In this document: one piece after another, positions 1 through 64,000 of the stretch
How the letters are laid out: every line of letters begins with the position of its first letter
Position numbering within the stretch: the first letter of the stretch is position 1
NCBI GenBank assembly: GCA_965223265.1
Contig: OZ244999.1
Span: 160,001 to 224,000, forward strand
Reading direction: 5' to 3'
Source: Planctomycetota bacterium
Lineage (GTDB): Bacteria > Planctomycetota > UBA8108 > SXIK01
Length of the DNA: 64,000 nucleotides
The notes under the pieces: generated by a model
Databases searched by the model: none
Seen by the model: the letters and a program-made list of their open reading frames with translations, nothing else
What the model was told of the DNA's origin: nothing
Made by a program: the position numbers and the translations under genes

Positions 1-2
1 CT

Positions 3-1895
3 ATCGTCCTCCTTGGCGAGACGACCCCTGAGGCTTTCAGGGCGGGGATCGGAGGTGATGCCTCCTTGAGCAGTCTCTTCAAGGTGGTCAAGCTGGAGCC
101 CGCTTCCCTTCGAACGTCAAGTGCCATCGTGCGTCGCGTTGCGGTCGACGAAGGCGTACGCATGCCCCCGTCGCTATGCGATCGTTTGGTCAACTTGAGC
201 GATCTATACGGAGCGAACACTGTACAGCCAGGAAAAGCGGTCCACGTGTTGCGCGAAGCGCTCCGTCTGGCATCTGGCCAAGGAGCACTCACCCTCCGTG
301 ATATCTTGGAAGCTCTCTCAAGAAAATCTGGAATCCCCATTGATCTCCTCGACGACGACATCCCCATCGACGTCGGCGACGTACGGCGCTTCTTCGAATC
401 CAGGGTGATGGGACAGGGGAAAGCTACCTGCGCGGTAACGGATCTCGTCGTCAGAGTGAAAGCAGGCGTCACGGAACCGGCAAGACCCCTCGGCGTATTC
501 TTTTTCGCCGGTCCGAGTGGCGTTGGCAAGACTGAGCTCGCCAAGGCGATCGCCAACTTCATGTTCGGCGACGCCAGCCGCCTTGTGCGGCTGGATATGA
601 GCGAGTATCAGGGGTTCGACGCCGTTGATCGTATGATCGGCGGAGTGGGAAGAGCAGGCCGCCTCACGTCAGCGATCTTGGAAAAGCCCTTCTCGGTCGT
701 TCTTCTCGATGAGATCGAGAAGGCTCACGGAGGTGTCTTTGACCTGTTCCTTCAAGTCTTCGATGCCGGTCGGTTGACTGACGGACAAGGAAGAACCGTC
801 GATTTTGGTCACACGATCTTCATTCTGACTTCGAACGCCGGCGGCACGATCCGGATTCAAGACCAGGTGCCGATCGGTTTTGCTACGAAAGGGAAAGCCG
901 ACACCTGTTTGGAGAGCGAGCTGTGGGAGGAGCTCGAGAAAACCTTCCGGCGCGAGTTTCTCAATCGGCTCGATGAGATCATCTCCTTCGAACCGCTCGG
1001 CCGAGACGTTGTGGAGAAGATCGCCCAACAAGAAGTACAAGCATTTCTCAATCGACCTGGGATTCGTCAGCGGAATCTTGATGTGCGCGTGCAGTCGGAT
1101 GTGGTCTCCTTCGTCGCTCGCGAAGGCTATTCGCGCATCCTCGGCGCACGCGCGCTGAAGCGTACGGTCGAGAAGGTCCTTCATCCTGTCACGATCGCAA
1201 TCGCTGAGAAGAGAATCCGGAAAGGTGGTGGCATCACCGCTTCGGTCCAGGAGGGACGAGTTGTCATTGCGGTCGATTCGGACCGGACTCCTGAAGTGGA
1301 ACCCGAGTCCGTACCGGATCAGTGTGCGATCGAACCGAAGCGGCAGAATCCGGACAACAGCGAAGATCCGCGCTCTGACGGTAACGGTTCGGCGTACTGC
1401 TGGAAGATACGTTTCGTCCTCGAGACGGACGAGGGTGGCAGGAAAAGACGTTGGTATCAACCCGCTCTCTACGTTATCGATTCCGACACCCGTGGAGTAC
1501 CGCGCTATCGTTTTGTGCGACCCCTAGGTCCCGAATGCGACGACGCAGAGACGGCCGCGGACATCGGTTCAACGAAAACCAACGTCCGGCGTGATGACCG
1601 AGCTCGCAACGGCGGCATCGCCTTGCGCGTCAGCGATGTCCTTTCGCCTTCGGAGGCGTCCAGCTGGCGACTCGGTCACGCCAAGTACGCGATCTTCAAC
1701 GCGAAGTCTTCGGCAAGAGATCGCTGGAAGGTGGCAGTCGGTAAACTCACCAAGAGGAGAGGGCGCGATCTCTGGGTCGTACACCGGTATCTTGGCACCT
1801 TCTCCCGGAAGCAGACGACAGAAATAAACACCGTCGAGTTTCCGGTTAGACGCGTTAGCAAGCTTCCTCGAAAGGAAGGAAAAGTAATCCAGTGA
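3..1895 (+). CDS. ClpA/ClpB-like AAA+ ATPase, 5'-partial, with ~200-aa C-terminal extension
   Basis: Frame open from window start (IVLLGETTPEAFR...). Second AAA module has Walker A GPSGVGKTELAK, RLDMSEY, Walker B VVLLDEIEKAH, GRLTDGQGRTVDF, FRREFLNRLD and GARALKR. Confidence 0.9.
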   Translation: MVLLGETTPEAFRAGIGGDASLSSLFKVVKLEPASLRTSSAIVRRVAVDEGVRMPPSLCDRLVNLSDLYGANTVQPGKAVHVLREALRLASGQGALTLRDILEALSRKSGIPIDLLDDDIPIDVGDVRRFFESRVMGQGKATCAVTDLVVRVKAGVTEPARPLGVFFFAGPSGVGKTELAKAIANFMFGDASRLVRLDMSEYQGFDAVDRMIGGVGRAGRLTSAILEKPFSVVLLDEIEKAHGGVFDLFLQVFDAGRLTDGQGRTVDFGHTIFILTSNAGGTIRIQDQVPIGFATKGKADTCLESELWEELEKTFRREFLNRLDEIISFEPLGRDVVEKIAQQEVQAFLNRPGIRQRNLDVRVQSDVVSFVAREGYSRILGARALKRTVEKVLHPVTIAIAEKRIRKGGGITASVQEGRVVIAVDSDRTPEVEPESVPDQCAIEPKRQNPDNSEDPRSDGNGSAYCWKIRFVLETDEGGRKRRWYQPALYVIDSDTRGVPRYRFVRPLGPECDDAETAADIGSTKTNVRRDDRARNGGIALRVSDVLSPSEASSWRLGHAKYAIFNAKSSARDRWKVAVGKLTKRRGRDLWVVHRYLGTFSRKQTTEINTVEFPVRRVSKLPRKEGKVIQ

Positions 1896-1931
1896 TACTC
1901 CTCGTCAGGCTTTCTGCCTCCTGACGCTCCA

Positions 1932-2258
1932 TTGCGGACTACGATCTATGAAGCGCTGAACTGCACCCGCCTCAGCGAGGAGTTCGTCGTCACGGGCCGG
2001 GCCGGCAATCAGCTCGCTCGCTCGTCGATGACCAGGATCACGGCGAAGTACCTCGACGACCTCGATCACCACTACAAGGGCAGGAAGCGGCTGTCGCTCC
2101 ATTCTCTGAGAGCAACCTTCGCCACACAGCTCTGCGAGAACGGAGTTTCGACGAGGGTCATCCAGGGACTGCTCGGCCACTCGGACCCGCGGACGACGAT
2201 GAGGTATGCAGCGGTCACGGAAGCCGCTTGTCTCGAGGCCGTTCGGAAGATCGGCTGA
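1932..2258 (+). pseudogene. Tyrosine recombinase/integrase C-terminal fragment
   Basis: HSLR, LLGH and TTMRY catalytic motifs present. Only 108 aa; N-terminal part missing. Confidence 0.8.
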
Positions 2259-2285
2259 CGCCGACAGAAGGACGGTCGCCCTTTC

Positions 2286-2301
2286 TGAAACACGTGTTTC
2301 A
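2286..2301. promoter_or_regulatory. Perfect 16-bp palindrome TGAAACACGTGTTTCA, copy 1
   Basis: Read directly; identical copies at 3886 and 25436. Function unknown. Confidence 0.7.
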
Positions 2302-2399
2302 CGGCGCGACCGTTCAGCACCGGGGCATACTGAAAACGTCTTCAGCAACCATTTGTGGCCTCTCCCTCTCGCCGCCTGCGATCTGGTATCCTCTCGCAG

Positions 2400-3233
2400 A
2401 TGAAAGCGGCTCCTCCACAGGATGAAATCGATCGCTTCCTGGCCACCGGAGATTACGACATCCTCTTCGTCAATTGGCCGGGGCAGAACATTGTCGACAA
2501 GGCGCAGCGCGGCTCACGGATCCTCGCCGACGCGCTCGCTGCCGAGGTGCGCCGGCGAGCAGAAGGCATAACCGTTCGAACTCCTGATGCTCTCCGTGGA
2601 ACGGATACCGCCGCGTTTGCCCGAAGAAAGGTAGAGCCAATGGTGCGGGGCTTGTTCTCCCGCGTAGAGCAAGATCCTGTACTCGCCCTCCTCGAGCGAT
2701 CGCTGGTCTTTCTGACACCCGAGACGATCGAGCCTCTGATCCAGAACGAGAGATCCCTAGGCACCGCAAGGCTCGCTGCGAACGTCTATCTGGACAGCAT
2801 CGGCGCAGAACCACTGGACGAGGACGAAACAGTTCCCGTGGGGTTCTCGGAGGAGACGACGTGCTACGTCTCGATTGCGTACTTCGATGTCGACGATCCC
2901 TTCGCCGACTACGTGATCCACGAGGCCGCGCACGTGTTCCATAACACGAAGCGAAAGACGCTGGGTCTTCACGAGACGAGGCGCCGAGAATGGCTCCTGC
3001 CGATTGAATTCGTGAAGCGGGAGACGTTCGCATACGCGTGCGAGTTCTACTCTCGCATTCTCGAGCTTGGGAAACGCTCTTCAGAGCGAAAAGAACTCCT
3101 GGAGAAGTTAAAGGACCGCGCATCGCTTCCGGACGAGCGAGCCGACTTTGACGAGTTGCTCGACATCCTGGACCGTGCGCTCGACCGGCGAAACGGGTGG
3201 AAGACGATCTTGGAGAGATGCTCGGTTCGGTGA
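2400..3233 (+). CDS. Hypothetical protein with HExxH (zincin-like) motif
   Basis: Long ORF with VIHEAAHVF followed by RETFAYA. ATG at 2400 chosen over GTG at 2355. Confidence 0.75.
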   Translation: MKAAPPQDEIDRFLATGDYDILFVNWPGQNIVDKAQRGSRILADALAAEVRRRAEGITVRTPDALRGTDTAAFARRKVEPMVRGLFSRVEQDPVLALLERSLVFLTPETIEPLIQNERSLGTARLAANVYLDSIGAEPLDEDETVPVGFSEETTCYVSIAYFDVDDPFADYVIHEAAHVFHNTKRKTLGLHETRRREWLLPIEFVKRETFAYACEFYSRILELGKRSSERKELLEKLKDRASLPDERADFDELLDILDRALDRRNGWKTILERCSVR

Positions 3234-3377
3234 ATAGGGGCGATCGGTGATCCGAGCAGCCTTCGCGATTGGGTTTTAATCCACCTAACCCACCCCTTCC
3301 TTCCCACGGACCAGCCCGTCTGGCTATACTGCGCTCCCGAGCTTTCAGAGCCGCCCAACTCGTGGAGAGAACTGGCC

Positions 3378-3434
3378 ATGGGTCACTACTGCCGGATGTG
3401 CGGTCGCGTGCGCGACTTCAAAAGTGGCAGCTAA
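3378..3434 (+). pseudogene. Truncated gene start MGHYCRMCGRVR (CxxC)
   Basis: GGAGAG RBS and ATG; resembles the N-terminus of a hypothetical-protein family I recall (MGHYCRxCG...). Stops after 18 codons. Confidence 0.4.
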
Positions 3435-3693
3435 ACTTTCCAGGATGAATCCCCAAACCGAATCCATTTGGGTGATTCGTGTTGTGGATCGATCGGGAAC
3501 AGGCCCGGTGTTTACGTACCGCTACTCGCGAGAGGAAGTCCGAGACGTTCTCGACGGCGTCAACCCATGTGGAGATCTAGCATCTTGACAAGACTTGAAT
3601 GGCGACGGTGATCTCCTCGCTTGATACGAGGGATCGCAGTCCCACGATCAGGGATCGTGAGCGTGCCAACAGCAAACTCGAAGCTCGAACGAG

Positions 3694-3727
3694 GAACGGG
3701 GTAGCCATCGAGCTGCCCCGTTCTGTT
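3694..3727 (+). terminator. Stem-loop, possible terminator or part of a structured RNA
   Basis: GAACGGGGTAGC-CATCGA-GCTGCCCCGTTC followed by TGTT. Confidence 0.4.
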
Positions 3728-3885
3728 CTACTGCGAGAGCGGGTTTCCGGAGCGCGCGCTAGCATAGCGGGTTTTACGAGGAATCGCGGTTCTTCCAGCT
3801 TTGCCGGCTTGGGTAGACGGGGAAGAACGCGGAATCAGAGTGAAGGATCCCATCACGCACGACGAAATGGGCGAACGCTGGTAGG

Positions 3886-3901
3886 TGAAACACGTGTTTC
3901 A
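3886..3901. promoter_or_regulatory. Perfect 16-bp palindrome TGAAACACGTGTTTCA, copy 2
   Basis: Read directly; intergenic. Confidence 0.7.
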
Positions 3902-4261
3902 TCCGTCAACAGCACAGGAGAACCAGCTTGAAGTGTTTTTGATCGAGTGCGATCGCACCGGGTGGTGTAACGTTTCGTCTGTAAATTCATCCCATCGACC
4001 TTCGATGAATCCTTCGATGGTGATGGGATGTTAGGAAACCCACAAAGCCGGGGTTCGGTATGAGGGAGAGGTGGGGAAGGAGAAGGAAAAGAGGTGGGAT
4101 CGAGTGGTGGTCGTGGTCGACGCGCGAGACCTCGGTTCTCCGAAGACCGCCGCTTATCCGTTCGATTTGACGTTCGCCGTTCGGTCCGGACGGAATGCGC
4201 AGGCGATTTGGTTTGAAGCGTTCTGAGGCGAAGAGATCGTGGGAAATCGGCGGTTCCGACC

Positions 4262-4567
4262 TTAGCTCGGCAGCTCCGAGGCGAGTGGCGTTACCGGAGT
4301 CGGCATCGCATCCGGTTGATCCCCGTGATCTATGTGTGCCAATGCCAGATCCATTTGAGCGTCAAGCAGCTCCCGCTTTGGGACCACAGCTTTCACGATG
4401 TTTTGGATCTGCGATCGGCAGTACTCAGCCTCCGGAGTTCCTGGGTGCGTGGCCATGACGCTCCTATAGAGCTCGAGCGCTTTGCGCAAGTCCTTCGTCG
4501 AGTAGTGTGCCGCGTGCGCCGCAGCGTATTGCTTGCTTGCCTCTGTAGGTCCGGTGCCGTGTTTCAT
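4262..4567 (-). CDS. Small helical (TPR-like) hypothetical protein
   Basis: 101 aa; ALELYRSVMATHPGTPEAEY resembles a TPR-type helix pair; purine-rich RBS region. Confidence 0.75.
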   Translation of the reverse strand: MKHGTGPTEASKQYAAAHAAHYSTKDLRKALELYRSVMATHPGTPEAEYCRSQIQNIVKAVVPKRELLDAQMDLALAHIDHGDQPDAMPTPVTPLASELPS

Positions 4568-4719
4568 GTCTCTTCTTCTGATCTCCTCGCGCGCGCGATC
4601 CTGTGACCTCTGCGACGGAGCACGACCTGGACCGCTTTCGCTGGTCGCTTTGGCCGGAACGCCCGATGAGCAGGACTTGTGAGCAGATCTCTGAGATGCG
4701 CTTCGAAGAAAAAAGGGGA

Positions 4720-4846
4720 AAAGGAGGGAAGAGGACGGAAGATGTCCTCTTCCCGATCCTTCCTCGTTTGTTTCAGGCCCAAATGATTCTCATCGAGTTC
4801 GAGCTCGAAGACAAAGGAGGGAAGAGGATGGGGTGCCCTCTTCCCG
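4720..4846. repeat. Two copies of a hairpin element AAAGGAGGGAAGAGGA-loop-CCTCTTCCCG, 93 bp apart
   Basis: Copies at 4720-4755 and 4813-4846. On the minus strand each stem is followed by a pyrimidine tract. Confidence 0.75.
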
Positions 4847-4904
4847 TCCCAGAGAAGTGAAGAGAGATCGTGGGGAGTTGGTGGTTCGGTCAACAGGAAG
4901 AACT

Positions 4905-5162
4905 TCATTGGGGATCGACCGCGTCGACGACCGCGTCGAACCTGGCGCGTTCGTTGCTCGCGTAGCTCGCGGCGTTCGAAATCGTGTCGCCGAGATCCTT
5001 CAGCCACTTCTTGACGAGATCAGCGTCTGGATGCGCGGGGGCCCGCAGCCCGGCTTCGCATCTCCGACAAGCATCGGCCGCTGCGTAAAGAGCGTGCAGC
5101 AGGCTCGTCGTCATTGGCTCCTCGTTTGTCATTCCTTGCCCATCTTCTGGATCACCGTACAT
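4905..5162 (-). CDS. Small hypothetical protein (start may be 5132 or 5114)
   Basis: Protein-like helical composition; GAGGAG precedes the ATG at 5114. Confidence 0.45.
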   Translation of the reverse strand: MYGDPEDGQGMTNEEPMTTSLLHALYAAADACRRCEAGLRAPAHPDADLVKKWLKDLGDTISNAASYASNERARFDAVVDAVDPQ

Positions 5163-5610
5163 CCGGTTGCAACATGGCCAACCGCCACGGCGTCCTCTCC
5201 ATGCGTCTCTATATTGTCCTATCCATGACTATGCGAGATTCCGACGGCTACGAATTCGCCGATCCATGTCGAGACTTTACGAAGCGCTCGGTCGTTCGGT
5301 TGCTTCGGAGGCACTGTCTGCGCGAGGTTGCGCGTCAGTGGGCCGCTTCCGAGCTCCAACGGAGATCGGGACTAGCTCAGCTCGTCCACACAACCGAAGA
5401 CACGTCCGTTTTAGTAACAAGGCGCATAGAATCGCGGTGTCACGAATGAATCCAATCAAGCCTTTCATATCGACCTCCAGTGTACAGAATGGTTGTGGCC
5501 CACCAGTGAGCTGAACAGTCGGACGTCGTTCAATTCCGGTTTCACTGGCGGGGCCGACGAATCACCAACTCCAACCCAACCCTTTTGGTCCGCTCCTTGA
5601 GCGAAGAGAC

Positions 5611-5925
5611 TCATTTGACTTCAACACGATGGAAAGTGGAGTGGACAACCTCATAGGCTTCAACGTGAGGATCGCCCTCGACCACTTCCGCGAAAATCTT
5701 CAGCACTTCGGAATACCGTCCTCGGTGGTAAGCGTCAGCGCTCTCCTTCTTGTCCCACAGACTGATGGCGACTGCCATCGTCCCACCGGGGGCAACGAAC
5801 GTGATCTCCTCCTGGAATCCGCGCTGCGCTCGCAACAGCGGAATCAACTCGTTCTCCAACGTTCGGGATAGTTCGGGAGTGCCATCGGCGTCCTTCAGAT
5901 TCATCACCACTTGGTGCGCATACAT
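5611..5925 (-). CDS. ABM-like (dimeric alpha/beta-barrel) protein
   Basis: IPLLRAQRGF...AISLWDKKESADAY pattern; AAGGA RBS before ATG 5925. Confidence 0.8.
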   Translation of the reverse strand: MYAHQVVMNLKDADGTPELSRTLENELIPLLRAQRGFQEEITFVAPGGTMAVAISLWDKKESADAYHRGRYSEVLKIFAEVVEGDPHVEAYEVVHSTFHRVEVK

Positions 5926-5969
5926 GTCGGCGTCGTCCTTGGTTCGTTGCGGGGGAGGCGACGACTCAG

Positions 5970-6091
5970 ATAACCTATTTCGGTTTAGAGGCTCGGCCAC
6001 CTTGGTCCACGCTTAACCATTATGAGTGAATTCGCTTGATCGGTCAAGGAAATAGCGGTACGATTTCCCCAGATTAACCGATTATGGTAAA
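5970..6091. promoter_or_regulatory. Three imperfect palindromes WTAACC-N6-RGT, putative operators
   Basis: ATAACCTATTTCGGTTTA (5970), TTAACCATTATGAGTGAA (6013) and TTAACCGATTATGGTAAA (6074), in the AT-rich divergent intergenic region. Confidence 0.5.
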
Positions 6092-6246
6092 GTCATTGGC
6101 GTGGAAAGCTCTGGCACCGAAGAAAGTGGTTTTGCTCCACGACAGTCGTGTGGACGTTTCACAAGCAGAGTATTGGAAGTGACTTGCGGAATCCGAAGAG
6201 GGATCTGCACCCAGACGATTGCGGTGCATCAAGCGGAGGCCCTGCT

Positions 6247-7104
6247 GTGGATGTTTGTTTGCTGATCAAACAGCGCTTGGAAGAACTTGGGCTCGAGCAG
6301 AAGGACCTCGCGACTGCTGCGAACGTTACGGAGTCGTATGTCTCCCAGTTATTGACGCGGAAGAAGACCCCCCCGGCGCCAGACCAGAGCGACATCTACG
6401 AAAGGATGGCGAAGCTCTTGAAACTCCCGAGCAGCCAGCTTTCGAAGCTGGCTGACGCCCGGCGTAAAGAGGAGTTGAAGAAAAAGCTCGGGGACCCAGC
6501 AGCGCCGTTGTTCAAGGAGATTCGCGAGCTGATTCTCCGGAAGTGCTCACCGGCGGAAGAAAAGCAAGTCCGCGCGGTCTTCGAGAAGCAGCCCTTCGGC
6601 GAACTCGAACGTCTCGTCACCCAAAAGCTCTTGGATGTCGTCAAGCAGCTCGCCAAGGAAGAGTTGGAAAACGAAAGCTGGCTTCGCGAAGCGGCGCGAC
6701 TCGGCGACCGAAGCTATGAACAGATGCGCGTTGTCATCCTCGAGTTCCTGGAGACGGACGTCTTCAACTTGTCACCGGAAAACTGTGTTTCCTTCCTGGA
6801 CCCGCTGATTGAATCCTGGCGTATCGACCTGACGACATTTGGTATGGACATCGTGTTAAACCGGAGGCTGGCCCCAGCGCACCGCAAGAGATTCGAATTC
6901 GTGGAAACGGATGCCGACCACCGGTTCGAGGAAGAACCGGGGCTCGAAGAATTCTTCCGTGACCCTTCCCTCAGCGGCGACGCTACTGCGGAAGAAATCA
7001 AGTTTCTAAAGAGGCTGAATCTCAGAGGGAAACGACCCACGGCCCTTTACTATTACCGCGAATTACAGAACCTCAGAGACCCGATCCATTTTCGAACGGG
7101 ATAG
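6247..7104 (+). CDS. XRE/Cro-type HTH transcriptional regulator with long C-terminal domain
   Basis: IKQRLEELGLEQKDLATAANVTESYVSQLL HTH; GGAGG RBS before GTG 6247. Confidence 0.85.
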   Translation: MDVCLLIKQRLEELGLEQKDLATAANVTESYVSQLLTRKKTPPAPDQSDIYERMAKLLKLPSSQLSKLADARRKEELKKKLGDPAAPLFKEIRELILRKCSPAEEKQVRAVFEKQPFGELERLVTQKLLDVVKQLAKEELENESWLREAARLGDRSYEQMRVVILEFLETDVFNLSPENCVSFLDPLIESWRIDLTTFGMDIVLNRRLAPAHRKRFEFVETDADHRFEEEPGLEEFFRDPSLSGDATAEEIKFLKRLNLRGKRPTALYYYRELQNLRDPIHFRTG

Positions 7105-7240
7105 AGTGCGCTTGGCTACCGAAGGACGGCTCAGTCGTTGCGGCTTTCACATGATCCGCCCGTCTACATTCCTTTTAAACAAACGTGGGGCCGATCGTTG
7201 AATCCCAGAGACGAAAGCATCGTGGCGCTCAAGCAGGCCG

Positions 7241-7281
7241 AAGCCCCGGCTGCGCGGCTGGTCGCAGTCACTGGGGGTTTT
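7241..7281 (+). terminator. Possible intrinsic terminator after the XRE gene
   Basis: AAGCCCC-GGCTGCG...CGCAGTC-act-GGGGG followed by TTTT. Confidence 0.35.
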
Positions 7282-7344
7282 GAAACAGCCCCAATCTAAG
7301 TCCAGAAGCTGGGCGGCTGACGCTCGGAGAAAGGAGGACGTCCT

Positions 7345-9645
7345 ATGGTGCGTGTCTCGGAGATTCGAAAGCTCGCGTTGATAGGCGATTACCTGCCGCG
7401 CAAGTGCGGCATTGCCACCTTCACCTCGGACTTGTTCCACGCCGTGGCCGACAAGTACCCGTCGGTCGACCGCATGGTAGTCCCGGTGAACGATGTCGAC
7501 GAGGGCTACGACTACCCACCAGAAGTCAGCTTTGCGTTCTTCCAGCAGGACCTCGATTCGTATCGCCGTGCGGCCGATTTCCTCAATTTCAGCACTGCCG
7601 ACGTCGCATGCCTCCAGCACGAGTACGGCCTCTACGGCGGGCCGGCTGGCCGGTACATCCTCGCGCTCTTACGTGACCTGCGCATGCCGATCGTCACAAC
7701 GCTACACACGGTGCTTCGCGAACCCACAGACGACCAGAGGCAGGTGATGGTCGACCTGGGCGAACTTTCGTCCCGGCTCATCGTGATGTCGGAGCGCGGT
7801 CGCGATTTTCTGATCGACCTCTACGGCGTGCCCGAAGGCAAGATCGACGTGATAGCCCACGGCATCCCCGATATGCCCTTCGCCTCGCCCGACCCTTACA
7901 AGGACCAGTTCGGCGTCGACGGGAAACACGTCGTGCTCACCTTCGGCCTGCTCTCTCCAAACAAGGGCATCGAATACGCTCTCAAGGCGCTGCCCGAAGT
8001 CATCCACGAGTTTCCGAATCTAGTCTACATCGTACTGGGAGCCACGCACCCCAACCTGGTCCGAGAGCAAGGCGAGAGCTATCGGAGGAGCCTCGAGCGT
8101 CTGGCCGGCGATCTGGGCATCGCGAAACACGTGATCTTCTATGACCGTTTCGTCGAACGCGAAGAGCTGATCGAGTTCATTGGCGCTGCCGACATTTACT
8201 TGACCCCTTACCTGGAGCCGGCGCAGATTACCTCGGGTACGCTCGCCTACGCCTTTGGCTGCGGCAAGGCGGTGGTCTCCACCCCCTACTGGCACGCCGA
8301 GGAGTTGCTAGCGGACGGCCGTGGCGTGTTGGTGCCGTTTCGCGATTCACAGGGCATAGCGCGCGAGCTGTTAGACCTCCTCCGCAACGAGCCGAAGCGG
8401 CACGCGATGAGCAAACACGCCCACACACTGGGGCGAGATATGATTTGGACTCACGTGGGCCACCTCTACATGAATTCGTTTCAGCGGGCGCGGCAGACCC
8501 GCCTCGACAAGGCCGTCAAGCCACTGGCGATTCTCACGCTGGAGGAGCGCCACTGGGAACTGCCCAGGTTGCGGGTCGATCACCTGTTGCAAATGACCGA
8601 CTCGACCGGGCTGCTGCAGCACGCCCGTTACACCCTACCCAACTTCGCGGACGGCTACTGCACGGATGACAATGCCCGGGCCCTGCTGTTTGCGATGCTG
8701 CTCGAGGAGATGGGGCTCGACACGCCAGAGACTCGGCAAGCGACGACGCGCTACGCAGCTTTTCTCAACGCGGCCTTCGACCCCGAATGCCGGCGGTTTC
8801 GCAACTTCCTCAGCTTCGACCGCCGTTGGCTCGAGGACGTAGGCTCAGACGATTGCTTCGGCCGCGCCCTTTGCGCCCTGGGGGCCTGTATCGGCCGCTC
8901 CAAGCAGCCGAGCCTACAGTCCTGGGCCATGCAGATTTTTCAGGGCGCACTTACCTCCAGCGTCGAGTTGACTTCGCCCAGAGCCTGGGCCGCGACTCTC
9001 ATCGGCATCCACGACTACCTCGGCCGACTCAATGGCGACCGGTTGGTCAACGACGTGCGAGACACGCTGACTGAGCGACTGATCGATCTCCACGAGCGCA
9101 CCGCTTCCGCCGAATGGTCGTGGTTTGAGGATGTCCTGACTTACGACAACGCCCGGCTGCCACAAGCCCTGATCCTCAGCGGCCGCGACACCCCGAACGC
9201 CAAAGCCCTGGACATCGGACTCCAGAGCCTCCGCTGGCTGGCGGAGATGCAGCGGACGCAAGAGGGGCACTTCCGGCCGATCGGCTGTAAGGGGTTCTGC
9301 CGGCGGGGCAGCGATCGGGCCGACTTCGACCAGCAACCGATCGAGGCCTTGGCGATGGTTTCCGCCTGCGTCGAGGCCTATCGTACGACCAAGGATGTGT
9401 CGTGGCAGAACGAAGCCCGCCTGGCCTTCGAGTGGTTCCTTGGACGCAACGACCTTGGGCTCGAACTCTACGACGAGCGCACCGGCGGTTGCAACGACGG
9501 CCTCCAGGAAGATCGAGTCAACCAAAACCAGGGGGCTGAATCGACACTTGCGTTCCTTCTCTCGCTGGTTGAGTTGAAGCAACTCGAAAGCTCCTTGGCC
9601 GCGTTCCACCGCACGGCGGAGATGGCGACCGACCAGCATGCATAA
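7345..9645 (+). CDS. GT4 glycosyltransferase fused to a C-terminal (alpha/alpha)-barrel glycosidase-like domain
   Basis: GT-B motifs (PRKCGIATF, QHEYG, FGLLSPNKG, TSGTLAYAFGCG) plus C-terminal YCTDDNAR, LTYDNA, FDQQPIE and NQGAES; AAGGAGG RBS. Confidence 0.9.
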   Translation: MVRVSEIRKLALIGDYLPRKCGIATFTSDLFHAVADKYPSVDRMVVPVNDVDEGYDYPPEVSFAFFQQDLDSYRRAADFLNFSTADVACLQHEYGLYGGPAGRYILALLRDLRMPIVTTLHTVLREPTDDQRQVMVDLGELSSRLIVMSERGRDFLIDLYGVPEGKIDVIAHGIPDMPFASPDPYKDQFGVDGKHVVLTFGLLSPNKGIEYALKALPEVIHEFPNLVYIVLGATHPNLVREQGESYRRSLERLAGDLGIAKHVIFYDRFVEREELIEFIGAADIYLTPYLEPAQITSGTLAYAFGCGKAVVSTPYWHAEELLADGRGVLVPFRDSQGIARELLDLLRNEPKRHAMSKHAHTLGRDMIWTHVGHLYMNSFQRARQTRLDKAVKPLAILTLEERHWELPRLRVDHLLQMTDSTGLLQHARYTLPNFADGYCTDDNARALLFAMLLEEMGLDTPETRQATTRYAAFLNAAFDPECRRFRNFLSFDRRWLEDVGSDDCFGRALCALGACIGRSKQPSLQSWAMQIFQGALTSSVELTSPRAWAATLIGIHDYLGRLNGDRLVNDVRDTLTERLIDLHERTASAEWSWFEDVLTYDNARLPQALILSGRDTPNAKALDIGLQSLRWLAEMQRTQEGHFRPIGCKGFCRRGSDRADFDQQPIEALAMVSACVEAYRTTKDVSWQNEARLAFEWFLGRNDLGLELYDERTGGCNDGLQEDRVNQNQGAESTLAFLLSLVELKQLESSLAAFHRTAEMATDQHA

Positions 9646-9675
9646 GACACTATTCAGAGGAGCGGCAGGGAGTCG

Positions 9676-10752
9676 ATGCCCCGACGAGTTCTCACGCGCT
9701 GCCTCCTGAGGCCGGTCGACGTGCGGCCGCAGTTCGAGGGCTTCGAAGTCATTGGCACGTTCAATCCGGCGGCCATCGAGTTGGATGACGAGATCGCGCT
9801 CCTTGTTCGGGTAGCCGAACGACCGACCGAAACTCGCGAGGGCTACATCGCCTTGCCGTACTGGGATTGGCGGCGGTGCGAAGTGACGATCGACTGGCGT
9901 CGGTCGGATGAAGTCGAACGGATAGATCCCCGAATTGTGCGGCTGCGGCCGAGCGGGCACTTGCGGCTGACGTTCGTCTCTTGGCTCCTGGTGGCCTTCA
10001 GTCGGGACGGTCTATCGATCGATCGTTTCGGCGAGGCGCCTTTCCTGCCGGCCACGCGCTACGAAACCTTTGGGGTGGAGGACCCACGGCTGGCGAAGTT
10101 GGACGACCGTTTCTACTTCACCTACGTGGCCGTTTCCGAACACGGCGTGGCCACGGCCCTCGCGTCGACCACCGATTTCCGCTCTTTCGAGAGACACGGG
10201 ATCATCTTCTGCCCGGAGAACAAGGACGTGATCCTGTTTCCGGAAAAAATCGATGGCGGGTACGTGGCCCTACACCGGCCCAACCCGAACGCCCACTTCT
10301 GTCGACCCGAGGTCTGGATCGCCCGCTCTCCCGACCTCCGCCACTGGGGTGATCACGCGCGTTTGCTGGGAACCGAGGCGGTTTGGGCGACCCTCAAAGT
10401 CGGCGGGGGCACTCCGCCCGTGCGCACCGGCCGTGGTTGGCTGTCGCTCTTTCATGGGCACATCGAGTCCGAGCAGACGGGCGAAGTTGGAGAGTACGCC
10501 GCCGGGGCGATGCTCCTCGACTTGAAGGATCCGCAGCGGGTCGTTGGCTTGTCCCCGCATCCAGTGATGCGAGCCGAGGCCGAATTCGAGCGCACCGGCT
10601 TCCTGCCGGGGATCGTCTTTCCGACAGCGATAGTAGGCCGTGGCGACGAACTGGACGTCTACTACGGGGCAGCCGACACGGCCACGGGGGTCGCGCGGTA
10701 TTCGTTGGAAGAGCTTCTCGCGGGTACAAAGCCCAAGCCCGGTGTCGTTTGA
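9676..10752 (+). CDS. GH130 family mannoside phosphorylase/glycosidase
   Basis: FNPAA, GVEDPR, ENKDVILFPEKI, LHRP, VGGGTPP, IVFPTA, YYGAAD. Confidence 0.9.
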   Translation: MPRRVLTRCLLRPVDVRPQFEGFEVIGTFNPAAIELDDEIALLVRVAERPTETREGYIALPYWDWRRCEVTIDWRRSDEVERIDPRIVRLRPSGHLRLTFVSWLLVAFSRDGLSIDRFGEAPFLPATRYETFGVEDPRLAKLDDRFYFTYVAVSEHGVATALASTTDFRSFERHGIIFCPENKDVILFPEKIDGGYVALHRPNPNAHFCRPEVWIARSPDLRHWGDHARLLGTEAVWATLKVGGGTPPVRTGRGWLSLFHGHIESEQTGEVGEYAAGAMLLDLKDPQRVVGLSPHPVMRAEAEFERTGFLPGIVFPTAIVGRGDELDVYYGAADTATGVARYSLEELLAGTKPKPGVV

Positions 10753-10760
10753 GGCCGACT

Positions 10761-12239
10761 TCACATCAGGCGGGCGAGCAGTTGTTCCAACGAGACCGTC
10801 GCAAAGCGAGTCATCGTGTCCGACGTCGCAAACGGGATGTACACGTACCCCTTGTGGATCATCGCCCCACAGGTGTAAACCACGTTGGGCACGTAACCGT
10901 CGCGCTCCTTATCGGTCGGCATGATCAGTGGCTCGTCAAGGATGCCGATCACCCTGAGCGGATCTTCCAGGTCCAAGAGCATCGCGCCGATGCAGTACGT
11001 CCGCATCGGCCCCACGCCATGTGTCAAGACGAGCCACCCTTCGGGCGTCTCCAGCGGCGAGCCGCAATTGCCGATCTGTACGAACTCCCAGGGGCTTCTT
11101 GGGGTCTGTAGCAACTCGGCGGTCTCCCAGAAATGGACGATATCGGAACGCATGATGTAGAGGTTCTCGCCGTCGATCCGTGAGCACATCACGTAATGGC
11201 CACCGATGCGACGGGGAAACAGCGCCATGCCCTTGTTTTGCGCCCGGGCACCGTTGAGCGTGTGGACGCCGATTCTGAGGAAGTCGGTTGTCTCGATCAA
11301 CTGCGGGAGAATCCGGTAGCCGTCGAACGCCGTGCAGGTGCCGTAGTAGGTCACTGAGTCGTCATCGTCGACGAAGCGAACCATCCGCAGGTCCTCGATC
11401 CCGCGGCTCTCGTTGCTGGTTTGCGGAAAAATGACCATCTCGGAGACCTCGGCCTCGCGCGAGAGCTCGAGCTGGTAATTTGACCGCGCGAGCCATCGGA
11501 TCCCCTGTATGGTCTCTTCGGACTGGAGCGTGTCAGGCGCCGCCTCGCGCGCGGCGGTGATAGCGTGCTCCAGTTCGGCCATGTTGAACGAGTCACCGAG
11601 TCGGTCTAGCACGAGATTCACCGCGCGCTCGTACACCCCGATGTCATTCAGCTTGCGGTGAAAGAGCCGCTTGTCGTATTCCTTATCGGGAAAGACGCCG
11701 ATCGGATGGGCGAACCGCCCGGACGAGTCCAGCTCGATCTCGTGGTCAGAGTGAATCATACCTGTGCGGAAGACGATCGAGGAGACGTGTCCCTCGCCCG
11801 TGGCGCGCAGGCTCATGATGAAGCGCACGGCGCCATCGGGCAACTCCGGCTGGCTCGGGTGGGCGACGATCGACGGATTGAACAGCGCCGCCGATTCGAT
11901 CGAATACTCCATGGTAAAGTAGGAGCCGATCAGCAGTCGGCGGTCGTGCTCCAGGTCGTCCGATTCGCCGACCATCGACATGACGTTTCGGTAGTGCTGT
12001 TCGAAGACCGCGGCAATGTTGCTGTGCCGGGTGCGGAAGCGCTCAAGGACGAGTTCCAGCAATCGCGCGACCTCGGTGTCGGAAAGCTGCGCGACCCGCT
12101 GAACGATGTTTTGAATTCGGGCCTCGCCACCGGGATCGAAGAACCGGGTGATGACGCGGCGCATGTCGCTGGTGAACGTGACGGGCAGGCGCCTGACGGC
12201 GATCGGATTCGAGCTGCTGTGCTTTCTTACTGGCGTCAT
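10761..12239 (-). CDS. GH130 family protein, long form with helical insertions
   Basis: EYSIESAALFNPS, GEGHVSS, GIEDLR, NKGMALFPR, GYVPNVVYTCG. Start placed at ATG 12239. Confidence 0.9.
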   Translation of the reverse strand: MTPVRKHSSSNPIAVRRLPVTFTSDMRRVITRFFDPGGEARIQNIVQRVAQLSDTEVARLLELVLERFRTRHSNIAAVFEQHYRNVMSMVGESDDLEHDRRLLIGSYFTMEYSIESAALFNPSIVAHPSQPELPDGAVRFIMSLRATGEGHVSSIVFRTGMIHSDHEIELDSSGRFAHPIGVFPDKEYDKRLFHRKLNDIGVYERAVNLVLDRLGDSFNMAELEHAITAAREAAPDTLQSEETIQGIRWLARSNYQLELSREAEVSEMVIFPQTSNESRGIEDLRMVRFVDDDDSVTYYGTCTAFDGYRILPQLIETTDFLRIGVHTLNGARAQNKGMALFPRRIGGHYVMCSRIDGENLYIMRSDIVHFWETAELLQTPRSPWEFVQIGNCGSPLETPEGWLVLTHGVGPMRTYCIGAMLLDLEDPLRVIGILDEPLIMPTDKERDGYVPNVVYTCGAMIHKGYVYIPFATSDTMTRFATVSLEQLLARLM

Positions 12240-12525
12240 CCAAAGATTATACCCGATTCTCAGTTCGGTGGGGATGGCTCTCGGGATCGTTGGAACTCTG
12301 CGGACGTCGTGGTCCGTCCGTGGTCCGGTGGATCCGACGGGGCGTCCATGTTCTGGCGGTTTGGCGGTGAAGATGAGACCATAGCCGGAGAAGACGCCTC
12401 CCGGAACTCGGTGGAGGTTGATTTTGGTATGGTTCACGGTCACCGACGGAGACGTCCAACGGATTCTCCAGACCACTACTCTCTTATTACACGATCACAC
12501 GATGCCTGCGGTTGACCCCTCGAGC

Positions 12526-13560
12526 ATGCGTATCGCGATGCTCGGCCCCATTTCGTGGCGAACGCCTCCGCGTCACTATGGACCTTGGGAGCTGTTCGTC
12601 TCGATGCTGACGGAGGGCCTGGTTGAACGAGGGGTCGACGTGACGCTGTTCGCCACCGCCGACTCGATCACGAAAGCGCGTCTCATCGCGACGGCCGTCC
12701 GGGGCTACTCAGAAGACCCTGACATCGAACCGAAGGTCTGGGAGGGTCTCCACATCTCCCAAGTGTTCGAGCGGTCAGGGGAGTTCGACCTGATCCACAA
12801 CAACTTCGACTACCTCCCGCTGACGTACAGCCGGCTCGTCGGCACTCCCGTGCTTACGACGATTCATGGGTTCTCATCGGAGCGCATCCTGCCAGTCTAT
12901 GAGAAGTACAACGGCCACGGCTACTACGTCGCCATCAGTGACGCGGATCGCAACGAGAAACTCGATTACATCGCTACCGTTCACCATGGCATTGTGCTCG
13001 ACGACTTCGACCTCAGCGCTGAACCTGGCGACTACCTACTCTTTTTTGGGCGAATCCATCATGACAAGGGCGCGGCTGAGGCGATTCGCGTCGCTCGACG
13101 GAGTGGACTTCCGCTGGTGATCGCCGGCATCATCCAGGACCAGGCGTACTTCGATTCCGAGGTTGCCCCGCATCTCGACGACGAGACAGTTCGCTACGTC
13201 GGCCCAGTTGGACCCCAGCGCCGAAATGAGCTGTTGGGCGGAGCTCTCGCTCTCCTTCACCTCATCAACTTTGATGAGCCGTTCGGCCTCAGTGTGGTGG
13301 AAGGCATGGCGTGCGGAACGCCGGTGGTCGCTGTGGAGCGCGGCTCGATGCCGGAGCTGATCGAGCACGGTGTCGACGGGTTTCTCGTCGATGGAATTGA
13401 CGCGGCGATCGAGGCCGTCGCGGCCGTCCCGAGCCTCGATCGTCGCCGAGTCAGACAGACGATCGAGGACCGCTTCACTCACGACCGGATGGTCGACGAG
13501 TACATCGCAGTGTACCAGCAGGTGCTCGAGCTGCGTACGACTGGGATACCACGCCCATGA
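12526..13560 (+). CDS. GT4 glycosyltransferase
   Basis: MRIAMLGP..TPPRHYGPWE, FFGRIHHDKG, EPFGLSVVEGMACGTPV. Confidence 0.92.
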   Translation: MRIAMLGPISWRTPPRHYGPWELFVSMLTEGLVERGVDVTLFATADSITKARLIATAVRGYSEDPDIEPKVWEGLHISQVFERSGEFDLIHNNFDYLPLTYSRLVGTPVLTTIHGFSSERILPVYEKYNGHGYYVAISDADRNEKLDYIATVHHGIVLDDFDLSAEPGDYLLFFGRIHHDKGAAEAIRVARRSGLPLVIAGIIQDQAYFDSEVAPHLDDETVRYVGPVGPQRRNELLGGALALLHLINFDEPFGLSVVEGMACGTPVVAVERGSMPELIEHGVDGFLVDGIDAAIEAVAAVPSLDRRRVRQTIEDRFTHDRMVDEYIAVYQQVLELRTTGIPRP

Positions 13561-14780
13561 TGCCCCTTGAGGACGGCGGGCAATTTCGTTTGGGCATCAA
13601 CTACTGGCCGGCCCATGTCGGGATGAGGTGGTGGCAGCGGTTCGATCTCGAGACGGTCGCCGCCGACTTTGTGCGCATTCGGCGTGCCGGTTTCGATTCC
13701 GTTCGCCTGTTTCTCTTGTGGGAGGACTTTCAGCCCGACGCGATGGAGGTGAGCAGGGCGGCTCTCCGCCGCCTTGTTAGCGTAGCTGACGCTGCGGGGG
13801 AGGCCGGTCTCGATCTTATGCCCACCCTGTTCACCGGCCACATGAGTGGCGTCAACTGGATACCGGCGTGGGCGCTGGGGGGCACCGAGGGCGACGAACG
13901 ATTTCGGGTGGTCAGCGGTGGCGTGCCGACGAAGGCGGGCCTCCGCAATTGGTATGTCGACGACGACATGCTCGCTTCCCAGGAGCTCATGGCGGTCGAG
14001 GCCGCCCGCGCGTTGAAGGGGCACGCGGCAGTGTGGGCATGGGACCTCGGGAACGAGAACTCCAATTGCGTGATCCCTCCGAACCGCGAGGCAGGCCGCA
14101 GGTGGCTGGCCCGCATGACCAGAGCGATCCACTCCGCCGATCCGGAGCGGCCCATCACCTTGGGCCTCCACATGGAGGATCTCGAGGAGGATCGGAGGAT
14201 CGGCCCGGCCGAAGCCGCCGCGTACTGTGATTTCCTTTGCATGCACGGATATCCTATTTACGCCAACTGGGCAGTCGGTCCCACCGACGAGCTTGTCCTG
14301 CCCTTTCTCGCTGCGATCACTAGCTGGTTGGGTGGCGGGAAGGATGTACTGTTCGCTGAGTTCGGTCTGCCCACCTACCGCGGAGGCGATCCGGAGCTTG
14401 AGCGCCATCGGGCGGCCAGCTCTTCGGCGCTCATCGAAGAGTCTGAGGCCGCCGCGTACATCGAGCGAGGGCTCAGTGGGCTCCACAAGTGTGGAACCAC
14501 CGGCGCCATGTTGTGGTGCTACGCCGACTACGACCCGCTCATCTGGCACGAGCCGCCTTTCGACGTGGCCATGCACGAACGCTTCTTCGGCCTTTGGCGG
14601 GCGGATGCAACGCCCAAGCCGGCCTTAGCAGAGGTAGCCGCTCACTCCGGCAGAACTCGCGTTGGACGGCCGGACGACTGGCGATGGATCGACCTGGATC
14701 CGGCCGAGTACTACCAGCGTCCCCGAGTTCACCTCGAGCGGCTCTACTCTCGGTTCCGAGAGCGGTATCGGCCGAGCTGA
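13557..14780 (+). CDS. Clan GH-A (GH5-like, beta-mannanase-type) glycoside hydrolase, no signal peptide
   Basis: LGINYWP, WDLGNE (acid/base), MHGY, AEFG (nucleophile), WCYADY, ERFFGL; ATGA overlap with the GT4 gene. Confidence 0.85.
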   Translation: MMPLEDGGQFRLGINYWPAHVGMRWWQRFDLETVAADFVRIRRAGFDSVRLFLLWEDFQPDAMEVSRAALRRLVSVADAAGEAGLDLMPTLFTGHMSGVNWIPAWALGGTEGDERFRVVSGGVPTKAGLRNWYVDDDMLASQELMAVEAARALKGHAAVWAWDLGNENSNCVIPPNREAGRRWLARMTRAIHSADPERPITLGLHMEDLEEDRRIGPAEAAAYCDFLCMHGYPIYANWAVGPTDELVLPFLAAITSWLGGGKDVLFAEFGLPTYRGGDPELERHRAASSSALIEESEAAAYIERGLSGLHKCGTTGAMLWCYADYDPLIWHEPPFDVAMHERFFGLWRADATPKPALAEVAAHSGRTRVGRPDDWRWIDLDPAEYYQRPRVHLERLYSRFRERYRPS

Positions 14781-15023
14781 CGGGAGGACGCAAACTGACC
14801 CCGGCTCGCCAACCTCTCTTGCCGACCGCGCACCCAGTGCGGTCCTTGCACGCCGGTGCCTAAAGACCCCGGGCGTTCGATGGACATAACGATCTCGACA
14901 GTGTCCACGGGCCAGTACTTGTTCGGTCTCGAAAGCACCAATGCGACTTTCGGCATCAGAGATGCTGACAGAAGGATGCTGAAAAAAAACGACCCTCCGT
15001 CCTTGCGTCCCCAGTATCGTGAA

Positions 15024-15761
15024 TCATGGGTCAGTTAGTGTTAGCAGAATATCGGCATACCACGAGCAGTTCAGTCCGAGAGCCTCGTCCAGTTCAACGT
15101 CCCGTGTACCAGAATCAAATCGTGCCGAGTGGACGCCGAGCAGTGTCCAACGTAGATCACCCGAGAACGAATCTTGCCGCGGAGCGCGCATCACGACGGG
15201 CGCGCCACTGGTGCCCCGATGAGTGCGGGCGTCGGTGAGGAAGTATCCCTTGCCCTGGAACCTCAGGCCGAAGGCAGAGGCGACTACCGCATGTCGCACT
15301 ACTGGAAAATGGTGAAGAGTATCGTGGAAACCCAGCGGAAACCCTACCACCGAGAGCGTGGTACCGACCTCAACCCGATCTTCCGGATTGTAAAGATGCC
15401 CGGGTGTAAATGCACTGTAAACCGTCGCATCAGGCAATGCAGCACGTTCGATCTCGATCACGGCGACATCGACCTCGCCGGCGCCGTCGACTCCCTGGCG
15501 CCACGTGCTCTTGCCGTCGCGGTAGAGCGGCATCGAAAACCCAATCGACTGGGTCATGTTCTCGGAGTCGACGTGCAACTCAATGTTGATGCGATCAGGG
15601 AAGTGATTACTCGGCTTGTCAATCAGCACGTGTCGGCTTGTCACCAGGAACAATCGTTCGTCGCGCTCGAAGAAAAACCCACTCGCGTTGGTCAGGAGGC
15701 TCGCTTTTTCAAAGGTGAAGACGGGCGTCGTGGCAAGCAGAAGAGGTTCGACCCTAGGCAT
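15024..15761 (-). CDS. Trypsin-like serine peptidase, cytoplasmic
   Basis: Triad motifs VTSRHV, DVAV and HRGTSGAP; ASGFF and VGFP; no signal peptide. Confidence 0.85.
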   Translation of the reverse strand: MPRVEPLLLATTPVFTFEKASLLTNASGFFFERDERLFLVTSRHVLIDKPSNHFPDRINIELHVDSENMTQSIGFSMPLYRDGKSTWRQGVDGAGEVDVAVIEIERAALPDATVYSAFTPGHLYNPEDRVEVGTTLSVVGFPLGFHDTLHHFPVVRHAVVASAFGLRFQGKGYFLTDARTHRGTSGAPVVMRAPRQDSFSGDLRWTLLGVHSARFDSGTRDVELDEALGLNCSWYADILLTLTDP

Positions 15762-15851
15762 CGATCCCACCCATCAAGATACAGCGACCAAAAAACACCG
15801 CCCAGGTTGAAGATTGCATATCCGCAGGTATCGCACCGTGTATGCTAACAG

Positions 15852-17591
15852 CTAACCGGGGTGCATAGTCTTCTCGATCACCTCTGAGCGTTCGAGGACT
15901 TCCCGCACTTGTTGCGGCGTTCGGCACTGAAGAGCCCGATCAGCGACTTGCGACGCATCACGGCAACGGACATGCCGCAATGCGTCACGCACACCGGCGG
16001 CTTGAGTGGGGCTCAAGCTCAGTTCTCGCACGCCCAGTCCGACCAGTAAGCAGGCGAAGTGCGCAATCCCGGCCTCTTCGCCGCACACGCAGACAGGACA
16101 TTGCCATCTTTCCGTCGCCTCAACAATTTGCCTGATCGCTCTCAGAACTGCGGGGTGCATAGCAGTGCAGTCGTCCGTCACCTCGCAGCAATCCCGATCC
16201 AGCGCGAGCATGTACTGCGTCAAATCGTTGGTGCCGAGGGCCACGAAATCAGCCAAGTCGAGAATCTCGTCCAAGGCATACAGTGCCGCCGGAGTTTCTA
16301 TCATCGCCCCAATAGGAGGTCTTCTTAGCAAGCTCAGTTCCTCGACGACAGTATCGACCGCCTCGATGGCCCGGGCAAAGTCGTCGCTGCCAATGACCAT
16401 CGGAAACAGGATTCGTACGTCCGACGCTTGCGCTACATATAGGATGGCACGTAACTGCGTATCAAGGAGAGTTCGCTCGGCCAGTGAGAATCGCAAACCC
16501 CGCAGGTGAAGGCTAGTACGCCTTTGCGATCCCTCCTCCGACAGGAGAAAGGGCGGAAGTTTGTCACCGCCAAGATCGAAGGTGCGGATGACCAACCGCA
16601 GGCCATCGAGGCTTCTCGCCATGCTGTCGTAAATCTCCAGCTGCATCGGATAATCCGGACGCTCGTGCGATTCGATGAAGAGAAACTCCGTGCGAAATAG
16701 CCCCGCACCGACAAGATTGTGTTTCGCGACGCGCTCAACCTCATCGGGGCGGCCGATATTGGCTAGCAGCGAGATTTCAATGCCGTCCTCAGTGACACAC
16801 GGGAGTTTCTCGTCAACCGCGATCGATGTTGCGAGACTCTCGTATTTCCGCTTCCGCTTTAGGAAACTCTCCTCGTCCGACGGTGAGGGAGCGACCACCA
16901 CGCCTCCCGTCTCACCATCTACAAGCAATCGCACGCCGGCATGAATCAGCCCAGTGACGTCGGAGATTCCCGTAACCGCGGGAATACCTAACGACGTGGC
17001 CACGATGGCTGTGTGGCTGTATTTCCCTCCGTGTTCGGATACGATCGCGATGATTCCGGACTTTGCGAGCTCGACGGTTTCCGACGGCAGTAGTTCCCTG
17101 GCCACGATGACCGATCCGCGCGGCAAGGGTTCGTTGGTCCAAGGCGGAGAACCCTCCAAGTGCCGCATGATCCGCCGTCCCACGTCACGGACGTCTTGTT
17201 CGCGCTCGCGAAAATAGGCGCTATCCAGTCGTTCCAGACGCTCGACGAAGTCGCGGATCACCGAATCGAGCGCGTGCTCCACGTTGACAAACTCGCGGCC
17301 GATGTGTCGCTTCACCAGCGCGCCGATTTCGTTCGCGATTTCCGAATGGGCGGACAACAGGGCCCCACAGTCGGCGAGCCGTGGCTCGCTCGAGGCAGTC
17401 CGCTCGACGATCTTCAAGGCCTGACTGGATTGTTCCAAGGCGTCGTCGAGCCGTTGACATTCCGGCTCGACTTCTGAATGCGATATCGCACGACGTGGCA
17501 ACTCGAGCTTGCGTTCAATCTCATAGTCGTAAACAACGGCGATTCCACTGGCGTAACCAGCAGAAACAGGAATCCCTTGCAGGCGCAGCAT
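15852..17591 (-). CDS. ptsI: Phosphoenolpyruvate-protein phosphotransferase (PTS enzyme I)
   Basis: GGKYSHTAIVA (phospho-His), LLANIG, GLFRTEF, RTFDLGGDK, LRGLR, MIETPAA, GTNDLTQY, VCGE. Confidence 0.93.
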   Translation of the reverse strand: MLRLQGIPVSAGYASGIAVVYDYEIERKLELPRRAISHSEVEPECQRLDDALEQSSQALKIVERTASSEPRLADCGALLSAHSEIANEIGALVKRHIGREFVNVEHALDSVIRDFVERLERLDSAYFREREQDVRDVGRRIMRHLEGSPPWTNEPLPRGSVIVARELLPSETVELAKSGIIAIVSEHGGKYSHTAIVATSLGIPAVTGISDVTGLIHAGVRLLVDGETGGVVVAPSPSDEESFLKRKRKYESLATSIAVDEKLPCVTEDGIEISLLANIGRPDEVERVAKHNLVGAGLFRTEFLFIESHERPDYPMQLEIYDSMARSLDGLRLVIRTFDLGGDKLPPFLLSEEGSQRRTSLHLRGLRFSLAERTLLDTQLRAILYVAQASDVRILFPMVIGSDDFARAIEAVDTVVEELSLLRRPPIGAMIETPAALYALDEILDLADFVALGTNDLTQYMLALDRDCCEVTDDCTAMHPAVLRAIRQIVEATERWQCPVCVCGEEAGIAHFACLLVGLGVRELSLSPTQAAGVRDALRHVRCRDASQVADRALQCRTPQQVREVLERSEVIEKTMHPG

Positions 17592-17597
17592 TCGAAT

Positions 17598-18674
17598 CTA
17601 CTTCCCCACTGCTGTCTGAGCCCTGACCCTTCGCTTCGCACTCTCGCTACGCCGGAGGTCTCTGAGATGGCGGAAGCTGACCAGTTTCTTCGCTGACTCA
17701 TCCCAAAGACGGAAACTGATTGACTTGAGGCTGGAGAACAACGTCACCGGCTTCACGTCCTTGAACATCGGGTCAGCCTCATGGCATTTCTCGAGGTTGT
17801 AGTTGGGAATCCGCGGACTGAGATGATGGATGTGATGAAACCCGATGTTCCCAGAGAACCACTGCAGGATTCTCGGCAGCTTGTAGAACGAACTTCCCTT
17901 CAGCGCCGCCGCAGTGTAATCCCAGTCCTCGCCGCGCTCCCAGTAAACGTCTTCGAACTGGTGCTGGACGTAGAACAGCCAGACCCCCGCGGAACCAGCC
18001 ACGACCATCGCTGTGAACTGGATCACGAGATACGGCACAATGCCGAAGATCATGCTCAACGCGGCCGCCATTCCGAGGACCGCAAGATTCATCGCCCACA
18101 CCGAGTGCCGTTCTCGCCGACTCGCTCTGGGCGACGGAAGCCGCTGCCAGCCCACGAATAGGACAAGGGGAACAATCACGAACAGTACGACCGGGTTGCG
18201 GGCCAGCCGGTAGGCGAAGCGCTTCCAACGGGACGATTCGAGGTACTCCTGAACCGTTAGCGTCCAGATGTCACCGACGCCACGCCGATCCAGATCACCC
18301 GCTGCTCCATGGTGGATTGAGTGCTCCCATCGCCAGTGGTAGTAGGGCGTGAACGTGAGAAGCCCCGAGATGAATCCCCAGAAAGCGTTGGCGGTTCGCG
18401 ACTTGAGAAACGAACCGTGACCGCAGTCATGAAAAATGATGAAAGTCCGCACCAGCAACCCTCCCGCCAGGACCGCCAGCGGCAGCGTAATCCACCAGGA
18501 CACGCTCAGGCTGAGATACATAAGATACCAGAGACCAGCATAGGAGCCGATCGTGTTGACGATCTGCCACGAGGCTCGCCAAAAACTGGGCTTCTGATGT
18601 TCGGCCAAGATCCCCTTCCACGCCGCAATCTCCGCGCGACGCTTGCCCTTGATCGAATTTGAATCCTCCGCCAT
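17598..18674 (-). CDS. Membrane fatty acid desaturase (Bacillus Des-like) 1
   Basis: His boxes HDCGH, HSIHH and HHIHH; FYVQHQF; RIPNYNL. Start at 18674 or 18719. Confidence 0.93.
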   Translation of the reverse strand: MAEDSNSIKGKRRAEIAAWKGILAEHQKPSFWRASWQIVNTIGSYAGLWYLMYLSLSVSWWITLPLAVLAGGLLVRTFIIFHDCGHGSFLKSRTANAFWGFISGLLTFTPYYHWRWEHSIHHGAAGDLDRRGVGDIWTLTVQEYLESSRWKRFAYRLARNPVVLFVIVPLVLFVGWQRLPSPRASRRERHSVWAMNLAVLGMAAALSMIFGIVPYLVIQFTAMVVAGSAGVWLFYVQHQFEDVYWERGEDWDYTAAALKGSSFYKLPRILQWFSGNIGFHHIHHLSPRIPNYNLEKCHEADPMFKDVKPVTLFSSLKSISFRLWDESAKKLVSFRHLRDLRRSESAKRRVRAQTAVGK

Positions 18675-18721
18675 TCGGTTCCTCTGGGTTTCTTTGGCAT
18701 CGCTAATCAAGCCACGCATTA

Positions 18722-19150
18722 TCAGCCTTCTCCGCCGATATCTCGGTCGGCTTCTCGAATCAGTTTAGACTCCAGATTCTGATGCCTCTTGACCGCGTCG
18801 ATGAGCAAAGCGGTTGCCTTGTGTAGTTCATGTACCGCGGGCGTGCCGTCTTCATCTCTCCGGACAGACAGCTGCAAGACAACCGCTGCCTGCGGCAGCA
18901 GCCTTCTGACGTTCTCGTGGAATTTGGCGCAAAGCGAAATGAGACGAGGATGAGCCCGTGCAATCTCCTTGAAGAACTCCGATGTCCCTGCCTCGAGCGC
19001 CTCGGCATTGAGGGCTTGCTCAAGCGAGTCAAGGTATTGATTCGCTTTAGCTGCCCACCGAGCCTCGCGGTCTGTGTATGACTCTCCAAGTAACTTCGTC
19101 AGCCGATCCAGCGACTCGCGCACGCACATGTTCGACCGCTCTGTATCCAT
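18722..19150 (-). CDS. Hemerythrin-like four-helix protein, degenerate
   Basis: FFKEIARAHPRL, HQNLE and a DIGGEG tail resemble planctomycete hemerythrin-domain proteins, but several His ligands are absent. Confidence 0.6.
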   Translation of the reverse strand: MDTERSNMCVRESLDRLTKLLGESYTDREARWAAKANQYLDSLEQALNAEALEAGTSEFFKEIARAHPRLISLCAKFHENVRRLLPQAAVVLQLSVRRDEDGTPAVHELHKATALLIDAVKRHQNLESKLIREADRDIGGEG

Positions 19151-19159
19151 TCTTACCCT

Positions 19160-19687
19160 CTATTCCGCTCGCGGAGTTAGCCGCGACTGCGTCGCTTCCA
19201 ACGCGCGGCAGCGGTCTCGGACGGAGCGAAACGGCATGCCCTCCTCCCGTTCATACCGCTCTGCTCGGAGGAACCAGAACGCCAAACCGCCGGTGTTGTG
19301 GTACGCGCCCGGCGTAGTCTCGCCAGAGACCACCGCCGCGCGAACGCCTAGAGATCCCTTTCTGCCCGTCTTTCGCCATCCGCGCCGCTCCATGATCATG
19401 CGAACGAGCACGCCGATCGCCTGCCGCAGTCGTTTCGCGCGACTGGGGTGTTGCGCAGCGAGGAACTCCTCGATGGCGGGTTGCGACTCGAGCTCCCGGA
19501 CTACGCCAGCTAGAGGGGCCCTGTCGTGGTGGATCTCGGATTCTTCCATGCGACGTTGCCGATCCTCATCGTTGAAAAACTCGAGCACCCGGTCGAAGGG
19601 TGCTTCCGGATCACCCACCACGTCGGCGAACGTCTTGCCTCGCGGTTCCTCAAGGAACTCTTCCAGGGTGAAGGTCAAGTGGTTCAT
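19160..19687 (-). CDS. Hypothetical protein
   Basis: 175-aa ORF leading a tightly packed minus-strand operon; Gly/aromatic C-terminal motif HNTGGLAFWF..AERY. Confidence 0.8.
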   Translation of the reverse strand: MNHLTFTLEEFLEEPRGKTFADVVGDPEAPFDRVLEFFNDEDRQRRMEESEIHHDRAPLAGVVRELESQPAIEEFLAAQHPSRAKRLRQAIGVLVRMIMERRGWRKTGRKGSLGVRAAVVSGETTPGAYHNTGGLAFWFLRAERYEREEGMPFRSVRDRCRALEATQSRLTPRAE

Positions 19688-19724
19688 TTGGCACCTGAAT
19701 CGTGAGTGGATAGCTAATTACAGG

Positions 19725-19755
19725 TTTTGCACGTTCAAATTTTGCACCTACAAAT
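19725..19755. promoter_or_regulatory. Tandem 15-bp motif TTTGCACnnnCAAAT x2
   Basis: TTTGCACGTTCAAAT followed directly by TTTGCACCTACAAAT, ~40 bp upstream of the start at 19687. Confidence 0.5.
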
Positions 19756-19822
19756 ATGGTATCAGATAAGCTCGCATTTTCAAGGACTGGTAGGCCCCTT
19801 TGAACAAACGACTTGTAGGAGG

Positions 19823-20509
19823 TCAGGACGACTGGCGGCAGCCGGCGGGAGGAGGTCCGGCTGCGAACTGGTAGATGAACTTCCAGTGGACAGCCATTCC
19901 CGCCACCACCGCTATGTGCCAAAGCTCGTGCGGACCGATCACTCCGGGGATGATCGTCGGCCAGCCGAGACCGAGGAGAATAGCCCCGAGGGAGTACACC
20001 GCTCCTCCCACGACAAGAGGCCGAACGAACGCAAAGCCGTATCTGCGCCAGAGCACCACTGCCGAGCAGCCGGCGATCCAACCCAGCGCCAAATAGACGG
20101 TCGTTCCGAGTCCCCGCGGAAGTTGGTCGAAGAAGACGGTGAACAACGTGATCCCTGTCGCTACGAGCGTCCACATGAGCGCGAGCACCCCCCAACGTGA
20201 GATGCCGTTGAAGAAGATCCCCTGTACGGGAGTGAACGTGCCGGCGATCAGTACAAAGATTGCGGCCTTGTCAAGACGGAAAAGGACCGCACGGGCGGTT
20301 CCACCGCTCGAGAGCATGTGGTACACGCCGCTCATCGACAGGAGCAGCACCGATGAGAACGCGAACACGCTCAAGCAGAGAACCCGCCACACGTTCCCCC
20401 GTCCACGACGGAGTAGGAAGATCGTCGCTACGGCGAAGACCAGCGCTCCGACAAGATGAATCCAGGAACTGACCGGCTCGTTGAATCCCGGTATCGGGTG
20501 GGTTTCCAT
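19823..20509 (-). CDS. Hemolysin III / PAQR family membrane protein (TrhA/YqfA-like)
   Basis: EPVSSWIH, SGVYH, RLDKAAIFVLIAGTFTP, YLALGW, HELWH; about seven hydrophobic segments. Confidence 0.9.
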   Translation of the reverse strand: METHPIPGFNEPVSSWIHLVGALVFAVATIFLLRRGRGNVWRVLCLSVFAFSSVLLLSMSGVYHMLSSGGTARAVLFRLDKAAIFVLIAGTFTPVQGIFFNGISRWGVLALMWTLVATGITLFTVFFDQLPRGLGTTVYLALGWIAGCSAVVLWRRYGFAFVRPLVVGGAVYSLGAILLGLGWPTIIPGVIGPHELWHIAVVAGMAVHWKFIYQFAAGPPPAGCRQSS

Positions 20510-20799
20510 CGCGCGCCAACGATTTCCTTTCCGCCTGAAGATCCGAACTCACGAATCCCGGCGGGTATTCTCCGCTTTCATTGGCGTCAAGGAAAGGGCG
20601 AGCCTTGGCCCACTACGGTAGGACTTATGCCGAATCGTCCGTGATCTGCGAACCAACGGAGAGGCCCTGAATCGTCGCTTGGCGCGGCTCTCAACAGAGG
20701 TCTTGTCAGGTTTTCGGTCACTCGCTAAATTGTTCTCGATGAGTTTGTCAACGAAGCATGACCCGAAGAGGAATTGTTCTGCACGTGGAGAATGGTTCC

Positions 20800-21843
20800 A
20801 TGCCGAGCGAAGAAACAGAACTGCCCAAATTCGGAAAGCAGCTGCTTGACGCGACACGGCCGTTCGCGGTGGAGTCCTCGATTAGAAGTTGGTGGTCTGT
20901 GGGCTCCACGCTTGTCGTGCTCGGAGCGATACTCGTCGTGGCAGCGCTCGCCCCTTGGTGGCCGTTGCGGCTCGGCGGGTCAGTTCTTGCCGGACTGCTG
21001 CTGGTACGGACATTCATCCTGTACCACGACTTCATGCACCGAGCCCTCTTGCGTCAATCACGATTCGCGAAGGCGCTATTCTATTTCTTCGGACTGCTCC
21101 TGCTGACACCTCCGCGGTACTGGCGATACAGCCACAACTTCCACCATGCGAACGTCGGCAAGCCGCTCAACGCGGCCGACGCCGGTCCGGCCCTCCTTGT
21201 GACATCGGACATCGGCTCATTTCCGCTCATGACTACGGACACGTGGCAAGAAACCTCGATCTGGCAGCGTCTGCGATATCGTGTCAGCCGTCATCCGTTG
21301 ACACTTCTATGCGCCTATGTGACGGTTTTCCTTTTCAGCCTCTGCCTCCTGCCACTGCTGCAGAATCCGCGGAAGTACTGGGACGGCGCACTGTCGCTCC
21401 TCGCGCATGGCGCGCTCGTTGCCGGGCTCTGGGTGTTTGCTGGATTCGCTGCACTCTTTTTCTCCTTCTTGCTGCCTTTCACGATTGCAGCAGCCGCCGG
21501 AGCGTACCTTTTCTTCGCGCAGCACAACTACGAGGGTATGCGCGTGTTGAAGCCGGAGGAGTGGACCTATTATCGAGGCGCGACTGAGTCATCAAGTCAC
21601 ATGAAGCTCGGCTCGTTGATGCACTGGTTCACGGGAAATATCGGCTACCATCACGTCCACCACTTGAATCCTCTCATTCCGTTCTATCGCCTCCCGGAAG
21701 CGATGGCCGCCATTCCCGAGCTCCAACAGCCGCAGATGACATCACTTCGTCCTCGCGACATTCTCGCGTGTCTGCGATTGAATCTCTGGGACCCGGAGAG
21801 GCGACGACTCGTCAGTTACGGCGAGGCGAGGAAGGCGGTGTGA
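20800..21843 (+). CDS. Membrane fatty acid desaturase 2
   Basis: HDFMH, HNFHH, QHNY, GNIGYHHVHH, IPFYRL. Confidence 0.92.
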   Translation: MPSEETELPKFGKQLLDATRPFAVESSIRSWWSVGSTLVVLGAILVVAALAPWWPLRLGGSVLAGLLLVRTFILYHDFMHRALLRQSRFAKALFYFFGLLLLTPPRYWRYSHNFHHANVGKPLNAADAGPALLVTSDIGSFPLMTTDTWQETSIWQRLRYRVSRHPLTLLCAYVTVFLFSLCLLPLLQNPRKYWDGALSLLAHGALVAGLWVFAGFAALFFSFLLPFTIAAAAGAYLFFAQHNYEGMRVLKPEEWTYYRGATESSSHMKLGSLMHWFTGNIGYHHVHHLNPLIPFYRLPEAMAAIPELQQPQMTSLRPRDILACLRLNLWDPERRRLVSYGEARKAV

Positions 21844-21916
21844 ACAACGCAACAAGCGCAGTGGAAGCGATCCGCATGGTCCAATCGGATAACCATCGAG
21901 CCATGCGGCTAGGCGG

Positions 21917-22912
21917 TCAGGCCGCTTCTCGAAACGAGATCATCCGATCAGCTTCGGTGTCCCATAGGTTTAACCGGAGACATCGCCACACGTCCCGCAC
22001 AGCGAGCGAGGTCTCACCCGGAGACTGCAACTCCTCGATTCCATCCATGGCCTCGGGCAGTCGGTAGAAGGGGATACGCGCGTTGAGGTGATGGACATGA
22101 TGATAGCCGATATTCCCCGTGAACCAGTTGAGAATCGGGCCCATGCGAATGAAGCTCGAGGAGTGAACGGCCGCGAAGAAGTAATCCCAATCCTTGCTTT
22201 CGCGAAGCTTGACCGCGGGGAAGTTGTGCTGCGCGTAGAAAAGATAGGCGCCGAGCCCCGAGGCAACGATCATAGGGATCACGATGAGGTAGAAGACGAC
22301 TCCCGGATTGATGAGCAGAAGCGCCACGACGAGACCAATGTGAAGGACAATCGACAGAGCCGAGTCCCAGTGCATCCTTGGGTTGACCAGAAAGGAGCGA
22401 AGACACATGCCCCAAAAGAAGATGGTCAAGTAGCCCAAGGCGATCGTAACCGGATGTCTTGAGAGTGCGTAGACGAAGCGTGTAACACGCGAGGCACGCT
22501 CGTAGCTCTCTCGCGTCATCACCGGGTACGAGCCAATGCTTGCACCGTAGATCTTAGCATTGTTCCTGTGATGATGATCGTGTGAGCGACGCCAGATGCT
22601 TGGCGGATTGAGCACCAAAAGGCCATAGATGCGCATGATCGTTCGTGCTACACGCGAACCCCGGAAAATCGTGCCGTGTTCCGAATCGTGGTAGAGGATG
22701 AAGATCCGCACCATAACAAGCCCCAGGAGAAAGCTCGCCGCCAGTGTCACTGCGAGCGACCCGCCCATGAAGGTCAGTACGGCGAGAACGCCGAAGACCG
22801 AAAATGTCGACAGGAGATGCCACCAACTCAGCCAGGGACGTTCGCACGCGTACGCCTTACTGTGGAGTACGACCTCTTTGCTTCCTCTGACGGTTGTCCT
22901 CTCTACTTCCAT
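21917..22912 (-). CDS. Membrane fatty acid desaturase 3
   Basis: HDSEH, HDHHH, QHNF, GNIGYHHVHH; clear paralog of desaturase 2. Confidence 0.92.
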   Translation of the reverse strand: MEVERTTVRGSKEVVLHSKAYACERPWLSWWHLLSTFSVFGVLAVLTFMGGSLAVTLAASFLLGLVMVRIFILYHDSEHGTIFRGSRVARTIMRIYGLLVLNPPSIWRRSHDHHHRNNAKIYGASIGSYPVMTRESYERASRVTRFVYALSRHPVTIALGYLTIFFWGMCLRSFLVNPRMHWDSALSIVLHIGLVVALLLINPGVVFYLIVIPMIVASGLGAYLFYAQHNFPAVKLRESKDWDYFFAAVHSSSFIRMGPILNWFTGNIGYHHVHHLNARIPFYRLPEAMDGIEELQSPGETSLAVRDVWRCLRLNLWDTEADRMISFREAA

Positions 22913-22915
22913 TCC

Positions 22916-23227
22916 TTAGGATCCTTGAAAGCTGCGTTGCTCCGCATCGGGAATCGCGCCTCCTTCTCCCTCTTCGCCTTCGCGTTCGTCCTTCTTTGTT
23001 TTTTGAGGTGCTTCCGTGTCCCGGCGTTTCTCCGTCTGCTCTTCCGTTACGTGGCCTGTGGACGTTCCTTCTTCGCTTGCGCACTCGATCGTCTTGACTC
23101 CCAGCGACGACGAGCCGTTTTCGGCGGCCGCCTTCCGCTCTGCTTTCCTTCTCGCCTTTTCTTCGCGGCGTTCTCTCTTGGCTCGTTCTCTGCGGCGCTT
23201 TTCGAAGGATGGGTTTGATTTCGCCAA
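22916..23227 (-). CDS. Small highly charged (K/R/E-rich) protein
   Basis: MAKSNPSFEKRRRERAKRERREEK; AAGGAG RBS before TTG; ends 3 bp before desaturase 3. Confidence 0.65.
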   Translation of the reverse strand: MAKSNPSFEKRRRERAKRERREEKARRKAERKAAAENGSSSLGVKTIECASEEGTSTGHVTEEQTEKRRDTEAPQKTKKDEREGEEGEGGAIPDAEQRSFQGS

Positions 23228-24498
23228 GGCGCGTCTCCTTTCACTTGCTGCTTTCGTGTGCGAGCCCTCGTTGACCTCGAAGCGACACAGGTCACGACCG
23301 TCGGCGTCGGTTGCACATCGCTTGACTGGAGTTCCTCCGGCGTCCGCTCGACTTGGATCGTTCTTCTCGTCAGTTGTTCAATGGCTTGAAGCTGAGGTCG
23401 CTCGATGCTCGCGCAGAAGGAGATCGCCGTTCCCGGGGCACCCGCTCTTCCCGTACGACCAATTCGGTGCACATAGACTTCGGCGACCTCGGGGAGGTCG
23501 AGATTGAACACATGCGTGATGCCGTTGACGTCGAGGCCTCGCGCTGCGATGTCCGTCGCGACCAGCACAGAGACCTGACCTGATCGAAACTGGTCGAGTA
23601 CTCGCTGACGCTGGCCCTGGCTCTTGTTGCCGTGGATCGCCGCCGCCAACAGACCAACACGCTTGAGATGCTTCACCACCTTGTCGGCCCCGTACTTCGT
23701 GCGAGTGAAGGCGAGTGAACGATTGCCGGGCAGGTTTCGCAAGAGGGATGCAAGCAAACGCGGCTTCTGCTTCTTGCCGACGTAGTAAAGCGATTGTTCG
23801 ACGTCCTCCGCCGGTGTGGAAACCGGATCCACTTGAACGTGAACCGAATCCGTGAGCCATTCTTGCGCGAGCTCACGAATCTCGCGCGGCATCGTCGCCG
23901 AGAACATCAGAGTCTGGCGCTTTGCCGGGACCGTCTTGACGATGCGCTTCAGTGCATGAATGAAGCCGATATCGAGCATGTGATCGGCTTCATCGAGAAT
24001 CAGAATCTCAACGGCGTGAAGGCTCACGACGCGTTGCGCCATGAGATCCTCGAGTCGGCCCGGCGTGGCGACCAGGATATCCGCCCCGCGCTTGATCGCC
24101 TGAACCTGCGGACCCTGGCCGACGCCGCCATAGATGACGGTGCTTTTCAGCCCAGTGTAGCGCCCGTAAGCGCGGAACTTCTCGCCGATCTGCGCGGCCA
24201 GCTCGCGCGTGGGTGCAAGAACGAGCGCGCGGATCGAACGCGCTGGAACGAACCGGTGCCGTCGACCGTGTCCCCTGTGACGAGTCCGCGTGCCGTGGCT
24301 CCCTTTCAGGCGCTCCAGCGTCGGCAGGGCAAAAGCCGCCGTCTTGCCGGTGCCTGTCTGGGCGTTACCCATGAGATCCCGGCCCATGAGGACTTCGGGA
24401 ATAGCGCGGATCTGAATCGGGGTGGCTCGCTGGTAGCCTTCGGTATCAACAGCGCGAAGGACCTCCTCGGAAAGACCGAGATCGCAGAAATGACTCAA
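23047..24498 (-). CDS. rhlE: DEAD-box RNA helicase, RhlE-like
   Basis: Q motif TPIQ, AQTGTGKT, PTRELA, TPGR, DEAD, SAT, ARGLD, HRIGRTGRAG. Confidence 0.92.
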   Translation of the reverse strand: MSHFCDLGLSEEVLRAVDTEGYQRATPIQIRAIPEVLMGRDLMGNAQTGTGKTAAFALPTLERLKGSHGTRTRHRGHGRRHRFVPARSIRALVLAPTRELAAQIGEKFRAYGRYTGLKSTVIYGGVGQGPQVQAIKRGADILVATPGRLEDLMAQRVVSLHAVEILILDEADHMLDIGFIHALKRIVKTVPAKRQTLMFSATMPREIRELAQEWLTDSVHVQVDPVSTPAEDVEQSLYYVGKKQKPRLLASLLRNLPGNRSLAFTRTKYGADKVVKHLKRVGLLAAAIHGNKSQGQRQRVLDQFRSGQVSVLVATDIAARGLDVNGITHVFNLDLPEVAEVYVHRIGRTGRAGAPGTAISFCASIERPQLQAIEQLTRRTIQVERTPEELQSSDVQPTPTVVTCVASRSTRARTRKQQVKGDAPWRNQTHPSKSAAENEPRENAAKKRREGKQSGRRPPKTARRRWESRRSSAQAKKERPQAT

Positions 24499-24659
24499 AT
24501 ATGTCTCTTTTCGTTAATGCGCGCTCCGCGATCCGATGTTCCAAGTCACGCGCACTGAGAGCACACGTGCGATCGAAGAGAGAGCGGCGTGCAGCTAAAT
24601 CCCGCGGAATGCCCAAAACGACATCCCACGGGTGTGTCATCGAGCGATCGGCAAGCGCT

Positions 24660-24929
24660 CTACCAGCGCCCGCGTCCTCCGCCTCCATGCTGGCGCTCTC
24701 GTGCGACATTGACGTTGAGCGCGCGTCCTTCGAATTGGTGACCGTTCAGCGCCGCGATCGCCGCGTCAGCGTTTTCCATTTCGACGAAGCCGAATCCGCG
24801 GGGGCGTCCGGTGTCGCGGTCAGTGATGAGGTTGACGGAGTGGACCTCGCCGTGCTGCGAGAAGAGTCCTTGCAGATCGTCGGAGGTCACGGAGAAGGGG
24901 AGATTCCCCACATACAGCTTCTGAGCCAT
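24660..24929 (-). CDS. RRM RNA-binding protein with Gly-rich tail
   Basis: RNP2 LYVGNL, RNP1 RGFGFVEM, GGGGRGRW tail; AAGGAG RBS. Confidence 0.95.
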   Translation of the reverse strand: MAQKLYVGNLPFSVTSDDLQGLFSQHGEVHSVNLITDRDTGRPRGFGFVEMENADAAIAALNGHQFEGRALNVNVARERQHGGGGRGRW

Positions 24930-25435
24930 GGCTCGTAGCTCCTTTGAGTCGGTTGCTTCGAGTACAGGCCCAGAGACGTGGAGAGAATCCGAGAGAGACC
25001 AGAGAGCAACGGTTGAAACGTGCGAACGACGCCGACGCGACGTCGTAATGAACGGCAGCGCCCAACTTCGGGACAGCTGTCGAGGCGCACGTCTAACCCC
25101 CGCAGCGCTAAACTAAAGGTCCCCGTCGATCGCTGAAAGTAACTGATAACAAAGCCTTCGGAAAGGGCGGCATCTCAGTTGGCCCACTTCCGGAGTCTTC
25201 GCAGGCCCCTGATGGACTCAATCGGTGGAGTATACCCTAACGTAGCCAGTTTCCCATCGAAATCGGACTTCTGCGATAATGGTCTGCAGTGGGGCCGACG
25301 CTTTTCGCGTGGAGAGAGGTGGAAGAACCGGTAATCGACCCGTGGACGAAATTCCCCAGTCACACCGTCCCGACGCCTCAGAGATCGAGAAACCGCCGGA
25401 AATCGCCGGTCTCTCATTCAACTCTCCGCCGCCCT

Positions 25436-25451
25436 TGAAACACGTGTTTCA
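25436..25451. promoter_or_regulatory. Perfect 16-bp palindrome TGAAACACGTGTTTCA, copy 3
   Basis: Read directly; lies at the right edge of the putative island. Confidence 0.7.
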
Positions 25452-25568
25452 CCCGAACGCGGCTCCGGCGCTCCCCGAAACCCGAGCTCCCAATCCACGA
25501 TCTCACCCGTTGATCTTCGTCGCGAATCTGAAGATCGTGCATTCGTGAATCGAAGCCGCGCCGGAATT

Positions 25569-25669
25569 CAAAGGTATCGACTTCTCCCAGAAGCTGATCC
25601 CTCGATCCGTAACTCCGCGTATTCCGCGAAGAAAGGATCCCTCACAAAGGTATCGACTTCTCGAAGAAG
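25569..25669 (+). repeat. 25-bp direct repeat CAAAGGTATCGACTTCTCnnAGAAG x2, 76-bp period
   Basis: Copies at 25569-25593 and 25645-25669; 23 of 25 positions identical. Confidence 0.8.
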
Positions 25670-25855
25670 TCCATACTCCCGGAGTCGACAGCACTGTCGT
25701 TAGCCACGCCCGTCTGGGCGGCTAAGTAGAGCGCGATCAGGATTGGCGACCACGAGACACTTGCTCTCATGACGCTATTGTCGGCGATCGGACAGATTCG
25801 ATCAACTGGCTCTGCATCGAGTCGTAGACCCTAACCCGCGGTCGAGCTGGCGAGG

Positions 25856-26740
25856 TCACCGTGTTTGCCAACGGCTTGGACTGATTCCCGGGGCTTCCGT
25901 ACGCATGCCTTTCGGTTTGTGCGGTTGCTCCCAGGCGACACCTGTTGTGTTGAGGCTCTTGAGGAATGGCTTGGCAACGTCCGGTGCCTTTGCGACGAGA
26001 TCGGGATCCCACTCGTCGACCGGCTGGATCGGGCCTGCCCACGATGGGCGGTAGCCGAATTGGATGAGCTCGCGCGGGTGTTCGCTCTTGTTGGGATGGC
26101 TACCGTGGAAGAGGAGCGCGGGAATGAGGACAGCAGAACCGGCGGGGACGCAGAGCGTGATCTCTTCAGGGTGCCACTGGTAGCGCGTGTAAGGGCTGGC
26201 CTCCGCGTGAAACGAGAGATGAGAGCGGGGAAGGAGTCGGAACGGGGCGCGTTCGGGAGTCAGGTCATCGAGGTAGTACAGAACGCGCAAGAGTCGTGGG
26301 CAGCTACCCTCGAATCCGAACAGATTCGATCCGTGCGGCTGGCCGTCGGTGTGCATGGAAATGCCAGGTGAGCCGGGGTGCGTGCGTTGGAAGAAGCCGC
26401 GCGTGAAGACGATGTCGGGACCCATGAGCTGCGTCAAGAAGTCGATCATTGGCGGGTAGCCGATGAGCTCGGCGACGCTTCGCCCCAACCACTGCGGTTC
26501 GGTGAGCGAGTATGTCTGCTGCGTGCTGTAGCTTTTGTGCGTCATCTCTGCGTCGGCCAGCTCGTCTTTGAGGCGGGTGACGCATTCCGAGCTGAGAATG
26601 CGCGGAAAGACGGTGTACCCCTCAACCTCGAGATGACGGATTCTCTCGCCGCGCGACATTGAGTCGAAGGCGGTGTCGTCGACGTTCATGATCGGGATTT
26701 CTTCATCGGGCGTAATCTGTGGGTGCATGTTTTTGTTCAT
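25856..26740 (-). CDS. Phytanoyl-CoA dioxygenase (PhyH) family 2OG-Fe(II) protein
   Basis: GYTVF, MHTD, YYLDD, LPRSH, AGS, FHGS..N...R. Confidence 0.85.
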   Translation of the reverse strand: MNKNMHPQITPDEEIPIMNVDDTAFDSMSRGERIRHLEVEGYTVFPRILSSECVTRLKDELADAEMTHKSYSTQQTYSLTEPQWLGRSVAELIGYPPMIDFLTQLMGPDIVFTRGFFQRTHPGSPGISMHTDGQPHGSNLFGFEGSCPRLLRVLYYLDDLTPERAPFRLLPRSHLSFHAEASPYTRYQWHPEEITLCVPAGSAVLIPALLFHGSHPNKSEHPRELIQFGYRPSWAGPIQPVDEWDPDLVAKAPDVAKPFLKSLNTTGVAWEQPHKPKGMRTEAPGISPSRWQTR

Positions 26741-27036
26741 GAGTCTGTTCCTTTGAGTCCAGTGCCCACATTGTCCTCAAGCCGCGTCGGAATTTCCATG
26801 GGTCGTCAGGCATCGGGAGTTTGAAGGTGATGTCGCTCGAGCACGAAATCGTTCAGCGGCCTTCGAATCTCGCAGATGAGGTCGCTATTGAGCGGCACCG
26901 TTCATAGTGCGCCTGATGGCGACTGGGGAACGCGATCGCCTTGCCCTCCATAGCCAGAGTCGCTATCATCGCGGCTCTTCCATGGGCAAACCGTCCGTAC
27001 TTCCATACCTTTTCACATATGGATTGAATTCAGGCG

Positions 27037-28257
27037 ATGACCACAGCAGCTCGATCGTTCGTGATGGCGACAATACTCTCTCTCGCATTCGGCTTGTTGT
27101 TGAATGCCGCACCAATGCACCGCGGTGAGCTCATCTTTCCGCTCGAGCACTGGCACAATCACGGTTCTTGCATCGTCGAGGCGCCCAATGGCGAGATCAT
27201 CGTCTGTTGGTTCCACGGTTCGGGAGAACGGTCAGCCGACGACGTCGTCATCCTTGGTGCCAAGCGCGACCCGGCGACAAGTAAGTGGACGAAGCCGTTC
27301 CTGATGGCAGACACACCTGAGTTTCCGGATACGAATTGTTGCATGATCGTCGACCCTGCAGGTCAGCTCTGGCTCTTCTGGCCGACCATCCAGGCGAACC
27401 TTTGGCAGTCGGCGCTCATGAACTACAAAGTTTCGGATGACTATCAGAAATCGGGTGCCGCGCCGGTCTGGAAGAAGCACGCGGTCTTGCACATGAAGCC
27501 CGGGACGGAGTTCCCGAAAACCGTGCGCACGAAGTTCGTTGACTATTTGAGCAAGCGCGAACTGACGCTGCGCGATATCGAGTGGGCCCATGGCGCGTTT
27601 GAGCAGGCTGATGACAAGCTGACACGGCGACTTGGCTGGTTTACCCGGGCTCGCCCTATCCTTCTTGACGACGGTCGATTGCTCGTCGGGCTCTATTCAG
27701 ACGGCTTCCACTTTTCCATGGTTGCGTACACCGATAACTGGGGTGAGTCATGGGGTTTCAGTGAGCCGATGGTGGGAACCGGCAACATCCAACCGACGTT
27801 CGCTCGCAAGAAGGACGGCACGATCGTCGCCTACATGCGCGACGCCGGGCCGCCACCAAAGCGCGTGCACGTCTCCGAGTCTAGCGATCGCGGCGAAACC
27901 TGGGGCAAGGTCTATGACCACCCCGTCTTGCCGAACCCAGGCGCTGGACTTGAGCTGATGAATCTGAGCGATGGGCGATTCCTCGTCATCTATAACGACA
28001 CCGAACGAGGACGTCATAGCCTTGCCGTTGCCATCTCTGAGGACGAGGGTAAGACGTTTCGCTGGACGCGGCACCTTGAGCTTGTCGAACCTGGGAGCGG
28101 CTCGTTTCACTACCCAGCGATCATGCAGTCCAAGGATGGGATGCTGCACGCGTCGTACAGTTACTTCGTCAGGGACCCGAACACGGGGGAGCAGCGCAAG
28201 ACCATCAAGTACGCGACGTTTAACATCGAGTGGGTGGAGGCAGGGGACGGGCGCTAG
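27037..28257 (+). CDS. Secreted sialidase-family (BNR/Asp-box) protein
   Basis: Signal peptide; HGSCIVE, WFHGSGE, Asp-boxes SSDRGETW and SEDEGKTF, FHYP. Confidence 0.87.
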   Translation: MTTAARSFVMATILSLAFGLLLNAAPMHRGELIFPLEHWHNHGSCIVEAPNGEIIVCWFHGSGERSADDVVILGAKRDPATSKWTKPFLMADTPEFPDTNCCMIVDPAGQLWLFWPTIQANLWQSALMNYKVSDDYQKSGAAPVWKKHAVLHMKPGTEFPKTVRTKFVDYLSKRELTLRDIEWAHGAFEQADDKLTRRLGWFTRARPILLDDGRLLVGLYSDGFHFSMVAYTDNWGESWGFSEPMVGTGNIQPTFARKKDGTIVAYMRDAGPPPKRVHVSESSDRGETWGKVYDHPVLPNPGAGLELMNLSDGRFLVIYNDTERGRHSLAVAISEDEGKTFRWTRHLELVEPGSGSFHYPAIMQSKDGMLHASYSYFVRDPNTGEQRKTIKYATFNIEWVEAGDGR

Positions 28258-28323
28258 AGGTCGAGACCAAGCTCTTGACCGTCGATTCGAGAAGGTCTCT
28301 GCGGTGATGTTTGGGGAACACAC

Positions 28324-29490
28324 ATGAGCCGTTTCTACGGATGGGCTGCGTGCGGCGCTTTCTCGTGGCTTGCCTGGATTCTTGTGACGTCGATCCCATG
28401 TCACTCGGAGGACGAATCGGCGGCGGTCGAACGTGCTCTGCAGAAATCCTACGAACCGATCGATCTCTCACTCTTTCGCGACAGCATTCATCACTGGCAG
28501 ATGAAAGACGGTCGCGACCGAAATGACCCGCGATATCGACCGGAACAAGTCGTCCACATCGCCGAGAACCTGCTCAAGTTTCAAAACGAGGATGGCGGTT
28601 GGCCGACCAATCTCGATTGGCTGGCGATCATCGATGTCGCGGAGGTTGCCAAGATTCGAAAGAAGGGCTTGAAGCGTAGTTCTTTCGACAACCGGAACAC
28701 GTATCCTCAAATCGATTACTTGGCCAAAGTCTACGGCTGCACCGAGCTGCCGCGATACAGAGACGCAGCTCTGCGCGGATTCGAGTATATCCTTCGAGAG
28801 CAGCGCCCGTCAGGAGGATGGCGTGGCAATGACGTCGACGCGATCACTTTCAACGACGACGTGATGGTGGGCATCATGCGACTGCTTCTGAAAATTCGTG
28901 AAGGAGACGCGCACTTCGATTGGCTCGACACAGCTCTGAGGCGCCGCTTGGAGGAGTCGCTGAGTCGTGCGATCGCCGTGACGCTTCAGTGTCAGATCGA
29001 GGTTGACAAGGTCAAGACAGCTTGGTGCCAGCAGCATGATCACGCGACGCTCCAGCCTGTTCGTGCCCGGTCCTACGAACTTCCCTCGATCACCGCGCAG
29101 GAGAGCGTCGGCGTCGTCAAGTTTCTCATGGATCTGCCAGCTCCCTCTGAAGAGGTTGTCGCGGCTGTCAACAGCGCCGTCGCGTGGTTCGAAGTCTCAG
29201 CGATCAAAGGGCTCAGAGTCAAAACTGTCCCCATCGATCCGGTTCGATTCGATGGGTTCACGGCGAAGAAAGACCGCATCGAGGTGATTGACGAACGGGC
29301 ACCGCCGATTTGGGCGCGTTTCTATGAGATCGGGACAAACCGTCCATTCTTTTGCAATCGGGACGGCACCAAGGTTTATCGCTTGGCCGATGTCCACCTC
29401 GAGAGGCGTGCCGGGTATGGCTGGTACGGGCATTGGCCAGCAGAGGTGATCGGCGATGCTCATTCTTCTTGGAAACAGCGTCTTCGTTGA
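28324..29490 (+). CDS. pelA: Pectate lyase, PL10 (PelA/Pel-15E type)
   Basis: SFDN, ITFNDD, WCQQHD, ARSYELPS, WARFYEI, FFCNRDG, ERRAGYGWY. Confidence 0.88.
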   Translation: MSRFYGWAACGAFSWLAWILVTSIPCHSEDESAAVERALQKSYEPIDLSLFRDSIHHWQMKDGRDRNDPRYRPEQVVHIAENLLKFQNEDGGWPTNLDWLAIIDVAEVAKIRKKGLKRSSFDNRNTYPQIDYLAKVYGCTELPRYRDAALRGFEYILREQRPSGGWRGNDVDAITFNDDVMVGIMRLLLKIREGDAHFDWLDTALRRRLEESLSRAIAVTLQCQIEVDKVKTAWCQQHDHATLQPVRARSYELPSITAQESVGVVKFLMDLPAPSEEVVAAVNSAVAWFEVSAIKGLRVKTVPIDPVRFDGFTAKKDRIEVIDERAPPIWARFYEIGTNRPFFCNRDGTKVYRLADVHLERRAGYGWYGHWPAEVIGDAHSSWKQRLR

Positions 29491-29771
29491 CTCTCTCAAG
29501 TTTCGTAGCGCATTACGACGAAGCTCTTGGCAACTCTGTCTTGAGAGGCCACGCACTCAGCGCGGACGCGTAGTGTACTGCTTGAAGGCGGCGGCATCGA
29601 AGACCGTATCGCCGCCGGTGTACCAGATCACCAGCTTCGGAAAGAACTCAAGAAGATAAACCAGCAGTTCGAGAGCGATCGATTCACACGGGGCGCCTCG
29701 CTTGAAGGATAGCCCGACCAGAGGGTACGAGCGCCTTCCGGTAGGAGTCCGGGGCGCTGCAAGCCGGCGCT

Positions 29772-30095
29772 CTAATCGTCGCGACAGGCGGTGGCAACCG
29801 CGTCGCGCACCGACTCGTATTCGAAAGGATCGTCGGCTCGAAAGCGGAGGAATCGATTTGCGTGTGCGGTAACAGCTACGGATTCGACGTCGCACCAAAG
29901 GTCCCAGGACGGATTTCCTCCGGCCCCGTGTCGATCGATGACTTTCTCGAATCGATCAACGGCGTTGAAGAAGCCCTCTACGTCATCGATTGGCACGTAC
30001 GGGTCTGGCTCGTCGCCTAACCAATCGAAAAGCATCGCCGGAAACGTCGCGGAGTCCGGATGGTTCAACTGCAAGATTTCGATGTGGCCGCCCAT
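29772..30095 (-). CDS. Hypothetical protein, possibly frameshifted and continuing to 29557
   Basis: 107-aa acidic ORF; a protein-like tail continues in another frame. Confidence 0.5.
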   Translation of the reverse strand: MGGHIEILQLNHPDSATFPAMLFDWLGDEPDPYVPIDDVEGFFNAVDRFEKVIDRHGAGGNPSWDLWCDVESVAVTAHANRFLRFRADDPFEYESVRDAVATACRDD

Positions 30096-30221
30096 GGGTC
30101 CGATTCTAACACAGGGTTCTATCGAGGTGGCGCATGCACGAATAAGAACTGCTGACTTCCGCTGAGAACGCGTCGCTGAAAGCTAACGTCAGTCTACCCG
30201 CGTAAGAATACAGACAAAAGC

Positions 30222-31367
30222 TCACGTTCCCTTGTACGTCAACAGTGGTCGAAGCCTCCGCACAGCACGCGTGAGCTCGCGCTGAGCGCGCATCACTTTC
30301 TCGATGTCCTTGTAACTGGCTGGCGCTTCCTCCCGCAGCGCCTTCCCGATTCGGTGGTCGAACCAAACACCGCGCATTTGACGTTCTAGATCCGTCGCGC
30401 CGATGGTTCGTCGTGCGTCTGAGCGGCTTAGCTGTCGTCCAGCGCCATGCGAACTCGAAGCGAGGGCTTCGGGACAGCCGCGCCCCTGAACGTGAAAGCT
30501 TGTCGTCCCCATTGATCCCGGAATGATGCCGATCTCGCCTGCTTGAGCGGAGAGCGCTCCCTTTCTGTGCACCCAAAGGTCAGAACCGAAGTGGCGTTCT
30601 CGCTGAACGTGATTGTGATCGCAAGCGATGCGCGACGAAGGGTTGGCGCTCGCTCCGAATAGCTCTCGAACGAGGAGGGTCGCGGCTTCGAGCATACGCT
30701 CACGGTTCGCTGCAGCGTATGCTCGCGCCCACTCGACGTCCCCAAGGTACGCCTGACCCTCGGTTCCCTGCGCATCGAGATGTCGTAGACCGACGGAGTC
30801 CTGCGTTGCGTATTCGAGATGATGCCCGGTGATCGCCTGCCCTACGGCGCGCGAGCCACTGTGGACCATGACCCACAGAGCGTCTTGTTCGTCTGCTTGG
30901 AACTCGAGGAAGTGGTTTCCGCGTCCCAGAGTGCCGAACTGTACGCGCCCGTCGCGATGCTTGAGTCGTTCGAGCCTCTTGTGACTCAGCGGAGCTTCAA
31001 CGAGTGCGGCTGGCAGGCACGCCGGTGCGGTCGAGCCTGAATGTCGACGAGCCGGGACAAGGACGCGGAGGGCATGAAGGATCTGTGCCGCCATGCGTTC
31101 GTTTCGGATGACGTCAGCGCTGCAATTGAACTCGAGAGCGGCCATGCCACAGCCGATGTCGCCCCCGACGGCGTGTGGCAGGAGCCTCGATGAAGTGGCA
31201 ACGACGGCGCCTACGCACACCTCTTCGCACAAGTGCACGTCGGGCATGACTGCAACGCGCTCAACGATCTCAGAGCGCGCGAGTCGATTCAGCGCGCCGA
31301 CGACATCATCGGTTAACGGGGCTGGGAGCCAGGAGTGCAACTTGCGACCGGAGAGTAGACGCGTCAT
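30222..31367 (-). CDS. rtcB: RtcB family RNA ligase (3'-phosphate/5'-OH)
   Basis: MPDVH, GGDIGCG, GTLGRGNHFLE, HSGSR, HNH, HRKGA, PGSMG, SHGAGR (guanylated His), EEAP..YKDI, YKG. Confidence 0.95.
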   Translation of the reverse strand: MTRLLSGRKLHSWLPAPLTDDVVGALNRLARSEIVERVAVMPDVHLCEEVCVGAVVATSSRLLPHAVGGDIGCGMAALEFNCSADVIRNERMAAQILHALRVLVPARRHSGSTAPACLPAALVEAPLSHKRLERLKHRDGRVQFGTLGRGNHFLEFQADEQDALWVMVHSGSRAVGQAITGHHLEYATQDSVGLRHLDAQGTEGQAYLGDVEWARAYAAANRERMLEAATLLVRELFGASANPSSRIACDHNHVQRERHFGSDLWVHRKGALSAQAGEIGIIPGSMGTTSFHVQGRGCPEALASSSHGAGRQLSRSDARRTIGATDLERQMRGVWFDHRIGKALREEAPASYKDIEKVMRAQRELTRAVRRLRPLLTYKGT

Positions 31368-31783
31368 GGTTTCACCTCCGCTGCGGCGCAGTACTCGAAG
31401 CAGAGAAGGGGTGCGCGCTTTCTGTGAATAGCGTTCGCTACTTCGGCACGTAGGCGCACTGAAATCGATTCGAGGACGCTGAGGACGTCACGCGATGCAA
31501 GTGAGGCAGACGGCGAAGCCGGACAGACGACGACTTTCAATCGCGACGCATCCGGCGCAGGTTCGACGCCGGCGACCTGCAGGTCGCGGAGGAGCGACTC
31601 GCGGGTTTCGGCAGCGAGGGCTAAGCCGATCGCGATTGCGGCCTGTTTGCAGAGCTGCTGTGTCTTTCGATTGTCCTTGCGATGGTATTCGTTGTGAAGA
31701 ATCTTGCGCGGATCGACCCCGTCGTCAGGGCCAACCTGGGCGCACAATGCTGCGAGTTCCTGTAGGGAGCGCTTTCTATGCAT
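31364..31783 (-). CDS. Ribosome-binding factor A (RbfA)-like paralog
   Basis: RbfA pattern LLRDLQVAGVEPAPDASRLKVVV...LRAEVANAIHRKRAPLLCF with an extra N-terminal LC...DDGVDPR segment; ATGA overlap with rtcB. Confidence 0.8.
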   Translation of the reverse strand: MHRKRSLQELAALCAQVGPDDGVDPRKILHNEYHRKDNRKTQQLCKQAAIAIGLALAAETRESLLRDLQVAGVEPAPDASRLKVVVCPASPSASLASRDVLSVLESISVRLRAEVANAIHRKRAPLLCFEYCAAAEVKP

Positions 31784-31787
31784 ACAT

Positions 31788-31965
31788 TCCTCTCACGTCG
31801 GCGAGTTGTCTTCAGACAGCTCGCCCGAGTTTTTTCGACAGCTCCCGTATCGACGGTGACACGTGGAGCATGGGCGTGAGAGCCTGCCCGAACACTCGGG
31901 AGATTCTCCGGAGAGGATACAGTGCAATCTCGTCTCGAAGCTGCGGGCGCAGGCTACGGCGAGAC
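31788..31965 (-). promoter_or_regulatory. Putative translational attenuator (anti-SD segments and hairpins)
   Basis: In the mRNA, CUCUCACG (31875-31882) and UCCUCUC (31911-31917) are each complementary to the RBS region CGUGAGAGGA (31788-31797). Hairpin GGCGAGCUGUC-UGAA-GACAACUCGCC at 31800-31825. Confidence 0.55.
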
Positions 31966-32040
31966 GGCAGTCCCTGGACCCGTCCGGGCCAGGCTCGACG
32001 TTGCGGAGTACAGCACGGTGATGATCACAGTGGCTTGCAT
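31954..32040 (-). CDS. Putative leader peptide MQATVIITVLYSATSSLARTGPGTAVSP (28 aa)
   Basis: Perfect AAGGAGG (32047-32053) 6 nt before the ATG; ends CCG TAG; shorter than anything in the supplied ORF track. Confidence 0.65.
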   Translation of the reverse strand: MQATVIITVLYSATSSLARTGPGTAVSP

Positions 32041-32113
32041 AGTCGGCCTCCTTCCGGACGTTTTCGGCGATCAGGTGGATGAGGTGCTAACGCCACCTCT
32101 CAACTCTGCTGCA

Positions 32114-32143
32114 AGTGAACCATCAAGTGCATGCCCGTGTCAA
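32114..32143 (-). promoter_or_regulatory. Possible sigma70-type promoter for the leader-rbfA-like-rtcB unit
   Basis: TTGACA-N18-TTCACT with TG extension. Confidence 0.35.
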
Positions 32144-32197
32144 GCCAAGCAGGCGCAGCTCAGCGTTGACGAGAACGGCGGCAACCCGATGCCCGTC

Positions 32198-35122
32198 TCA
32201 GATTTCACTCCCCTGCATCAGAAACGCGAACAAGTCACGCAGCTCCTGGCGTGTGAGAACGTTGAGGAGTCCCTGCGGCATGAGAGACTCGGGCGATTCA
32301 GCGTGGAGGAGAATCTGATCGTTTTGGACGACGAACTCCTGACCATCGCTGCCCAGATACGCTTCGGAGCTACCACCCTTCCGCCTTGGTAGTCCGATCT
32401 GCTGTTTGCCGTCACGAGTGACGATAAGCCATGGAGTGTACTGTGGTGCCATCGTGAGGCTCGGCTGAAGGATCGTCTCGAGCAGCCAACGCAGACCGCC
32501 TGCCCGCTCAGCCATGAGGCGCCTTGAGATCTGAGACAGGTCAGGCCCGACCGCCGTTCCTCGCCCGTTGACCATGTGGCACCGTGAACACATGCCGATC
32601 CGTCTGGCGAAAAAAACGCGTTCGCCGGCGGCTGGATCCCCGCTGCCCTCTTCGATCAGTTCCTCCCAGGCTGCGAGATCCTCGGCCGGAGGCCGCGCTC
32701 CCGGCGAACCGTCGAGGAGGCGACGAACCGCTTCACCCGTCATCGCGTCTCGGCTAGCGAGTGAGGTCAAGGAGCGGCGATGGCTCTCCGACAGGTCCAC
32801 TCCGAAGAGGCTTCTGAGGGCTTCGCCGCGGATCACCTTCGATCGATTTTGTGCCATATCCGCAAGCAAGTCTTGGTGTCTTGCGTCGCCGGCGAGACCA
32901 GCGATGGCTGCAGCTCGAACTTCGTCGCTGCGTCGTTTGTCCCGAGCGACACGCGTTAGTGTGTCGTCACGCAATGGCGTCGGAGCGGATGCCAACGTGC
33001 GGACTACTTCGAGCTGCAAGTTGTCACCCGATGATTCGGTGAGTGATTCCGTCAGTGATTCCGCGAGTAACGGGGAGATCTTGGCCGCGAGACCAGGATG
33101 AGCGGGATCGATCAGTCGAAGCGCGAGCCGCCGTATAGGAGCCGGCGCGCTGGCTTCAAGAATCTGTTCGAGAAGCATCGCCGACGAGGGCTGGTCGGTC
33201 GGTTTCTTATCGTCCAGCGAATCGATTGCCGCAGACACGGCGAGGAAGAGGTGGGCATCGAGTTGTTCGTCACGAAAGATCGCCAGCAGCTGCTGCCGAA
33301 AGTCGGCGAGCCTTTCATCGGCGATCCACTTCACGGCAGCGAAGCGTACGCGCGGATCTTGGTCAGCCGTGAGAAAGGGTCCAAGCCTTTCGCGTCGAAA
33401 CGCTGAGCGCAGCTGTGGATTCCGTTTGATCGCCAGAAGTGCAGCGACGATTTGTCTGGGGCTTCCGTCTTCGAGCCCCTGCAGTGAGTCGATCGAGAGG
33501 CGGGAAAGAGCGGTGATCGCGGCGTGAAACAAAAGCGGGTCGTGAGTCGCAATCGCATCGTCGATGACGTTACGGGGCGGCTTCTTGCTGAGGCGCATGG
33601 CCTCGGCTCTTAGCGGTACGGGGATGTTAGACCAATCGTCCCAATCGAGAACGTCGTTATCGACCTGTAGGCGCAACCCAGCCCGCAGCGCGAGCACTCG
33701 AAGCGCCAAGTTCGCATCGCCTTTGGCGGCCGCGGCATAGTCCGTTTGCTCGTCGCTGACTGCGGCCAGAGCCTGCAGCGCTGCGGCACGGGCCCGCGCG
33801 GACGGGTGCGAGCGCAGAGTCTTTCGCAGGAGCTTCCTGCCTTCCTCTGAGAGTGCCAGCGCTCTCGCTGCGCGTTCGCGGGTCTTGCGATCCGCCGTCG
33901 TCAGCGCCGCTTCGGGATTTGATGGCCGCGGGTGCACAGTTGCTGTCGGGCTCGTAGACCACGACCTGATCCTCCAAACACGGCCTTGCTTGTGGAGCTT
34001 GTAGCTGCTCGACACCCAGTCGCTGAAGTAGACGCTGCCGTCTGGCGCGATTGCAAGATCGACAGGTCGAAAGTCGCCACGAGAATGGACAAGCACCTGG
34101 CGCGTCGTGGTCGTTAGGCCGTGGTTTGCGTCTTGGCGGAGCTGATAGTTCTCGATGCGGTGGTCTGCCCAAGACGCGACGAACAGTTGGCCTCGGTACT
34201 CTTCAGGCAACTGATCCGACTCATAGGCGACGACGCTACAGGGCGCTTCGCCGGTTCCCGCCACCATGGGTAGCGTCCCCAGGATGCTCCCGGTCCACGT
34301 TACTAACGGATGCAGCCCCGTGCGGCCGTAGCGGTACTCGTAGCCGTAGTCGCCGCCGTCGACGATCTGAATCAACCGACACGGCGGCGATGAGTCGGGA
34401 TCGTTGTCGGTGCCGAACACGCGTCCGAACGCGTCGACGCAGAGCCCGAACGGGTTCCACCAGCCGGTGGACGTTCGATGCAGATTGCCACCGCCCGCAT
34501 CGATGCGATAGGTACTGCCGCCTTCTCCGCCGCCGCCGAGTTGTTTTCCGTCGGTACCAATCAACGTGTAGTCATGACCGATGTTCTCACCGAGGCCAAA
34601 GTGGAGGTTGCCTGAAAAGTCGAACGCCAAGCCGGAGAGACCGTTGTGCGGGTAGGTGCCAGTCGTGTCGAGGCGGACGATAGCGTCGACGTCGTCGGCG
34701 TGATCGTCGCCGCTCGTGTCGCGCAGCCGATGTACATCCATCCGAGTGGCGACGAACAGTGATCCGTCATCGTGTATGGCGATGTCCATGATGTGAGTGA
34801 AGCCGGCATGGAAGATCGTCCGTTTGTCTGCTCGGCCATCTTCGTCGGTGTCCTCGAGTACGAGAATTCGATCATGTTTCGGGCCGTCGTAGTCGTCAGG
34901 TGGAAAGTGCGTGTGGCTTTCCGCGACGAACACGCGACCACGAGCGTCCACGTCGAGGCCTGTTGGCGTCACGACCTGCGGGTGTTCGGCGAAGAGCTCG
35001 ACGACAAGGCGTTCGTCGGTCGCCTTGGGCTGTGGTCTTTCTTCCTCCGCCATCGATTGAGGCCCAGCAAGCACCATGACGCAGAGGCTCAAAACACACA
35101 TACAGAGCGCGCGGGTGGTCAT
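32198..35122 (-). CDS. PVC-type heme-binding CxxCH protein (beta-propeller dehydrogenase-like + HEAT repeats + cytochrome c)
   Basis: Signal peptide, LEDTDEDGRAD, NPFG, DFRPVD, GDPAAGERVF..CSRCH, VGPDLS, SLMP. Confidence 0.9.
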   Translation of the reverse strand: MTTRALCMCVLSLCVMVLAGPQSMAEEERPQPKATDERLVVELFAEHPQVVTPTGLDVDARGRVFVAESHTHFPPDDYDGPKHDRILVLEDTDEDGRADKRTIFHAGFTHIMDIAIHDDGSLFVATRMDVHRLRDTSGDDHADDVDAIVRLDTTGTYPHNGLSGLAFDFSGNLHFGLGENIGHDYTLIGTDGKQLGGGGEGGSTYRIDAGGGNLHRTSTGWWNPFGLCVDAFGRVFGTDNDPDSSPPCRLIQIVDGGDYGYEYRYGRTGLHPLVTWTGSILGTLPMVAGTGEAPCSVVAYESDQLPEEYRGQLFVASWADHRIENYQLRQDANHGLTTTTRQVLVHSRGDFRPVDLAIAPDGSVYFSDWVSSSYKLHKQGRVWRIRSWSTSPTATVHPRPSNPEAALTTADRKTRERAARALALSEEGRKLLRKTLRSHPSARARAAALQALAAVSDEQTDYAAAAKGDANLALRVLALRAGLRLQVDNDVLDWDDWSNIPVPLRAEAMRLSKKPPRNVIDDAIATHDPLLFHAAITALSRLSIDSLQGLEDGSPRQIVAALLAIKRNPQLRSAFRRERLGPFLTADQDPRVRFAAVKWIADERLADFRQQLLAIFRDEQLDAHLFLAVSAAIDSLDDKKPTDQPSSAMLLEQILEASAPAPIRRLALRLIDPAHPGLAAKISPLLAESLTESLTESSGDNLQLEVVRTLASAPTPLRDDTLTRVARDKRRSDEVRAAAIAGLAGDARHQDLLADMAQNRSKVIRGEALRSLFGVDLSESHRRSLTSLASRDAMTGEAVRRLLDGSPGARPPAEDLAAWEELIEEGSGDPAAGERVFFARRIGMCSRCHMVNGRGTAVGPDLSQISRRLMAERAGGLRWLLETILQPSLTMAPQYTPWLIVTRDGKQQIGLPRRKGGSSEAYLGSDGQEFVVQNDQILLHAESPESLMPQGLLNVLTRQELRDLFAFLMQGSEI

Positions 35123-35184
35123 GTTCTTGTTTCTCGTTGCCGTTTGTTGAGTCGAGGACGTGGCCTCATCTGTATCTGCCACTC

Positions 35185-35378
35185 TGCCTTGACAGCCCGC
35201 CTGAAAAAGTCATTCGGCCGAGGAAACTGGTCTCTTCGCGTCCAGACGGGCCGCGTCAATACTCGCATCAGAATCGAAAGAAGAGGGCCCGAAGATTGCC
35301 TGCGTTTGCCGCGGCCGACCCGGACGCGAAGAGACCAGTTTTCGGCTCGAAGCACTTCTTCAACGGGCTGTTGAGGCA
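35185..35378. mobile_element. MITE-like long inverted repeat
   Basis: Termini ACAGCCCGccTGAAaAAGT and ACTTcTTCAaCGGGCTGT; perfect internal 20-bp arms at 35224-35243 and 35322-35341. Confidence 0.65.
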
Positions 35379-35659
35379 AGAGCGCGTCCAATCAAGCGCT
35401 TTGCGCCGTCTGGCCGCAAAGATGGTACGAGCTTCTGAATCTTTAGGACAAGCGTCTTGTACGAAGATTGAACTGTCTATACCTGTTTTCTTTCGCGCAC
35501 GTCGATGTATGAAGTCAGGCGCATTGACTCTCCGCTTTGATTTTGCTGTGGCGACAGCGATTGGATACGATGGCGAGCGCAATTTTCCACCCCACGCGGC
35601 GCAGCCACCCGTCGAGAAACATTCGACAGGCGAGTCGCCGTACCGCTTAGGAGTAGACG

Positions 35660-37111
35660 ATGTCGCAGAAGAAGACGTCCCGCACTGACACGACGAACGA
35701 AAAAACGAACTCAGCCGCGAATCGGGATCGCGCCGAAAGCCGCCGTGCAGCCGGAAGGATCTCACGACGTCGATTTCTTAAACAGACTGCGGCGACCTCC
35801 GCGGCGGCGTTCGCGGCTCCCTACTTTGTTCCCGCAGCCGCTCTCGGGAAGGATGGAAACGTCGCACCAAGCGAACGCATCGTGATGGGCTGCATCGGCA
35901 CGGGTGGGCGCGGCACGAGCAACCTGAGGACATTCATCGGCCAAAGGGACGTGCAGATCGTTGCGGTCTGCGATGTGAACGAGGGGTCTGATCGTTATTA
36001 CCGCGGCCGTACTGCGGGACGTGAGCCGGCGCGACAGCGGATCGAATCTCACTATGCGCAGACCACCGTCACAGGCGAGTACAAGGGATGCGAGACGTTC
36101 GAGGACTTCCGCGAGCTCCTCACGCGCAGCGATATCGACGCCGTCAGCATCGCGACCCCCGATCACTGGCACGGCCTGATTTCAATCGCAGCCGCCAACG
36201 CCGGCAAGGATATCTACTGTGAGAAGCCTCTGACCAATTCGGTCGCAGAGGGGCGCGCCGTTTGCACGGCGGTGGAGAAAAACGGTCGCGTTCTCCAGAC
36301 GGGCAGCCACGAGCGCTCCAATGCCAACTCTCGTTTCGCGGCGGAGCTGGTTCGCAGCGGTCGCATCGGCGATCTTCACACGGTTCGCATCCAAATGCCG
36401 CTTGGCGAGCAGCATCACAGAATCGTGCAGGAGTTAGCGGGCATGCCGGCCCCCGAACCTGTGCCCGACGGCCTCGACTTTGACTTTTGGCTCGGTCACA
36501 CGCCGAAGGTCGAGTACTCGCCTCACCGTTGCCATTTTTGGTGGCGCTTCATCCTGGCGCACGGCGGTGGCGAGATGACGGATCGCGGCGCTCACGTGAT
36601 CGATCTGGCGCAAATGGTCATGAATACCGAAGACACGGGACCCGTCGAGATCGAGGCGAAGGGCGAACGTGGCGACGGGCTCTACGACACGTTCATGAAC
36701 TATGAATTCACTAATACCTATGCGAACGGCGTGCGCATGGTCGGTACGAGCGAAGGGCCGCGCGGTGTCAAGTTCGAGGGCACGAAGGGCTGGGTGTTCA
36801 TCCACGTCCATGGCTGCAAGCTTGACGCCGAGCCAAAGTCCCTGCTCGACGAGATCATTGGGCCGGATGAGGTTCACATTGGGCGGAGCCCCGGACACCA
36901 CCGTAACTTTCTCGACTGCGTTAAGAGTCGGGAGACACCCGTGGCGTCGGCGGAGATTGGTCACCGCTCCGGGAGTGTCTGCCACCTGAACAATATCGCG
37001 ATGCTCACCGGGCGCAAGTTGCGCTGGGATCCGGTCAAGGAACAGTTCGACGGCGACGCGGAGGCGAACAAGCTGTTGGCACCGCAGATGCGCTTGCCGT
37101 GGAGCCTCTAG
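35660..37111 (+). CDS. Gfo/Idh/MocA oxidoreductase, Tat-exported
   Basis: SRRRFLK, IGTGGRG, ATPDHWH, YCEKP, DRGAHVID. Confidence 0.92.
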   Translation: MSQKKTSRTDTTNEKTNSAANRDRAESRRAAGRISRRRFLKQTAATSAAAFAAPYFVPAAALGKDGNVAPSERIVMGCIGTGGRGTSNLRTFIGQRDVQIVAVCDVNEGSDRYYRGRTAGREPARQRIESHYAQTTVTGEYKGCETFEDFRELLTRSDIDAVSIATPDHWHGLISIAAANAGKDIYCEKPLTNSVAEGRAVCTAVEKNGRVLQTGSHERSNANSRFAAELVRSGRIGDLHTVRIQMPLGEQHHRIVQELAGMPAPEPVPDGLDFDFWLGHTPKVEYSPHRCHFWWRFILAHGGGEMTDRGAHVIDLAQMVMNTEDTGPVEIEAKGERGDGLYDTFMNYEFTNTYANGVRMVGTSEGPRGVKFEGTKGWVFIHVHGCKLDAEPKSLLDEIIGPDEVHIGRSPGHHRNFLDCVKSRETPVASAEIGHRSGSVCHLNNIAMLTGRKLRWDPVKEQFDGDAEANKLLAPQMRLPWSL

Positions 37112-37167
37112 CGAATTGCTACGACGCAGCAACGAGGAAGGCATGACGTCGGCGTGAGCTCTGACGA

Positions 37168-37527
37168 TCAGCAGTCAGCGGGTGTCGGGCCTCCCGGCGT
37201 CCACTCCCACGTGCTGCCGTCGCAAAACTCGACTTCGAGGTGTTTGGCGTTGAGTCGAAACATGTGTATGGCGTCGAGGATTTCAGCGGCGTGATTCTTC
37301 GCGGCGCCATCCCGTCCGAGCGCATCATCGTCCACGCCACTCGCCACTTTTTCGCCTTCAGAGATGCTGCCATCGGCGGTGTCACCAAGTTCGATTGCCT
37401 TGGCCCACCGCTCGCCGACGCGGTGGCGAAAGCAGAGCAGGCTAGCGTCCCTGAGCGTGACGACAGCTTCAGTGTAGCGTGCGTCGGTCTTGACGGAGAC
37501 GACGAGGGCCTCGAGCGATTCCTTCAT
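37168..37527 (-). CDS. Hypothetical protein
   Basis: Protein-like ORF downstream of the 37620-39587 gene; start uncertain. Confidence 0.6.
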   Translation of the reverse strand: MKESLEALVVSVKTDARYTEAVVTLRDASLLCFRHRVGERWAKAIELGDTADGSISEGEKVASGVDDDALGRDGAAKNHAAEILDAIHMFRLNAKHLEVEFCDGSTWEWTPGGPTPADC

Positions 37528-37619
37528 GTTCACGCTCGCTATTCTTCGGGCTGCGACTACATCACGTCCAGAGGGTTTCGTGAGTTTCTGCGACCGCCCC
37601 TCCGGCGCCGGCGAATCAG

Positions 37620-39587
37620 CTATTGCTTCGCAGCCCACTTGGTGCCGTCAACGAACTCGACGCTCTCGACGCGCCCCTCGAGGTCTACAGCGTTTTCCGG
37701 GAGGAAAAATGCGGTCGTCGCGATTTCGGCGTGAGCGTTTGCCTCTACAAGCAGCTGCGGGCCGTCGGTTGTAACGACCCCGTTGAGGGTGTGCGGGAAG
37801 TCCTTGAGCTCTTCGCCCTGCGCGCCGCGATAGACGAACCGAACCTGGGCGGCAACGATCGCCTTGTTGGAGCGATTGACGCAGCGAAGTCGCGCTTTAG
37901 GAAACTGGTTCTCTTCTTTGTGGAATGCGACGAATTCGACTTCGAGCGGCATGTCGAACCCGTCGAATGTGAGCTGTTCGAGCTTTTCGGGCATTTCGCC
38001 GAATCGCAGAAGGGGGATCTGCCTTAGCGTGAATGCGTAGTCGATCAACTCGCTTTCGGTGACTAGCTTCATGTGCAGTTTCGCCGTTGCTCGATCCGTC
38101 TGCAGGCTCGCTTGCGCTTTCGTTGGTCCCCACATCGAAACGCTGGACGCGAAGATGGATAATTCGCTTCCGGAGGCGTCGAACGCTCGGAAACGAACGG
38201 AAAGGTCGTCTAGTTGGGATTCAGGTCCTTCGACGTTAAAAGCCGTAAACGTTCCGGTTTGTGTGACCGTGAAGCGAAACTGACCCACCTTCTGAGTGTC
38301 GCCCTTTTTTAGAGTCGAAAACTCGGCGGACTCAATCGCAAGCGGTACGGAGATTCGATGGGTACCCTCCAAGGTGTCGATGGCTTCGACGTCCCGCAGC
38401 AGGTTTCTCAGTTGAATGCGCGTCGTGTTCTGGTAGGCGCCGTCTTCCACCAGACCGCCACCGTGGAAACGAACGTCCTCCGTCGCTTTCAAACTGTGCG
38501 CTTTGGAGTCGATGATGCGCCCGAACGTGACTGTCTCACCGATCTGTTCGATCAGACCTAAGATCCCTGAGTTGAGGCCATACGCTGACACCTCGACTGT
38601 GGCGGTGCCGCGTGGCTGCGGTGCGAACTCCTCGAGATCCGACACGGATACAAGAAACGGCCCGGCGAACGCGATCGGGCGGGGGCGTGGGCCACGCGTG
38701 AGCGTGATTGTGTCGAGCGCTGGGGCCGCGGTCCGTACCGCGCCTCTGCCGCTGCCCGATGGCACACGTACGATGCCTGCTTTCGCTTCCGCGGATGGAT
38801 ATTGGGGTGTGAGATCCAGCTCTCCACAGATCGTCTCGATGGCTTCGAGCTGCGACAGTCCACGAACGTCGGATGAGACGCTGCTTTGGAGCAATTCTTG
38901 ATACTCGCCTGCGTCGAGCTCAAGCCCGATCGCCGCAGCGAGCTCGGAGAGCGCAGCGTCACGCAGCTGACCCCGATAATCCATCGCGTTCGTCCAACCC
39001 GCCTCGAACTCTCCGCGACTCATCGCGCTCAGTGACTCGTAGTAGTCGCGGTTGCGAGCGATCGTCTTTCTCTCTTGCTCACGCTTCGATTCTTCGAAGG
39101 CCTTCTGGATCTCAGAAGCGATCGCCTCGCCAATCGCATTCGTGACGTCGCCGATCTGCTCAAAGTTGATGGTCATCTCCGGCCCACCCGGTTTCATGGC
39201 GGCGCGCAACGCGTAGATGCTCCACTTGTCACTTTCGCGGCGCAGGAGGACTTTGACGGTTCGCTCCTGCCCGTCTTTGCGCGTGCGTACCGGCACTTCC
39301 GCTGTCTCCCCGGCGACGGTAGCCTTCTCTACTTCAAAATCGCCAAACTTGGCTGCGTCGATTTCGAATCCGGAGCCCGATGCGAGGCCCTTTTTGGCCG
39401 CTGCGGTCAGAAAAGACGTGAAGCGCTGTTTGTCGTTTGCTTGGCTCGCCTCAACGAAGGCTTGCGTCACCGCGCGCGGGTCTGACGAGGTCGCCGCCGC
39501 TGACGATGTCGAGGGAGAGCATGAAGGCGTCGCCGACACGGCGAAGCTGCCGGCAACGACGACGATCCACTTCAGTGTCTGCATCAT
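37620..39587 (-). CDS. Secreted or lipoprotein hypothetical with N-terminal NTF2-like (DUF4878-type) domain
   Basis: Hydrophobic N-terminus with Cys; DPRAVTQAFVEA...LRRESDKWSI pattern; 655 aa. Confidence 0.75.
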   Translation of the reverse strand: MMQTLKWIVVVAGSFAVSATPSCSPSTSSAAATSSDPRAVTQAFVEASQANDKQRFTSFLTAAAKKGLASGSGFEIDAAKFGDFEVEKATVAGETAEVPVRTRKDGQERTVKVLLRRESDKWSIYALRAAMKPGGPEMTINFEQIGDVTNAIGEAIASEIQKAFEESKREQERKTIARNRDYYESLSAMSRGEFEAGWTNAMDYRGQLRDAALSELAAAIGLELDAGEYQELLQSSVSSDVRGLSQLEAIETICGELDLTPQYPSAEAKAGIVRVPSGSGRGAVRTAAPALDTITLTRGPRPRPIAFAGPFLVSVSDLEEFAPQPRGTATVEVSAYGLNSGILGLIEQIGETVTFGRIIDSKAHSLKATEDVRFHGGGLVEDGAYQNTTRIQLRNLLRDVEAIDTLEGTHRISVPLAIESAEFSTLKKGDTQKVGQFRFTVTQTGTFTAFNVEGPESQLDDLSVRFRAFDASGSELSIFASSVSMWGPTKAQASLQTDRATAKLHMKLVTESELIDYAFTLRQIPLLRFGEMPEKLEQLTFDGFDMPLEVEFVAFHKEENQFPKARLRCVNRSNKAIVAAQVRFVYRGAQGEELKDFPHTLNGVVTTDGPQLLVEANAHAEIATTAFFLPENAVDLEGRVESVEFVDGTKWAAKQ

Positions 39588-39951
39588 GGAGGGCTCCGTG
39601 AGTATGTGAACGAATAGGTAGTGCCGACGGCTCGCACTCAGCGCGCGTGGGGTATACCCCGCGCGTGGTCGGGAGTGTGCGCGGCGGTTCAGTCAACTCT
39701 TTATCGAGCATCGAGGCGAGTGGGTTTACGTTTCTGGGCCGTTGCCTCGATAGGACCTGCCGTGAGAGCCGTGTTGTCGATTATCAGTACGTCCGCGGTA
39801 GACCGAGTGGCCGCGCCGAGCCGATTGACATGCCGCCGTGTTTCTTGGAAAGTTCAATGGCAGCGACGACATTTCGATCGGAGGCGGGAACTTGCTGCAG
39901 ACTCTCGATGGGTCGACGAGTACCGCAATCAAACGCACGAGGATATTAGGG

Positions 39952-41598
39952 ATGGCAACACGTAACTCGCGTTCGGCATCGTGGGGCTGTGTCTTGTCGT
40001 TGGTCGCCTTGGCTAGCTGCTCGGCACCGGTGGACAGAGAGAGACCGCCGCTGCTCGAGGGTATGGGAGATTTCCACTATGGGATCTCCACCTTCAACGA
40101 TCTGGCGCAGCGCTTCTTCGATCAAGGTCTTGTACTGTCCTACGGATTCAATCACGAAGAGGCGGCACGATCTTTTCGCGAGGCCGCGCGCTTGGATCCT
40201 GAATGCGGTACGTGTTGGTGGGGGGCAGCACTTGTTGCCGGGCCGAACATCAACGCGCCGATGGAGCCTGACGCCGTGCCGGTGGCGTGGGAAGCTTTAC
40301 AAAATGCTCTGTCTCTCCGCGAGGAAGGCACGGAGCGCGAGCGTGCCCTCATCGATGCTCTCGCGAAGCGATACAGCCCCGAGAAGCTCGATGACCGTAG
40401 CGCCCTCGACCAGGCCTATGCTGACGCCATGGGTGAGGTTGCGGCGCGCTATCCCGACGACGTTGAAATCGGGGCGCTCTACGCCGAAGCATTGATGGAT
40501 CTTCACCCATGGGACTATTGGCAGAAGGACGGTTCCCCACAGCCGTGGACACCGCGGATTCTCGAGGTCCTCGAGGCGGTTCTGGCGCGCGCTCCGAACC
40601 ATCCCGGTGCCAACCATTTCTATATCCACGCCGTGGAAGCGTCGAAGAACCCCGAGCGCGGTCTCGCCGCTGCGGATCGTCTGGGCAGTCTCGTTCCAGG
40701 GGCCGGACATCTCGTTCACATGCCGGCGCATATCTACATCCGGACTGGCAGGTACCACCAAGGATCAGAGGCAAACTTGCTCGCGATCGCTTCGGATCAC
40801 AACTACATCACCCAGTGCAGGCAGCAGGGCGTCTACCCGGTGACGTATCATCCGCACAATCATCACTTTCTCTGGGCAACGGCAAGCCTTGAAGGTAACA
40901 GCGCTTTGGCGATCGAAGCGGCGAAGGACACTGCGGAGCATTCGGAACATGCGCTCATGTGTAAACCTGGGATCGGCGCGGTGCAGCAGCACTTCAGTAC
41001 GATTCCGTACTACGCATACGTCCGCTTTGGGAAGTGGAAAGAGATGCTCGCTGAACCTAAGCCTGTCGAGATCGCGTATCCCACCGGCGTCTGGCACTAC
41101 GGCCGCGGCATGGCCTACGCCGCCACGGGCGATCTCGCGGCTGCGGAACGTGAGCTCGAGTCGCTCAAGGGCATTGCGGCAGACGAAGAACTCGCGGATG
41201 TACGCATCTGGGAGGTCAACTCCGTGCGCGCTGTTTTGGCCATTGCTGAAAACGTGCTCGCCGGAGAGATCGCGTTTCGTCGCAGTCGCTATGACGAAGC
41301 GATCGAGTTGCTTGAGAGTGCTACGTCGGCGGAGAGTGAGTTGATCTATGGCGAACCATCGGACTGGTTCTATCCCGTACGACACTCGCTTGGGTATGTT
41401 CTCCTGAAGGCCGGAAGAGCTGCCGACGCCGAGAAGGTTTACCTCGATGACCTCGAAGTGTATCCGGAGAACGGGTGGGCGCTCTACGGTCTCGCTGAGG
41501 CGTTGCGAGCGCAGGGGAAGGACGCGGCCGACGTCGAAACGCGGCTGGCTCGGGCTTGGCAGTGGGCGGACGTGAAGTTGTCTGGCTCGCGGTTTTGA
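39952..41598 (+). CDS. TPR-like lipoprotein
   Basis: Lipobox LASC; FFDQGL..YGFNH.EA, HPGANHFYIHAVE, GHLVHMPAHIY, PENGWAL. Confidence 0.85.
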   Translation: MATRNSRSASWGCVLSLVALASCSAPVDRERPPLLEGMGDFHYGISTFNDLAQRFFDQGLVLSYGFNHEEAARSFREAARLDPECGTCWWGAALVAGPNINAPMEPDAVPVAWEALQNALSLREEGTERERALIDALAKRYSPEKLDDRSALDQAYADAMGEVAARYPDDVEIGALYAEALMDLHPWDYWQKDGSPQPWTPRILEVLEAVLARAPNHPGANHFYIHAVEASKNPERGLAAADRLGSLVPGAGHLVHMPAHIYIRTGRYHQGSEANLLAIASDHNYITQCRQQGVYPVTYHPHNHHFLWATASLEGNSALAIEAAKDTAEHSEHALMCKPGIGAVQQHFSTIPYYAYVRFGKWKEMLAEPKPVEIAYPTGVWHYGRGMAYAATGDLAAAERELESLKGIAADEELADVRIWEVNSVRAVLAIAENVLAGEIAFRRSRYDEAIELLESATSAESELIYGEPSDWFYPVRHSLGYVLLKAGRAADAEKVYLDDLEVYPENGWALYGLAEALRAQGKDAADVETRLARAWQWADVKLSGSRF

Positions 41599-41605
41599 GT
41601 TGACG

Positions 41606-42646
41606 TCAAAAGATGCCGGTGAACTCCGTGCCCAGGTGAGCGTCTTCGATGAGTGCGATCGCTTGCACGGTCGCTTCGGATTCACGGCACGCGACCCAAG
41701 CGAAGTACTCGTCGGCTCCGCCTCCATACGTGTGCCGGTAAGCCCAGCCTCCGATGTCTGCCAACGCGCGGATTTCGTCGAAGTCATCGCGTTGGTACGG
41801 GTCCTTTCGCTGCTCCATCAGTGCACGGCGTAGTCGTTCAGGATCGGCGTGCGCGCCGACGGCGAACGCCACGACGTGATCGTCGTGGCCTGCCCGACTC
41901 CACAGTGCGTCGTAGACATCACGGTCGACTGCGCTGTAAAGCGCGATTCGTTCTCGGTAGAAACTCGATCCCACTTCGAACGGCTCGTTGATATGTGGGA
42001 GCCGATCGAGGAGGGCGAGGGTTTCGTCGGTGGCGTCGACTTGCCCGACTTCGCAAATCAGAATGGGTGGTGCCTTGTCGCCGTCCGCGAGCGCCCAAGC
42101 GACCGCTCCTTCGCGGCCGTAGTCGTCGAACGTGACGATCGAGCACGCCTCGCTCAGCTTGGAGACGTTTCGATAGGTGGCGACGATCATATCCCTCTCG
42201 CTTCCTTCACCTGCGTTCGTCGGCGCACGATTGCATCCACTTTCGAGGAACCTCTCGAACAGCGCAGCATCGTCGCTCACGAATGCCTGCACTGAATCGC
42301 GAAAGGTGCCGAACCAACGCACAAGCGCCCAAGAAAAACAGGCGGCTATCTCTCTGCAAAGGTGGTCGGTGTCGGCTGCCGATGTCGGCATGTCAAAGGC
42401 GAGCTCGTTCTTGAATGCCTCGGCCCTATCATCAATCTTCGGCCCATGAAGGAAGCCCTTCGGCGCATACCAGTCGGGCCAGTCTTTGAGTACACTTCGG
42501 ATCTGATCGAAACTTTGAATTGCTCTTCGGCGCGATCGCGAGCAAACGGAGGCATCCTCGTACGGCGCGCCGAGAAAGGAAGCCAGCTTCTGCTCGAGGA
42601 ACGCGCGTTCGGATCTGACTAGCGAGACGTTGAGTCGAGATGTCAT
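41606..42646 (-). CDS. Hypothetical protein flanked by an 11-bp direct repeat
   Basis: GGAGG RBS before ATG 42646; no recognisable motif. Confidence 0.7.
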   Translation of the reverse strand: MTSRLNVSLVRSERAFLEQKLASFLGAPYEDASVCSRSRRRAIQSFDQIRSVLKDWPDWYAPKGFLHGPKIDDRAEAFKNELAFDMPTSAADTDHLCREIAACFSWALVRWFGTFRDSVQAFVSDDAALFERFLESGCNRAPTNAGEGSERDMIVATYRNVSKLSEACSIVTFDDYGREGAVAWALADGDKAPPILICEVGQVDATDETLALLDRLPHINEPFEVGSSFYRERIALYSAVDRDVYDALWSRAGHDDHVVAFAVGAHADPERLRRALMEQRKDPYQRDDFDEIRALADIGGWAYRHTYGGGADEYFAWVACRESEATVQAIALIEDAHLGTEFTGIF

Positions 42647-42891
42647 CGAATCCGTTCCTCCACCTGTCGCCACGGCGGTCGTCAGAGGGCGGCTGCATGT
42701 TTTCGGAAGTTGCCACACGGAGCGAACCCTGCTCGAGAATATCGTAGCTGCACCTACTGTGCGACCCAGTAGGTGGAGGTCCGGCCCTCCAGTATTTCTC
42801 GTGCGAAGATCACGATGTGACGTCAAAATGTCGCGCTGATTGAATTCGACCGAGTTCGGCTTGGCGCCGGCAGAACCCAGGAGCTTGATCC

Positions 42892-43563
42892 ATGCCCAAG
42901 AAGTTGCCGTTTTTCGCTGTCATGCTGCTCGCTGTCTCGAGCTGCTCCCACTTCGCTTCGAGTCCGAAGGATAGCGAAAGCGGACCGATCCACACAGCTG
43001 AAGTCGAGTCGATCGCTCTGTTCAACGGTGAGACTCTCGACGGCTGGGTGGTCGAGAACGGAGGCCAGTTCTCGGTTGTCGATGGACTCCTGCGCGTGGA
43101 TCGTGGAGTTGGTTGGCTTCGCTCCGAAGACGAATTTGAGGACTTCGAGCTCGAAGTTGTGTTCCGCTTTCTTGAGAGGGACGCGAACAGCGGCGTGTTC
43201 GTGCGCACGGGAGCCACAAGCAAGCAGGACGACAACGGTTGGCCTGACAACGGATATCAGATTCAGTGTCGAGAGACGACCTCCGGAGACTATCCCATCG
43301 CAGCGTTGATCCCTTATGGTGCCCCGTCCTTTGCGTCGACATCGGATCTTGATGCTATCGTGCGCGCGTATCGGCCGATCGGCGAGTGGAACCGGTTCGA
43401 TATTGTCTGTGTAGGTGAAACGCTGACGGTCAGTTTGAACGGTATAGCGGTGACCACGGCCGAGTCGATCAAGAACCGAGGTGGTCACGTTGGTATTCAG
43501 GGTGAGAACGGCCTGCTTGAGTTCAAGACAGTCAGGCTGAAGACGCTTGTCAACGCCGAATGA
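42892..43563 (+). CDS. DUF1080 (3-keto-disaccharide hydrolase) lipoprotein
   Basis: LFNGETLDGW, NSGVFVR, GYQIQ, GEWN, GHVGIQ; lipobox VSSC. Confidence 0.9.
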   Translation: MPKKLPFFAVMLLAVSSCSHFASSPKDSESGPIHTAEVESIALFNGETLDGWVVENGGQFSVVDGLLRVDRGVGWLRSEDEFEDFELEVVFRFLERDANSGVFVRTGATSKQDDNGWPDNGYQIQCRETTSGDYPIAALIPYGAPSFASTSDLDAIVRAYRPIGEWNRFDIVCVGETLTVSLNGIAVTTAESIKNRGGHVGIQGENGLLEFKTVRLKTLVNAE

Positions 43564-43584
43564 GTTCGTTCGGAGACGTCTGAG

Positions 43585-45273
43585 ATGCAGAGAATTTCTC
43601 GGCGCGATTTCGTCCGACGGGTCGGGTGTGGAGTCGGATGCGCGACGGCCTTGACGGCTTGCGGTCAAGTCGATCGGCGCGCACGGGCAGCAGACGCGGG
43701 TGCTACGGTGCGGGGTGACCCGGCGACAACGTACGATCCGAATCTCTACCTCTTCGTCGATGACCACTGGATCGAGCGTCGCGACTATGTCGACCGTGTC
43801 CTCCACCAAGCTCGGCCACTTCCTGCGCCGGTGGTTTGGCCAGATGACCCGCGACACGAAGAGGACGCCGCGTGGGGTAACGTGCTGCGCGAGCCCGACG
43901 GGACGTTTCGCATGTGGTATGCGACCCTCATGCTCGGCCATGCGGGCGGCGGTCATCATGAGATGGCGCGAGCGGGCGTATGGGGGCGGGCGGATGACTT
44001 TGGCTTTTATCCACGCTCTCGAGCCGACGTAGTGCAGACGAACGCCGTTCTTGGCAAGTACGCCGAGTCTTCTGACGGCCGCAGCTGGGCGAAACCGGAA
44101 CTCGGTCTCGTTGAACTCCGCGGCAGTACACGAAACAACATCGTTCTCAATGGGACGATCGCGGCGAATCAGACCGGCGGCGCGCTCACCAACTTCGACG
44201 GTTGGACGGTCGTGCGGGACGATCATGAGACCGACTCGAATCGTCGTTACAAGATGGTCGCTCATTGGGAATCGATTCATTGCCATGACAACAAAGACAT
44301 CAGCGGATTCTTAGGACGACCCGAAGCGGCGCTGAAGCGGTTTCATGCTGCGCGTGGGAAGTACCTTACGTGTAGTCGAGACGGCCTGCGCTGGGATCAG
44401 CCGCTGGAACGTATCGATTTTCCCGACGGCAACGGAGATCGTTTTCTCATCGTGCGCGACCACCGCAATGAGCGCTGGTTTGGGTACAGTCGCGCTGCCA
44501 GCCACGCGGCCGCGGCGTTCTCTTTCAGCCAGAATTTGAGCGACTGGTCATCGCCGGAAGTGGAGCCGCTGGTTACCGCGAAGTCGATCGGCGACCTCAA
44601 GGTCGAATGTCTTGTGCCGTTTAACTACGGTCGACAAGATCTCGGTGTGCCGGTAGCCATGGACAAGGATCGCAGCATGCTACAAGGTGCACGCGCTATG
44701 GTGCCCTATTTGGCCACGCATCACGATGGAGAATCGTGGTCGTTCGTTGGCCAGGAGCGTGAGCCATTGATTCCGAAAGGACCGCCGAGCAGCTACTACG
44801 CCAGTGGTGCTGTTCCGCTTCACAATGAGCCATTCATCGTCGGCGACGAGCTCCTTATTTTCTTCAACGCTTTCGCGCGCTACCAGGATCCGCCAAGTCG
44901 TTATGGCTCTCGCAGTATTGGAATTGCAACGCTGCGGCGCGACGGGTTCGTGGGCCTGGTTCACCGTGCGAGTGCCGGCACAGGGGCGGTCGTCACGAAG
45001 GAAGTCGTGGTGGATGGGCCGCGGCTGGAACTCAACGTCGAAGCGGCTCCAACCGCCGGTCGTGTTGAGGTTGCTGTTCTGTCGCCGGAAGGAACCGTGG
45101 TTCCTGGTTACGACTTTGATTCTGTCGTTCCACTTGAGGTTGACTCCGTGCGGGCGTCGGTTACCTGGGCCGGAAGGAACGGAACCGCAGATCTCATGGG
45201 GAAGCGCGTAAAGCTCGCGATGCGTCTGCGCGGAGACGTGACGCTTTACGCCTTTGCGTTCGCAGGACGCTGA
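43585..45273 (+). CDS. Tat-exported beta-propeller glycosyl-hydrolase-like protein
   Basis: SRRDFV, LFVDD, FRMWY, AESSDGRSWAKPELG, LRRDGF, C-terminal LYAF. Confidence 0.8.
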   Translation: MQRISRRDFVRRVGCGVGCATALTACGQVDRRARAADAGATVRGDPATTYDPNLYLFVDDHWIERRDYVDRVLHQARPLPAPVVWPDDPRHEEDAAWGNVLREPDGTFRMWYATLMLGHAGGGHHEMARAGVWGRADDFGFYPRSRADVVQTNAVLGKYAESSDGRSWAKPELGLVELRGSTRNNIVLNGTIAANQTGGALTNFDGWTVVRDDHETDSNRRYKMVAHWESIHCHDNKDISGFLGRPEAALKRFHAARGKYLTCSRDGLRWDQPLERIDFPDGNGDRFLIVRDHRNERWFGYSRAASHAAAAFSFSQNLSDWSSPEVEPLVTAKSIGDLKVECLVPFNYGRQDLGVPVAMDKDRSMLQGARAMVPYLATHHDGESWSFVGQEREPLIPKGPPSSYYASGAVPLHNEPFIVGDELLIFFNAFARYQDPPSRYGSRSIGIATLRRDGFVGLVHRASAGTGAVVTKEVVVDGPRLELNVEAAPTAGRVEVAVLSPEGTVVPGYDFDSVVPLEVDSVRASVTWAGRNGTADLMGKRVKLAMRLRGDVTLYAFAFAGR

Positions 45274-45274
45274 T

Positions 45275-46999
45275 ATGCTGGCTGATCGCAGGTCACTGCC
45301 ATCGTATAGGGCCTACTCGTGTGTGCGGGTGTGCGTGATTCTCATCGCCGCGAGTATGGTTCTGACAGTCGCCGCGGACGAACACGATCGCGGCGACTAC
45401 GACGTCGTTTATTCGGGTGGCCGGATCATCGACGGGAGCGGAAATCCGTGGACCCTCGGCGACGTGGCGATTCGAGATGATCGTATCGTCGCTGTAGGAG
45501 AGCTGGAGAAACGAGCGTCACGCCGCGTCATCGATTGCCGCGGTCTTGTCATCGCGCCGGGCTTCATAGACATGCACTCGCACTCCGACCTCCTACTCCT
45601 GGAGGACGGTCGCGCGCTGAGCAAGATCACTCAAGGCGTGACGACCGACGTGCTCGGTGAACACACGTCTGGCGGTCCCTACAAGGGGAAGCTGCCGCCA
45701 AAGACGATGGAACGAGACGACGGCACGATTCTGCGCTGGTCGTCCTTCGGCGAGTATCTAGCGATACTCGAACGCAGTGGGATCGCCATCAACGTCGTCT
45801 CCTATGTTGGACTGAACAACATCTGGGAGTGCGTCATGGGGAGCGACTTCGATCGCCCAAGCGTGGAACAGTTCGAACGTATGCACGCATTGATCACGGA
45901 GGCAATGGACGAGGGCGCTTTCGGGCTCTCCTGCATGTTGGCGGCGCCGCCCGGTTTCCTGGCTACCACCGAGGATCTTGTCGCCATGTGTCGCGTCGTC
46001 AAAGAGCATGGCGGGATTTTCTCGACGCACATTCGCAACGAAGGAACCGACGTCTTCGCCGCGATTGGTGAGGCCATCGAGGTCGGGGAAAAGGCTGGCG
46101 TTCCAGTGGACATCATCCACATCAAGATTGCAGACGAGCGCAACTGGGGACGCATGTCTGAAGTCATCGCGCTCGTCGATACCGCCAGGGCTCGCGGCGT
46201 CAACGTGCAGGCGAACGTCTATCCTTACACTCGAGGCAACAACATGCTCTCGAGCATTGTCCCGCCGTGGGCACATGAGGGGGGGATAGAAAAGATGCTC
46301 GAGCGGCTTGCCGATCCAGCGCTCCGCCCACGTATCAAGCGCGACATCCGTGACGGGATGCCGGGCTGGTACAACCATTACCTGGCGGTGGGAGGTGATT
46401 GGTCCCGCATGCTCGTCAACGCGGATCTAAGCGCTGCGAACAAGGATTTCGAGGGTGTCACCATGGACCGCATCCTCGCGGCAAAATCGAAGCGGGGCGA
46501 CGATTTGGATGGTCTCTTTGATTTTTTGCTCGAGGAGCGCCAAGTCATCAGCACGATCTACGCTCACCACACTGAGGCTGACATGAATCTCGTCATGTCG
46601 CAGCCGTGGTGCTCGATCGGTTCAGACGGTGCGGCCTACGCGACGGACGGCCCACTGCGGCGCGGCAAGCCGCATCCGAGAAACTTCGGTACGTTTCCGC
46701 GCGTTTTGGGGCACTACGTCCGGGAGCAGGGACTTCTGCGCTTGGAGGAAGCAGTGCGGAAGATGACATCCGCGAACGCCGCTAAGTTGGGTCTGCGCCA
46801 GCGCGGCATGCTCCGCCCAGGGAATTTCGCGGACGTGTGCGTCTTTGATCCACGCCGCGTCAAAGACAGATCCACCTACTTGAAGCCGTTTCACTACAGC
46901 GTGGGTATCGAGTACGTCATGGTGAACGGCGAACTCGTCATCGACGGCGGCCAGCCCACCGGGAGACGACCGGGGAAGGCTTTGAGACGCGGGCGATAG
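45275..46999 (+). CDS. N-acyl-D-amino-acid deacylase (amidohydrolase)
   Basis: PGFIDMHSHSD, QGVTT, HIR, HIK, YPY, GSDG, PHPRNFGTFPR. Confidence 0.9.
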   Translation: MLADRRSLPSYRAYSCVRVCVILIAASMVLTVAADEHDRGDYDVVYSGGRIIDGSGNPWTLGDVAIRDDRIVAVGELEKRASRRVIDCRGLVIAPGFIDMHSHSDLLLLEDGRALSKITQGVTTDVLGEHTSGGPYKGKLPPKTMERDDGTILRWSSFGEYLAILERSGIAINVVSYVGLNNIWECVMGSDFDRPSVEQFERMHALITEAMDEGAFGLSCMLAAPPGFLATTEDLVAMCRVVKEHGGIFSTHIRNEGTDVFAAIGEAIEVGEKAGVPVDIIHIKIADERNWGRMSEVIALVDTARARGVNVQANVYPYTRGNNMLSSIVPPWAHEGGIEKMLERLADPALRPRIKRDIRDGMPGWYNHYLAVGGDWSRMLVNADLSAANKDFEGVTMDRILAAKSKRGDDLDGLFDFLLEERQVISTIYAHHTEADMNLVMSQPWCSIGSDGAAYATDGPLRRGKPHPRNFGTFPRVLGHYVREQGLLRLEEAVRKMTSANAAKLGLRQRGMLRPGNFADVCVFDPRRVKDRSTYLKPFHYSVGIEYVMVNGELVIDGGQPTGRRPGKALRRGR

Positions 47000-47026
47000 T
47001 TCGAGTGCAGCGGCGGCAGACTCACG

Positions 47027-49384
47027 TCACGGTGTTTCGTCTGACAACTCGCGCTTGAGAAATTGGACACGGTCGCGTACGAAGGCGCGAATCGCGGAGT
47101 ATGCGTCGCGGATTTCTTGGCGGCGTTCGGGAAGGTCCCCGCCGCGAAACGCCTCGAGCAGCGCTATATCGTTCAGAAGGCGCGCCTCGATCGGGGCGAT
47201 TTTTGCTTCCATCGCCTCCTCAGTGAAGCCGCCGCCCGGCGAGATGTGAAACAGAACCAGATCGCGATAAGCACGATCGAGATCAGGCTGAAGGTGGTGC
47301 GCACGGGCCAGGGCGGTCGGGTCTCCATTCCCGGCGCATGGTCCCGTGAATTCGAGAGGGTACGTCAAAACCATCTCGGTGCAAAAGAACACCTTGTCGA
47401 GGTCCCATGGAATGATTTGCCACCTGCCGTTCGCGGACAGATCGTTGTACGCGAACAGATTGCTTTGGTAGCTCTCAAAGTGTCCGAGCAAAGCGACCGC
47501 CGTCGAATAGAGGCAGATGTTCTCGGTGTCGAGTCCGTGGAAGACGGCGCGGCGCACGGCTTCAGGGTCATCCGACTCGAGCTCACGGATCAAGTCGTTG
47601 AGCATCGTCTCTCCGGTGTGCGGATTCGTGCGCTTCTGAAACGTTTGGCGTTCGAATTTGAATAGGTCGCCGCTGTCATCGACACCGTTGTTCGCCAGGA
47701 AACGGCGATTCACTTGCTCGATGACCGCACGCTGGACGTGCCTCGCTTCGGGCTCATCTGTCGTGTAATCGACGACTCGAAACCACTCCGACCAGGGAGC
47801 GAGTGCGCCCAGGTCGCGATAGACGGTGAAGCCTAGCTGCTCAACATGTCCTTCGATGGGGCCGATGTTTCCTCCTTTGGCAGGAATCAGGTTCAGCGTG
47901 CGATCGCCGCGAAAGTCCGTCCCCTTGAGAAAGGAGAGGTTGTGTCCGTTGTCAGGGTTCAGTGTGGACTTGCGCTGGCGAACATCTGCCCCGTCGAAGA
48001 GCTGAGGAAACGCATCGCCAACGTCCTGGATCGCCGCGCCGCTGACGAGGAGTCGGCGTTCTTCGATCAGGCCTGTTTCGAGTTTCGGAAAGAGCCACAG
48101 GAGTGGCAGCACCGTGGCGATTTCGCCGTCATAGACGAAGTAACTGAAAAACGGCGCCTGATCCGCAATGTGTGGTAGAGCGATCGCGTCACCCGATGAA
48201 AGCTCGACGATCACGTGGTTCCGCACGATCGTCTGCGAATCTGCGACCGGCAAGGTGGTGACGAACGTCGAAGAGCCTGCGTCCATCGAGAACGCGTCCG
48301 CATCGAGTTCCATGGTGTGGCTGTCAACGGCGCTGAGCACATCTGTTGCACGCTCCGAGCGCAGCGTTACCTTGCGAACCGAAGCGGCGTCGACGTCGAG
48401 TGTGACGCGAACGGCGACGGGATCACTCGAGCTGGGGCGCCCCGGAGTGAGCTCGACGTCGGTGATGGTCGGGTGCGTCGGTGTTCCGAGCGTCGTGTTC
48501 TCAAGCGCCGGTGTGCCGCCAAGCGCTGGCCCAGTTTGACGAAACGACACGCGCCAGCTGTGGTAGTCGTCGGCGGGAGCACCGTAGTCGACACGTTCGA
48601 GCGATGGCCCGTAGCCGTCGGCGCCGATCGGCCATGGCGCGCGGTCGTCGTAGCGCACCGACTCGAGAACGCAGTCGCCGTCACTCAGGGTGAGCCGCTC
48701 GCCGCCGTCGGCGAGAGTTCCTTCGTACGGGCCGACCTTGATCGCGTCGAGGCCCGGCCAGCGGCTGAAATCTGGAAACGCCAGTGCGAGAAGAAACTCG
48801 CCGGCAGGTAGCACCGTGCCAGGAGGAATGGTGTGTCGGATGCCGTCAGTGAACTGGTAGCCACTGACGTCGACGTCAACACCGCTCCGGTTGTAGAGTT
48901 CGACAAATTCGCGGCGACGGTCACTGCCGCGTGGGTTGTAGTTGATCTCACTGATAACGACTGCCGGTGTGTCGGCGGCCGCGTCGCCGCAATCGAGAGC
49001 ATCGCACGTCGGGTCAGGCCCAGGAAGAAGTGCTCCCGGATACGGCAGGGAGTCAGACGAGGCAAAAAGGAAGAGGAGAATCGACTGGGCGTCTGCGAGG
49101 TTGAGTTCGCCATCGTCGTTGGCGTCCGCTGCGTCATCGCACGTCAGTGCGTCCATGCCACCGAACAGGGCCAAGATGTGAGTCACAGCGTCGCTCACCG
49201 TCAAGCGCGCGTCGCGGTCGACGTCGCCGCGAATGAAGTCAGCGCGCAGCGGTGCAGCGCCAAGCAGCCACATCACACTGGAAGTGCACACGAGGCAGGA
49301 AAACGAGGCAGCCCGAGCCCGTGGGGCCTGCGGCCGCGGCAGACGTCGGGTGTGAGCGAATAGAGATCGTGGAATGCGTCGCAC
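47027..49384 (-). CDS. Secreted protein: dockerin-like + lamin-tail domain + CotH kinase-like domain
   Basis: FIRGDVDRD...CDDAADANDDGELNLAD; VVISEINYNP..EFVELYN; IIPWDLD. Confidence 0.85.
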   Translation of the reverse strand: MRRIPRSLFAHTRRLPRPQAPRARAASFSCLVCTSSVMWLLGAAPLRADFIRGDVDRDARLTVSDAVTHILALFGGMDALTCDDAADANDDGELNLADAQSILLFLFASSDSLPYPGALLPGPDPTCDALDCGDAAADTPAVVISEINYNPRGSDRRREFVELYNRSGVDVDVSGYQFTDGIRHTIPPGTVLPAGEFLLALAFPDFSRWPGLDAIKVGPYEGTLADGGERLTLSDGDCVLESVRYDDRAPWPIGADGYGPSLERVDYGAPADDYHSWRVSFRQTGPALGGTPALENTTLGTPTHPTITDVELTPGRPSSSDPVAVRVTLDVDAASVRKVTLRSERATDVLSAVDSHTMELDADAFSMDAGSSTFVTTLPVADSQTIVRNHVIVELSSGDAIALPHIADQAPFFSYFVYDGEIATVLPLLWLFPKLETGLIEERRLLVSGAAIQDVGDAFPQLFDGADVRQRKSTLNPDNGHNLSFLKGTDFRGDRTLNLIPAKGGNIGPIEGHVEQLGFTVYRDLGALAPWSEWFRVVDYTTDEPEARHVQRAVIEQVNRRFLANNGVDDSGDLFKFERQTFQKRTNPHTGETMLNDLIRELESDDPEAVRRAVFHGLDTENICLYSTAVALLGHFESYQSNLFAYNDLSANGRWQIIPWDLDKVFFCTEMVLTYPLEFTGPCAGNGDPTALARAHHLQPDLDRAYRDLVLFHISPGGGFTEEAMEAKIAPIEARLLNDIALLEAFRGGDLPERRQEIRDAYSAIRAFVRDRVQFLKRELSDETP

Positions 49385-49539
49385 GAAGGTTCACCTTGGG
49401 ATCGCAATGAGTGTCTCCGACTTCCCCCGATTTCAAGGATACGCCGTGTGTTGTGCGGTCACAACCGACGAAGGGAGCGGATCGCAGAGGCGGAGACGGC
49501 GGTAGACTCGGATGTACGTGTAGCGCGCCGTCGTGACCC

Positions 49540-49607
49540 ACGGTCACGGTCGACGGTCTACGGTCACGTCTGGAACGGCCCCCGCCCCCGCCCACGCAAA
49601 CGCAACC
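49540..49607 (+). repeat. Short-period tandem repeats (ACGGTC x4; CCCCCG/CCCACG/CAAACG)
   Basis: Read directly; intergenic. Confidence 0.6.
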
Positions 49608-49699
49608 AGCCTCAGGGGTGCCCTCGCCGCGCTTCCACGCCCACGCAAGCCTCCAACCCCAAAGGGCCGGAGGCGCCCGTCATCGAACGGCTCTCTGCA

Positions 49700-51304
49700 C
49701 TATTGCCCGTGCACTCGATCCTTCTCGAACTGCTCGGTCCGCTCGATCCACAGCCGCCTGAGCTCCTCCAAGCGTTCGGGTTGATCGCGGGCGAGATTGA
49801 CGTTTTCGCACCGATCGCGCGCTAAGTTGTAGAGCTCCCAGCGCTCCGCGTTGTTCACCCGTAGTACTGCTTTCCAATCGCCGGAGCGAATGGCGCGATT
49901 GCCGGCGTGGGCGAAGAACAAAGTGCGTGGCCCCCAATCGCCGCGATCCGCTGCGAACGCTGGTCGCAGGCTGCGGCCCGGGAACGGCGGTGGGGTGGCG
50001 TCACTCGTCAGGCTGCGGTGATCGATGCCCGCAATGTCGAGGATGGTGGGGACCAGGTCGATGAAGTGACCGGGAGAGTGCCGTAGCTCCCCCGCCGCGG
50101 TGATGCCCGCAGGCCAATGGATAATCAGCGGAGAAGAGATGCCACCTTCGTGATTCCAATGCTTGTGCAGCGCCAGTGGGGTATTCGCGGCTGAGGACCA
50201 ACCGGGGCCGAGGCAAAGGTACGACCCTGCCGAGCCGAGCGGTGCGCTGGGGTTGTGGAGGTCGCCGCGGATGATTTGTTCGGCGCTGGCGCCGTTGTCG
50301 GAGACGAAGAAGAACACCGTGTTGTCGAACGCATTCATTGATTTGACTTGCTCGACAACGCGGCCAACTTCCTGATCGATCCGGTCCACCATGGCGGCGT
50401 GGATCGCCATCTTGTGCGCTTGGAACTCTTTTTGGTCCGGCGTGAGTTGCTTCCACGCCACGGCTTTTCCAGACTCGCCCGCACCAATGTGTTCTTGCAG
50501 CTTCTTTTCAGGCAAGCTCCAGGGCGCGATGACGTCGGGTCGCAACCTCGAGAGATCACAAGAGATGATTCCGGCTTCGCGCATGCGCTCCCAGCGCTGT
50601 TGCCGAATTGCATCCCAACCTTCGAGGTAGATTTTGCGATAGCGCGCGATATCCTCCTCCAACGCATGCAACGGAAAGTGTGGAGAAGTGAACGCAAGGT
50701 AAAGAAAAAACGGCTGCGTTGGAGACTCGCGGTGGTGTTCGCGCAGAAACGTCAGCGCGTACTCAGTGATTGCTGACGTGACATAGTATCCGCTGCCGCG
50801 TTGAACCTCGGGGAGCGGTCGATCGTCGAGAGTGTGGCGCTGTGGACTGAAAAAGCGATCGTGATCGCGCATCCAGTAGGAGCGCGCGAATCCGCTGTGC
50901 TCCTTGTCGACCGGTGTGTGGCGTACGTGCCATTTGCCGGAGTGGTAGCAGCGATAGCCAGCCGTGTTCAAGTACTGTGGCAGAAGTCGGGTCCACCGTG
51001 GCCATCGATACCCTTTGCGAGGATCCATACCGACCTGCTGCGCGTAGTACCCTGTCAGCAGTGTCGCGCGGGAAGGCCAACAGCGACCAGTCGAGTAGTA
51101 TTGTGTGAATCGCAAACCTCGGTGTGCGAGCGCGTCGAGATGCGGCGTCTTGATCTCGCCGCCGTAACAGCCGGCATCGGAGTAGCCCATGTCGTCGGCC
51201 ATGATAACGACGAAATTTGGTCGACTTGCGGCCACGGTGTGCGGCGGCGCTGAGGCGAAGAGCATCCACCAGCAGCAGAGGGTAGCAGTGATCGGCTTCG
51301 CCAA
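49700..51304 (-). CDS. Arylsulfatase (formylglycine type)
   Basis: RPNFVVIMADDMG, CWPSRATLLTG, GKWH, PHFPLH, SDNG; TTG start after AGAGG. Confidence 0.92.
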   Translation of the reverse strand: MAKPITATLCCWWMLFASAPPHTVAASRPNFVVIMADDMGYSDAGCYGGEIKTPHLDALAHRGLRFTQYYSTGRCWPSRATLLTGYYAQQVGMDPRKGYRWPRWTRLLPQYLNTAGYRCYHSGKWHVRHTPVDKEHSGFARSYWMRDHDRFFSPQRHTLDDRPLPEVQRGSGYYVTSAITEYALTFLREHHRESPTQPFFLYLAFTSPHFPLHALEEDIARYRKIYLEGWDAIRQQRWERMREAGIISCDLSRLRPDVIAPWSLPEKKLQEHIGAGESGKAVAWKQLTPDQKEFQAHKMAIHAAMVDRIDQEVGRVVEQVKSMNAFDNTVFFFVSDNGASAEQIIRGDLHNPSAPLGSAGSYLCLGPGWSSAANTPLALHKHWNHEGGISSPLIIHWPAGITAAGELRHSPGHFIDLVPTILDIAGIDHRSLTSDATPPPFPGRSLRPAFAADRGDWGPRTLFFAHAGNRAIRSGDWKAVLRVNNAERWELYNLARDRCENVNLARDQPERLEELRRLWIERTEQFEKDRVHGQ

Positions 51305-51341
51305 ATTCAGACCTCTTACTCGCGACGGCGCGGAGATAGAC

Positions 51342-52709
51342 TCAAATGAGTTCCGCGATGGGTTCGCGATGATCGAGCAAGTACTGGGGACGTCCGGCAA
51401 GATCCTCGACCGTGGTCGTCTCTGGGTCGATGCCGATTTGTCGATACAGAGTTGCAAAGACGTTTTGGTAGTGAACCGGACGGTCTTTGGGCACTTCGGC
51501 CAGACGGTTTGTCGAACCGATCACTTGACCAGTGCGCATGCCGCCGCCTGCGAGCAGCGCACATGACACGGGCGGCCAATGATCGCGGCCGGCACTTTTG
51601 TTGATCCGCGGTGTGCGCCCGAACTCACCCCAGGCTATGACGCTGACGTCTTTATCTAGCCCGCGCTCGTGCAAATCCTGAACAAGCGCGGTGATACCCT
51701 GGTCGAGTTTCGCCAGTTGCACGGGCAGACGCGAAAAATTCGCACCGTGTCGATCCCAACTGCCGAACGAGAGCGTCACACAACGTGCGCCAGATTCAAC
51801 GAGACGCCGCGCCATGAGGAACTGATCCATCCAGTGCGGCCCGGCATCCTCGCCAAACGCTGGTGCGGCACTGCCGCGTCCGTAGCGATCGCGAACCGCG
51901 TCGGGTTCGCGGTCGAGGTCCATTGCCTCTACGAGCTTGCTTGACGTGAGCACCTCAAAGGCACGCTGCGTGTAAGTGTCCATCTCTTCCGGGGCGCCAG
52001 TCGCGTCGAAGCGCCGACGAAAGTGATCTACGCTACTCAAGAGTCGCTTGCGGTCGGCGAGACGCTCGAGCGTGACGCCTTGGAGTTGCATGTCCGCCAT
52101 GCCCTGGCTTTTCGGCTGAAACGGCGCATGCGCAGCGCCGAGAAAACCGGGGAGGCCAGGGTTCGAATAAGGTTTGTGGCGAGTCGTGATGGTGAGACTG
52201 ACGAACGGCGCTACGGACGCGTCGACGGCGCCTTGCACTTTCGAGATCACCGAACCCAGCGAGGGACGACCCGATTGCCGAATACCGCGGCTGATCGGAT
52301 AGCCGCTCAAGCACAGGTCGGAAGCGTGCTGATCTGGCCCGCCGTAGAGCGACCGAATGATCGCGAACTTGTCCATCATTGCGGCGAGACGTGGCATGTG
52401 TTCGCAGATCTCAATGCCAGGCACGTTCGTTGGAATCGGTTTGAACTCCCCGCGGAATTCCCGCGGCGCGTCCATCTTGAGATCGAACATGTCCTGATGC
52501 GAAGGGCCGCCGGACAGGTAGATCATGATGATGGCCTTGTGCCCAAGCCCGGAGGCGCCGGAGCGTCCGCTGCGGTTCCGCATCTGTGCCTCAGCCCGCA
52601 GGAGATTTGGAAGCGAAAGCCCACCGAGCGCAAGGCTGCCAACGCTTAGAAACTGTCGGCGAGAAACGCCGTCGCACTGATGCTGCGGGTCGCCGTGGAT
52701 CGTCAGCAC
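51342..52709 (-). CDS. DUF1501 domain protein
   Basis: SRRQFL, GGPSHQDMFDLK, ARRLVESG, GEFGRTP, GRDHWP; GGAGG RBS before GTG. Confidence 0.93.
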   Translation of the reverse strand: MLTIHGDPQHQCDGVSRRQFLSVGSLALGGLSLPNLLRAEAQMRNRSGRSGASGLGHKAIIMIYLSGGPSHQDMFDLKMDAPREFRGEFKPIPTNVPGIEICEHMPRLAAMMDKFAIIRSLYGGPDQHASDLCLSGYPISRGIRQSGRPSLGSVISKVQGAVDASVAPFVSLTITTRHKPYSNPGLPGFLGAAHAPFQPKSQGMADMQLQGVTLERLADRKRLLSSVDHFRRRFDATGAPEEMDTYTQRAFEVLTSSKLVEAMDLDREPDAVRDRYGRGSAAPAFGEDAGPHWMDQFLMARRLVESGARCVTLSFGSWDRHGANFSRLPVQLAKLDQGITALVQDLHERGLDKDVSVIAWGEFGRTPRINKSAGRDHWPPVSCALLAGGGMRTGQVIGSTNRLAEVPKDRPVHYQNVFATLYRQIGIDPETTTVEDLAGRPQYLLDHREPIAELI

Positions 52710-52829
52710 GCTGATCCTCCGTCGTCTTGGTCGCCGTTGTTTGACGCGTTCGGGCACCGCGTTTCGGGCGGTGCCGCATCACCACAAGATTCTATCCCAC
52801 ACGAGCGTTGAGTCCGCGGGAAAAAGCGG

Positions 52830-53924
52830 TCAGAAGGTGACCGAGACGCGAATCGCGTCGCCGCGGTCTGCAAGCGCGAACGCATCGTTGATGGAGTCGA
52901 AAGCGAAGTGGTGCGAGATCATGGCGTCGAACGGATATTTGTGCTTGGTGCGAGCGAGAAACTCCAGCGCTGCGGGGATGGCCCAAGGGTGATAACCGTG
53001 CACTCCATGCATGCGCAGGTTGCGACGCACGAGTTCGGTCGGATCGAAGCGCGCTTCGAACCCATGGCTGATGTTGCCGGCCACTGCGTAGCGACCTGCC
53101 GGCCGTAGCAACCTCACGCCTTCCGGCACCGCTTCGGGCACTCCCGCGAACTCGAACGCAACATCCGCACCGAGTCCGTCGGTCCACTCGAGCACGCGTT
53201 CGAGCCGGTCCTCAGGTCGTAGCTCCGCAACATTCAGCGTGCGGTCGGCGCCAAACTCTCTTGCCAGCTCAAGGCGGCCTGCGTGACCGTCGAGCACGAT
53301 GATCTGTTTCACACCAGCCTCTCGGCACATGGCGACGGCGAACAGACCTAGACCGCCCGCTCCTTGGATCAGAACAGAATCTCCGGATGCTACCTGGACT
53401 CGTCGCATGGCGGTGACGACCTGCGCGCCGGCGCAGTTGACGGGAGAGACGAGGTCGTCGGAGAGTTCATCGCTGACCCGGAACACCGATTGTCCCGGCC
53501 GCAGGTAGTAAAACTCTCCGTATCCGGCATTGAAATGCGGCGGCTTGTCGCTGGAGACACCGATCCAGTGGCTATTACGTTTTGGACAAGGGGCGCTGCG
53601 GTCGAGGCAGTATGGGCAAGTCCCGCAAGGACACGCGTAGCTGTAGATGATGCGGTCACCTTCGCGCAGGGACTCTCCGCTCGCATCACAGCGAACGTTG
53701 CAGCCCAGTCGTTCGACGGTGCCGACCATTTCGTGGCCGAGGATCTGCGGCACACCGACTTCGAAGGCGACGACGTCGCCACGCCATAGGTGTAGATCCG
53801 AGCCGCAGATGTTGCACGCACGCATGCGGACGATGATCGCATCGGCTTCGGGGTCAGGAACCGGATACTCGCGGTACTCGAAGGGTTGGCCAGGAGCGAC
53901 CCAGACGGCGACGCGTCCGTTCAT
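52830..53924 (-). CDS. Zinc-binding medium-chain alcohol dehydrogenase
   Basis: CGSDLH, GHE, CGTCPYC...C, QGAGGLG. Confidence 0.92.
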   Translation of the reverse strand: MNGRVAVWVAPGQPFEYREYPVPDPEADAIIVRMRACNICGSDLHLWRGDVVAFEVGVPQILGHEMVGTVERLGCNVRCDASGESLREGDRIIYSYACPCGTCPYCLDRSAPCPKRNSHWIGVSSDKPPHFNAGYGEFYYLRPGQSVFRVSDELSDDLVSPVNCAGAQVVTAMRRVQVASGDSVLIQGAGGLGLFAVAMCREAGVKQIIVLDGHAGRLELAREFGADRTLNVAELRPEDRLERVLEWTDGLGADVAFEFAGVPEAVPEGVRLLRPAGRYAVAGNISHGFEARFDPTELVRRNLRMHGVHGYHPWAIPAALEFLARTKHKYPFDAMISHHFAFDSINDAFALADRGDAIRVSVTF

Positions 53925-54050
53925 GGCAGAGACTTTCGGCGTAGCAGCTGACTGCGTAGGATTGGGTAGACGAAAAGGTCAATGAGCCATCAAGGCCAGG
54001 GGGCTGTGCGCCACCAAATGAGTCGCGATTCTACACGCAGAAAGGCAACT

Positions 54051-55550
54051 ATGACACGGGTGATTCGTGCGACGGTCTTGGGCAGTCTCTTGACGGCTGC
54101 GCTCTCTCATACATTCGCTGCTGAGGCAGAGCTCGACGAGCTCCGTCTTGTCGCGCGGTATGCGGACGCGCTCATCGAGAATGGTCGCGACGTCTACGGT
54201 GAGAAGCACTCGCCGCTTTTTGCCGCTTGCCTCGATCGCAAAACGCTACGGCAGTTTCCTGCCGCTGAGTTTCAGCGCCTTTGGCGCATTCGTCTCGATG
54301 ACTGGGATAACTGGATGGTGCGAAACAGCGAGCGCTGTTTTCAAGGCGCGAACCCACACCAAGACCAAAACCTTTATCAGATCCTCTACGCTCTCAGCGA
54401 GATCAAGCAGTCGCCTCGATATGCCCGTGAGGCCGACGCTGCTCTCACATGGTTCTTCAAGCACACCCAAAGTCCGACGACGGGACTTTATCCCTGGGGT
54501 GAGCACATGGCGTGGGATTTGATCCGCGATGACATCATCAACGAAGGTCGTACACATGACACTACACACGAGTTTCGACGTGCGTGGGAGTTGTGGGAAC
54601 GTTCGTTCGAGCTCGCCCCGAAAGCGTGTCGACGCTTTGCGCTTGGCCTTTGGCACCATCAGATCGGCGATCAACGCAGCGGCAATTTCTCTCGTCACGC
54701 CGGCTACCTTCGCCACAAGCCAGAGCTTGATTCGGAGTACCCACGACATGGTGGGTTTTACATCGCCACGTGGGCCGAAGCGTATCGACGTACGCAGGAG
54801 AAGGTGTTCCTGCAGGCGATTGAAGTGCTCGTCTCCGGTTTCGACCGCCGGCGGAGCTCCGCGTCCGGAGCGATTCCGGCCGAGAGCAATCAACGCTCTG
54901 GCGGCAAAATGCTTTGGGCGACGAGTAACCTAGCTCTGGCGATCGACGTTTGGAACAGTGCTGCCAAGGTTCCAAGCGATCTCGCGGAGAAGCTACGCGC
55001 ATTCACGCGCAAGACCGACGAAGTCTTCGTCAATCTGCCTCATCGTCTCGACGGCGATGGCGCCGGGTTTTTCCTCAACGGCCATCTCGACACCCTCGAG
55101 CCGTATGGAGAAGGCACGTGGGCGGGGTACAGCGGCTTTGAAGGTGAGGCGGGTACAGCAATTCTGTGTCTGATTCGTTTTCGTCAGACGGATGATCCGC
55201 GTTACCGAGAACTAGCCCTAAAGTCGGCTCGACGGTTTCTCGAGCGCGAACCTGCATGGCAGAAGGTGATTCACCCGTCGACCATCGGTAGCTACATCTG
55301 GCTGCTCTTGGGTGCGCATGAGCTGACGCAAGACGAGAAATACCTCCGCCGGGCCGACACCCTTGCTGCCAAAGGGGTGGAGCTCTTTCTGGGCGACGAT
55401 TTGCCGATCCCACGTGCCACGGTAAAATACAGTCATTATGAGGCAGTCACCGGCGCCGACGATCTCATGATGGCGCTGCTCAAGCTCTGGCTCAGAAAGA
55501 ACCAGCCGCAGCGCGAACCGAGTCTGCGCCTCGAGTGGCCGAACCGCTAA
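54051..55550 (+). CDS. Secreted (alpha/alpha)-barrel protein, PL2 pectate-lyase-like
   Basis: Signal peptide; RDVYGEKHSPLF, DQNLYQIL and GLYPWGEH resemble the PL2 N-terminal region. Confidence 0.6.
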   Translation: MTRVIRATVLGSLLTAALSHTFAAEAELDELRLVARYADALIENGRDVYGEKHSPLFAACLDRKTLRQFPAAEFQRLWRIRLDDWDNWMVRNSERCFQGANPHQDQNLYQILYALSEIKQSPRYAREADAALTWFFKHTQSPTTGLYPWGEHMAWDLIRDDIINEGRTHDTTHEFRRAWELWERSFELAPKACRRFALGLWHHQIGDQRSGNFSRHAGYLRHKPELDSEYPRHGGFYIATWAEAYRRTQEKVFLQAIEVLVSGFDRRRSSASGAIPAESNQRSGGKMLWATSNLALAIDVWNSAAKVPSDLAEKLRAFTRKTDEVFVNLPHRLDGDGAGFFLNGHLDTLEPYGEGTWAGYSGFEGEAGTAILCLIRFRQTDDPRYRELALKSARRFLEREPAWQKVIHPSTIGSYIWLLLGAHELTQDEKYLRRADTLAAKGVELFLGDDLPIPRATVKYSHYEAVTGADDLMMALLKLWLRKNQPQREPSLRLEWPNR

Positions 55551-55576
55551 CGACTCATGTATGAGGTGTCAGGCGA

Positions 55577-57484
55577 ATGGGATCTTGCCGCTCTTCGTTT
55601 CTCTCAGTGGTCTTTGCGTCACTTGTCGCTTCGTTTCTTTGCGGCACCGTACCCCTCGAGGCTCAGTGTGGCGCTCTGGGACGCATTTTTTTCGCGCAAC
55701 CAGAGACCATAGCGCTGTGGGAGTTTGATTCCTTTCCAGGTGTCGAGATCGGCGAGGTCGTCTTTGACGGTACTGTTGTTCAGGACCTATCAGGCAACGG
55801 ACTCGATGCATTCCTCGAGGAGAGCAACCGGAATCACGATCTACGTGTCGACCGAGGCGACCCGGCGTTTTCCGGTTCAGACATCGAGAATCTCGTTCTG
55901 CGACGATTCAAGGGCGATTCGACGAGTCAAAGCCTCGTCGTACGAGACGATGGCGATGCGTTCGAATTCGATGGCTCGGAGAGTTTTACGATCGAAGTCT
56001 ATTTGGAACGCGTGATCCAAGAGCCGATCCTCGATTTCGGAGTTTTGCTTGGCACCTTTCGCACGCGAAATCTTCTCGACGATACACAGGATCTGAGTCT
56101 GTTCAGCGCAGCGTATGGTTACGGTCTATTCTTCTGGACGCAACGTGGATGGTCTTGGTCCTTTTCCGGTGTCGTCGATGGGGAGCCATTTTTGGGTTTC
56201 CCGAACGTGACAGGTGCTGACTCGGAGAGATTCACGAATCCATGGTTCGACATTCCGGAGGGGCATCACTATTTGGTGTTCGTAATGGACCGTGACGCCC
56301 AGCAGGCGCGAGGCTATCTCGACGGTGACCTCATCACAAGCTTCGCGGGCCTCGATCCGAAGTGGGAGTTTGTCACCCCGACGAACTATGACCATGCCGC
56401 TTTTCGCATGTTTTCCGCGCTTGACGATCCGACGCGAAACACGTTCCGAGGATCGCCAGCTGGCTACAATCTGGACGCCGTTCACGTGCTACGCGGCGCC
56501 TTGCCCGAGGACGACATCCGAGAACGGTGGTCTCTGATTTCGGGCGGCAAGACGGTCGGTGAGTCGTCGACGACGACGCGAGCTGTGATCGATCTTTCGG
56601 ACCGAGAGCTTGTCGTCGGGCAGTGCGTCGAGCTGGACGCGAGGGGTTCGTGTGTTGCACCGGGTGCTGAGATCGTCAGTTACGAGTGGAAGACAGGAGA
56701 CGGAGGCTTCGAGGTTGGCGGCGCGACATGCCAAGTCTCTCTCGATGTCGATACGGGGCCGCGGCCCGTATCGGTGACGCTGCGTATCGTTGACTCGGAA
56801 GGTCGCCGAAGCTCGGTCAGCGTACCGTTGCGTACCGAATCGATTCCCGTCGCGGCTATCGCGCAAATGACCGTAGAGTCTCAGCCGGACGAACCAACAT
56901 CTGCGGTCGCCAGAGGCGCGAGCTTGACGCTCGATGGCACACAGTCTCACAGCCTCGTGCCGCCCGGCGTCTTGCAGTGCCCGCTCGAGGAAGGCCTTCC
57001 AGTCGTATCGCCGGAGATCGTCTCCTACTCCTGGGATCTCGGCGATGATGGAGTGGAGGACTCTTCGCAGCCAACCTTCCAAACGGGCTCGCTTGCGAGC
57101 GTTGGGGAACTGCCGATCCGTCTCACCGTGATGAACGCGCTCGGGAGTGAAGCCAGCACGGTGTCGGTTGTGAATGTTCTCCAGACGTTTCTCCGCGCGG
57201 ACGCCAACGACGACGCATCAGCGGATATCTCGGACGCGCTGACGATCCTCAACTACCTTTTCACGGACACGGGCTCGCCCATCTCATGTCTCGAGGCGGC
57301 AGACGCCAATGACGACGGCGAGATCGACATCTCCGATGCTGTGTCCGTCCTCAATTGGCTCTTCTTCGCTGGCGGTGTGGCCCCACCACCCCCGCCCGGG
57401 CCGCCAGGGCTCGGCACCTGCGGAATTGATTCGACCGAGCCGAAACTGGGCTGTGCTGCATTCGACGCTTGCAGCGGTGAATGA
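55577..57484 (+). CDS. Secreted LamG-like + PKD-like + C-terminal dockerin-like protein
   Basis: ALWEFD..DLSGNG, SFTIE, YLDG; SYEW and SYSWDL; FLRADANDD...CLEAADANDDGEIDISD. Confidence 0.82.
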   Translation: MGSCRSSFLSVVFASLVASFLCGTVPLEAQCGALGRIFFAQPETIALWEFDSFPGVEIGEVVFDGTVVQDLSGNGLDAFLEESNRNHDLRVDRGDPAFSGSDIENLVLRRFKGDSTSQSLVVRDDGDAFEFDGSESFTIEVYLERVIQEPILDFGVLLGTFRTRNLLDDTQDLSLFSAAYGYGLFFWTQRGWSWSFSGVVDGEPFLGFPNVTGADSERFTNPWFDIPEGHHYLVFVMDRDAQQARGYLDGDLITSFAGLDPKWEFVTPTNYDHAAFRMFSALDDPTRNTFRGSPAGYNLDAVHVLRGALPEDDIRERWSLISGGKTVGESSTTTRAVIDLSDRELVVGQCVELDARGSCVAPGAEIVSYEWKTGDGGFEVGGATCQVSLDVDTGPRPVSVTLRIVDSEGRRSSVSVPLRTESIPVAAIAQMTVESQPDEPTSAVARGASLTLDGTQSHSLVPPGVLQCPLEEGLPVVSPEIVSYSWDLGDDGVEDSSQPTFQTGSLASVGELPIRLTVMNALGSEASTVSVVNVLQTFLRADANDDASADISDALTILNYLFTDTGSPISCLEAADANDDGEIDISDAVSVLNWLFFAGGVAPPPPPGPPGLGTCGIDSTEPKLGCAAFDACSGE

Positions 57485-57496
57485 ACGGTCCCGGTG

Positions 57497-58258
57497 TTAC
57501 CTGTCGAACAGGATGCGGGCGTACTCGTCGAGCTTGTGATAGTCGGTGGTCGACAGCTGCGGCGTCATCGACAGCTCGGGAGGCGCGTCGCGGGTTTTCG
57601 AGTAGTTGTAGCGCGCCACGAGAACCGTCCACACTGATCCGGGGCCAAACTCAGCTCCGTGCTGCGTCAAGTCCTTGAGCGCAACGGCCATCTCCGCGGT
57701 CCAGCCCCGATCTAGGTCGCTCGGATCGTTGAGTGTGCCGTCGACATGTGCGGCGACTCGAAGACCGAACGCTCTGTCAGTCTGAATTTCAGCGCCGCGT
57801 TTTTCAAACCAGAACGACGTCTTTCGCTGCGCAGGTGTGACGTAGAGCTCCCAGTAGTCGGTGTGCGACTCTGGTTTAAGGAAGAGTTCGCACACATCTC
57901 CTAGCATGTAGTGGTGCTCGTGGTCTTTCGTGCCAGCGGCGAGGATGTTCCGATCCTCCCAGTCGATGCCGACGTAGAGATAGTTTTCGTCCCAGGCGAG
58001 CCGCGCGATTCCTTGCTCGACGAGTGTCGTGCCGTCGACGGCGCGGTCTCTCCCGAGTTGCAGTGGATAGCTCTCGGCGCTTTGCCAGACTCCTTCGTCG
58101 AGGACGCCATCGACGCGGACGGGGCTGGCCGTGAAGAGTGCGCGGACGGTGGGGCGGCCGTCAGTGATTGTCGCCGTGCCTTCTACCGCGGCGCATCCTG
58201 ACAGGTACGTGGTCAGTACCATCACACCGACGAGTTTTGCAGGTTGCGAGAACGTCAT
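57497..58258 (-). CDS. CBM9-like (DOMON-like) lipoprotein
   Basis: Lipobox LSGC; VDGVLDEGVW, WDENYLY, DVCELF, WTAEMAV. Confidence 0.85.
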   Translation of the reverse strand: MTFSQPAKLVGVMVLTTYLSGCAAVEGTATITDGRPTVRALFTASPVRVDGVLDEGVWQSAESYPLQLGRDRAVDGTTLVEQGIARLAWDENYLYVGIDWEDRNILAAGTKDHEHHYMLGDVCELFLKPESHTDYWELYVTPAQRKTSFWFEKRGAEIQTDRAFGLRVAAHVDGTLNDPSDLDRGWTAEMAVALKDLTQHGAEFGPGSVWTVLVARYNYSKTRDAPPELSMTPQLSTTDYHKLDEYARILFDR

Positions 58259-58454
58259 GATTGAATTCGTCGTCACTCGTTGCTTCTCCGGGGAACGTCG
58301 CGTGCGAACTGCGTCGTGTCTTGGATGTTGATCCAGCCGGCACGTGGCGGCACAATCCACCCACTGTCATCCCACACTTGTCAGTGCGCGTCGAGCCGAT
58401 TCGGCCGGATTGTGTGGAGAGGCGAGGCCACAGAGGAGGCGCCGAGAGTTCGTA

Positions 58455-59204
58455 ATGGCGTGGCAGGGCGTTTGGTTTGAACCAGAAGCCGTCGACGGCG
58501 GTGTTCGTGACCCCGAGATGCTGCAGGCGTTTGGCGACGCCGTCGTCTATGCCTACCCGCGTGGATTTATCGAGGCCGAAGAATCGCGCCTGCGCGCGTC
58601 GAAGGATCCCAGTCGGATGCGTCGCGACGGCGAATTGCGCGCGGTGTACTATTCGCTCGGGCATGATGGCGGCGCCACCGGATCCGATGCCCATGGTTGC
58701 CGTATTCTCCGCTGGTTGTTCGAGCGTTTCCGGCCGGACGGCGGTGACTCGATCAGTGCGCGCTTCAGCGAGATACCCGTTGTGATTCATGCCCCTGATC
58801 CGGCCAGCGCGGCCGCGATGGCGAATGCCTTGACGCTTTTGCGATTCCTCGCCGCATCCGAGGATCAGGCGATCGCGCGGATGATGCTCGTGCGATGGGA
58901 TCCGCGTCGCGGCACGCCTCAGCTCGCTGCGAGCGAGTACGAGCAACGTGTCTTCGCGTTCCTCAACGAAACCGATCTCTTCTATCCCGATGACGTTGAT
59001 CTATTCGACGTGCTAGCGCGCCAAGACCTGCGTTCGCAGCGTGCGCTGCGTCCCTGCTGTGACGCGCAGATCGGTTTCATTCTGCCGCTTCTCGAATGGA
59101 TCGACGAGTGCCAGCCGACGACGCCGGTCGAGCGTCGAGACCTCGCTTGCAAGCTGCGGAATTCGCTGGCGGATGAGGCCAACTACGTGGCTCGCGGCGG
59201 TTAG
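58455..59204 (+). CDS. Hypothetical protein
   Basis: 249-aa ORF with normal composition; no motif recognised. Confidence 0.6.
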   Translation: MAWQGVWFEPEAVDGGVRDPEMLQAFGDAVVYAYPRGFIEAEESRLRASKDPSRMRRDGELRAVYYSLGHDGGATGSDAHGCRILRWLFERFRPDGGDSISARFSEIPVVIHAPDPASAAAMANALTLLRFLAASEDQAIARMMLVRWDPRRGTPQLAASEYEQRVFAFLNETDLFYPDDVDLFDVLARQDLRSQRALRPCCDAQIGFILPLLEWIDECQPTTPVERRDLACKLRNSLADEANYVARGG

Positions 59205-59451
59205 CTCCGCACAGGCAACTCGGGTTGCGTGGTGGAGCGATCCGATTCCGAGCAAGTTCCCCCGCCAGTCTAGGTGGTGAAGTCGATCCAGATTTGCTTC
59301 GGCTCCAGCCGCACGGTCACGTTTGGTTCGTGGAAAAGCTCGCTCGACTTGCTGCGTCGGGGTGAGTCGGTCCCTACAGTTGCGTAAATCTCTCGCCGGA
59401 ATCTCAGAAGCCCCAGTCCTACAGCTCGATCGGCGGTCGGGGCGTCGCGGT

Positions 59452-59547
59452 GGACTTCGGACGCAGAGACAGATACAGCAGACGCACAGTGCCGGTGCGC
59501 TCACGCCGACGCCCACGCAATCGCATTCGCAATCGCAATCGCGCACG
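59452..59547 (+). repeat. Hexamer-periodic tract (CnnWCG x8, including CAATCG x3)
   Basis: CTCACG CCGACG CCCACG CAATCG CATTCG CAATCG CAATCG CGCACG at 59500-59547. Confidence 0.65.
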
Positions 59548-59728
59548 GCGCTTGAAGCGCTGCACTCTTGCAACAATGGGGTCGGTATCCGCTTGCCCGG
59601 GGTCGGATCGAGGGATAGAGTCAAAATTTCTGGCTTCAACGACGTGTTTCTGCGATTTCCGCGGATTGCCGAAGCGCCACACCGCCGCGGCGGCTGTCTG
59701 CTCGGTCAGAATTCATGAGGTCTTCGTC

Positions 59729-61177
59729 ATGAGTCGTTGTGTCGCGCTTTTCGTCGTTTTGTGCACCGCTTCGACTGGGATTCGCGCAGCTACCATTGTC
59801 GTGCGTCCCCCCACGACCTCAGGGTCGGACGCCACCTCCGGCTTCACGGACCTTCAGGCTGCAGTTGACGCAGCGCAGGACGGCGACACCGTGTTGTTAG
59901 AGCCAGGGACTTACGTCTTGTCGGAGCCGCTCGATTTCAATTCCGGGGTCTCAGACTCTACGCCGAGCAAGAACATCACGCTTCGTTCGGTAGCAGGCCC
60001 GAAGGCAACTCTGCTGCAGCGAGAAGAGTCTGCACCACTCTACCAGCGTGGTCCCGTCGTCCGGTTCGACAGTGGCGAGACGGAGGCGTCCGTCATAGAA
60101 GGGGTGACGGTGACGCGCGGTGCAGGTATCCATGTGATCGGCTCGTCGCCGAGGTTGATCAATTGCGTTGTGACGAGGAACACCGGCCAAGAAGGCGGCG
60201 GCGTACTCTGCCGGGGCGACGCTGCGCCGCGCTTCGAACGCTGCACTATCTCGGCGAATACCGCCAACTGTGGCGGTGGAATCTTTTCGGAGGGAGAGTC
60301 GCAGCCGCACTTCTCACGCACCGAAATCGTCGGCAACGAGGCGTGCTGCGATGGCGGTGGTGGGGTCACTGCGACGCAGGGGTCCGCACCCGAGTTTGTC
60401 AATTGCGTCATCGCGGCGAACTTTTCCGACGACGGTGGCGCGGCTGCGCTCTGCGTCGAGGCGGCGCCTGTGTTCCTCAACTGTACGATCGCGGACAACC
60501 ACCATGACTCGCAGGTCAGTGGTGGTATCGTTGTGTCGGGTGGCTCCGTGTCGATTACGAACTCGATCCTCGCGCAGAATAGCGGCGCTAACTTGGAGGT
60601 TTACGACGGAGCGTCGGCGAATGTGTCATTCTCTATCGTCGAAGCTGCTGAAGTCCATCCTGGCGAAGGGAACATGCGCTTCGCACCGCGCTTTCTTCGT
60701 GCTGGGTTCTTCGATTTCCGTAGTTTTACGTCCGAGGGACTGCCGAATTTCGTCGCCCGGCCTGCGGACTACCATGTGATTCTCGGAGCGGACGGAGGCA
60801 CTTCGCTCGGTGCCCCTGACGTCGACTTCGACGGCAACGGCCGGCCTTGTGGGCGTGGTGTCGACATTGGTGCGTTCGAAAGCGGAGAGTGCGCCCCCGC
60901 GATCCAGTTTCGGCGTGGTGACGTCAACGACGACGGACGTCTCAGCATTAGCGACCCCATCTTTCTCTGGAGGTTTCTGTTCTCCTTCGGTGACCAGCCC
61001 CCATGTCTGGATGCCGCTGATGCCGACGACGGTGGCTGGCTCGATGTCAACGACGGCATCTTCACCCTCAACTTTATGTTTCGTCGCGGGCCGCCGCCGC
61101 CCGAGCCATTCGCTCGTTGCGGCAAGGAGCTCACCCCTGACGACGTGCCGTGCAGCGGTTTCTCCGCTTGTCTTTAG
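59729..61177 (+). CDS. Secreted parallel beta-helix protein with C-terminal dockerin-like domain
   Basis: LQAAVDAAQDGDTVLLEPGTY, GG(G)I/NC repeats, DIGAFE, FRRGDVNDDG...CLDAADADD. Confidence 0.87.
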   Translation: MSRCVALFVVLCTASTGIRAATIVVRPPTTSGSDATSGFTDLQAAVDAAQDGDTVLLEPGTYVLSEPLDFNSGVSDSTPSKNITLRSVAGPKATLLQREESAPLYQRGPVVRFDSGETEASVIEGVTVTRGAGIHVIGSSPRLINCVVTRNTGQEGGGVLCRGDAAPRFERCTISANTANCGGGIFSEGESQPHFSRTEIVGNEACCDGGGGVTATQGSAPEFVNCVIAANFSDDGGAAALCVEAAPVFLNCTIADNHHDSQVSGGIVVSGGSVSITNSILAQNSGANLEVYDGASANVSFSIVEAAEVHPGEGNMRFAPRFLRAGFFDFRSFTSEGLPNFVARPADYHVILGADGGTSLGAPDVDFDGNGRPCGRGVDIGAFESGECAPAIQFRRGDVNDDGRLSISDPIFLWRFLFSFGDQPPCLDAADADDGGWLDVNDGIFTLNFMFRRGPPPPEPFARCGKELTPDDVPCSGFSACL

Positions 61178-61269
61178 TTTAGAGTGCTTGCTTACCGCGT
61201 ACCCGTGACGCCGATGTAGATGTATACGTACGCCGACTATGCATCACGAGGGCGCGCGGCGGCTTGAGT

Positions 61270-61440
61270 TCATCCGTTCCGGCGTCGATAGCGACGCTGA
61301 AGGGCGGCATAGAGAATGGCGAGTGGAATGCCCGCAAGGAGCCCGGCAGCTACGAAACGCAGCAGCGGCCGTTCCGAAAAACCGAGGATTTCGACGACCA
61401 GGAGAGCGAGCCCCTGAACGCTCCAGGCGGTCCACCACAT
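61270..61440 (-). CDS. Possible small membrane protein (56 aa)
   Basis: Two hydrophobic stretches and a basic tail RRYRRR; no clear RBS. Confidence 0.4.
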   Translation of the reverse strand: MWWTAWSVQGLALLVVEILGFSERPLLRFVAAGLLAGIPLAILYAALQRRYRRRNG

Positions 61441-61585
61441 CCACGCCGGGCCAGGCGGCCGCTCGGTGCGGCAACTTGACGATTCGGACACGATTCTCCT
61501 CCGCAGCTGGCATGCCACACCTTGCCACACGATTCGGCAGCCGGGTATATTGGAGGCCTCTATAGAAGGCAAGGAGTTTCCGCGC

Positions 61586-62908
61586 ATGCTGGACGTCGTT
61601 GGTTCGATTCATGAGTCGAGTGATCTGCGGCGCCGTGACGTCCTGCGGATCGGGGCCTTGGCCGCGGGTGGTGTCACGCTGCCGGGATTCCTGCGCCACC
61701 AAGCGCTGGCGCGCGCGGCAGGACGCGAGGTCAAAGATCTGGCGGTGATTCACGTCTTCCAAGGCGGCGGTCCAAGCCACATCGACATGTATGACCTCAA
61801 GCCGGGAGCGCCTCGAGAGATCCGCGGTAAGTACAGCGAGATCCCGACGCGCGTGCCCGGTCTGCGCATCTCCGAAATGCTGCCGCTGCAGGCGTCGATC
61901 ATGGACAAGGTCGCGCTGGTGAGGTCGGTGACGCACACGAACTCAGCGCATCTGCCGAGCTCGCATCTCGTCCTCACAGGATATGAGACGCCGAACTCAC
62001 CTCCAGACAACATGAACCCGTACCCCGGTGCGGTGATCTCTAAACTGAAAGGCGCGAATGCGTCTGGGGTGCCCGCTTATGTAGCCGTTCACAAGCGCAT
62101 CTCGTACGGCGGGTCGGCGTACCTGGGACCTGCACATGCTGCCTTCGACACCGTGAAAGAGCCGAAGAACGACGACTTTGCCGTGCCGGACCTTCAAAGG
62201 CTGCCTTCGATGTCGGCGGAGCGACTCGCAAGTCGACGTTCGCTGCTGCGGGCGTTCGATCAGATGCGACGCGACATCGATGTGCGCGGCAACATGGATG
62301 CGATTGATGACCATCTGCGTGAAGCGATGAAGCTCGTCACTAGTGATCGAGTGCTGAACGCGTTCGACATTAACCAAGAGGACCCCGCCACTCGGGCTCG
62401 TTATGGTTTCAGTTCTTCGGGGCAGAACTGTCTGCTCGCCCGGCGCCTGGTCGAGGCAGGAGTCACCTTCGTGAGCTGTCGCACCGGGCTGGCGTGGGAT
62501 ACACACGTACGAAACTATCCGCAGCTTGACGAAATGCTGCCGAAGTACGACGCTGCCATCTCGGCTCTGGTTACCGATATCTACGAGCGCGGTCTTGCCG
62601 ATCGGGTGCTCGTCATGGCGTTTGGCGAGTTCGGCCGGACACCGCGCATCAACAAGGACGGCGGTCGCGACCATTGGCCGGGCGCCGCGAGCGTGCTCTT
62701 CTCAGGCGGCGGCCTCAAGGTCGGGCAAGTCATCGGTGCGACGGACTCGACAGCGTCGTTTCCAACGCACGATCCGCATTCACCGCGCGACGTCCTCGCG
62801 ACGCTGTACCATCTCATGGGCATCGACCCGGCGCAGACCTTCCGCGACGGGAACAATCGAGACTTTGCGATCTTGCCCGGCGGTGACCCCATCAAGGAGC
62901 TTCTCTGA
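61586..62908 (+). CDS. DUF1501 domain protein
   Basis: RRRDVL, GGPSHIDMYDLKP, ARRLVEAG, WDTH, GEFGRTP, RDHWP; AAGGAG RBS. Confidence 0.93.
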   Translation: MLDVVGSIHESSDLRRRDVLRIGALAAGGVTLPGFLRHQALARAAGREVKDLAVIHVFQGGGPSHIDMYDLKPGAPREIRGKYSEIPTRVPGLRISEMLPLQASIMDKVALVRSVTHTNSAHLPSSHLVLTGYETPNSPPDNMNPYPGAVISKLKGANASGVPAYVAVHKRISYGGSAYLGPAHAAFDTVKEPKNDDFAVPDLQRLPSMSAERLASRRSLLRAFDQMRRDIDVRGNMDAIDDHLREAMKLVTSDRVLNAFDINQEDPATRARYGFSSSGQNCLLARRLVEAGVTFVSCRTGLAWDTHVRNYPQLDEMLPKYDAAISALVTDIYERGLADRVLVMAFGEFGRTPRINKDGGRDHWPGAASVLFSGGGLKVGQVIGATDSTASFPTHDPHSPRDVLATLYHLMGIDPAQTFRDGNNRDFAILPGGDPIKELL

Positions 62909-63144
62909 GGCTTCGGGCAAGTGAACGATCGGCGCACGCGAAGGCGGCGCATCGATTGAGGATGCCCCTTGCTCCTGGCGTGCATGGAGTGCGCCACGAT
63001 TGTCGTGGCGTTTTCGCTTTTTGACTTGTGGTTATCCGTCGGTGGAGACGCCGTTACGGTGAGACGGACACATGCAGTGGTAAGTAGGAGACGCTCACAC
63101 CCTGAACGATCACTTCGATGGAACTCAAATATAGGAATCGGTCC

Positions 63145-64000
63145 ATGCTTGCGAAGCTGCTCCGTTGCCTTTCGATCCGATGTTCGCGTCAGTCAGTGGC
63201 CTTGTGTTTGTTTGGCGCTTTCGTCCTCGTTGGGAGCGTTGACATCACCGCCGACGAGATCGATGCGCGGCACGCGCAGCTCTTCCTCGACGACGGAGTG
63301 ATCGAAGCGACGACCCTGGTCGAACGCGTCTTGCATCAACCGATTCGCCACGGCCTGAACCCTCTTCTCTCTCCCGAGGAACCGTGGGAGGGACCCACGA
63401 TGAACTACCTCGGCGGCGTCTACCGCGATGAGGCCGCGGGCATCTTTCGCGCCTGGTACGTCGGTGTTGTGAATGGTGGCATTGCGGAACTGCCTAAGGT
63501 GTTCTATCCGATTTGCACGGCGATCAGCGAGGACGGTGTGCGATGGCGTCGGCCGCAGCTGGATCACTACAGTCATCTCACGGGTGGACCGAACAACATC
63601 GTTTTGCATCTCGACAGAGGATGCATCGCTGCACCGAGTATCATTCACGACCCACGCGACGAGGAGCGCCCATGGAAGCTCATCATCCATCACTCTCCTG
63701 GGAACCCGTGTCATTACTACGTTCGTCTTGCAGCTTCATCGGATGGGATTCACTGGGAGTGGGTCACGACAGCTAAGGATCAGATTTACGGCAAGCTTCA
63801 CGATCGCTTGACCGCCATGCTGCATCCGACGGATCGCGAGTTTCCGTACGTTCTCTTCGGGCGGCCGTCGCTGTCGCGCGACTATCCGCTCCTCTACCCC
63901 GGGCGCATTCGCATCCGCGAGGCGTTCCAGACGCGCCTCAGTCGTGACGGCCGTCGTCTCGCCCACGACCCGGTTGTTGCCATTCGCCCGGACGTCGAGG
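63145..64000 (+). CDS. Secreted beta-propeller glycosyl-hydrolase-like protein, 3'-partial (absent from ORF track)
   Basis: Hand translation: signal peptide, QLFLDD, NPLL..EEPWE, FRAWY, SEDGVRWRRP, SSDGIHW; similar architecture to 43585-45273. Confidence 0.8.
   Translation, partial: MLAKLLRCLSIRCSRQSVALCLFGAFVLVGSVDITADEIDARHAQLFLDDGVIEATTLVERVLHQPIRHGLNPLLSPEEPWEGPTMNYLGGVYRDEAAGIFRAWYVGVVNGGIAELPKVFYPICTAISEDGVRWRRPQLDHYSHLTGGPNNIVLHLDRGCIAAPSIIHDPRDEERPWKLIIHHSPGNPCHYYVRLAASSDGIHWEWVTTAKDQIYGKLHDRLTAMLHPTDREFPYVLFGRPSLSRDYPLLYPGRIRIREAFQTRLSRDGRRLAHDPVVAIRPDVE

Follow-up and report, generated by a model that had tools for sequence, protein, structure and literature searches.

Two overlapping genes and a conserved leader lie on the reverse strand of the window, i.e., the whole 64-kb stretch of planctomycete DNA analysed here:

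30222..31367, reverse strand: gene of a compact RtcB RNA ligase (381-aa ORF), of a clade that is always preceded by an RbfA-family gene in the sampled genomes
31364..31783, reverse strand: gene of a diverged RbfA paralogue (139-aa ORF), named RbfL here
31364..31367, reverse strand: ATGA overlap of the RbfL stop (TGA, 31364-31366) and the RtcB start (ATG, 31365-31367), translational coupling
31372..31379, reverse strand: Shine-Dalgarno sequence for RtcB, GGAGGTGA, within the 3' end of the RbfL coding sequence
31784..31905, reverse strand: conserved 5' leader of RbfL with a small GC hairpin, two complementary blocks and variable hairpins
31873-31884, reverse strand: conserved 5' block of the leader, GGCTCTCACG
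31800-31825, reverse strand: 11-bp stem, one of the variable hairpins of the leader
31789-31797, reverse strand: leader block CGTGAGAGG, complementary to the 5' block, ending 5 nt before the ATG

The first-pass annotation had described a 139-aa ORF that overlaps a 381-aa RtcB by ATGA and lies outside the infB-rbfA context. The overlap agrees with the ORF coordinates and the sequence. At RtcB starts in related loci, a 4-mer Shine-Dalgarno core was present upstream in 38 of 42 cases and GGAGG in 27 of 42. The context was also described correctly: the gene upstream of RbfL in the window is not infB, it encodes a 994-aa DUF7133/HEAT/cytochrome-c protein, and the canonical rbfA (100 bits) follows directly downstream of infB elsewhere in the genome (G000:C1:988493). 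RbfL is a paralogue, not the sole rbfA of the genome. The absence of rtcA, prfH and archease from the neighbourhood was confirmed as well, the only RtcA of the genome being located at 4.81 Mb beside a second RtcB and the archease at 2.99 Mb beside a third, while PrfH gave no match above the cut-off in the genome. Each of the three RtcBs has a separate partner, archease, RtcA or RbfL. The 107-aa ORF downstream of the pair (29772-30095) had no Pfam family match and was not conserved at other loci; a third conserved gene was not found at RbfL-RtcB loci. The module showed no GC anomaly, and neither protein matched a defence family in PADLOC.

The window RbfL scored 23.4 bits against the Pfam family RBFA (PF02033; E 7.4e-5), below the 34.7-bit cut-off, i.e., the gathering threshold was not reached. 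All 32 aligned members of the RbfL family matched RBFA at E<=0.01 (best E 7.5e-9), and the best matches of the family profile were six distinct solved RbfA sequences (E 3e-4 to 9e-3). The AlphaFold2 model of RbfL had a mean pLDDT of 79, with values of 86-95 in blocks covering residues 41-130. Its best Foldseek matches among solved structures were RbfA proteins with a target-normalised TM of 0.73-0.83, among them 7afq chain V (E 2.2e-6, target-normalised TM 0.80) and 2dyj (TM 0.82-0.83). Judging from the model, RbfL has the type-II KH-like alpha/beta fold of RbfA. The earlier reading of the small protein as RbfA-like and diverged is therefore supported by the sub-cut-off Pfam score, the family profile and the Foldseek matches; HMM and structure search of the 139-aa protein recovered the RbfA fold. 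The family is large, with 1646 cluster representatives matching the profile at E<=1e-10, of which the best 150 were 114-253 aa long.

RbfL shares with canonical RbfA the fold (TM about 0.8), the basic clusters and the AXG-like kink of the helix pair, and the latter two are retained across the RbfL family. Unlike canonical RbfA, RbfL carries an N-terminal extension of about 40 residues ahead of the RbfA-type KH-like core (approximately residues 37-131). C14, DDGVDPR and RK.xQLC are the family motifs of this extension, which also contains two conserved Cys. The long C-terminal tail of the genome's own canonical RbfA is missing. Further differences are the genomic context, a dedicated leader, the coexistence with a canonical rbfA and, for the window protein, the Pfam score below the cut-off. 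The differences extend to the RNA contacts. According to PMC8177701, the KH domain of RbfA holds residues 1531-1536 of the 16S rRNA within the exit channel, the conserved Phe after AXG stacks on A1534/C1535, and this Phe together with the DPR-containing alpha1/beta1 loop makes the contacts with the 16S 3' end. In RbfL the Phe is mostly replaced by Arg (family consensus xG-R-LR; in the window protein V109-R110, with Val in place of the AXG Gly), and the alpha1/beta1 loop lacks DPR, only the Asp remaining. On the alignment, the residues with which RbfA clamps the 16S 3' end specifically are not conserved in RbfL.

RtcB ligases join 3'-phosphate or 2',3'-cyclic-phosphate ends to 5'-OH ends. The window RtcB matched the Pfam family RtcB (PF01139) with 276.5 bits. 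In an alignment with the chains from P. horikoshii and T. thermophilus, it shows D70, C73, H152, H169, H251 and H307, equivalent to P. horikoshii D95, C98, H203, H234, H329 and H404, which we take to be the metal-binding Asp, Cys and His residues and the nucleophilic His. All six were invariant among 33 members of the clade. By this alignment the active site is intact, and the earlier statement that the metal and guanylation motifs are kept holds.

RtcB was located directly downstream of RbfL on the same strand at 45 of 80 genome loci and at no fewer than 37 of 80 metagenome loci (two more were missed by the thresholds, and seven contigs ended too early to judge whether RtcB follows), many loci being interrelated, so that these counts are not independent events. 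The overlap of stop and start codons measured 4 nt at 31 of the 45 genome loci and 8 nt at another 8. Among 301 sampled Planctomycetota genomes, 14 carried the RtcB clade of the window, and all 14 had an RbfA-family gene directly upstream; by coordinates, this gene was RbfL in 13 cases and a more canonical RbfA-family ORF in the 14th. The pairing seen at one locus in the first-pass annotation is a conserved one, and the adjacency is far above chance. Beyond the Planctomycetota, the pair occurred in Sorangium, a Myxococcales genome, a Holophagaceae genome and a genome labelled Betaproteobacteria. Apart from the synteny of one lineage, no conserved flanking gene family was found around the pair; the flanking genes vary, thus the pair travels as a unit, and it is conserved over several families and phyla. 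Cultured carriers include Singulisphaera, Adhaeretor, Aeoliella and Sorangium. In plasmid and phage collections, no relatives of RbfL were obtained at E<=1e-5. No fused RbfL-RtcB protein was present among proteins of 245-2000 aa, which is weak evidence. An in-frame fusion at locus L052 was rejected and is read as a frameshift or assembly error, because the conserved C-terminal APxLxF motif was lost. Co-folding of RbfL and RtcB without RNA gave a score of 0.02, which speaks neither for nor against binding.

About one third of the RbfL genes had no adjoining RtcB. Where RtcB was absent, RtcA adjoined RbfL at 9 of 80 genome and 6 of 80 metagenome loci; an Rnl-type ligase and Ro60 were each observed once beside RbfL. 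At 22 of 80 genome loci and approximately 28 of 80 metagenome loci, RbfL was without any RNA-repair neighbour, and three Singulisphaera genomes had RbfL beside RtcA, yet no RtcB of the window's clade. The frequent occurrence of RbfL without an RNA-repair neighbour, or in genomes without the clade RtcB, indicates that RbfL also has an independent role. At 5 of 80 genome loci, RbfL was flanked by tRNA-gene arrays with 4-21 members (L021 with 21, L029 with 10, L028 with 7, L042 with 6 and L025 with 4 genes; 58 tRNA genes in total in 859 kb of RbfL loci), thus tRNA stays a possible substrate. No tRNA array was present in the window. The alternative partners RtcA, Rnl-type ligase and Ro60, as well as the 5' leader, had not appeared in the first-pass annotation.

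The two most conserved blocks of the leader are complementary, GGCTCTCAC and GTGAGAG (in RNA letters GGCUCUCAC and GUGAGAG), and adjoin the RbfL start codon. A covariance model matched the window at 31775-31905 with 30.4 bits. It recovered RbfL leaders only: a search of 648 kb gave 40 at E<0.05, of which 9 were outside the seed alignment and 17 were at loci without RtcB, and the RbfL leader was its sole match in the 9.18-Mb genome. Rfam 15 had no match at the window leader at E<=1, and none at E<=0.1 in the six loci with the best leaders. RNAalifold predicted no consensus pairs on the model-fitted alignment, hence the structure rests on pair counts: 73.9% of the cells pair versus 30-52% in slid controls, and the covariation score was 0.163 versus 0.06-0.09, a value reached by none of 500 shuffles. 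Little variation is seen in the core CUCUC/GAGAG pairs. Pairing of a leader's own 5' and 3' blocks was slightly better (-12.3 kcal/mol) than that of blocks swapped between loci (-11.7 kcal/mol), and 212 of 5000 permutations reached a value this low. The leader is probably structured and constitutes a candidate for a new cis-regulatory RNA of a stress-repair operon. The canonical GGAGG that precedes RtcB is absent before RbfL. A function of GTGAGAG as Shine-Dalgarno sequence or mimic of the 16S 3' end was considered and dropped, because the 16S rRNA of the genome ends with ...GGATCACCTCCTTTCT and only GUGA could pair. The block may also resemble the sarcin-ricin loop sequence, a likeness on which we base no claim.

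Several known systems resemble the pair. In RtcB2-PrfH, present in E. coli ATCC 25922 and other bacteria, a compact RtcB paralogue likewise forms a coupled two-gene unit of sporadic distribution with a small protein that descends from a ribosome-binding translation factor, and its proposed role is the sealing of ribotoxin nicks in 16S rRNA (PMC9304027, PMC9223846, PMC13166195 and PMC6514570). Repair of colicin-E3-cut 16S rRNA by RtcB2-PrfH is reported in PMC9304027 and PMC13166195, re-ligation of the MazF-cut 16S 3' end by RtcB in PMC5416887. Unlike PrfH, RbfL is an RbfA-fold, KH-like protein and not a release-factor homologue, and prfH is not adjacent. The window RtcB stayed below the TIGR03073 cut-off (144.6 versus 271.8 bits, a bit-score comparison made for this protein alone), and all 33 clade members matched TIGR03073 at E<=1e-10 (best 6.1e-48). 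The binding site of an RbfA-like partner would be the exit channel and neck region of a free or immature-like 30S subunit instead of the A site in a stalled 70S ribosome. Archease-RtcB and RtcA-RtcB (rtcBA) systems, both present in the genome, also place RtcB next to a small accessory gene dedicated to it; however, RbfL has no relationship to archease or RtcA, RtcA is not located beside the window RtcB, and in other genomes RbfL adjoins RtcA in place of RtcB. In cyanobacteria, rtcB lies near long tRNA-gene arrays and is co-induced with them under translational stress, which has been read as a tRNA-repair context; the paper names RbfA a single time, among other ribosome-biogenesis factors and apart from RtcB (PMC8421152). 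Some RbfL-RtcB loci similarly have tRNA-gene arrays beside them, the longest with 21 genes, but such arrays are confined to a minority of RbfL loci and are absent from the window.

The best overall explanation, with a probability of about 0.5, is a self-contained, translationally coupled operon of RbfL and a dedicated compact RtcB, in which RbfL would recognise broken RNA and RtcB would seal it. That the two form a functional RNA-repair pair is very likely. For RbfL as substrate or ribosome adaptor of RtcB the chances are about even, and for the 16S rRNA or the 30S subunit as the substrate they fall somewhat short of even. As RNA-recognition subunit, RbfL would find and hold broken RNA of the translation apparatus with its KH-like surface, and RtcB would seal the RNA so held. 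The favoured target would be the 3' region of the 16S rRNA on the 30S subunit, where RbfL may retain the 3' fragment once a ribotoxin has nicked the rRNA; PrfH helps in a different way in RtcB2-PrfH. The leader would probably gate expression, its complementary blocks burying the region upstream of the RbfL start until a stress signal opens it. A steering of RtcB to damaged 30S subunits or 16S rRNA by RbfL is plausible. The proposal in the first-pass annotation that the RbfA paralogue acts as a 30S adaptor in place of PrfH stands in part: the RbfA fold, the paralogy, the conserved coupled pairing and the lack of PrfH, archease or RtcA alongside hold, whereas the action as a 30S adaptor is conjectural and is weakened by the lost 16S 3'-end contact residues, the roughly one third of RbfL genes without RtcB and the tRNA arrays at 5 of 80 loci. 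Its widest form is tentative, with the odds against it: a second, independently evolved ribosome-repair system, in which RbfL docks on the damaged 30S subunit and holds the severed 3' part of the 16S rRNA for its dedicated RtcB, and in which a previously undescribed structured leader would switch the module on, concealing the region of the start until it senses that the translation machinery is damaged or stalled.

RbfL may instead serve as a cofactor when tRNA or another non-ribosomal RNA is repaired. Its KH-like domain would then bind broken tRNAs or RNA ends and present them to RtcB, or elsewhere to RtcA or Rnl, independently of the ribosome; RbfL could also speed RtcB turnover like archease. 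We regard this as doubtful. The adjoining tRNA arrays with the cyanobacterial rtcB precedent (PMC8421152), the occurrence of RbfL beside RtcA, an Rnl-type ligase and Ro60, and the loss of the RbfA residues specific for the 16S 3' end are in its favour, as is the missing archease beside the window RtcB, while another RtcB of the genome has one. The arrays, however, flank only 5 of 80 genome loci and are lacking in the 64-kb window. Broken tRNAs stay together through their own stems, thus it is less evident why a holder would be required, and we know of no activity of the RbfA fold family besides 30S/16S binding. This fold could also point to a stress-specific factor for 30S assembly or re-maturation which is merely co-expressed and refolds the neck and 3'-end region, RtcB sealing alone without a hand-over of substrate. 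Such a role would suit the third of loci at which RbfL stands alone, the leader that RbfL has with or without RtcB (17 of 40 leader matches were without) and the separate housekeeping rbfA; it is improbable given an RbfA-family gene directly upstream of 14 of 14 sampled clade RtcBs and the stop/start overlap in 39 of 45 loci, which suggests matched expression of RbfL and RtcB as is typical of partners.

The conserved, RbfL-specific leader with complementary blocks next to the start codon and the lack before RbfL of the GGAGG that precedes RtcB would fit a protein that is mainly an RNA-binding regulator, binding its own structured leader and controlling its own translation and that of the coupled RtcB without acting on damaged RNA. 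Autoregulation via mRNA mimics is common among ribosome-associated proteins. A pure regulator, however, would need no selection on the whole RbfA core and the basic surface across phyla, and the rtcB regulators known to us so far are all transcription factors, so that we rate this role as improbable. Regulation by RbfL and the recognition of broken RNA by RbfL for RtcB are compatible with each other. An accidental adjacency, the small ORF being an ordinary or decaying rbfA copy, would accord with the Pfam score of the window RbfL below the family cut-off, but it is already contradicted by the pair and the overlap conserved at dozens of loci with different flanks and by the 14 of 14 clade RtcBs; the 1646 cluster representatives at E<=1e-10 and the confident AlphaFold2 model also argue against it.

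RtcB ligases are widespread in bacteria, and to our knowledge their natural substrates and targeting are known in few cases only, such as RtcB2-PrfH and rtcBA. No paper describing an RbfA-like/RtcB pairing was found in a search that did not extend to the main survey of RNA repair (Burroughs and Aravind 2016, NAR 44:8525), which may list it. The RbfL-RtcB module is genuine and conserved, and it represents a novel form within the RtcB repair systems. It points to a two-gene kit, apparently undescribed so far, that would repair breaks in RNA of the translation machinery. The RbfL family is annotated just as 'ribosome-binding factor A', thus present annotation conceals its separate role. An RtcB clade never seen without an RbfA-like gene among the sampled genomes provides a concrete, testable hypothesis for substrate targeting. 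If RbfL targets RtcB, the role of a ribosome-assembly fold would be widened to RNA repair.

The RbfA-like reading frame (here RbfL) and the RtcB gene, which the first-pass annotation had proposed to form a 30S/16S rRNA repair module with the RbfA paralogue replacing PrfH, were recovered at their annotated positions and lengths. The predicted ATGA junction was present in the window sequence, the TGA of RbfL overlapping the ATG of RtcB.

31364-31783, reverse strand: RbfL, 139-aa ORF (ORF call)
30222-31367, reverse strand: RtcB, 381-aa ORF (ORF call)
31372-31379, reverse strand: Shine-Dalgarno sequence of RtcB, GGAGGTGA, inside the RbfL gene (read from sequence)

The locus displayed no compositional anomaly. 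About 6 kb away, translations revealed an ORF with a DEAD-box helicase motif (23047-24498, reverse strand) and a small ORF reading like an RRM-type RNA-binding protein (24660-24929, reverse strand); neither was kept beside the module in other loci.

The window's RbfL scored 23.4 bits against Pfam RBFA, below the cut-off of 34.7 bits; the family was matched by 32 of 32 relatives, and a profile of 32 relatives retrieved six distinct solved RbfA sequences as best matches. An AlphaFold2 model had a mean pLDDT of 79; the blocks spanning residues 41-130 lay at 86-95, and the first 40 residues were poorly defined. The nearest solved structures were RbfA (7afq chain V, E 2.2e-6, TM 0.80; 2dyj, TM 0.82-0.83). 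The assigned RbfA likeness was thus upheld, solved RbfA being best in profile and structure searches alike. A canonical rbfA (100 bits) is located directly downstream of infB in the source genome; therefore the window's gene is an extra copy and not the only rbfA, as the term paralogue had implied. Unlike RbfA, RbfL is extended at the N-terminus, where C14, DDGVDPR and RK.xQLC are near-invariant, and lacks the long C-terminal tail. After the AXG-type glycine, most RbfL proteins have Arg at the position of Phe78 in E. coli RbfA; the window's protein has Val-Arg at these two positions. Phe78 stacks on A1534/C1535 of the 16S rRNA, and the DPR of the alpha1/beta1 loop, not kept in RbfL, gives RbfA specificity for the 16S 3' end (PMC8177701).

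Pfam assigns the 381-aa protein to RtcB (276.5 bits). Alignment with solved P. horikoshii and T. thermophilus RtcB located D70, C73, H152, H169, H251 and H307, positions that in RtcB serve as metal ligands and as the histidine that is guanylylated; all six are invariant across 33 members of its clade of compact RtcB, and the metal and guanylation motifs are intact as annotated. The source genome contains three RtcB modules, with a different partner in each: the RbfL-RtcB pair and two others.

G000:C1:2989066-2993373 (locus L003): archease-RtcB pair
G000:C1:4810493-4814566 (locus L004): RtcA-RtcB pair, then a SWIM/SNF2-domain protein

Archease and RtcA sit with these other RtcBs and not near the window's pair, and PrfH gave no match above its cut-off in the source genome, in agreement with the annotation.

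A word-indexed search for RbfL gave 217 proteins at E<=1e-3, and an exhaustive search 2324 cluster representatives at E<=0.001, of which 1646 reach E<=1e-10 and 277 reach E<=1e-30; where named, members are called 'ribosome-binding factor A'. From species genomes, 80 loci were kept out of 160 relatives found, and in 45 an RtcB with 37-59 % identity to that of the window follows directly downstream on the same strand. When RtcB is given the start codon closest to the aligned N-terminus, 31 of the 45 loci show a stop-start overlap of 4 nt and 8 show one of 8 nt; L041 and L052 aside, the spacing at the remaining four is -1, -11, -26 and +14 nt. A 4-mer Shine-Dalgarno core lies upstream of 38 of the 42 RtcB starts examined. 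L052:4001-5596 (forward strand) encodes RbfL and RtcB in one open frame; as the conserved RbfL end is lost, a frameshift or assembly error is more probable than a true fusion. The metagenome set (80 kept out of 212 relatives; some contigs may duplicate the genome set) has the arrangement in 37 loci and an RtcB just outside the thresholds in two (L164, L171); among the others, RtcA is present in 6, the contig ends too soon in 7 and neither partner occurs in about 28. In the reverse direction, 301 Planctomycetota genomes, evenly sampled, contained RbfL in 37 cases and the RtcB clade (E<=1e-80) in 14, and by coordinates RtcB lies directly after an RbfL match in 13 of these 14. The gene-neighbourhood survey found the pairing conserved. 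In the 14th genome (G283:C84, L092:1685-3194) an RtcB 47 % identical to the window's lies directly after an RBFA-family ORF that reaches the Pfam cut-off (37.9-39.5 bits), lacks the N-terminal DDGVDPR extension and is the only RBFA match found in this 91 %-complete genome; it may represent an evolutionary intermediate of the module.

RtcB was missing from 35 genome loci. There, RtcA adjoins RbfL in nine (eight convergent, in one Isosphaeraceae clade; one divergent, in another lineage), an Rnl-type RNA ligase (PHA02142 OB + RNA_ligase) lies directly downstream in one (L081:4596-5693, forward strand) and a Ro60/TROVE-vWA protein directly upstream in one (L065:2139-3779, forward strand); neighbours are unrelated in 22 and contigs end too soon in two. 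Three Singulisphaera genomes with RbfL-RtcA have distant RtcB only, no member of the clade. Fifteen orphan metagenome loci had no recurring partner; an NYN-domain RNase (L152:754-1578, forward strand) and a neighbour of the EEP nuclease family were each seen in a single case. In another family, a shorter RbfL-like orphan of 97 aa exists alongside canonical RbfA. From these counts, the RtcB clade depends on an RbfA-like gene, RbfL not on RtcB. Just upstream of the RbfL-convergent RtcA, a conserved protein of about 290 aa without Pfam family is encoded (L006:5819-6685, reverse strand), with relatives in 7 Isosphaeraceae loci and, in the Atlas, only in 'hypothetical protein' clusters of Planctomycetota.

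Conservation of the flanking genes is limited to one block of synteny in Isosphaeraceae and some small clusters. Further carriers of the pair are three Sorangium genomes, one MAG each from Myxococcales and Holophagaceae, and a MAG with the label Betaproteobacteria. Of the genomes sampled from the same family (two) and the same order (five), none yielded RbfL. RtcB-linked genes are spread all over the RbfL tree with orphans interspersed, in a quick tree with many unresolved forks. Overall, the pair looks like a self-contained unit of two genes with a sporadic distribution. Four loci, two or more of which come from one MAG, share a related gene immediately past the module: L028:4491-5597 (reverse strand), a Band-7/SPFH protein by Pfam, and, grouped with it by BLAST only, L025:2859-4109 and L042:5655-6944 (both reverse strand) and L045:6451-7551 (forward strand). 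In five genome loci, representing at least three RbfL clades, tRNA genes form arrays no more than 4 kb from RbfL.

L021:62-2318, reverse strand: 21 tRNA genes
L029:97-3531: 10 tRNA genes
L028:6052-7648: 7 tRNA genes
L042:7218-7850: 6 tRNA genes
L025:4426-5048: 4 tRNA genes

In total, 58 tRNA genes were counted over 859 kb of RbfL loci, none in the 64-kb window. The arrays resemble cyanobacterial long tRNA arrays, which have rtcB nearby and are induced when translation is under stress (PMC8421152).

RbfL proteins are only 40-50 % identical, yet the sequence ahead of their genes shows unusual conservation. A short GC hairpin comes first, followed by the block GGCTCTCAC, by variable hairpins (one or two) and by GTGAGAG (or CGAGAG) 4-6 nt before the ATG. 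In 32 of 79 RbfL genes GAGAG lies no more than 25 nt from the start, versus 10 of 350 other ORFs of the same loci; a normal GGAGG is present for RtcB and absent for RbfL. A covariance model built from 32 leaders gave 40 matches (E<0.05) in 648 kb, all abutting an RbfL start, nine outside the seed, and including loci with and without RtcB. The window's leader (31775-31905, reverse strand) was the sole match better than E 0.4 in the 9.18-Mb genome; Rfam gave no match. The two most conserved blocks, GGCTCTCAC and GTGAGAG, are reverse complements, and their pairing, which has moderate support, would bury the region adjoining the RbfL start codon. When the leaders are aligned to the model, 73.9 % of the cells are paired, versus 30-52 % with partners slid; covariation exceeded all 500 shuffles, with core pairs that hardly vary; own and swapped duplex energies differed slightly (212 of 5000 permutations as low), and RNAalifold predicted no structure on the alignment. 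The leader is a candidate cis-regulatory RNA.

The module combines an intact RtcB ligase with an RbfA-fold protein and a dedicated leader; it is conserved, its two genes are translationally coupled, and it is found in the company of other RNA-repair genes and sometimes tRNA arrays. That it acts as a functional RNA-repair pair is given a probability of roughly 0.85. RbfL would recognise a damaged RNA or particle, which RtcB would then seal; for RbfL as an adaptor to the substrate or ribosome the chances are even. The 30S/16S reading follows from homology and two precedents: the KH domain of RbfA holds the 3' end of 16S rRNA in place next to the neck (PMC8177701), and RtcB repairs the 16S 3' region cut by MazF (PMC5416887) or colicin E3 (PMC9304027, PMC13166195). 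Two points lessen its weight: RbfL has lost the specific contacts that RbfA makes with the 3' end, and some loci adjoin tRNA arrays. 16S rRNA as substrate is a tentative proposal; tRNA or another RNA appears rather unlikely. The full-text literature covered, to which the 2016 RNA repair survey did not belong, gave no account of RtcB with an RbfA-like partner, and a 2019 review of release-factor evolution discusses RFH/PrfH-RtcB as the sole pairing (PMC6514570). RtcB repair systems are already known; apparently new in RbfL-RtcB are the accessory protein and its leader.

Follow-up and report, generated by a model that had tools for sequence, protein, structure and literature searches.

A planctomycete RtcB RNA ligase gene that lies apart from the classical rtc cluster of its genome raises the question of how its expression is controlled, and of what is contained in the long intergenic region of its operon. 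The locus lies within the window, by which we mean the whole stretch of DNA that was analyzed (64,000 nucleotides of contig OZ244999.1, from a Planctomycetota bacterium). The start codon of the RtcB gene overlaps the stop codon of an RbfA-like gene, and 414 nt separate the RbfA-like ORF from the next gene upstream, which codes for a protein of 994 amino acids. A preliminary description of this DNA, made from the sequence alone, had placed in this interval a short leader peptide gene (uORF) and an RNA switch able to mask the RbfA-like ribosome-binding site (RBS).

It seems to us fairly likely that positions 31788-32053 are the core of a conserved, ribosome-dependent translational attenuator of the RbfA paralogue and of the coupled RtcB gene, where RtcB is present. 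Judging from modeled folding and from analogy with known attenuators, the leader probably turns on the RbfA-like and RtcB genes under conditions in which ribosomes function poorly; both the direction of this switch and the physiological trigger behind it are what we infer from these two sources.

The operon and its leader

The RbfA-like ORF scores 23.4 bits against the Pfam RBFA model (PF02033), which is under the gathering cut-off of 34.7. A profile built from its family, when compared with known structures, matches RbfA (1kkg) over positions 43-133 with E = 8e-7. Because the Pfam score is below the cut-off, yet the family profile reaches RbfA structures at this E-value, the profile evidence identifies the family as a true but distant and divergent RbfA paralogue. 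A canonical RbfA (100 bits) is present elsewhere in the same genome. The genome also has three RtcB paralogues, including the window copy, which scores too low for any of the named NCBIfam subfamilies, among them the PrfH-linked TIGR03073 (144.6 bits, with a cut-off of 271.8). RtcR is absent beside the window operon; its sole match in the genome (C1:4809646-4810188) adjoins the other RtcA-RtcB pair, within a classical RtcR-RtcA-RtcB cluster at C1:4809646-4813066. The leader would therefore govern a separate RtcB paralogue, and the earlier proposal of a sensor standing in place of RtcR fits an operon that has a leader of its own and no RtcR.

All elements of the leader are on the minus strand. 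In the direction of transcription, the elements and the surrounding genes are as follows.

end at 32198, minus strand: upstream gene, 994 amino acids, with DUF7133, HEAT and cytochrome c domains
32114..32143, minus strand: putative promoter, TTGACA (32143-32138), 18 nt, TTCACT (32119-32114), with a weak -10 element; read by eye
32041..32053, minus strand: segment 1, the uORF Shine-Dalgarno (SD) sequence AAGGAGG (32053-32047) and spacer CCGACU; motif (R)AAGGAGGCCGAC in most homologous leaders
31954..32040, minus strand: uORF of 28 codons plus TAG, MQATVIITVLYSATSSLARTGPGTAVSP, with ATG at 32040, 6 nt past the SD, and TAG at 31956-31954
31984..32000, minus strand: segment 2, CGUCGAGCCUGGCCCGG, within the uORF, with core GAGCC at 31996-31992; can pair with segment 1 or segment 3
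31931..31966, minus strand: stem-loop CGUCUCG (31966-31960) / CGAGACG (31937-31931) around the last uORF codons and stop, predicted in the minimum free energy (MFE) fold
31911..31917, minus strand: first anti-SD, UCCUCUC, the 5' arm of a UCUCC/GGAGA hairpin; complementary to the RbfA-like RBS
31887..31900, minus strand: P2 hairpin CCCGAGUGUUCGGG, immediately 5' of segment 3, from sequence and fold
31875..31886, minus strand: segment 3, CAGGCUCUCACG, whose 5' half pairs with segment 2 and whose 3' half pairs with the RBS
31875-31882, minus strand: second anti-SD, CUCUCACG, complementary to the RbfA-like RBS; corresponds to conserved segment 3
31800..31825, minus strand: P4 hairpin GGCGAG...CUCGCC, just 5' of the RBS, a predicted fold
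31788..31797, minus strand: segment 4, the RBS region CGUGAGAGGA of the RbfA-like gene, complementary to both anti-SDs
31364..31783, minus strand: RbfA-like gene, 139 amino acids, with a weak Pfam RBFA match and a family profile that reaches RbfA structures
30222..31367, minus strand: RtcB RNA ligase, 381 amino acids (Pfam RtcB, 276 bits)

The structural observations of the preliminary description are borne out by this reading: AAGGAGG-N6-ATG opens a 28-amino-acid uORF (32040-31954), the CGUCUCG/CGAGACG stem encloses its last codons and stop, and both UCCUCUC and CUCUCACG are complementary to the RbfA-like RBS. The uORF ends in Pro-TAG, and the stem around its stop holds an inner CUGC/GCAG hairpin. 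The 16S rRNA of this genome has the canonical 3' tail (...GGATCACCTCCTTTCT). In the MFE structure of the window locus, segment 2 pairs with segment 3; in models in which a ribosome covers segment 2 or the stop codon, UCCUCUC pairs with the RBS. GC-rich hairpins equivalent to P2 precede GGCUC in related loci (L016, L077, L094, L110 and L126), and a hairpin recurs at the place of P4 in relatives, followed by a run of U residues in L094 and L077. The mRNA would start from its own putative promoter, approximately 325 nt before the RbfA-like start; a promoter scan of the window did not flag TTGACA-N18-TTCACT. Searches of Rfam gave no match to the leader at E-values up to 10 in the window, or up to 0.1 in nine related loci.

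Statistics from the single genome, which has a G+C content of 61%, are as follows. The genome contains 37 instances of AAGGAGG followed by a start codon 5-8 nt further on and an ORF of 8-30 codons, versus 59 for the control CCTCCTT. At the window locus, the best duplex of the RBS with the leader is not better than in dinucleotide shuffles (p = 0.335), and that of the uORF SD with the uORF body is no better either (p = 0.33); the segment 2:3 duplex alone exceeds the shuffles (p = 0.015). Within this genome alone, the features of the leader are no more than chance would give, and it is the relatives that make them convincing.

Homologous leaders and signs of uORF translation

A DNA search of 40 relatives with the leader and the RbfA-like gene matched only the genome from which they came. 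The RbfA-like protein found matches in 10 of 61 genomes, and a profile of nine family members did so in 50 of 401 genomes of the phylum. Of 36 non-redundant RbfA-like loci examined, 17 have RtcB directly downstream. In all 17 RtcB-linked loci and in 5 of the 19 others, the RbfA-like start is preceded, at a distance of 99-411 nt, by a strong SD with a start codon and a short ORF; no such leader was seen in the remaining 14, none of which is RtcB-linked. The leader also precedes RbfA-like genes without RtcB downstream (L008, L026, L027 and L029). In four leader-bearing loci, the downstream genes are unrelated (patatin, DUF938, SGNH hydrolase and a VTT-domain protein), and for this reason we assign the leader to the RbfA-like gene, not to RtcB. 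The earlier view that it serves an rbfA-like/rtcB operon thus holds for the first gene, whereas the link to RtcB is not required.

An independent test started from the RNA. We scanned one genome per species for the motif AAGGAGGCCGAC-N20-50-TCGAGCCT, which gave 89 stretches, 80 of which were fetched. In 16 of the 80, an RbfA-like gene lies at most 1300 nt downstream. These 16 come from Singulisphaera, Isosphaeraceae, Gemmataceae, Phycisphaerae and other Planctomycetota, and include two from metagenome-assembled genomes labeled Kofleriaceae and 'delta proteobacterium' (Myxococcota relatives). RtcB is the next gene in seven of them, two of which run off the fetched DNA, and at least seven have no RtcB downstream. 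In the genome of the window, the full motif combination occurs once, at the window locus.

We assembled 35 non-redundant homologous leaders, drawn from Planctomycetota and from the two metagenome-assembled genomes labeled as Myxococcota relatives. All 35 have a strong SD, a start codon 4-8 nt past it and a short ORF, so the conserved uORF that the preliminary description proposed to look for upstream of homologous operons is present; since the loci are mutually related, these and the following counts are not independent. At least one of the organisms that have the leader, Singulisphaera acidiphila DSM 18658 (L094), is a type strain in culture. In 23 of the 35 leaders, a promoter-like pattern, TTGNNN-N16-18-TANNNT, precedes the uORF start by 58-131 nt, compared with 0 of 35 in a control window and 1.5 predicted from shuffles; the window locus is among the 12 leaders missing it.

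The leaders share signs that the uORF is translated and that the sequence of its peptide is immaterial. The start codon is ATG in 23 leaders, GTG in eight, TTG in three and ATT in one. Lengths range from 8 to 40 codons, and the commonest, 18 codons, is seen in 12 of the 35. Among the motif matches, a start codon 4-8 nt past the SD is present in 15 of 16 that are RbfA-linked versus 9 of 64 others, and an ORF of 8-32 codons in 14 of 16 versus 3 of 64. (One of these three, L105, has a uORF like those of the family but extends past the end of the fetched DNA.) Across the first 22 loci, the length in frame 0 is 8-30 codons in every case; the other two frames run for 0-161 codons, with 11 of 44 readings within 8-30.

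Base composition and spacing give further signs. The G+C content of third codon positions (GC3) is 0.60 for codons 2-8, compared with 0.82 for the uORF codons that follow and 0.75 for the RbfA-like ORF; in 30 of 35 loci, codons 2-8 have a lower GC3 than the RbfA-like ORF. Codon 4 ends in A or T in 29 of 35 leaders. GAGCC begins 33 nt after the A of the start codon in 16 leaders, and the stop codon comes 22 nt past GAGCC in 14; in nine of the 35, GAGCC is in another frame. Part of the ORF signal could come from structure, because some bases of the uORF are held at the RNA level.

The uORF peptide is not conserved among the 35 leaders, except for SSL, residues that result from translation of the RNA motif UCGAGCCUC. 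The peptides commonly end as '...SSLxxxxG-stop'; the window uORF reads '...SSLARTG' and continues for seven more codons. In the close pairs L077/L094 and L020/L021, nearly all uORF nucleotide differences that were read alter the amino acid. Because the peptides vary while the start and the length are kept, what is conserved appears to be the act and extent of translation and not its product. A functional small protein was ruled out on the grounds that the peptides are not conserved. Coupling by termination and reinitiation was also ruled out, as 63-354 nt separate the uORF stop from the RbfA-like start in most loci; the exceptions are L027 (6 nt) and L008 (34 nt).

Covarying pairings and a proposed switch

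Four segments recur in the leaders. Segment 1, with the consensus (R)AAGGAGGCCGAC, consists of the SD and start of the uORF. Segment 2, GUCGAGCCUC(G/C), is located inside or at the end of the uORF. Segment 3, (C)AGGCUCUC(AC) or GGCUCCC, follows the uORF and often has a GC-rich P2 hairpin on its 5' side. Segment 4, the RBS of the RbfA-like gene, reads GUGAGAG or GGGAG. Sequence complementarity links segment 2 both with segment 1 and with the 5' half of segment 3, and it links the 3' half of segment 3 with segment 4. Since the central CUC of segment 3 is used in both of its pairings, pairings 2:3 and 3:4 are mutually exclusive.

Alignment of 22 leaders with MAFFT and analysis with RNAalifold gave no consensus structure. 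In fixed columns, 57.9% of P1 cells are paired, compared with 55.4% in shuffles, and 28 of 500 shuffles are as high. The fixed-column helix is barely above the shuffles because the register of the helix differs between lineages; for example, in L020 and L021, GAGAUCAG pairs with CUGAUCUC. Covariation was therefore assessed in a form that compares each locus's own duplex with all cross-locus duplexes, by using 20000 permutations. L058, a near-duplicate of L039, was left out, as were loci with overlapping windows in the case of pairing 2:3. The results are as follows.

Pairing 1:2 (n = 34): native mean -16.0 and cross-locus mean -13.4 kcal/mol; 0 of 20000 permutations as low
Pairing 2:3 (n = 23): native mean -16.5 and cross-locus mean -14.7 kcal/mol; 4 of 20000 as low
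Pairing 3:4 (n = 24): native mean -14.6 and cross-locus mean -12.3 kcal/mol; 0 of 20000 as low
Control 1:3 (n = 23): 8167 of 20000 as low
Control 2:4 (n = 24): 9698 of 20000 as low
Control 1:4 (n = 24): 1696 of 20000 as low

Runs on fewer loci had the same outcome. At the level of predicted duplexes, these permutations show that pairings 1:2, 2:3 and 3:4 covary within each locus. The window locus takes first place among 16 loci in its native 3:4 fit. When the duplexes are compared with dinucleotide shuffles, the mean z values are -1.47 for 1:2, -1.17 for 2:3 and -0.76 for 3:4, and eight, nine and four of 22 loci, respectively, reach p <= 0.05. Of the stems considered in the preliminary description, its second anti-SD, CUCUCACG, is segment 3 and covaries with the RBS; the CGUCUCG/CGAGACG stem around the stop codon was not found as a family feature in the leaders of relatives.

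We modeled the effect of a ribosome as a 30-nt footprint on the leader. A coarse measure, the mean unpaired probability from -14 to +3 of the RbfA-like start, was raised by a footprint on codons 1-4 in approximately 9 of 22 loci; it did not change at the window locus (0.40 to 0.30-0.41) and showed no clear effect in 11 typical loci. A finer measure, the expected number of pairs between named segments in an equilibrium model, was computed for 20 loci. In nine of these, the free leader is in the 3:4 state, and in six of the nine (L029, L026, L094, L110, L112 and L126) a ribosome placed over codon 1 or 4 eliminates half or more of the 3:4 pairs in favor of 2:3, whereas a footprint on segment 2 or on the last codon restores 3:4. 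The mean numbers of expected 3:4 pairs are 4.46 in the free leader, 2.58 and 2.55 with the ribosome on codons 1 and 4, 3.89 on segment 2 and 4.73 at the stop. Seven of the 20 free leaders, including that of the window locus (8.8 pairs), are in the 2:3 state without a ribosome. At the window locus, the unpaired probability of the SD core is 0.40 in the free leader, 0.13 with a ribosome on segment 2 and 0.16 with a ribosome at Pro28-stop, where the RBS pairs with UCCUCUC.

These models suggest the following mechanism. The very strong SD would drive translation of the short uORF. With no ribosome on the leader, pairings 1:2 and 3:4 (or the UCCUCUC anti-SD) would form and mask the RBS. A ribosome held at the start or the first few codons would cover segment 1 and leave segment 2 free to pair with segment 3, which would open the RbfA-like RBS. 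Once the ribosome has moved onto segment 2 or the stop codon, the RBS would again be masked by 3:4 or UCCUCUC, so that normal translation of the uORF resets the operon to off. Since a ribosome held early would open the RBS, the operon would be on when ribosomes load but elongate poorly, possibly as a result of damaged ribosomes or tRNAs, or of inhibitors. RtcB would be expressed by translational coupling to the RbfA-like gene. A MazF-type sensor for loss of the anti-SD is not favored, as most typical leaders fold into the off state without a ribosome in the model.

An extension of this mechanism, which we regard as an unlikely possibility, is that the leader senses broken ribosomes, and that the RbfA-like protein, as a 30S-binding factor, acts with RtcB to reseal damaged 16S rRNA. 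Subunits that keep their anti-SD would load on the 8-9 nt SD and be unable to elongate, for example because of a nicked 16S decoding centre or cleaved tRNAs. Such stuck subunits would hold segment 1 open, allow 2:3 to form and expose the RBS, and the remaining healthy ribosomes would make the RbfA-like factor and the ligase. If true, the operon would both sense and repair damage to ribosomes as a module complete in itself, a parallel to PrfH-RtcB2 that is equipped with a translational switch.

Other readings place the signal elsewhere. One, which follows from the preliminary description, is that the ribosome stalls at termination, in the manner of Pro-stop stalling in TnaC, and that this melts the stop stem and frees the RBS. 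The window uORF does end in Pro-TAG within a predicted stem, and the stop keeps the same distance from segment 2 in 14 of 35 leaders. Termination is slowed by a Gly or Pro residue just ahead of the stop codon; the last residue is Gly in 14 of the 35. However, Pro precedes the stop in only 2 of 35 leaders, the peptide is not conserved and the stop stem is not common to relatives. Folding with a footprint points in the opposite direction from the one proposed: on the last codon it restores 3:4 (4.73 versus 4.46 expected pairs in the free leader), and at the window locus it lowers the accessibility of the SD core from 0.40 to 0.16. The proposed Pro-stop trigger is thus not upheld, and we judge release of the RBS by a termination stall to be distinctly improbable. 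We also doubt that the switch is operated by the RbfA-like protein itself, which would bind its own leader (for example, at the 1:2 helix) until damaged or immature 30S subunits titrate it away, although such autoregulation could act alongside the uORF. It would explain why the leader follows the RbfA-like gene and not RtcB, and it suits a family that is a true relative of RbfA; the 1:2 helix looks like the SD:anti-SD helix at the 16S 3' end and segment 2 GAGCCUCC resembles the 16S anti-SD CACCUCC. Autoregulation alone leaves unexplained the kept start codon, the limit on ORF length and the low GC3 of early codons.

Those same features bear on whether the uORF matters at all. The leader might be a structured RNA, such as a riboswitch, a thermosensor or a target of a small RNA, whose SD-like arm and ORF would be incidental features; conservation of the uORF at the nucleotide level and the covariation of the three pairings would be expected of such an RNA. 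We consider this reading very unlikely, given that start codons vary among ATG, GTG and TTG at fixed spacing, that ORF length is limited in frame 0 only, that the start and the ORF limit are absent from unrelated motif matches, and that no Rfam family matches. The view that a chance ORF and chance complementarity have no function draws on the single-genome statistics, which are at chance level, but it is contradicted by conservation across 35 leaders and is hardly credible. An attenuator that responds to the position of the ribosome on the uORF remains the reading that we prefer.

Relation to known systems

The attenuator proposed here resembles the leaders of erm and cat genes (ermC, cat and cmlA), which have a short upstream uORF with its own SD and alternative pairings, one of which masks the RBS, so that the output is translational. 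Which fold those leaders adopt depends on where the ribosome stands on the uORF, and our model predicts the same here. The planctomycete leader differs in that segment 1 is the uORF's own SD and start and not a coding stretch, in that it has no conserved arrest peptide and no known drug, and in its cargo, which is an RbfA paralogue with or without RtcB instead of a resistance gene. With the trp and his attenuators, it shares the 1:2, 2:3 and 3:4 topology and the proposed logic, by which the system is off without a ribosome, on after an early stall and off again upon read-through. Unlike in trp and his, the output would be RBS masking and not a terminator, although a U run follows the last hairpin in L094, L077 and L027, and the uORF lacks a series of regulatory codons for a single amino acid. 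Arrest-peptide sensors such as TnaC, ErmCL and SecM are defined by a conserved arrest peptide or a Pro-stop, which the family of leaders lacks.

The uORF in the leader of PA5471 (armZ) of Pseudomonas aeruginosa reports impaired translation and induces a translation-stress response. The idea is similar, whereas the phylum, cargo, sequence and output are different, and there is no homology. Control of rtcBA by RtcR and sigma-54 also regulates RtcB, but is transcriptional and based on a protein. As to the cargo, the pairing of an RtcB paralogue with a small ribosome-binding factor has a counterpart in the PrfH-RtcB2 ribosome repair module (PMC9304027, PMC9223846); there the partner is a release-factor homologue, and here it is a homologue of RbfA. 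Neither an RbfA-RtcB pair nor a leader preceding one turned up in full-text literature searches, including passages of PMC4833913.

Bacterial sensing of damage to the translation machinery, with induction of RNA repair, is known mainly for RtcR. With the leader comes a second logic, which acts in cis through translation and is conserved across several planctomycete lineages. The leader also ties an uncharacterized RbfA paralogue to RtcB, which points to repair or rescue of the small subunit. Its short, defined segments and its presence in a cultured organism make the model directly testable. As modeled, then, a leader absent from Rfam and from the literature searched would combine the attenuator logic of trp with the translational output of erm.

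Hairpins and conserved bases of the leader

Two hairpins were noted in the leader upstream of the RbfA-like gene, one of them an opposite-strand reading of the P4 hairpin that lies just 5' of the ribosome-binding site of this gene.

Window 31800-31825 plus a T run to about 31835, plus strand: P4 hairpin as a terminator-like site (11-bp stem, then CGAGTTTTTT)
Window 32081-32099, minus strand: 5' UTR hairpin GAGGUG...CACCUC, ahead of the Shine-Dalgarno (SD) sequence of the uORF

The terminator-like reading of P4 is antisense to the leader, and no plus-strand gene end was found near this site. In the 5' UTR hairpin, an SD-like arm is paired with an anti-SD-like arm.

Conserved bases also occur early in the uORF. 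In our alignment of 22 leaders, a UG dinucleotide spanning codons 4 and 5 (within uORF positions +11 to +13) is almost invariant, and the base 3' of the start codon is mostly C; no pairing partner was identified. At codon 4, 29 of the 35 nonredundant leaders have A or T in the third position.

Possible variant leaders and leaders with U runs

In the leaders of loci L094 (Singulisphaera acidiphila DSM 18658), L077 and L027, a U run follows the last hairpin before the ribosome-binding site. The A+T-rich L027 leader has a 30-codon uORF that contains a terminator-like hairpin and ends 6 nt 5' of the RbfA-like start. Some members may use transcription attenuation or direct coupling.

Locus L058 is near-identical to L039, yet a small indel is followed by a uORF reading frame that runs on to a length of 40 codons (comparison with L039 and L051), and L102 has ATT at the position of the start codon in other leaders. 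These two may represent decaying or variant leaders.

The leader, RbfA-like gene and RtcB were also present in two MAGs labelled as non-Planctomycetota, namely Kofleriaceae (L096) and "delta proteobacterium" (L112), which could reflect horizontal transfer or a binning error.

The RbfA-like/RtcB gene pair

Window 30222-31783, minus strand: divergent RbfA paralogue, then short RtcB

An N-terminal extension of the paralogue, about 40 aa long, is conserved (LxxLCxExGPDDGxDP...QLC). The short RtcB lies directly 3' of the paralogue in 17 of the 36 loci examined. Loci with the pair are that of the window, L004, L005, L013-L023, L028, L038, L039 and L042.

Other RtcB and RbfA genes of the same genome (G000, contig C1) lie outside the window.

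4809646-4813066: classical RtcR-RtcA-RtcB cluster (L046, L137)
2990566-2991873: third RtcB (L045), at 559 bits the top score among the genome's three RtcB
988493-988804: canonical RbfA (L043)

By analogy with PrfH-RtcB2, the RbfA-like protein and RtcB may be partners in repair of the small ribosomal subunit.
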